NCBI GenBank assembly: GCA_964016885.1
Contig: OZ024750.1
Span: 10,478,001 to 10,542,000 of the forward strand
Length of the DNA stretch: 64,000 bases
Source of the DNA: Eledone cirrhosa
Taxonomy: Eukaryota
Reading direction: 5' to 3'
Positions 1 to 64,000 of the stretch are shown in pieces (within the stretch, counting starts at the first letter, position 1; each line of letters opens with the position of its first letter). Under the pieces are notes generated by a model. It was not told where the DNA came from. It saw only the letters and a program-made list of their open reading frames with translations, and made no database searches. The translations under genes were made by a program, and so were the position numbers.

Positions 1-27986: not shown

Positions 27987-29894
27987 TATAAGATTTAATC
28001 TTCGATATTTCTCATCTTATTTTCACACTTAGGCGCACATGCATACAAACACACAAACACGCAGCCGCAAACACGTACCCACTCACTTACTCACTTCAGC
28101 ACGTACATAAAAACAACCCCAATTGATTGACCTAGCAATTTATCGACTAATAGAATGAACTCTATAGATAAAAAACACAACCACAAGGATATGGTCCGAA
28201 CGTGGAAGAGCCGAACTCCCACTGTCATCGCCTCCATATCTCTCTGTATGGTGAGCAAATGGAGTCCCCAGGTGCTGGCCTCCCCACAGCCCCGGCGGAC
28301 AGAATGGAGAAGGGGTTTCGCCGTGTGTATTTCACTCAGGTTTGTCTGCCTGTCTCCTGTGTCTCATTCTCACCAATAAAAACAATATCGTTATCCTTTA
28401 TAAGATGGACAAAACGTAAAATTTGAAAAAAAGAAACAGAATAGAGAAATAATAAAAAAAAAATAACAAAACAAAGCAACTGGAAATCTCTTGTATTTAT
28501 TTAATTACACTTATTATCACTTAAAATTAACAGTTCCGAGAACTAACATGTATTGGTGGTCTTGTAATGTTTGTTATTTAGCTTCAGGTTAACTCTAATT
28601 CTACAGACTCGTGATCTACGATGTTCTAGTTATGACCACCAACCTCGGACAGTCTAATCAAAACTATTTTATCTAATTTATTCCTTCTTTGCTATTGTTA
28701 CTGACGGTGTTTAGCTTCAAGTCAACTCTAATTCAACCTGTGCTATATAATATTACATTTAGACAGTCTACTTACGATTATATTATCCAATACGTCCTTC
28801 CTTTACTTTTGTGGCTGTTGTTTAGCCCCAAGTCAATCCATCCTATTTTAAATCTATAATATGTTAATTAGGAGATTCTTTGCTTCATTTTTGTTTTTTT
28901 GTTTGTTTGTTTCATTAGATGGTTTTGGAACATGTTTAACTTTTCTTTCCTTGTGTGTGTGACAGTTCACACCTATGCAGGTTTAGCTGGCCTCCCCCAA
29001 GGTATATCTCGTTGGAGGAGTCTTGGGTAATTTAATGATAGGGACCCCCAGTCCTATCATCTCATTTCTACAGCTGAGTAAACTGGAGCAACGTGAAATA
29101 AAGTGTCTTGCTCATGGAAACAACACATCACCCGGTCCGAGAATTGAACTCACAACCTTTCGATTGCAAGCCCAATGCTCTAACCACTAAGCCATGCACC
29201 TTCACTTTTTCTTTCCTGCTATGTTATTGAATGTGATCCTTCAGAATTAAAGATAGTAAGTGGTGACCCTCTCAGGAATAAGTGGGCAATGAAGTAGTAT
29301 ATGACTTGAGAAAGGCAGATTTAGCTACTATTTCTAGCAGCTCTCGAGACCATACAGATGCCTCCCTCGTCTTATTTTTCGAACCCATTAACCTGTATCT
29401 ATATGGTATATTACATGGCTATTAATGTCATGTTTAACACTGGGTGAAATATATCAACAAGAAGTTATAATTGTAAGTTAAGTGTTGGTCTCTTTCTTGA
29501 TTCATTCAAACCATCAAGAAGAGAGATTCTCAAAGATTGACAAGACAACATAATACTGTATCTAATGTATCTCACTGATCTCTTGCCTCTAACAAGAACT
29601 TCATTAAATTACATACTTAAGGTACAAGAATTTCATCAAGCTGACAGAACTTATCAACTTGAACATATTAAGAAATTGTTGCATCCAGGTCAGATAATGT
29701 TTCGATCAACAATAACCAATTGATCACGTAAACATTGTTGCATGACATTTAGAATCGATAGCAAAAACAAAAATAACAATTTTCATTTCTTGGTATCTGA
29801 GATAAATGATGCCAAACTCTGTAAAGATTTTAAATTTGAATTATTAAGCAGCGAAACATCAGAACACGCACTGTCACGCTATATAGTAATATAT

Positions 29895-31302
<1,408 letters not shown>

Positions 31303-31416
31303 AGTAATAATAATAAATGTGAAGAATAAAATCCAAAGAGGGCTCGATAAGGATAAATATATATCAAATATATAAGCAGCGATTCTTTGCTTAAACTTTA
31401 ATCTGTTATTTTAATA
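31303..31416 (-). mobile_element. Family B copy (tail + inverted arm)
   Basis: Reverse B tail joined to agcagcgattctttgcttaaactttaatctgttattttaat. Confidence 0.8.
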
Positions 31417-31419
31417 TAT

Positions 31420-31740
31420 ATATATTGAAAGGATAACAAGGACGATTGGTTACTCCTTCATTACATTTATTGGTAGGTGACGCGCGTTTCGCCGCTGATC
31501 AGCTCAAGGTTCGATCTGTATCGATTTTACCCGACTCTATAATCGGCAGCTCGACGGACCCTTTAAAATGCTAGTAGAAAGTTTTCTACTACCAATAAAT
31601 GCAATGAATGAGTAACCACTCGTCCTTGCTATCCTTTCAATATATTACACTCTGTATAGCTCTACACCTCATCACAGAAGTGAACTTAAACATCGAGTGC
31701 TCACCCGGGTGAACCTGCAGTAAGTTACACTCCCTAGATA
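31420..31740 (+). mobile_element. Fold-back family E copy
   Basis: Arms at about 31420-31476 / 31589-31645, then a ~95-bp tail. Partial copies at 47527-47610 and 62031-62066. Confidence 0.75.
31475..31561 (-). ncRNA. Degenerate type I hammerhead with enlarged stem II (family E)
   Basis: gggt-CCGTCGA-GCTGC...GCGGC-GAAA-CGCGCG-TC-acct. Confidence 0.5.
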
Positions 31741-31884
31741 TATATATATATATGAAGTATTTCCGTAGGAAGGGTAAAGGAAAGGAGAGTGCTCTATGCA
31801 TGTTACATAACCTCTGGTAAATGGAATAAATGTCTTATGTTGTTTATTACATAATTAAATAAATATATATATATATATATATCG

Positions 31885-32057
31885 TTTTGTTTTAACTTGG
31901 ACTACCTTTTATTTCCTGTATCTATCCTTTGTGACCCTGTCTATTTCTGTACTCCTGATGAAGGGCTAAAGCCCAACACGTCGAACTTTCTTTCCACCTT
32001 TTCCATATGAAGCGTGAAACTAAGACTATTTGTACTTTTGTTTTGTCGCTTCCTTGA

Positions 32058-32065
<8 letters not shown>
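31885..32065 (+). mobile_element. Family C-related fragment with decayed hammerhead
   Basis: tc-CTGATGA-a-GGGC-taaa-GCCC-aacac-GTC-ga at 31953-31984. Confidence 0.55.
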
Positions 32066-32107
<42 letters not shown>

Positions 32108-32400
32108 TTATAAAAAGAGACGGGTTTAAATGGACATCCCCTGTTTATTATATATAATAAACAGGGGATGTACAGAATCGGTGACGAACTCATATACTAA
32201 ACATATCTGACGACCTTTCAATTACAGAGTCAGGTTAGATCTATAATAGATCTTGCCTCGAGCTGATTGATAGAGAAACATATGTAATATGTTATTAAAC
32301 ATGGTATGATGCAACACTGAATCCGTGTTCCATATAATTATAATATATATATAGATAGATACATATATACGATATCTACAGGTCTAGAACTGCTTCATAT

Positions 32401-32438
<38 letters not shown>

Positions 32439-32995
32439 TATATGCGTGTGTGTTTGCCTACGTATGTATGTGTGTATGTATGCGTATGTGTATAGTAGAC
32501 CAACTTGGAAGCTGTATTCTTCCAAGAGGACAGACAATATTGGAAATATTGGTGTTATTTATTTTAATACCTGTCACAATTTGCGACAATTGAAGCGTCC
32601 GTATAAGTAACGAGAAATTTAAATAATGTCTTCTTCCTGTTGATAATCTTTATTAATGAGAGAAACATTGGATTATGTTGAGATAAAATTACGAGGTCGA
32701 ATCATTAATTATCTTCGATGCACTTCTAAAAGTCATCTCTATATTTTTTTTCAAGAAGTTGTCACTTTCTTTACCATATCACCCTCCCCCCTTCTTTTCT
32801 TCCTTTGTCTAATAATCTTTGCTTTTCCTCTCATTTTTAGTATTTATAGTCCTATCCAATATTGCTTTCTTGTTCTGTATATTTAATCAAATATAAATAA
32901 AATAATTCAAAAGTCTTGGGCGAATTTCAGGCGATTTACTTGCAATTTTGGAATGTTTCACAAGCGTTTCCCAGCCGAAAGTATATGCACTTTAA

Positions 32996-33340
32996 GAGCT
33001 CACACTATTGTCCAGCTCAGGTACACCAACTCTCAACACCAATAGCTAGCAGAGGTGATAAAAACAACCTATTTGAGCCATTTTTTTAGGTCAGGTGGAG
33101 CTCACTTCTCTGTCCAGCTCAGGTACACCGACTCTCAGCATCAATAGGTAGCAGAGGTGGTAAACACAATCTATTTGAGCCATTTTTCAGGCCAGCAGGA
33201 ACTCATCTTACTGTCCAGCTCAGGCATACCGATTCCAATACCAAATAGCTAGAAGAGGTGATAAACACAACCTATTTTGAGCCATTATTTAGGCCAGCAG
33301 GAGCTCACCTCACTGTCCAGCTCAAGTATACCGACCCTCG
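32996..33340. repeat. ~102-bp tandem repeat, about 3.4 copies
   Basis: tgtccagctca at 33009, 33111, 33212 and 33314. Confidence 0.85.
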
Positions 33341-33803
33341 GCATATACTTCATTAATAACGAATATTATGAACACGCTAGTTTCATTAGTACAATACCGG
33401 ACAAGACATCCAGACTTTTCGGAAAGGGTGACATTTTAGAGAACGGTTTTGAATTTTGTAATCCACTTGTAGACAGATCATAGTAACATAATTTTGTTCC
33501 CATACTAAGTTTAAAGCTTTAAATGGATACCAACCATTGATATAGATTCACCCAACAGAAAATGCATTACTAATCGCACCTCTTTTGAGGAAACAGAAAG
33601 TAGAAGGCTCATGGTTAACGTAAAAGTAATTTAATTAACGTATAAAGTTCAAAAGTGAAGCGTTGTAAATAGATGGATTAGTTTCACAGCAATAAAAAAA
33701 ACATTTGAGATAATTAATGACTTACCCTAACAATTTATATTTATTTTAATGTATATATCCTGATTCTGATTAGTTTTCCTCTGTCTCATCATTTATATTA
33801 CGC

Positions 33804-33859
<56 letters not shown>

Positions 33860-33881
33860 TTGTTCCTGTTCAAATTTTTCC

Positions 33882-33940
<59 letters not shown>

Positions 33941-34193
33941 TTACATACTTACACATACATACATTCATATACGTACATGCATATACATATATATATGCAT
34001 ATACACACATATATATATATGCATACATGCATAGACATACATGCATATACATATTTATATGCATACATGCATATACGTACATGCATATACATATATATGC
34101 ATATACATACATGCATATACATATATATATGCATACATACATATACATACATGCATATTATATATATATGCATACATACATATACATACATGC

Positions 34194-34226
<33 letters not shown>

Positions 34227-34231
<5 letters not shown>

Positions 34232-34413
34232 AACGAGTAGGACCCCGACGGCTGAGCTCAAGCCGTTTCGACGGCTAGTTCTGGACTAGCCGTCGAAACG
34301 GTTTGAGCTCAGCCGTCGGGGTCCTACTCGTTCCTATTACCCACTCTACTCCCCTAAGTATTGAGTACTTTGGTGCGTTATGGTCCACCTGGTTCCTTAC
34401 CACATTTCATTCG

Positions 34414-34415
<2 letters not shown>
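34227..34415 (+). mobile_element. Fold-back family A copy
   Basis: Arms of about 50 bp with a short spacer (ttctgga), plus the complete tail. Confidence 0.85.
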
Positions 34416-34454
<39 letters not shown>

Positions 34455-35154
34455 AATACATACCTAATACATTATGTCATTACTACATTAGTATTGTGTA
34501 TCGATTTCCATTGGTAAAGATCTCCACTGCAAATGGCGATCTCTCATAAAACGAACGCTAACGGTATATATTATGTCTTATATAACAATTTTATTGAACA
34601 AAATTGCTATGTAATACTTATGTCAAATTTACATTTTCCACCATTTATTTCTAAAATTTCCTTCAAATCTATTATACATTCGTATAATATACATTCGTAC
34701 TGTTATCTAACACAGACGTTGAATTGACACATTCGTTAGAGCGTGGGACAAATTGCCTTGTGGTAGTTGTTCCAGATCCCTGCTCTCTCAGTATAAATAG
34801 AGATGGTGTATATATGGCTGTGAGCGTATGAGTGTCTATGTATAAGTATTTGTGTTTACCAGAGAAAAGCTAAGCTGAGATTTCACTTTACAGGTATATG
34901 TTACATATATTTCAAGTTATATATACACTCTCATATACAGTCATATACATGCATACAAACAAGCATTACATGTTTATTTATTATAGATACATATATAATT
35001 ATATTATTCACAAAATACTTATATATTTCATTTTGTTGTTACCCTCCAATATTTCTCTACCTTATATCTTTATTTTGTTCATTATTAATTTAGTAATAAT
35101 TAAATAATATGTATCTGCAGCAAACACTCCTGTGGGTATCATGTTAAATATTTT

Positions 35155-35590
35155 GGTCCCTATATTGTATTTGTTTATATCAGAAATTATAAAGGTCTAC
35201 GTCCTTACATTGAATTTTATATATTAGAAATTATAAAGGTTTTAGTCCCTTCTTTGTATTTTTTATATCAGAAATTATAAAGGTTTTAGTCCTTACATTG
35301 TATTTGTTTATATAAGAAATTATAAAGGTTTTCGTCCCTTCTTTGTATTTTTTATATCAGAAATTATAAAGGTTTTCGTCCTTACATTGTATTTGTTTAT
35401 ATAAGAAATTATAAAGGTTTTCGTCCCTTCATTGTATTTTTTTTTATCAGAAATTATAAAGGTTTTAGTCTCTACATTGTATTGTTTTATAACAGAAATT
35501 CTAAAAGTCTTATAACAAGTCTCTTCAATGTATTTTAAAGGTCTTATATAAGTCTCTTCAATGTATTTTTTCCATCAGAAATTATAAAAG
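35155..35590. repeat. 37/38-bp minisatellite
   Basis: agaaattataaaggtttt.gtcc...tgtattt repeated about 9-10 times. Confidence 0.85.
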
Positions 35591-36260
35591 TTCAACGTAG
35601 ATGATAATTTAATTGGTGTAGTTGACAGTTTTAGTCTTTTAACTCATCGCATCTGACTGTTACTGATAAAACACAAGAATTTCATGGACATATATTATAT
35701 CACCTGATTAGTAAGTATCAGGTGATATAAACAGTAATACGTTAAATATGAGGAATGGTCTTTGATCATTATTTCTCTTTGATCTTGGTATGTAGAGAGA
35801 TATCTCTTTATTTTTACCTTTATATTTTTACTTTTCTATTAAGCTGATTTTTCCGGCATTAGCTGCTCTGTGGAATAAAATATTTTACGTTGAATAAAAA
35901 AAAAAAAGCACTCCAAACAATAGGTTCTTCTATTCTGGAAACAATGAGTGCTTATTATCGAATATAAGAGTACACTAGTATATGTCTATTGATTACTATG
36001 CCAGCTAACTAAAGACATCAATATCTTTGTCCACGATACGTTTTAACGATAATTACAATTCTTCACTCTTTCCATTTACATATTTTCACACCCTAAAATT
36101 TGTGGTACCTTCGATTCACAACTGTTACCCGACACCACGGTAATATAGATGACACAGCATGGCAGTAGCACCTTTAAAAGTGCTGTGATTTTCAGCTGTA
36201 TCTGGAGTTATTGTTCTACCGTGTGTTTGGCTAATAAGACCAGTTTTCGGCATGGTTATG

Positions 36261-36339
<79 letters not shown>

Positions 36340-36525
36340 TCATATATACAGGATGTCCACGCCCAAATATATACACTCTTCAACACCATTCTAATAAATG
36401 TGTATATATATATTTTTTTTGGGGCGGGTACCATACATGTATGTATGTATGTATGTATGTATGTATGTATGTATGTATGTATGTATGTATGTATGTATGT
36501 ATGTATGTATGTATGTATGTATGTA

Positions 36526-36566
<41 letters not shown>

Positions 36567-36828
36567 GGTAATTCTGAAGGAAAGGCAAAGGAAAAAAGAG
36601 TGCTCTATGTATACGTCTAGATCGGTCATCAGGCAGAGATGTTATCTCTGATGACCAATCCAGACGTATATTAATATTGTCTGGGATCCAGAAACCATTG
36701 GTAATGGAGTAGTTGTATTTTGTGTTGTTCACTTTCTAATTAAATATATATATATATATATAATAGTATTATAAGGATAAATATATACCAAATATATAAG
36801 AACCGTAGAGCAAACATTTATTAAAATA

Positions 36829-36904
36829 ACAGATTAAAGTTTAAGCAACGAATCGCTGCTTTCACCCTTAACGGGATCTTCTGAAACTAACAAAGCCAAT
36901 CTGT
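36829..36904 (-). ncRNA. Type I hammerhead-like ribozyme, core CAGAAGA (family B)
   Basis: Stem I agttt/aaact plus acagattg/taatctgt, stem II ccc-gttaa-ggg, GAAA, 7-bp stem III agcagcg/cgttgct, triplet CUU. Confidence 0.65.
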
Positions 36905-36969
36905 AAACGCAGAACTGGATATTTCAAAAAACGTTGCAACCGGAGGAAGACAGATCCAGTTCTGCGTTT

Positions 36970-37045
36970 ACAGATTGACTTTGTTAGTTTCAGAAGATCC
37001 CGTTAAGGGTGAAAGCAGCGATTCTTTGCTTAAACTTTAATCTGT
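36970..37045 (+). ncRNA. Inverted copy of the family B hammerhead
   Basis: Core 36991-36997, GAAA 37011-37014, predicted cleavage after 37031. Confidence 0.6.
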
Positions 37046-37057
37046 TATTTTAATATA

Positions 37058-37120
<63 letters not shown>

Positions 37121-37829
37121 TAAAAGATATAAATAAATTAAAAGATATTAAATTTTACACAGGACCTTCATCATATCGCCATATCAGTCTTTCAAAAACC
37201 AAAGTCGTACCATTCTGAATATTTAAATGTAGATAAACATTTATCGGTTAGTTCGTCTTTACATATAAATTAATAAAGATTTCTACTTTAAGCACAAGAC
37301 CAGTTAATTGTTTAGTCTGAATTAGTGATAACCATCTACTGATGACTTCTAACTGTTTTAATCGGGTAGGGTGGGGGAAATAAAATAGCCCCCGTGAACA
37401 TTTTCTTGACCACAGACTGGCGGAGGTAGAGGAGAAGAAGGGTACCATTAAATCGGATTTTGGTCAGAATGCTTGCAGCAGAGTGGATTCGGCAGGCCAG
37501 ACTCTACTGTTAAACCAGGCTATGGATTAAACCTACCACCCAAGAAAACGAAGTTAATGGTCAGAGTGGAACTCCATTTGTCAAAGAAAAACAAAGAAAA
37601 AATATATATTAACTGGCGAGCCTAAGTCCAATGAGTGACCGATGTGAGAGAAATTCTGGTGAAATCCATATTGGGTTATTGACCAGCAGGAGAGTAGAGG
37701 AAACTATTTATCATTGATCTTTGTGTAATCCTTGTCTGTTATTACGAAGAAGAATCTGTCAGTTATTTTAGTCTTATATAAGAAAACCACTCCTTTTGGT
37801 TCTTTTGTCGTTGTTTTTTTTTTTTAGAT

Positions 37830-38020
37830 CCGAGTCGGCCTTCATTGAGCAGATCTATGATTAAACGTATTCCAGCTTTGGACATCTCATCTTATATTTT
37901 ATTTTATATATTTAGGACTATATTATCCATAGCTTATTTCTTATTGTAAGAGCATAGAATGAGATTTGAGAGAAATTAGTCGCTATTTCCTGCATAGAAC
38001 ACGACCACGAAGATACTCCC
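37830..38020 (+). repeat. Old dispersed repeat family (gagcagatctatgat...tagccgctatttc type)
   Basis: Degenerate relatives near 17950-18130, 18990-19045, 21070-21130, 28570-28850, 29320-29370, 39530-39600, 41360-41720 and 46345-46520. Confidence 0.55.
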
Positions 38021-38077
38021 CCGATGGAAGCGGATCTTACATTTGGATGGGCATTATTGAAGTTCTGACTTGTTTAA

Positions 38078-38298
38078 CCCTTTAGCATTTACATTATTCT
38101 ATATATACTATTGTATTTTCACAGTAAAGGGTTTATTTTACATAATTATTTCACATAATATCGAATCTACGAGATTTTGATGTTATCTATTTTGAGAACA
38201 ATACCTTAATGTAGGTATGAGCGGCTAGATACCGCCGGTTTCAATAGAAAGAGGTGAGATAGTTCTGGCCGGATATGGCCGGTTTAAATGCTAAAGGG
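38078..38298. mobile_element. piggyBac-like MITE, second copy (reverse orientation, also 221 bp)
   Basis: ttaa|ccctttagcattta...taaatgctaaaggg. Confidence 0.85.
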
Positions 38299-38892
38299 TA
38301 TGTATTGATTCTATTGGACGTTATCATTCATGCACAAATGTTGATCATTAATAAAACATTATTAATTATTTTTATCTCCTTAATTACTTACTTTCATTTA
38401 TTACTATTTAAAAAGTCATACTGAAGTTGTCATAGAACAAATGGATCTATTGTTACGTCTGTTACACAGATCGATGTTTATTACATAAAGTATTAATTAA
38501 TCATTTTCATTTCAGTTCTAACTATTTGGCCATAATTAGAAATTAAAACAAACATTATACACAAACAGAAGCTACATTAAAATAGTTGGCATGATTCAAC
38601 CATAATATAGCTTTTATCTGGAATTCTTATAATAATTCGTATTCACTCACATTATCGAAGATAGCTATGGTGCCAAGTTATTTATATATTTTTACTATTT
38701 ACTCCGTTTTGTGCGTTCCCAGTTCAAATACTGGCTCTGGGTTCTGGGGCCCCTTTTCATTAAAACATCCGTTAAACGTCTTATGAAAAAAATGGCTACA
38801 GGAGAAAGTTGGATAAACCTGCAAGTTACTTATGTACCGAACATGTTAATATAATATTCAGGTTTACGTTAATATATATAAATACGAACCCC

Positions 38893-38926
<34 letters not shown>

Positions 38927-39134
38927 TTACAATAATCAAAGTTCAGTTTAAGTCATTTATTTGCTTACAATTGTTTCCTCTGTAAAACAACTGATGTTAT
39001 TACATTGAGCTATTTATCTTACTGGTAATAGGATAGTAATTAATGACTATCTTTCACTATTTAGGGTTTGTGTATATATAATATATTACCATTAAAGGTT
39101 TTATTGCATACATAGCCATAAATAGTACCCTTAA

Positions 39135-39188
<54 letters not shown>

Positions 39189-39352
39189 CAGCTGTTAAAG
39201 TGCAAACGTTCTCAGAACGCCTCACCAGTACAGGAAGAAATCTATTATTTACGTCACCTAGGCCTTAATAAAACTTCTTACTTTCAAGCCACGTACGAAC
39301 ATGAAACACCAGATAAATATGTATATACATATATATAAATATATATGTATAT

Positions 39353-39404
<52 letters not shown>

Positions 39405-39627
39405 AGGTTTTATTATTGAGCCTAAAATCAGGGTTAATTACGTAGACATATAATATCAAAAATTTGCAGTCATGTTTTTCTCGCATTTTATGTATATGTA
39501 AAGTGTCTTCCCTTTGAAAGAATTTTAGATGGGAAATGAGAAAGATTTGGCAGCTATTTCTAGCAGGTTGGATGAAGACCACAAAGAGATGCTCCATAGT
39601 TCCTCATATGTATAACATTACTCTATT

Positions 39628-39972
39628 AACCCTGCGACGGACTGGTGTCTTGTCCAGGGGGAATCTTCTACTCTCAGTCGCTTCCCACCACGAAACCGGT
39701 ATAGACACCAGTCTGGCGAGCATCATGGCTTGAGACAAACTTTAAGTGCTATTACTCTATTACGTGTTTCAGCCGAAAGGTTGAGGCCATGCTGGGGCAC
39801 CACCATTCATCACACACGACAGATTTCCACTGTGTGACCCATCTACCGTATTTCACACACAACTTGGGTCTATAGCTAAAGACACTTACCAATGTGTGCC
39901 ACAAAGTGTGAACGAACTCGAGACCTCATGCTTTAGAAGCGACCTTCTAAATCACACAGCCACAACCGCCTC
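39628..39972. mobile_element. SINE fragments (aaccctgcgacggactgg...tccagggg domain; minus-strand tRNA-like head at the right)
   Basis: Also tgtttcagcc...gaggccatgctggggcacc, shared with 18830-18870. Confidence 0.55.
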
Positions 39973-40327
39973 TATGTGTAGATCTATCAATGTTCTACAC
40001 ATCCTCTACTTTTATTTCAATGCTGCTAACTTCGATCCTGTCTTTTTGTCTCGTGTTTTCTGATGATATATGAAATAAACCGTAACTCAATAAATTGTGA
40101 AGTAACAAGTTGCTTCACCAAGCGGCTGGTTGGCGGCATGATTCTCAGACGTAACAAATCTATATTGGATATAAGATTTTATCGAGAGGAATGTCTGGTC
40201 CACACACACTTTACGTTGTGAAATCATGAAGTGAGTAAATCTTGGCCCAAAGACTTATTTTCGTTATAAAAACAGCGTAAAAATAAATATAAAACATTGA
40301 ATTTAAAATGATTACTGAGTGCTTAAC

Positions 40328-40359
<32 letters not shown>

Positions 40360-40452
40360 TGTATGTATGTATGTATGTATGTATGTATGTATGTATGTAT
40401 GTATGTATGTGTGTGTGTATGTATGTGTGTGTGTATGTATGTGTATGTGTGT

Positions 40453-40491
<39 letters not shown>

Positions 40492-40507
40492 TGTGTATGT
40501 GTGTGTA

Positions 40508-40694
40508 TCCCGGGTTCAAACGGAGGTAATCGCAGTAAGTAAGGTACACATACATTGCAGCCAATACATTTTAAATAGGGGAATGACTTCTACAGAACTA
40601 CAACTGTTTCATTCGAAGGAAATCATCAGGAAAGCCTTGATGATTTCCTTCGAATGAAATAGTTCTAGTCCTGTAGAAGCCATTTCTATATTAA

Positions 40695-40695
<1 letters not shown>
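40508..40695 (-). mobile_element. Fold-back family D copy
   Basis: Arms at about 40572-40628 / 40638-40694. Tail homologous to 14576-14646. Confidence 0.8.
40587..40633 (-). ncRNA. Type I hammerhead ribozyme motif, canonical core (family D)
   Basis: tttc-CTGATGA-t-ttc-cttc-gaa-t-GAAA-CAG-ttgtagtt-CTG-TA-gaag. Cleavage triplet GUA. Confidence 0.7.
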
Positions 40696-40729
<34 letters not shown>

Positions 40730-40939
40730 TACGCTCATACTCATTCCTCCCACAAAAATATATATACACTTACAAATATATACATACATATATAAATATA
40801 TACATATATAAATAGATATATACATACATACATACATACATAAATACATACACACATAAATACATACACACACACACATACACACACACATAAATACACA
40901 CACACACACATACGCACATACACACACACACACATAAAT

Positions 40940-40976
<37 letters not shown>

Positions 40977-43121
40977 AACACATATAACTGTCCGTGTGTG
41001 GGTATGTGTACACGCTAGTGTGAGTATATATATGTATGTGTGTGTGATTTATTAACGACAAATTATAACATAATTAGTCTAAAGATCAAACAAGTTAAAC
41101 CACGCTCTGATTCTACTGAATTAACTCACTAATAACGCTTCTTTCTTTAAGAGTTGGAATGTTAACACACTTGAACAGCGGTGAACTGGTTATTTGTTGC
41201 TAGAATAATCTCTCTTTTACACACTATTAACTTCACATTATATTTCTCTACTTTCACTATCTTTAGCTTCTATAGATTCTTAAGTATCGACTTCAGATGA
41301 ACAAATGTTTTTTTTTCTATTTTATTCGTTGTTTTTTTAATTTTTTTTGTTTTTTTAAATCTCCAAGTCGGCTCCGATCGTGCGGATCTATGAGCAAAGG
41401 CATTCCATCCATGACCATCCCCGCGTATCGTTTCAGGTGCAGTGTATAACGAATTCTAAATTGTGGTGGTTGTTTTAGTCTTGGCTTAACACTGATCAAG
41501 CAGACTAGCTATCAAATCCATTCCAGTCAAGACAACCTCATATTTATATTTTCCTATCTGCCACAGTCTACCTTAGATGATAACATCCACTGTGCTCTTC
41601 CTTTATTAATAACAATAGATGTGATTTCAAGATATTTAACTCGAGTAATTACGTAGAGCCAACAAGAGTTACTGCATAGTCGCTAGGTCTGCTAAAATAA
41701 TAGCCAAATACCTATGAAATAGCGCCTTAGTATATTGAAAGTGGAAGGCCATGTATACAATTGTCTTACATTTACGTTTGTATATTTACAAATAACTAAT
41801 AAATGTCATTTACGTTGTGTGGTATAACATTCGTAAATCGTCTATTTACGTTCATATTTCAAATCCCGGGGGTCGATTTAATCGACTTTCCCTTCCCGCT
41901 AAAAAAATGATTGGTCTTGTACCTAAATCAGAAACCATTATAAGTATAGTACAGACCAGAATCAGTACAAAAAAGGGGCAAAATGTTTTACAATACAGTT
42001 TTACTTTCTTTTACGTTCCGAGTTCAAATCCTACTGGAGTTGGTTGTTATTTTCATCCTTTTATGTTGATATGTTATACCCAATTGAAATATTGGGTTCA
42101 CTTTAATCTAGGGTGCTCTTGTACACAAGTGACCTTGTGTCGTGTGTTATAAATCAATGTATTTAAAGACATATACAACTATTAACTGGGGTTTATAGCA
42201 AGAGTAATAATGAGGTGTTGGAAACAGATTTAAAATTAGAAAATCTATAAAACGAAATTAGAAGAATAAAGACAACATTTTATATATATATATATACATA
42301 TATGTGTGTGTATATGTGTGTGTGTATATGTGTGTGTGTATATGTGTGTGTGTATGTGTATGTATATATATATGTGTGTGTATATGTATATATGTATATA
42401 TATATATAAGTATATATATACATATATGTGTGTATGTGTATGTATATATATATGCATATATGTGTGTATGTGTATGTATATATATATGTGTGTGTGTGTG
42501 TGAATGTATGTGTATGTGTTAGTGGATAAATATATATATGTGTATATATATATATATATATATACATAACGAAGAGACCTATTCAAATATAGATTGTTAT
42601 AGATAGATATATAGATAGATAGAGAAATAGAAAAGAGAGAGGGGAGGGAGAGAGAGAGGGGAGGGAGAGAGAGGGGAGGGAGAGAGAGGGAGAGGGGAGG
42701 GTGAAAGAGGCGGAGGGACGGGGGAGAAGGAGGGAAGAAGAAAAAGAGGAGGGAGAGGGAAGACTGAGGTAGACGGAAATAATCAAATAGCCGCAAAACA
42801 GATAAAACAAAAGAAACAAAGAAACAAAAGAAACAGAGAAGAAATAGATAGAGAAAGAAAGAAAATGAAGAAAACGACGAAAAAAAGGGAAGACAAGGAA
42901 GGAAAGAAGAAAGGAAGAATATGAAGGAAGGAAGAAAGGAAGACAGCAAGGAAGGAAGAAGGAACTGTTTAAATAGAAAGGGATTATGTTGAGACAGTTT
43001 AAGTGGTTTAAAAGTCGTTCAATTGCCGGAGGTGAAACAATTAAGATATGTTATATGTTATATATAATACGTGGGAAATGTTGAGTGCTACTGTCATACT
43101 TATATTTACGGACATACACAC

Positions 43122-43149
<28 letters not shown>

Positions 43150-43158
<9 letters not shown>

Positions 43159-43860
43159 ATATATATATATATATACCTATATATATATATATATATATAC
43201 CTATATATATACCTATATATATATATATATATACCTATATATATACCTATATATATACCTATATATATATATATATATACCTATATATATATATATATAC
43301 CTATATATATATATACCTATATATATATATACCTATATATATATATATATATACCTATATATATATATACCTATATATACCTATATATACATATATATAT
43401 ATACCTATATATACATATATATATATATACCTATATATATATATATATCTCTCTATATATATATACCTATATATATATATATATATATACCTATATATAC
43501 ATATATATATATACCTATATATACATATATATATATACCTATATATATATATACCTATATATATATATACCTATATATATATACCTATATATATACCTAT
43601 ATATATACCTATATATATATATATACCTATATATATATATACCTATATATATATATACCTATATATATACCTATATATATACCTATATATATATACCTAT
43701 ATATATATATATACCTATATATATATACCTATATATATATACCTATATATATATATACCTATATATATATATACCTATATATATATATATACCTATATAT
43801 ATATATACCTATATATACCTATATATACATATATATACCTATATATACATATATATATAT
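43150..43860. repeat. CC-(TA)n motif array
   Basis: 'accta' repeated with variable TA spacers. Confidence 0.95.
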
Positions 43861-44065
43861 ATACATACATACATATGGTGGCTTCCAACTCGTTTTCGAG
43901 TACGGCCACTACTTTATATCCATGTAGGAGAACCCCCACCGATGCGCTGAATGAGTGTGACTTTTTAGTCCCGCCAGCGACTTGAAAACTCTGGTACAAA
44001 CACTACACCTGTGACAATTACTGACACATAGTGCTGGGCCCATGGTACCAATGTTGTTCAAGGGA

Positions 44066-45231
44066 AAGGCAATGGCCGATACAGCTTGACACTAGTGACA
44101 TTGTAACTCATTTCTACAAAGGCAATGGCCGATACAGCTTGACACTAGTGACATTGTAACTCATTTCTACAAAGGCAATGGCCGATACAGCTTGACACTA
44201 GTGACATTGTAACTCATTTCTACAAAGGCAATGGCCGATACAGCTTGACACCAGTGACATTGTAACTCATTTCTACAAAAGCAATGCCTGATACAGCTTG
44301 ACACCAGTGACATTGTAACTCATTTCTACAAAAGCAATGGCCGATACAGCTTGACACTAGTGACATTGTAACTCATTTCTACAAAGGCAATGGCCGATAC
44401 AGCTTGACACCAGTGACATTGTAACTCATTTCTACAAAAGCAATGCCTGACACAGCTTGACACCAGTGACATTGTAACTCATTTCTACAAAAGCAATGGC
44501 CGATACAGCTTGACACTAGTGACATTGTAACTCATTTCTACAAAGGCAATGGCCGATACAGCTTGACACCAGTGACATTGTAACTCATTTCTACAAAAGC
44601 AATGCCTGACACAGCTTGACACCAGTGACATTGTAACTCATTTCTACAAAAGCAATGGCCGATACAGCTTGACACTAGTGACATTGTAACTCATTTCTAC
44701 AAAGGCAATGGCCGATACAGCTTGACACCAGTGACATTGTAACTCATTTCTACAAAAGCAATGCCTGACACAGCTTGACACCAGTGACATTGTAACTCAT
44801 TTCTACAAAAGCAATGGCCGATACAGCTTGACACTAGTGACATTGTAACTCATTTCTACAAAGGCAATGGCCGATACAGCTTGACACTAGTGACATTGTA
44901 ACTCATTTCTACAAAGGCAATGGCCGATACAGCTTGACACCAGTGACATTGTAACTCATTTCTACAAAGGCAATGGCCGATACAGCTTGACACTAGTGAC
45001 ATTGTAACTCATTTCTACAAAGGCAATGGCCGATACAGCTTGACACCAGTGACATTGTAACTCATTTCTACAAAGGCAATGGCCGATACAGCTTGACACC
45101 AGTGACATTGTAACTCATTTCTACAAAGGCAATGGCCGATACAGCTTGACACTAGTGACATTGTAACTCATTTCTACAAAGGCAATGGCCGATACAGCTT
45201 GACACCAGTGACATTGTAACTCATTTCTACA
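44066..45231. repeat. 53-bp tandem array (22 units) amplified inside a minus-strand family 2 SINE
   Basis: Unit aaggcaatggccgatacagcttgacac(t/c)agtgacattgtaactcatttctaca with no spacers. It runs directly into the SINE body and head at 45232-45331. Confidence 0.95.
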
Positions 45232-45470
45232 GCTGAGTAACGTGAAATAAACAGCCTTGCTGAAAGACACAACGCAAAGAGAATTGAACTCACAACCTTT
45301 CGATTGCAAGCCCACCGTTCTAACCACTAAGACATACATACGTATATATATATATATATATATATAGCCATACATATATATATAGCCATACATACGTATA
45401 TAGCCATACATACGTATATGAATGTATATACATATATATATATACATATATATAGCCATACATACGTATA

Positions 45471-45523
<53 letters not shown>

Positions 45524-45734
45524 CCATACATACGAGTATGAATACACACACACATACACACACACACACACTGAGATGATGTATAAGAGCCATTTACTGT
45601 GAGGTCAAATAGAAGTGTCACATGAGCCTCCATAAGTCATCAGATGTTTGAAGATATCAGAACGATAGCGATAGCGTTTCTTCTGAATAATGTATGATGT
45701 CTCGGCTTGTTGATATCATAGTTGACGACCACCT

Positions 45735-46230
45735 AGACAACAACAACAGCTACTACGACAGCAGCTACTACGACTGCAGCTACAACAACAGCAGCTACAA
45801 CAACTACAACAACAACAGCTACAACGACAGCAGCTACAACGACAGCAGCTACTACGACAGCAGCTACAACGACAGCAGCTACAACAACTACAACAACAGC
45901 AGCTACAACAACTACAACAACAGCAGCTACAACAACTACAACAACAGCAGCTACAACAACAGCAGCTACAACAACTACAACAACAGCAGCTACAACAACT
46001 ACAACAACAGCAGCTACAACAACAGCAGCTACTACGACAGCAGCTACAACAACACCTACAACAACAACACCTGCAACAACAACTACAACAACAACAACAC
46101 CTACAACAACAACAACAACACCTACAACAACAACAACTACAACAACACCTACAACAACAACAACACCTCCAACAACAACAACAACAACACCTGCAACAAC
46201 AACAGTATCTACAACAACAACAACAACAAC
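45735..46230. repeat. AAC/AGC/TAC trinucleotide-based repeat
   Basis: Seen directly. It produces the N/S/Y and poly-C pseudo-ORFs. Confidence 0.9.
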
Positions 46231-46554
46231 TTAGCATGGTAAAGACGTAGACGTTGACGTTAATGGAGTTGATGATGATGATGGTGATGACAATGATTAC
46301 AACGATGATGATGTTTCTTTGTGTTGATTTTTTATTGCTAAAATTTAGCCCCAGGTTAGCATTGATCAAGCAAGCCTATGGTGAAAGGCGTTCCAGATTG
46401 GACCATCCTGACTTTTTAAGGGTATCTAAGTATCTAAGAATATATTATTTATTGCGTCGTTTCCCCTCTCCATGACTGTAAAGGTGTCAATAGGAGGCAT
46501 TAGTCGGTTATTTAACGACACCTCGTGATTGTATATCATGCTTCTATCAATGTT

Positions 46555-46600
<46 letters not shown>

Positions 46601-46624
46601 TGTGTGTCTGTGTGTGTGTGTATG

Positions 46625-46657
<33 letters not shown>

Positions 46658-47225
46658 CGATAAGAGAAGTGAGAAATACAACAACCAAGAACGAGATAAA
46701 TTATGGTAGAAGAAACTCTGATCATTAATCATTAATTCAATAAGACATCAAAGTTTTATGATAGCGTGCTGTGGTAGTGGTGGTAGTTTTGGTGGTTATA
46801 GTGTTGGTGGTAGTGGTGGTGGTGTTGGTAACGAGATAGTTGTTGTCGACGTAGTGGTGTTGGTGTGAATCTAGAAGAAATTATTAAGGAAACGGTGTTG
46901 CTTTGAATTTACCACATGTCTGTCTGTCTAAATCTGTTAGGCATCAGGTTCCACTAGCTTCGAAAGACTGTATGCTGTGTAGTGTTAATGTTGCTGCTTT
47001 CCTTCCTTCCTTCCTCTCTCGCTCTCTCTCTCTCTCTACACACACACACTATTATAAGAAAGTCATCGGAAATACCGATATATCTTCGACTGTATTCTCA
47101 CTCACCCAATGCTCTAATTAAGTCGGCATCATTAAGATACCAACCACAGAGGCAAGCAGAGTGCACTCTAATACGTTACATAGGGAGAGAAACGATTTCG
47201 TGTGGGCAGATTATATATATATATG

Positions 47226-47526
47226 TAATAATTGTTTCTACTTTTGGCACAAGGCCAGCAATTATCCACTGCATTACTGGTACTTTATTTTATCGATCGC
47301 GTAAGTATGTAATAATGGTTTCTTATATAGGCACAAGGCCAGTAATTTTTTTTTGGGGGGGGGGGGGAGGAAAGTCGATTAAATCGATCCCAGTGCGTGA
47401 CTGGTACTTTATTTTATCGACCCCATAAGGATGAAAGGCAAAGTTAAACTCGGCGGGATTTGAACTAAGATCATAAAGGACCGTAACTCTTTGCTGAAAA
47501 GCATGGCGTCCGACCCTCTACTGATA
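47226..47526 (-). mobile_element. SINE family 1 (one tail fragment plus one near-complete copy)
   Basis: Two ggcacaaggccag tails. Confidence 0.85.
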
Positions 47527-47685
47527 CGAATGGTTACTCCTTCATTTCGTTCATTGGTTGGTGACGCGCGTTTCGCTACTGATCAGTTCAAGGTTCGATC
47601 TGTATCGATCTAGCTTGCGTTACACCTGGATATATATATATATATATATATTGGAAAATGTGTGAGATCCTTGGTACAGTTAGGT

Positions 47686-47885
47686 ATATATATTTGAAAG
47701 AAAGGAAAAGAATGATTTCACTTGTAGTTCTAAATAAATAGATTTAATTTTTTAATTTTATAATATAATATTATGAATTGATAGATCTAGCAACTCATAA
47801 TATTATATTAGAAAATTAGAAAAATTAAATCAATTTGTTTAGAACTACAAGTGGTCATTCTTTTCCTTTCTTTCAAATATATATA
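47686..47885. repeat. AT-rich fold-back, ~95-bp arms
   Basis: tttgaaagaaaggaaaagaatga...cacttgtagttctaaa / tttagaactacaagtg...tcattcttttcctttctttcaaa. Confidence 0.85.
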
Positions 47886-47987
47886 TATATATATAACGAA
47901 GGAAATGTGGTAAGGAACCAGGTGGACCATAACGCACCAAAGTACTCAATACTTGAGGTAGTAGAGTGGGTAATAGGAACCAGTAAG

Positions 47988-48081
47988 ACCCCGACAGCTG
48001 AGCTCAAGCCGTTTCGACGGCTAATTCTGGACTAAATGAACATTTATCCTGGTATTTAAATAGCCGATCTTCTCAAGGGGT
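47988..48081 (-). ncRNA. Type I hammerhead ribozyme, U3-A8 core variant (family A, sense arm)
   Basis: Reverse complement of 48434-48527. Confidence 0.75.
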
Positions 48082-48433
48082 AATTCCATATATGGTCAAA
48101 GTGATTGTCAAAAATCAGTAGTAATTCTGTGGTTGCAAATTAGTAGGGGAGATGGTGGCTAAACCTGCTTTTCTTCACTCTCAGTATTTTTTCTTTCCTA
48201 TTTTTACCCCCCATTGTTCTACCTACCGTTCCGACTTCCTCCCCCTCCCCCTCCCCTGTATCTTCTTTGACCTCATGCCCAGCTGTAGCTGGCACTACCA
48301 ACGCTTGATTGGGTCTACTCCACCCCCTCCCCTCTTTCTCCTACTGGCAGGTTTAGCCACCATCTCCCCTACTAATTTGCAACCACAGAATTACTACTGA
48401 TTTTTGACAATCACTTTGACCATATATGGAATT

Positions 48434-48527
48434 ACCCCTTGAGAAGATCGGCTATTTAAATACCAGGATAAATGTTCATTTAGTCCAGAATTAGCCGTCG
48501 AAACGGCTTGAGCTCAGCTGTCGGGGT
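48434..48527 (+). ncRNA. Type I hammerhead ribozyme, U3-A8 core variant (family A, inverted arm)
   Basis: acccc-TTGAGAA-ga(t)cggcta...tagccgtc-GAA-Acggct-tgagctc-agctgT-C-ggggt. All three stems pair, and the triplet is GUC at 48520-48522. Confidence 0.75.
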
Positions 48528-48537
48528 CTTACTGGTT

Positions 48538-48587
<50 letters not shown>

Positions 48588-48989
48588 GAATAAATAATTC
48601 ATTAATAAAAAACAAACAATCATAAACAAATCTAATTAAAATAAAACACTACAGATATGGAAAATGAAGGGAGGGCAATGGTTCTAGGGGGCGGCGGTGT
48701 TGGGGCTTGATAAGAGCAAATCTTCTCAACTTGTTCGTTATTGATTATCAGTTAAAGCCTAAACAAATGTTTCTAGCGACTTTCCAACGCAGTCTTGATG
48801 TTAGACGATAAATCTCCGAGACCAATTTCCGTATCATTAAAAAGGGAAACTAAATGTTTCTTTTATTGAATTTCCATTCAACACACACACAGGGTCTCCT
48901 CCCCCAAAAATGTATGCACACTTCAACAGCATTCAAATAAATATTGCCTGTACAGGTAATTAAAGTGTGCATTCATTTTTTTGGAACAT

Positions 48990-49043
<54 letters not shown>

Positions 49044-49945
49044 AAGGGTCTCCCCGCCAAAAAATGTATGCACACTTCAACAGCATTCAAATAAATATTG
49101 CCTGTACAGGAAATCAAAGTGTGCATACATTTTTTTGGAACATCCTATATATATATATATATATATAATGTTTGTCATGAATAATTTTTGTCTTTTATCA
49201 AGTTTGTTTTTCATCACGTTTACGTTTAAGAAATTCTTGTCCCGTTTCTTTATAATCCAAATGCTTAGTCCTGAAATGATGTCCGTGCTTACCATGGAAT
49301 ATATTACTATTTTATCATTTTTTTTTCAAATACATAATACACAATAAGGTTAACGGTTATAAAACTAAGGAAAAATATTCAATAATACTTGCGTTTTATG
49401 TTGACAATCTCACCCGTTTTCTTGGGATTAGAATTAGTTACTTTCTGTTTTGCAGGTGTCTTCTTGGAGTCTGACCAGCCATCTGGCCAAAGCAACAATG
49501 TAAAATGGGAGCTGATTAATCGAGAAAGTGGTGTAAATAGCAATAGTATACATGTGTACGTTGCAGGCGGAAATACCGGTTATTTATGATATTGTCTAAC
49601 ATTAATAGGTCGGCGTGGTAGGAATGTCAAGTAAACGATTGGAATGATATCATCCACTTTCGGAAGAATATTTAAAAATCAATCAGTTTGAAGTTTAAAA
49701 TTTAACCAATATATATATTACTATGCACAATAACGTGACAGTTATCAGTCAATCAAATTATATTTTAAAGAAATCTTTTCGAAAACAGAAAGAACTTTCG
49801 AACTCCAGCTAGCTACGAGACAAACCACAATAGAAACACAAAACCCCCCATCTCAATTTTTACTTTTGAAAATCATAAGAACTGTGAAATCAGTAAACTA
49901 AATAAATATTCTTAAAAGATTCCAGTTGCATTTTTAATTTCTTTT

Positions 49946-49995
<50 letters not shown>

Positions 49996-50141
49996 GTTTA
50001 TAATTTGAAATATGTTTTATTAATTTTATATTTCCTATAATGCTGCAATAAAAATAATTTATTCCCAAAGTAATTTTAAAATGATCTTTATCACTATTAT
50101 TTTAAATTGATTGTCCTTTCGCGTCTCTCTCTCTATATATA

Positions 50142-50303
50142 TTATAAAGAATCGGGACCCGATGGCTGAGCTCTTGTTGAGATGGCAAGAACTCAACCGT
50201 CGGGTCCGGACCCCTTATAATATAGCCATACTCTACTCCCCCAAGTATCGAATACTCAGTTGAGTAAAGGTCTAACTAGTTTTAAACTGGTCCTACCCTG
50301 ATT
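50142..50303 (+). mobile_element. Diverged family A-related fold-back
   Basis: ggacccgatggctgagctcttg / caagaactcaaccgtcgggtcc, plus tail actctactcccccaagtatcgaatactc...ggtctaact. Confidence 0.7.
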
Positions 50304-50313
50304 TATATATATA

Positions 50314-50409
50314 CAGGGTGTCTCCAAAAATCTATACAAATTTTGATTATCTGTACAGGCAATACTTATTAGAATGCTGTTGAAATGTGTATACATTTTT
50401 AGGGACACC

Positions 50410-50412
<3 letters not shown>
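50314..50412. mobile_element. Tc1/mariner MITE, best-preserved copy with TA on both sides
   Basis: TA|cagggtgtct...gggacaccctg|TA. Confidence 0.85.
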
Positions 50413-50451
<39 letters not shown>

Positions 50452-50924
50452 TTATATATATATATATATATACACATGACTAAATTAATGTTGACTGTTT
50501 TATGGAATCGAGAGCATTGTTGATCCTGGAATTTTTCCGAGGAAATAAAGTATTTTTGAGGATTCCTCAAATACTTCCTCTGTTACAAAACGTTTCTACA
50601 TTTACGGACTTAATCTAGACTGACGCAGAGAAGACATTTCTTTATGTCTGACCATCATTTATTCTGTTGATTCCGTTCGAATTTAATCTTACTCAATTTA
50701 AAACTGTGCTATGAATGAATTACTAGCGTTGTAACGTGAATGAAATTGTCTAATTAGACACGGTGACAAACAAAAGCAGCCGTTAGTGAATTATATGTGT
50801 AAGTCTTTGATATCTTCGCTTTGAAATCACGTGTTTTCGTGTTCAATTTCACTTCTTGACTTTAGAGATGAGATTTTCCTGACTTGTTCCTGACTTGTTC
50901 TTGCACAAACAAGATATCAAAAAA

Positions 50925-51245
50925 ACATTTTGGACCTAGTGCATAGTATTGACACTATACTGACACTATACTCAATATTACAATGGAACAAACCCTTCTC
51001 TCAGATCACGACATGGTTCTCTGAAACCTGAGATACCACCAACCGAAAGCTAAACTCAACGACTTCTTTCCAGCCAACCCATTTGATAGCATGCATCTTT
51101 ATAATGCCAACTGGGATGCAATCACTAACAAGCTATCAGATGTTGACTGGTCTTTCACACACACATCTCCACCAACATCAAAACATCCTAGCAGATATTT
51201 GTAGATCCTGTTACAAACATATGTGCAACACATGCCTCCCTGAGA
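50925..51245 (+). mobile_element. CR1/Jockey-like LINE ORF2 remnant (end of APE endonuclease + linker)
   Basis: Reads ILDLVHS...LNITMEQTLLSDHDMVL...LYNANWDAITNKLSDVDWS, with stops and frameshifts. Confidence 0.65.
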
Positions 51246-53128
51246 AGTGTAACCTCCCACAATCTCAGACCAATTCAATGTTTGTAAGTGAAATTAGTGA
51301 GGGGTGGGGGATTATGAGGAATCCAATCAAGTGTATTACACCTGATTTACCATTTGGTGATCTTTGAGTATCATTAGCAGATATTTTGTTGCAGCAACTC
51401 GGAATTAGATTCTCCAGCTGTTGTATCAATATGAATCTCTTACAATAGAATTTCACCGGGTGAATTTGAAAAATTAATAAGCGGGGGAGGGGACGATTAT
51501 TCAAGATCTGAGAGTACTTTCTTTCACTTGGTTTTTATTTTGTGCATGTCGACAGCAGTGATGGGAATAATTTTGTGATTGGCCTGTCACCCTGAAAGAG
51601 ACATAACCTCTAGAATTGTCCTATAGATTACTAAGGGGAGTACCATATATGGTTCTTTTTCGTAGAGCCTGTCTTTCATTGCCAATAACTGTTTTTCATT
51701 TTCATTTTCTGGTCAGATTGCTGTAGAAAGCTATCATTTCACATCAGATGAAATGCCCACCCTGTTTATCTTTTGATGCTGTAGTACCAGGTGAGGTTGG
51801 GGGGGGGGGGGGTACACTATCAATCAATTTTAAGAAATTCTGTTGATGTGGCAGTTCATAACCAGCCCAACAATGTGTTTGATTAATTCCTCTGCTTTAG
51901 TTTTTAATATTTATTAGAATATTTTGGTCTGAGGTACCTTTGAAAGTAGTTTCCGTTAGCAAGATTTAATTGGTCTGAGGTACCTTTGAATTCCGTTAGC
52001 AAGATTTATCTCACAATACGCCTATTGTTTGTTATTGTATTTGGCTTTGAGCAGAATTAAAGAATTAACCCCAGGGTTAAGGATTACGATAGACCGTAAA
52101 GCGATCATTGGTTAGGAATTGGAAACTAGATTCAACTTACTTTGAAAAACCAACGAGAGTTATGCTTTTCATATCTATAATTCATAACTAAAAGATATCA
52201 CTTTAAGTGTTTCTAATGTTAAGAAACACATTACTTTTTAATATTTAAAACATTTCTTTCATTTCTTCTGTTACATGAAAAAGTCTCCTTTTATTATTTC
52301 ATCGCGTGGAAATAAAGTTTAATGTCTGCCATAAAAATAAAGTAGCATTATTAAACTTTGTTGTAGTTAACAATCATTACACTTAACTGAACCCAATAAA
52401 AATAACATGCACTTAAACAACGACTGCACGTAACAGCTGCATTCGGAGATCATTAACCTCCATAATCCTCTGCAATGATGTGCTGTTGCATTAATTGTTG
52501 TTCAATTGATATTGTTACACACCAACTGTAACATTGTCCTCATCAACGCCACCTACACCCATAACACAACATCAAAAGGAATACCAGCAATAACATGGGC
52601 CACCTCGCTATTTACACTACAACACCAATACAACAACAACTACCACATAGCTTTTACAATAACAACATTCAACGCCATCAAATAGAACACAGTTATTACT
52701 GCACACAATAAATACTTGTGCAGACAAAAGCAAAAGCATATATAACGTCCATTATATCATAGACACGTTTAAATTACACCATTAGATCGAACGCCCATTA
52801 CTTGTTAACAATTAAGGACGAAATATTGGTTTTTAACTTTATATCAATTTTAATGTTACACCTCCCAATTTCTCTTTGTCTCAATGCACCTACTGACAAT
52901 TTGTTGTTTGTTTTAAGAGAAGGGCTGTTTTGGAGCATCAAAAGACCATTGTTTGAGGAAACGAAACAGTTTCTGTTCATTATTTCTATCCGAGTTATAT
53001 TGTAGAGTTAGGCAGAAAACGACATAAAAGGTACTTATATATATATATACATATATATATATATAAGTACCTTTACACACACACATACACACCCACACAC
53101 CCACCCAAACACACACACATACGCACAC

Positions 53129-53167
<39 letters not shown>

Positions 53168-53176
53168 TACCTTTAT

Positions 53177-53223
<47 letters not shown>

Positions 53224-53849
53224 CACACACATATATATACATACATACACACACATACACACACAGACACACACACACACGTATATATATATATATATAT
53301 ATATATCAATAAAAGGAATTCCAACTTTGTCTGATTTACTCGTTTTATTTACGATCCTTTAAAATTTATAATGGTATTATAATGAAATAGTATGATAGAA
53401 TATTAAATGTTAAGTGTTAATTGAACAAGTACTTTCATGCTTTCGCAATCTTCAGGTTCATAATGTGTGGTGACAGTCAAGTTTGCAATTTTCAACTATC
53501 ACTTGAAGAGTGTAGCAGTCCAGATTCCATCAATATTACAGAACACATAGACCAGGGAACACTACTTGCTGGAAGAAATGGCAAATGAGAAACGAGGAAG
53601 AGGGGGGGGGGCAACTGTATTCCAATAAAATGGGTCAATACATTGATTTAAAGATGCTAAACAGACGCTTCGATTGGATCGATGCCCTAAATATTGCATA
53701 AATCGGAATGGCTACATTCTACATATCTTTACTGTTAAATGATTGATAATTGGAGACTTTGAAAGAGATGTTATTTTGAGAATTTGGGATGTACGGTGAC
53801 GTAATTAGAAGCAGTCGGACTGGAAGGAGACAGCCAGTGGACCTGTACC

Positions 53850-53898
<49 letters not shown>

Positions 53899-53969
53899 CC
53901 TACATATATATATATATATATTATATACATATACAGTATTATGCTATTTGTCAGCAAAGTGATCCAGTG

Positions 53970-54075
53970 AAGGCCCGTGGCTTAGTGTTTAGGGAATTTG
54001 ATTCACAATCGTGTGGTTGCGAGTTCGATTCCCGGAGTGGGTGATGTCTTATGTCCTTGAGCAAGACATTTTATT
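53970..54075 (+). mobile_element. SINE family 2, 5' part
   Basis: gtggcttagtg...gagttcgattccc...gtccttgagcaagaca. Confidence 0.8.
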
Positions 54076-54225
54076 TTAATTTTTTTGTAAAAGCATTTAG
54101 TATCAGTGAAACAATATCTGCAAACTGATTCTGAGATAAAATAAACCAATGGACATACATGACGGTTGCTGTCTCTTGTTTTTTTTCATTGTCATCTCTT
54201 CTTCGTTTATGACTTCGTAGATGAC

Positions 54226-54321
<96 letters not shown>

Positions 54322-54622
54322 GTGTGTGTGTGTACATATGTATATATATACATATATATGTGTATAAGTATATATATGTATACATATATATATGTATATA
54401 TACACATATATATGTGTATAAATATCTATATCTATCTATCTATCTATATATATATATATATATATATATAGATATATATATCTGTATATATATATATATA
54501 TACATAGATATATGTGTATATTATACAATATTATACAATATACATTATATATATATATACATACATATATATGTGTATCTATGTATACACACACACACAC
54601 ATATATATGTGTATGTATGTAT

Positions 54623-54663
<41 letters not shown>

Positions 54664-55216
54664 CACGTATTGTATAATATTAGCAGGCTGGTCTTTCCAT
54701 AAACCCTAGAGGCTGATAAAACAGGATGATGACTAATATATCATATCACATTCTACAAACAGTTTATGTATGTTCATGTTGAGAGAAAATAAATAACAAA
54801 AGATAATATACAAAGCAGTACACAAACTGTACAATAATGTAGAAATTTGTGTATAAAATTGCTTATTTAGGGCAATAAAGAAAACAGCCGTTCGTTTCAA
54901 AATGGAGGTTTTTCCAATTTAGATAGTTAAGCTAGAAAAAGTTGGGTTGGATTGATAGTGCTGTGATACACTGCTTTGATCTGGTTTTCTCACTCTAGAT
55001 AAATAGTCAACGCTTTATCGCATGTTCTAGATTTTCACTCCTAATAATTTCGATAAATGGTTTTGGTTTATTTCTGATTTGAAAAAACAAAACAAAAAAA
55101 AACACAAAAAAAAACAAAAAAAAACAAAAAAAACAAGATAAAATAACGAAAACGAAAAAAAATAAAAATAAATAAATATACATATATGTATAACGCTGCT
55201 TTTGTTTCTTACTCTA

Positions 55217-55279
<63 letters not shown>

Positions 55280-55499
55280 AGAGTAAGAAACAAAAGCAGC
55301 GTTTCCTTGGTTTCAGGCAAATGTTTAAGCAAGACTCCTCAGTAACTCTCATACCCACCACCTTATTCTTCATCACCACTGTCAATATCATTATAAACAC
55401 CACTACTGCTTATAAACACCAACAACAACGCCACCAAAACTTCCCCAACACTAACACCAACATTAAAAAAAGAAAAAGCCATACTCTCAGATCGACACA

Positions 55500-56180
55500 A
55501 GTACCAACACCACTAAAAGCACCAACACCATCACAAATACTAGCACCAACACCACCGATACCAACACCATCAACACCACCACCACCACCAATACCACCAC
55601 CACCACCACCACCACCATCAACACCACCAATACCAACACCATCAACACCACCAATACCACGACGACGACGACCACCACCACCACCATCAACACCACCAAT
55701 ACCAACACCACCACCACCGCCACCACCATCATCAACACCACCACCACCACCACCAATACCACCACCACCACCACCATCAACACCACCAATACCAACACCA
55801 TCACCACCACCACCATTAACACCACCAATACCAACACCACCACCACCATCAAGAACACCAATACCAACACCATCAACACCACCACCACCAATACCACCAC
55901 CATCAACACCACCAATACCACCACCATCAACACCACCAATACCAACACCATCAACACCACCAATACCAACACCATCAACACCACCACCACCATCAACACC
56001 ACCAATACCAACACCATCACCACCACCACCAATACCACCACCACCACCATCAACACCACCAATACCAACACCATCAACACCACCACCAACAATACCACCA
56101 CCACCACCACCACCACCACCACCACCACCATCAACATCACCAATACCAACACCACCACCACCAATACCCCCTCCCCCCAC
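55500..56180. repeat. (CCA)n-based degenerate repeat
   Basis: ccaccatcaacaccaccaataccaaca units. Confidence 0.9.
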
Positions 56181-56621
56181 CATCAATGCCAACACCCCTC
56201 CCTTCCATCTCTTTCAAGAAAAAACAAACTCTTCTGTCTTTTCATCAATGTTGTCGCTGACGTCTTGATTGTCATCGTTGTGAGAGTTCTACTTCTTTTA
56301 CCTCTTCTACCTTGTCATCATCATCATCAGCATCGTTGTCATCGACTCTACTTATCCTCCTCCCCCTCCTCCTCCTCATCATCATCCACCTCTCCGTCGT
56401 CCTCCTCTCCCCCCTCCTCCTCCTTGTCCTCATTATCAACATCATTATCCACATATCTCCCAACTGTTTTTTTTCTTCTTCCTACTTATACTTATTTTAT
56501 TTTTTATTTTATATTTTATTATCTGAGATAAAATTGTAACCAGGAGAGGCTAAAGCATATCAATGACAATTTACACTGTTTATACATACATACACACATA
56601 TATATACATATATATATATAC

Positions 56622-56701
<80 letters not shown>

Positions 56702-56732
56702 TGTATATATATATATGTATATATATAGATGT

Positions 56733-56806
<74 letters not shown>

Positions 56807-56875
56807 ACATCTATATATATACATATATACATATATATATATATATACATCTGTATATACATCTCTCTCTCTCTA

Positions 56876-56954
<79 letters not shown>

Positions 56955-56977
56955 ATATATATATATGTATATATGTA

Positions 56978-57031
<54 letters not shown>

Positions 57032-58062
57032 TTACGTACGTAGATGTAAGTAGATACAAATGTAAAATAGGAAAAAAAAAATAATATCAGGTATTAAAAA
57101 CTAAAACTAAAAACTATATATAATAAAAGAAACATATAGGAAATCTCGGAATAAATTTAAAGAGAATGGCGGAAAGTAAAATAAAATGAATAAACAGATA
57201 TACAATACGTTTTTCTTTTTTTATCGAGAACGATAATAATACGGACTATAAATAAATAAATGAATAAATGAAAGCTGTAGATGAATCAAATAAAATTATC
57301 CCATTGGGATACCATAAGTAATTACACAATTTTATTTATACGACCGGCAATTTTGTAAAGTGGTTTGCCACCAGGGTTTCAAATATGGCGGCGGTTCTAG
57401 AACGCTAGCGGAACAGAGCTGCCGTGAACGAGTGGAAAAATAGGATTGTATAAAAATGGAATGTGTTGTACTGTGTTGTGTTGCATTGGTTGGTGATGTT
57501 GTTGCTGGCGAAGTTGTTACTACTTGCAGATGGTGGTGGTGGTGTTGTTGCCGGCGAAGTTGTTACTACTTGCGGGTGGTGGTGGTGGTGGTGGTGGTGC
57601 AGGGTTGTGAGTGAGTTGGAGAGGATGGTGAGAAGGATAGTACAGCTTGAAAGATGTAAGTGGAGCTGTTGTTAGGTGGTGGTGGGTGGGTATATGATTA
57701 GGGCGGAGCTGTAAAATTCTGGATATGTAAGAGATGTTATGTAAAAAAAAAGGTGATAGAACGCAATAGCTGGAAGAAGTAAGAGTTTAAATGGTAAAGG
57801 TGAATGTCAAGACGATTTTTGAGATGAAAATTGAAAAATGGGCGAAAGAAATATCGCAAAAAGATGGAAGAGAATGAAAATATGAGATAAATGTGAAAAC
57901 ATTAAAATTATCATAACTGTGTAAGGGATACAGGAAAAAAAATATTAAAAACATTATAAGTAATCAAAGCATCATTAAATATATTATTCGACAATGTGAA
58001 TGCAACACACATGAAGACATACACATATACACACACATTGAGTGTTGAAATAGTTCCTATTA

Positions 58063-58123
<61 letters not shown>

Positions 58124-58293
58124 GATATATACATATATATACATATATATATATATACATATATATGTGTGTGTGTGTATATATATATATATATACACAT
58201 ATATATATATATATTTATATATACAATTATTAAACATATATATTTATATATATACATATATATATATATTCATATGTATGTGTTTGTATGTGC

Positions 58294-58334
<41 letters not shown>

Positions 58335-58341
<7 letters not shown>

Positions 58342-58368
58342 TAATCTTCTCTTGGTCTCCCTCTCTCT

Positions 58369-58408
<40 letters not shown>

Positions 58409-58442
58409 AGAGAGAGGGAGACCAAGAGAAGATTAATAAATA
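58335..58442. repeat. Inverted repeat (~36-bp arms) around a (TA)n run
   Basis: tttattaatcttctcttggtctccctctctctcc / ggagagagagggagaccaagagaagattaataaa. Confidence 0.9.
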
Positions 58443-58774
58443 GATAAACATCTTTCCATACATAAACACATTTATAAGTAAGTACATACCTCAAATCATA
58501 TTATATTATATATTATTTGTAACAAAATCCAGGTAGAAAGATTGTGCTAGTGGTCATTATATACTTACCTGAACATCTGTTAAATCTTTCAACAGGTGAA
58601 ACATTGCCAAGTCTAAAACTTGAAACATAAAGATAGATAGTCTAAGATAAGATACTCTTACCAAATGTAAATAAATAATTACAGGAATAAAGAAAATTAG
58701 ATTTATGTCTTAGAAGCAATTAAAAATCAAACAAGAATAGTAGAAAAGTACATATAGTATATATATATATATAT

Positions 58775-59045
58775 ATAAAATATTAAAAAAATAATGAATA
58801 AAACAATGAAACAGTTCCTTATATTAAACAAAAAAAGTTCATTATTTAACGATCGTTTTGTTTAATATAAGGAACTGTTTCATTGTTTTATTCATTATTT
58901 TTTAAATATTTTATCTTGACTCTGTATTCCGTTTATCTTTCACCGAAAGTGATTTTTGAATGCATCTCTTCTTTCCATGATATCCGGATTACATTGAGTT
59001 CTTCATACGGATTGGACACTACCGTAAACTTTTGGTAGATTTATC

Positions 59046-59050
<5 letters not shown>
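58775..59050 (+). mobile_element. Fold-back with 3' tail, unclassified family
   Basis: Arms of about 58 bp (58775-58834 / 58856-58914), then about 135 bp of unique tail, all between TA runs. Confidence 0.65.
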
Positions 59051-59109
<59 letters not shown>

Positions 59110-59114
<5 letters not shown>

Positions 59115-59295
59115 GTGAGGTTTTTTTTACAAAATGAAAAAAAGAGGTGTCCTACACGAGTGAAAGTATAAGGAAAAAAGATGAAATCGAAAATGCATCT
59201 GGAGTCTTTTAAAAAAAAAAAAAAAATTTATTTGGTTATATTTAAAAAAAAAAGACTCCAGTTGCATTTTAGATTTCATCTTTTTTCCTTATATA
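59110..59295 (-). mobile_element. Fold-back with tail, unclassified family
   Basis: tataaggaaaaaagatgaaatc..aaatgca.ctggagtctttt and its reverse complement at about 59250-59294. A single arm also occurs at 49915-49950. Confidence 0.65.
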
Positions 59296-59458
59296 TATGT
59301 CAATATTTTAACAATATGCCCACCCCCCTAAAAAAATAATATATATGTAATAAATGTAATCTGAGTTTTTCGAATATTAATAATAATATTCGATTCGTTT
59401 GCAATTATGCAAACAAGCCTCATTTTTAAAGCCATGTATGTATATATACATGTACATG

Positions 59459-59493
<35 letters not shown>

Positions 59494-59650
59494 GCACACA
59501 CATACACAGATATTTCAACACACACACACACACATATATGTATATATATGTATATATATGTATATATATGTATATACATATATGTATAATATATATATAA
59601 TACATTTATAATTATGTATATATATATATATAATATATATATATATATAC

Positions 59651-59686
<36 letters not shown>

Positions 59687-59756
59687 GAATATATATATAT
59701 ATATATAAATGTATATATATATATATAAATAAATGTATATATATATTTCATATATA

Positions 59757-59799
<43 letters not shown>

Positions 59800-59856
59800 A
59801 TATATATATATATATATATAAATGTATATATATATATAAATAAATGTATATATATA

Positions 59857-59952
<96 letters not shown>

Positions 59953-60419
59953 ATATATATAAAATATATATATACATATATTTATATATATATATACGTA
60001 TATATATATATATATATACGTATGCATCTGTGTGTGGGGTATGTAAACATATGTTACACACACATATACAATGATAAAGAAACCAAGACGTTGGTTACAG
60101 GTGATATTTATGTTGTTATCTAGAATCTTGTCAGTGTTTGGCAGGAATACTTAATATCGTAAACACTTTCTTCTTTCATCTTTCTTTCAGAGAAATTGAA
60201 AATATATTGCTTCCTCTGCTAAGTGATACACATGTGTATGTATGCATATATATATGTATATATATGTATATATATATATATATATATGATGTTATAATGT
60301 CGTACTTTACTGTTTTCATTGGTAAGATAAGGCTCCGTGCACTTTACCGGAAAAGAACCTGGAATAATTAAGGGCAGTTGAGGTAGCAGAGCATATAATA
60401 TTCAAATTTTAAGAAAGCC

Positions 60420-60596
60420 TCCCGCCGAGGTTAACTTTGCCTTTCATCCTTACGGGGTCGATAAAATAAAGTACCAGTAATGCACTGGGTAATTGCTGGC
60501 CTTGTGCCCTACATTTGGCACAAGGCCAGCAATTACACCAGTGCACTACTGGTACTTTATTTTATCGACCCCGTAAGGATGAAAGGCAAAGTTAAC
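60420..60596. mobile_element. Two truncated family 1 SINEs, tail to tail
   Basis: + copy 60420-60512 and - copy 60514-60596. Confidence 0.85.
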
Positions 60597-60648
60597 ATAA
60601 AACGCAAAAAAAAAAAAAAACCGAGTTTGATTTTTTAAATCTTAATTT

Positions 60649-60784
60649 ATTCATATGTCCTTATATTTTGAGTTTAATATCTCTTCATTCAAGGAAAATA
60701 AAAGAACTATTCCAGTGTTCGAATAGCTCCTTTATTTTCCTCGGATGAAGAGATATTAAACTCAAAATATAAGGACATATGAAT
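60649..60784. repeat. Fold-back (64-bp arms) with a degenerate minimal hammerhead-like motif
   Basis: Arms 60649-60712 / 60721-60784. Motif tcct-CGGATGA-a-GAG-atattaaa-CTC-AAAA-TATA-agga. Confidence 0.6.
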
Positions 60785-61160
60785 TTAAGGTTAAAAAAAA
60801 AAGTGTGTGTGTGTGTATGCTTCAGTTTCGTCTTGTAAAATAATTGTTTCTACTTTAGGCACAAGGCCAGCAATTACCCAGTGCATTACTGGTACTAGGA
60901 CAGTGTTTAATTATCTTGATAGACACTGCGAACCCGAATGAACCAACAGTGTTGTCGGTATGTGTCGAAACTGTCAATTTCGGTAGCTGATAACCACGTA
61001 GTTCTTGTTTCTACCTGTTGCCAATTTTCCACTCACTATATATGGTTTAACAGCTGATGAAGGATTTCTTCTCTTGTTTCGTACATATTACCATCTTAAA
61101 CTTTGTTTACTGTAACCACACAGCTCGCTTCGTTTCTTGTAATTTTATATATATATACAA

Positions 61161-61206
<46 letters not shown>

Positions 61207-61792
61207 TAGTCCGTCACGTCTCATCGTTAATTATGGATAATTCATAGGATTGTTCAGCATTTTAACTTTATTTAAGTTTGGTTCATTTTTTTTCTTCATT
61301 ATCTCTAAAATCTGGTTGTTTCTAATACAACCTGAAATCGGAAAACCCACGTCGTGTATTTTGTGTCATGTATTCTGTTTTTTTTTTTTTAACTTGTGTG
61401 AACACCAAGCTGGAAACCTATGAATACACAATAATACAAACAACGAAACACATGTTTAGGAAAAGTAAATAAAGGTAAAAACACGTAAATAGAAATGAAA
61501 TATATAAATAGATAGATAAATAAATAAAGTATTAGTAATTGTAGAATAAATAGGAATCTCTTTGAGAATGTGATGTAAGTACACAGTACATAACAGAAAG
61601 TATCAATTTCCTCAATATTTCGAAATTGTAACATTTTTTACTATATTTATATATTTATTTAGTATATATATTTTTTGTTTCTATTTCTGAGGGAGACATC
61701 GTTTCTTTTTTATTTCTATAAAAGCAGAGGAAATGAATAGGGAGAATTGTTGTTATATTTATATATTTATATAGAGATTCCTGACTTCTTAT

Positions 61793-61858
<66 letters not shown>

Positions 61859-61971
61859 ATATATATATATATATAAACAGAAACACAGACACACTCACAC
61901 AAACAGACACTCACAGAAACACAGAAAAACACACACACAAACACATACACAGCACACACTAGCGGGTGCGT

Positions 61972-62004
<33 letters not shown>

Positions 62005-62063
62005 AACACATATATATCTATATATAATAAAACAAGGACGAATGGTTACTCCTTCATTACGCT

Positions 62064-62159
<96 letters not shown>

Positions 62160-62559
62160 TATGAGAGAGAGAGAGAGAGATTCTACTCTTTCGACTGAAC
62201 ATTTATTGTGGGATTCTGTTACTTGCTTCACCTCACCTCACCCTCCGACCCCACCCTACTACCTGCCCTCCACTCCCACCCTCCCACCTCGCCTCACCCT
62301 CCCATCCAACCCTACTACCTGCCCTCCCTTCCCACCTTACCCTCCCACCCTCCCGCCTGCCCTCACCCTCCCACCTCACGCCCACCCCGTTTTTTTTTAT
62401 TTCGGTATTTTCCCAATAATTACATGTTAAATAATTGAAACTATTTTCTGATATTTCAGGTATATTTTTATATCAAACATGTGGTAATATTGATACCGTA
62501 TAATCTCCCTAACATCAATATATGTTATACTTTTCTAAATAGAAACATTTAGATATATA

Positions 62560-63360
62560 AGTATATATAGATAGATATAAAGATATACACACATGTAGAT
62601 AACCATAAACATTTACACATGTAGGTAGACATAAACATTTACACATGTAGGTAGATATAAATATACACACACAAGTAGGTAGATATAAAGATATACACAC
62701 ATGTAGATAGATATAAAGATATACATACATGTAGGTAAACAAAGCTATACACACATGTAGGTAGATATAAAGATATACATACATGTATGTAAACATAAAA
62801 GTATACACACATGTAGGTAAAATAAAAATATACACACATGTAGATAGACAGAAAGATATACACACATTTAGGTAAAATAAAGATATACACACATGTAGAT
62901 AGATATAAAGATATACTCACATGTAGGTAGATATAAAGACACACACATACATATGTAGACAAAGGCATACATACACATGTAGATATACATAAATATATAT
63001 ACACACATGTAGATAGGCATAAAGACATACACACACATGTAGATATACAAAGACACACGCACATACATGTAGATAGGCATAAAGACATACACACACACAC
63101 ACACATACACATAAATACACACACATATGCACACGTAGATACACATAAACACACACACACACACGTATATATACATAAATACACACACATACACACGTAG
63201 ATACACAAAACCACACACATACACACGTAGATACTCACTCAAAGCCATTCACAGACACACACACATAAAGCCACACACACACACACGCATATATACACAT
63301 AAAGCCACACACACACACACGCATATATACACATAAAGCCACACACATATAGATACACAA
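62560..63360. repeat. Degenerate minisatellite ACACATGTAG(A/G)TAG
   Basis: Seen directly, ~30-bp period. Confidence 0.85.
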
Positions 63361-63506
63361 AGCCCAAACATACATGTTATTCCTCTAAGATTCAATATAT
63401 CGACAATCGATTTATCTAATTAATTATTTTTTTAAAATTTTTTTTTCATCGATGAATTTCTCAAGCAAGAAATCATTGTTTTGTGTGACATGGTTTCTCC
63501 ACGTTA

Positions 63507-63700
63507 AATAATTGTTTCTACTTTTGGCACAAGGCCAGCAATTATTCAGTGCATTACTGGTACTTTATTTTATCGACCCCGTAAGGATGAAAGGCAAAGT
63601 TAACCTCGGCGGGATTTGAACTCAGAATGGCAAGGGCCGTAACTCTATGCGTCAAAGCATGGCGTCCGACCCTCTACCGATACTGCCAATCCACTGCCCT
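63507..63700 (-). mobile_element. SINE family 1, full length (short variant)
   Basis: Complete from head to tail. Confidence 0.9.
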
Positions 63701-64000
63701 CTTGTTAATAATGATTCGAGGTATATCTAGCTACTGTTACTTCAGGTCAAGTAACCACACAGAGCCTCCTTCACTGGCATGTAGTACTGACTGTTATATT
63801 ATACAGAGATTTATCGGTTCTGGTATACAGAGAATTGATGTTTTCGCACATAAACATGGAGGTTACAAAGTTTGGTTTTGATTGGTTATTCGTTTTATCG
63901 ATTTTATCGATTTTATCGATCTCTCACCACTACAGGAGGAAATCCCAATGATTCTCAGTAACATAACTCATCGTTGGTCATATATATACGAGGGCAATCC

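Follow-up and report, generated by a model that had tools for sequence, protein, structure and literature searches.

Two head-to-head 3' ends of an abundant repeat, each with a predicted type I hammerhead motif, in a TA run of the Eledone cirrhosa genome

Architecture of the insertion

The window (i.e., the whole stretch analyzed, 64,000 nucleotides of Eledone cirrhosa contig OZ024750.1, numbered from its first letter) consists of AT-rich, repeat-filled DNA of eukaryotic type. An insertion at 47895 to 48542 lies in a (TA)n target that flanks it on the left (47878 to 47895) and on the right (48540 to 48584). The longest perfect inverted repeat in the region from 47800 to 48700 measured 196 bp and forms the two arms of this insertion (47973 to 48168 and 48347 to 48542), with 178 bp between them. 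The left arm is the 3' end of an element in sense on the minus strand and alone carries a 78-bp 3' tail (47895 to 47972, minus strand), whose end is common to four other insertions in the window. The right arm, in sense on the plus strand, is tail-less and ends 20 nt past a predicted ribozyme cut; the tail-less arms of three other insertions end at the same base as at 48542. The preliminary description of this DNA had reported a perfect 196-bp fold-back with a hammerhead motif on each strand, and we recovered both the inverted repeat and the two motif copies.

The 178-bp spacer (48169 to 48346, plus strand; C+T, 77% on that strand) is an upstream, pyrimidine-rich, non-coding part of the element that is contiguous in sense with the right arm, and the two ORFs scanned over it had no Pfam match. 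The joint 48168/48346 was present in the public data sets X24 (14 reads), X1, and X4, indicating that the spacer belongs to the element and runs in the same sense as the right arm. One contig of X16 and record 15 of X4 matched from 48166 and continued upstream into other sequence that was likewise rich in pyrimidines, pointing to a microhomology of 3 bp at the inversion junction (48166 to 48168); record 13 of X4 matched the arm up to 48168. The X16 contig (77 nt; depth, 2.1), the single one from an RNA run, was rejected as a sign of expression, given that it covers the spacer only and may be DNA.

The arms showed no differences in 196 bp. At a rate derived from PMC13282606, this would bound the age of the insertion at about 2 My, a figure that gene conversion could bias. 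The same perfect match, together with an identity of 137/138 to the insertion at 25.1 kb, bears out the earlier view of the element as young.

Hammerhead motif

Folding and a descriptor scan placed a predicted type I hammerhead with an extended helix I in each arm, at 47976 to 48087 on the minus strand (copy 1; core, 48076 to 48070; predicted cut after C47993) and at 48428 to 48539 on the plus strand (copy 2). In the plus-strand copy, the core UUGAGAA (48439 to 48445; U3 and A8 in the usual register) and the GUC triplet (48520 to 48522; predicted cut after C48522, i.e., C17) are joined by stem I (48434 to 48438/48523 to 48527), an 8-bp stem II (48446 to 48454, with one bulged U/48492 to 48499) enclosing a 37-nt loop, the GAAA at 48500 to 48503, and a 6-bp stem III (48503 to 48508/48516 to 48521) with a palindromic loop. 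Past a 6-nt bulge, helix I is lengthened by six pairs (48428 to 48433/48534 to 48539) to 5 + 6 = 11 bp, and loop II is predicted to contain an 8-bp hairpin. These two additions make the motif larger than the preliminary description drew it, and its statement that the motif exceeds the minimal Penelope hammerheads holds for helices I, II, and III, all of which are extended. By eye, 5 bp could also form between loop II and the region of the helix I bulge, but base 47981 differs in 81% of the reads, and support for this pseudoknot was lacking.

The scan of both strands returned four matches, and the two strong ones (stem II of at least 7 bp, stem III of at least 5 bp, and stem I of at least 5 bp) were the two arm copies. 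There were 0 strong and 71 looser matches in 100 block-wise dinucleotide shuffles. The two arm motifs are one duplicated sequence and do not count as independent examples. Three helices surround the core and helix I is open, as in type I topology, and G12 A13 A14 A15.1, U16.1, H17, and G10.1-C11.1 are all present. The core departs from the strict consensus (C3 U4 G5 A6 N7 G8 A9) by U3 and A8 and fits the published U3-A8 variant only. The minimum-energy fold of 48425 to 48545 is the hammerhead, with a folding energy no better than that of shuffled sequences (z, -0.25). In line with the earlier statement that CUGANGA-based searches miss such a variant, Rfam passed over the motif: there was no hammerhead at gathering score in the window and none among the 22 local matches up to an E value of 10. 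Standard scans, Rfam included, can thus miss hammerheads in very abundant animal repeats.

Stem III was said to keep its pairing while its loop varies between copies. The loop quoted for the copies at 1777 and 6166 is indeed there, but the sixth pair of stem III is C.A in both, and their 5' half, with the core, is absent. In a 12-row alignment, stem III showed one-sided changes and no others. Pairs 1 to 4 were kept in all nine arms that span them, with the exception of the diverged insertion at 50 kb.

Family copies and half hammerheads

A family pattern matched nine times in the window and not once in 100 shuffles. A family pattern of 29 letters had no match in public collections of metagenome, prokaryote-genome, and viral contigs, which therefore yielded no flanking reverse transcriptase. 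The window holds seven insertions of the family, including the one at 47895 to 48542 and a diverged copy at 50.1 kb, and all seven adjoin TA or CA runs. Of the other six insertions, four are clear fold-backs, some with imperfect arms. The six all stop short of the UUGAGAA core, with seven of their arms beginning 8 to 22 nt upstream of G12 and the others further 3'. A small MITE-like element with imperfect inverted ends of about 19 bp (24853 to 25013) lies just left of the family copy at 25.0 kb.

Raw reads gave a similar picture on a larger scale. In X24, 23,032 of 12.5 million reads matched the element, and 3,444 raw reads had (TA)n directly past the tail-less end. On the basis of this match count and the density in the window, we estimate roughly 8 to 110 copies per Mb. 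The depth in X24 fell 39-fold within loop II, from 12,725 at 48007 to 48022 to 330 at 48039 to 48054, and the same drop was 17-fold in X1 and 10-fold in X4; RAD-seq bias and subfamily divergence of loop II (loose ends at 48037) may contribute to it. The depth at 48026 was 9,980, and 7,144 reads of X24 ended there; their loose ends were heterogeneous and agreed poorly. More than 90% of the copies are apparently without the core. Where family copies break off at their 5' side, short units are repeated (about 14 nt three times at 25108 to 25149; 10 nt twice at 2492 to 2511), which suggests template jumps recurring at loop II.

Polymorphism of the 3-8 pair

Positions 3 and 8 of the hammerhead are an established pair (PMC3884650). 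The natural U3-A8 form is not new: it was reported in 2011 by Perreault et al. (PMC3088659), and Schistosoma has about 1,300 U3-A8 motifs, also in opposite-strand pairs 100 to 700 bp apart (PMC4209133). The core as such is unsurprising to a specialist.

U is the majority letter at position 3, and C occurs in 17 to 39% across the three data sets, i.e., in 61 of 355 raw reads of X24, 25% of the depth of X1 (40 contigs), and 22.1 of 56.1 of the depth of X4. A change of A8 to G (position 48071) was found in neither X1 nor X4, each of which lists three T>C places, all elsewhere, and the five differences of X4 record 14 are likewise placed elsewhere than 48071. In these two data sets, C3 therefore occurs with A8. 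In X24, three of the seven T>C places are among the rows listed (40 of 88), and C3-G8 is possible in that run. The claim that U3-A8 is compensatory in this family is not sustained by a frequent C3 with no A8-to-G listed in X1 or X4, and the expectation that UUGAGAA is conserved in other long copies holds for the majority letter U3 but not for the common copies with C3 and an unchanged A8. In addition, A10.2 was replaced by C in 164 of 367 X24 reads. The case for the usual register and for the two inner pairs of helix II suffers from C3 with an unchanged A8 and from the change at 10.2. Among 56 aligned PLE-type hammerheads, U3-A8 is found in two and C3.A8 in none (PMC4209133). The variation points either to an impaired C3 lineage or to a reading of the core that is shifted by one base.

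Predicted activity and effect of the fold-back

The preliminary description called the ribozyme probably active; we consider measurable cleavage by the isolated motif slightly less likely than not. In its support, the rest of the core is intact, the triplet is GUC, the helices are stable, and helix III is palindromic. The palindrome makes a dimer with free cores possible: the dimer cofold was predicted at -64.5 kcal/mol, against -48.0 kcal/mol for two monomers (16.5 lower), with the cores unpaired. The activity of U3-A8 reportedly depends on context, to go by the title of a 2007 study by Przybilski and Hammann. In-vitro activity of U3-A8 is cited in PMC3088659, and mutagenesis of a type III hammerhead found rescue by a G3-C8 swap only, with U3-A8 not rescued (PMC9901934). 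Metazoan PLE hammerheads cleave poorly in vitro (PMC4209133), and eight of nine Xenopus retrozyme dimers tested did not cleave (bioRxiv 10.64898/2026.07.22.740005).

The probability of the hammerhead fold was about 0.47 in short contexts and 0.39 for the left arm with its tail, and it fell to 0.03 to 0.0008 with 80 to 260 nt of extra upstream sequence on the plus strand. The whole element folded as a long duplex (probability of the hammerhead, about 1e-101). The arms point outward, so a transcript from either flank would copy the antisense arm first. In such read-through RNA, the antisense arm is predicted to trap the ribozyme, likely blocking cutting at this locus, and only RNA that starts within the spacer (48169 to 48346) could be cut according to the model.

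Among the rows listed (six of seven), there was no pile-up of ends at the predicted cut (47992/47993), from which we infer that the RNAs had not been cut at this site, or had been joined again, when they were copied. This result also speaks for a relic, i.e., the same element with a core that has drifted from the canonical form and no longer cuts while the family spreads anyway. The frequency of C3.A8 and C10.2 variants among long copies, the predominance of copies that appear to lack the core, the proliferation of Naiad PLEs without canonical hammerheads (PMC8557442), and the uncleaved Xenopus dimers point the same way. Drift of this kind is harder to reconcile with U3 as the majority letter, with the retention of stem III pairs 1 to 4 in the spanning arms outside the diverged 50-kb insertion, and with the sequence changes among the rows listed (40 of 88), which all spare U4-A9, GAAA, the UC of the triplet, and the 3' side of stem I. 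We consider a relic unlikely.

The core polymorphism can also be accommodated by a shifted register (Y3-U4-G5-A6, no N7, G8-A9, and then the Penelope-typical extra nucleotide before G10.1). C3-G8 and U3.G8 both pair in this register, which would explain the C/U polymorphism and why 48071 is unchanged in X1 and X4 despite the presence of C3. The motif then equals the metazoan PLE consensus CUGANGAH-G less one base, and U3.G8 is natural in one of the 56 aligned PLE hammerheads (Saccoglossus 1; PMC4209133). However, N7 is absent in none of the 56, the usual reading has precedents there for the missing extra base (2/56) as well as for U3-A8, and an altered A6-N7 backbone is expected to be detrimental to the core (PMC3088659). 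On balance, the shifted register has a low probability. It is also rather improbable that a large hammerhead without N7 (YUGA-GA plus a bulged A) is active, that the C3 and U3 subfamilies both cut, and that the fold stalls the element's own reverse transcriptase (RT), seeding tens of thousands of half-hammerhead fold-backs. If this were true, the N7-less core would be a natural geometry hidden from CUGANGA and UUGANAA searches.

Probable assignment to Penelope-like elements

The region from 47895 to 48542 is likely a recent, truncated insertion of a probable Penelope-type element. No RT or GIY-YIG domain was found (0 such Pfam matches in 150 of the 405 filtered ORFs of the window), so the assignment to the PLEs is argued from architecture only. 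Insertions of endonuclease-bearing (EN+) PLEs are 5' truncated, have an inverted partner and a tail at one end, and favor (TA)n, and Penelope-13_HM has the same hammerhead on each strand (Craig et al. 2021; PMC8557442). The insertion studied here is 5' truncated with an inverted truncated partner, has a tail on one side only (78 bp, versus the 30 to 40 bp quoted for PLEs), and has a hammerhead near its 3' end (predicted cut, 98 nt from the tail end); all of the window insertions (7/7) lie at TA or CA runs.

The lack of coding sequence, the very many copies of 130 to 140 bp, the inverted arms, and the TA flanks would also suit a stand-alone non-autonomous element, i.e., a non-LTR retrozyme, a SINE-like repeat, or a fold-back DNA transposon (MITE). 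Against this, head-to-tail tandem units with a hammerhead were absent from 43900 to 51000, and the copies are dispersed. Fixed terminal inverted repeats were not found either: the inner ends vary, the arms are asymmetric and variable in length, and the tail is one-sided. Longer copies, moreover, continue upstream. We regard a stand-alone non-autonomous element as very improbable. An assembly or library artefact almost certainly does not account for the perfect fold-back: perfect arms can be chimeric and the 48168/48169 junction was spanned by none of the read or contig pieces listed, but fold-backs also make up four of the other insertions in the window and do not always have perfect arms, opposite-strand joints are present in raw reads, and the right arm stops at the recurrent tail-less end of the family.

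Proposed mechanism

The reading that we favor, and consider reasonably probable, is that two 3' ends of an abundant repeat lie head to head in a TA run, likely as a PLE insertion, each end with a predicted type I hammerhead and a likely U3-A8 pair. An autonomous copy elsewhere would supply RT and endonuclease, and the (TA)n run would be nicked. A first cDNA (274 nt) would run from the 3' tail of the RNA on through the uncut hammerhead, a second, tail-less cDNA (374 nt) would be made in the opposite direction, and the two would be joined at the 3-bp microhomology. In full-length tandem elements, the ribozyme may process precursor RNA, probably slowly or as a dimer with swapped helix III. At 47895 to 48542, it would be a passenger because read-through RNA copies the antisense arm first and would fold into a duplex of 196 bp. 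The majority of family copies end within loop II, a likely stall point of reverse transcription, and would consequently carry half a hammerhead.

Comparison with known systems

The closest likeness is to the pseudo-LTR hammerheads of metazoan PLEs (Cervera and De la Pena 2014; PMC4209133), including those of Schistosoma mansoni, which share the type I fold, the U3-A8 core, the long helix II with G10.1-C11.1, the palindromic helix III/loop 3, the opposite-strand pairs a few hundred base pairs apart, and the predominance of truncated copies. In contrast to those motifs, helix III here has 6 bp (1 to 4 bp or absent there), the core boxes are 54 nt apart, helix I continues beyond the 6-nt bulge, positions 9 and 10.1 have no additional base between them, and the C3.A8 variant is common. 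None of the 56 aligned motifs is from a cephalopod.

With Hydra-clade and other EN+ PLEs (PMC8557442), the insertion shares the preference for (TA)n, a hammerhead about 100 nt from the 3' end, a real helix III, the one-sided tail, and a 5'-truncated, inverted partner that bears a second hammerhead on the opposite strand. Those elements have canonical CUGANGA cores and small loops, unlike the UUGAGAA core and 78-bp tail found here. Identity with the octopus elements Naiad_Obim, Naiad_Ovul, and Hydra-1_oBim was rejected on the basis of differing 3' ends (Naiad) and a differing listed hammerhead (Hydra-1_oBim; PMC8557442). Five of six ten-mers of the element were absent from the supplement of that paper, and the sixth matched unrelated GC-rich sequence. 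The natural U3-A8 variants of Perreault et al. (PMC3088659) show the same covariation of positions 3 and 8 but were not described there for this element. Non-LTR retrozymes (PMC7229834; bioRxiv 10.64898/2026.07.22.740005) are also non-coding, with type I hammerheads, very high copy numbers, and a link to PLE ends. They are head-to-tail tandems with a short helix III, whereas the element here occurs as scattered fold-backs whose 5' ends vary.

A cephalopod PLE hammerhead of this form was not described in the literature searched (including the accessible parts of PMC7229834 and PMC6155905), which mostly excluded subscription papers. Within the same literature, each feature has a precedent, and their combination and the C3/U3 polymorphism have none. 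What is unusual is the size of the motif (extended helices I, II, and III) and this polymorphism, the latter being compatible with an N7-less shifted core. The value of the element lies in its hammerhead, which is of Penelope type, young, intact, and able to fold as a monomer, and which occurs naturally with either U3 or C3 in a single genome. The tolerance of the 3-8 pair and of N7 to variation can thereby be tested directly, as can the need of such elements for their own ribozyme, which is called unclear in PMC8557442.

Other features of the window

Two further kinds of hammerhead are present in the window. The one at 1631 to 1701 (plus strand) is a canonical CUGAUGA type I motif with a long helix II and a palindromic helix III; it adjoins a TA run and probably belongs to another Penelope-type family. 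A minimal CUGAAGA hammerhead of a third family occurs at 3813 to 3846 (plus strand) and at about 14480 to 14557 (minus strand), where the copy starts at U4 right after a TA run.

An 18-mer of a dispersed repeat, which we take to be an octopus SINE, is present eight times (at 14310, 17672, 27701, 27894, 47427, 60434, 60575, and 63583). A weak C2H2 zinc-finger match (43912 to 44091, minus strand; E = 0.001) is under the cut-off of Pfam, and a 53-bp unit is repeated in tandem 22 times (96% matches) at 44065 to 45231. Related repeats of about 100 bp, presumably Tc1/mariner-MITE-like, lie between TA runs at 48890 to 49150 and 50314 to 50412, the last with inverted ends.
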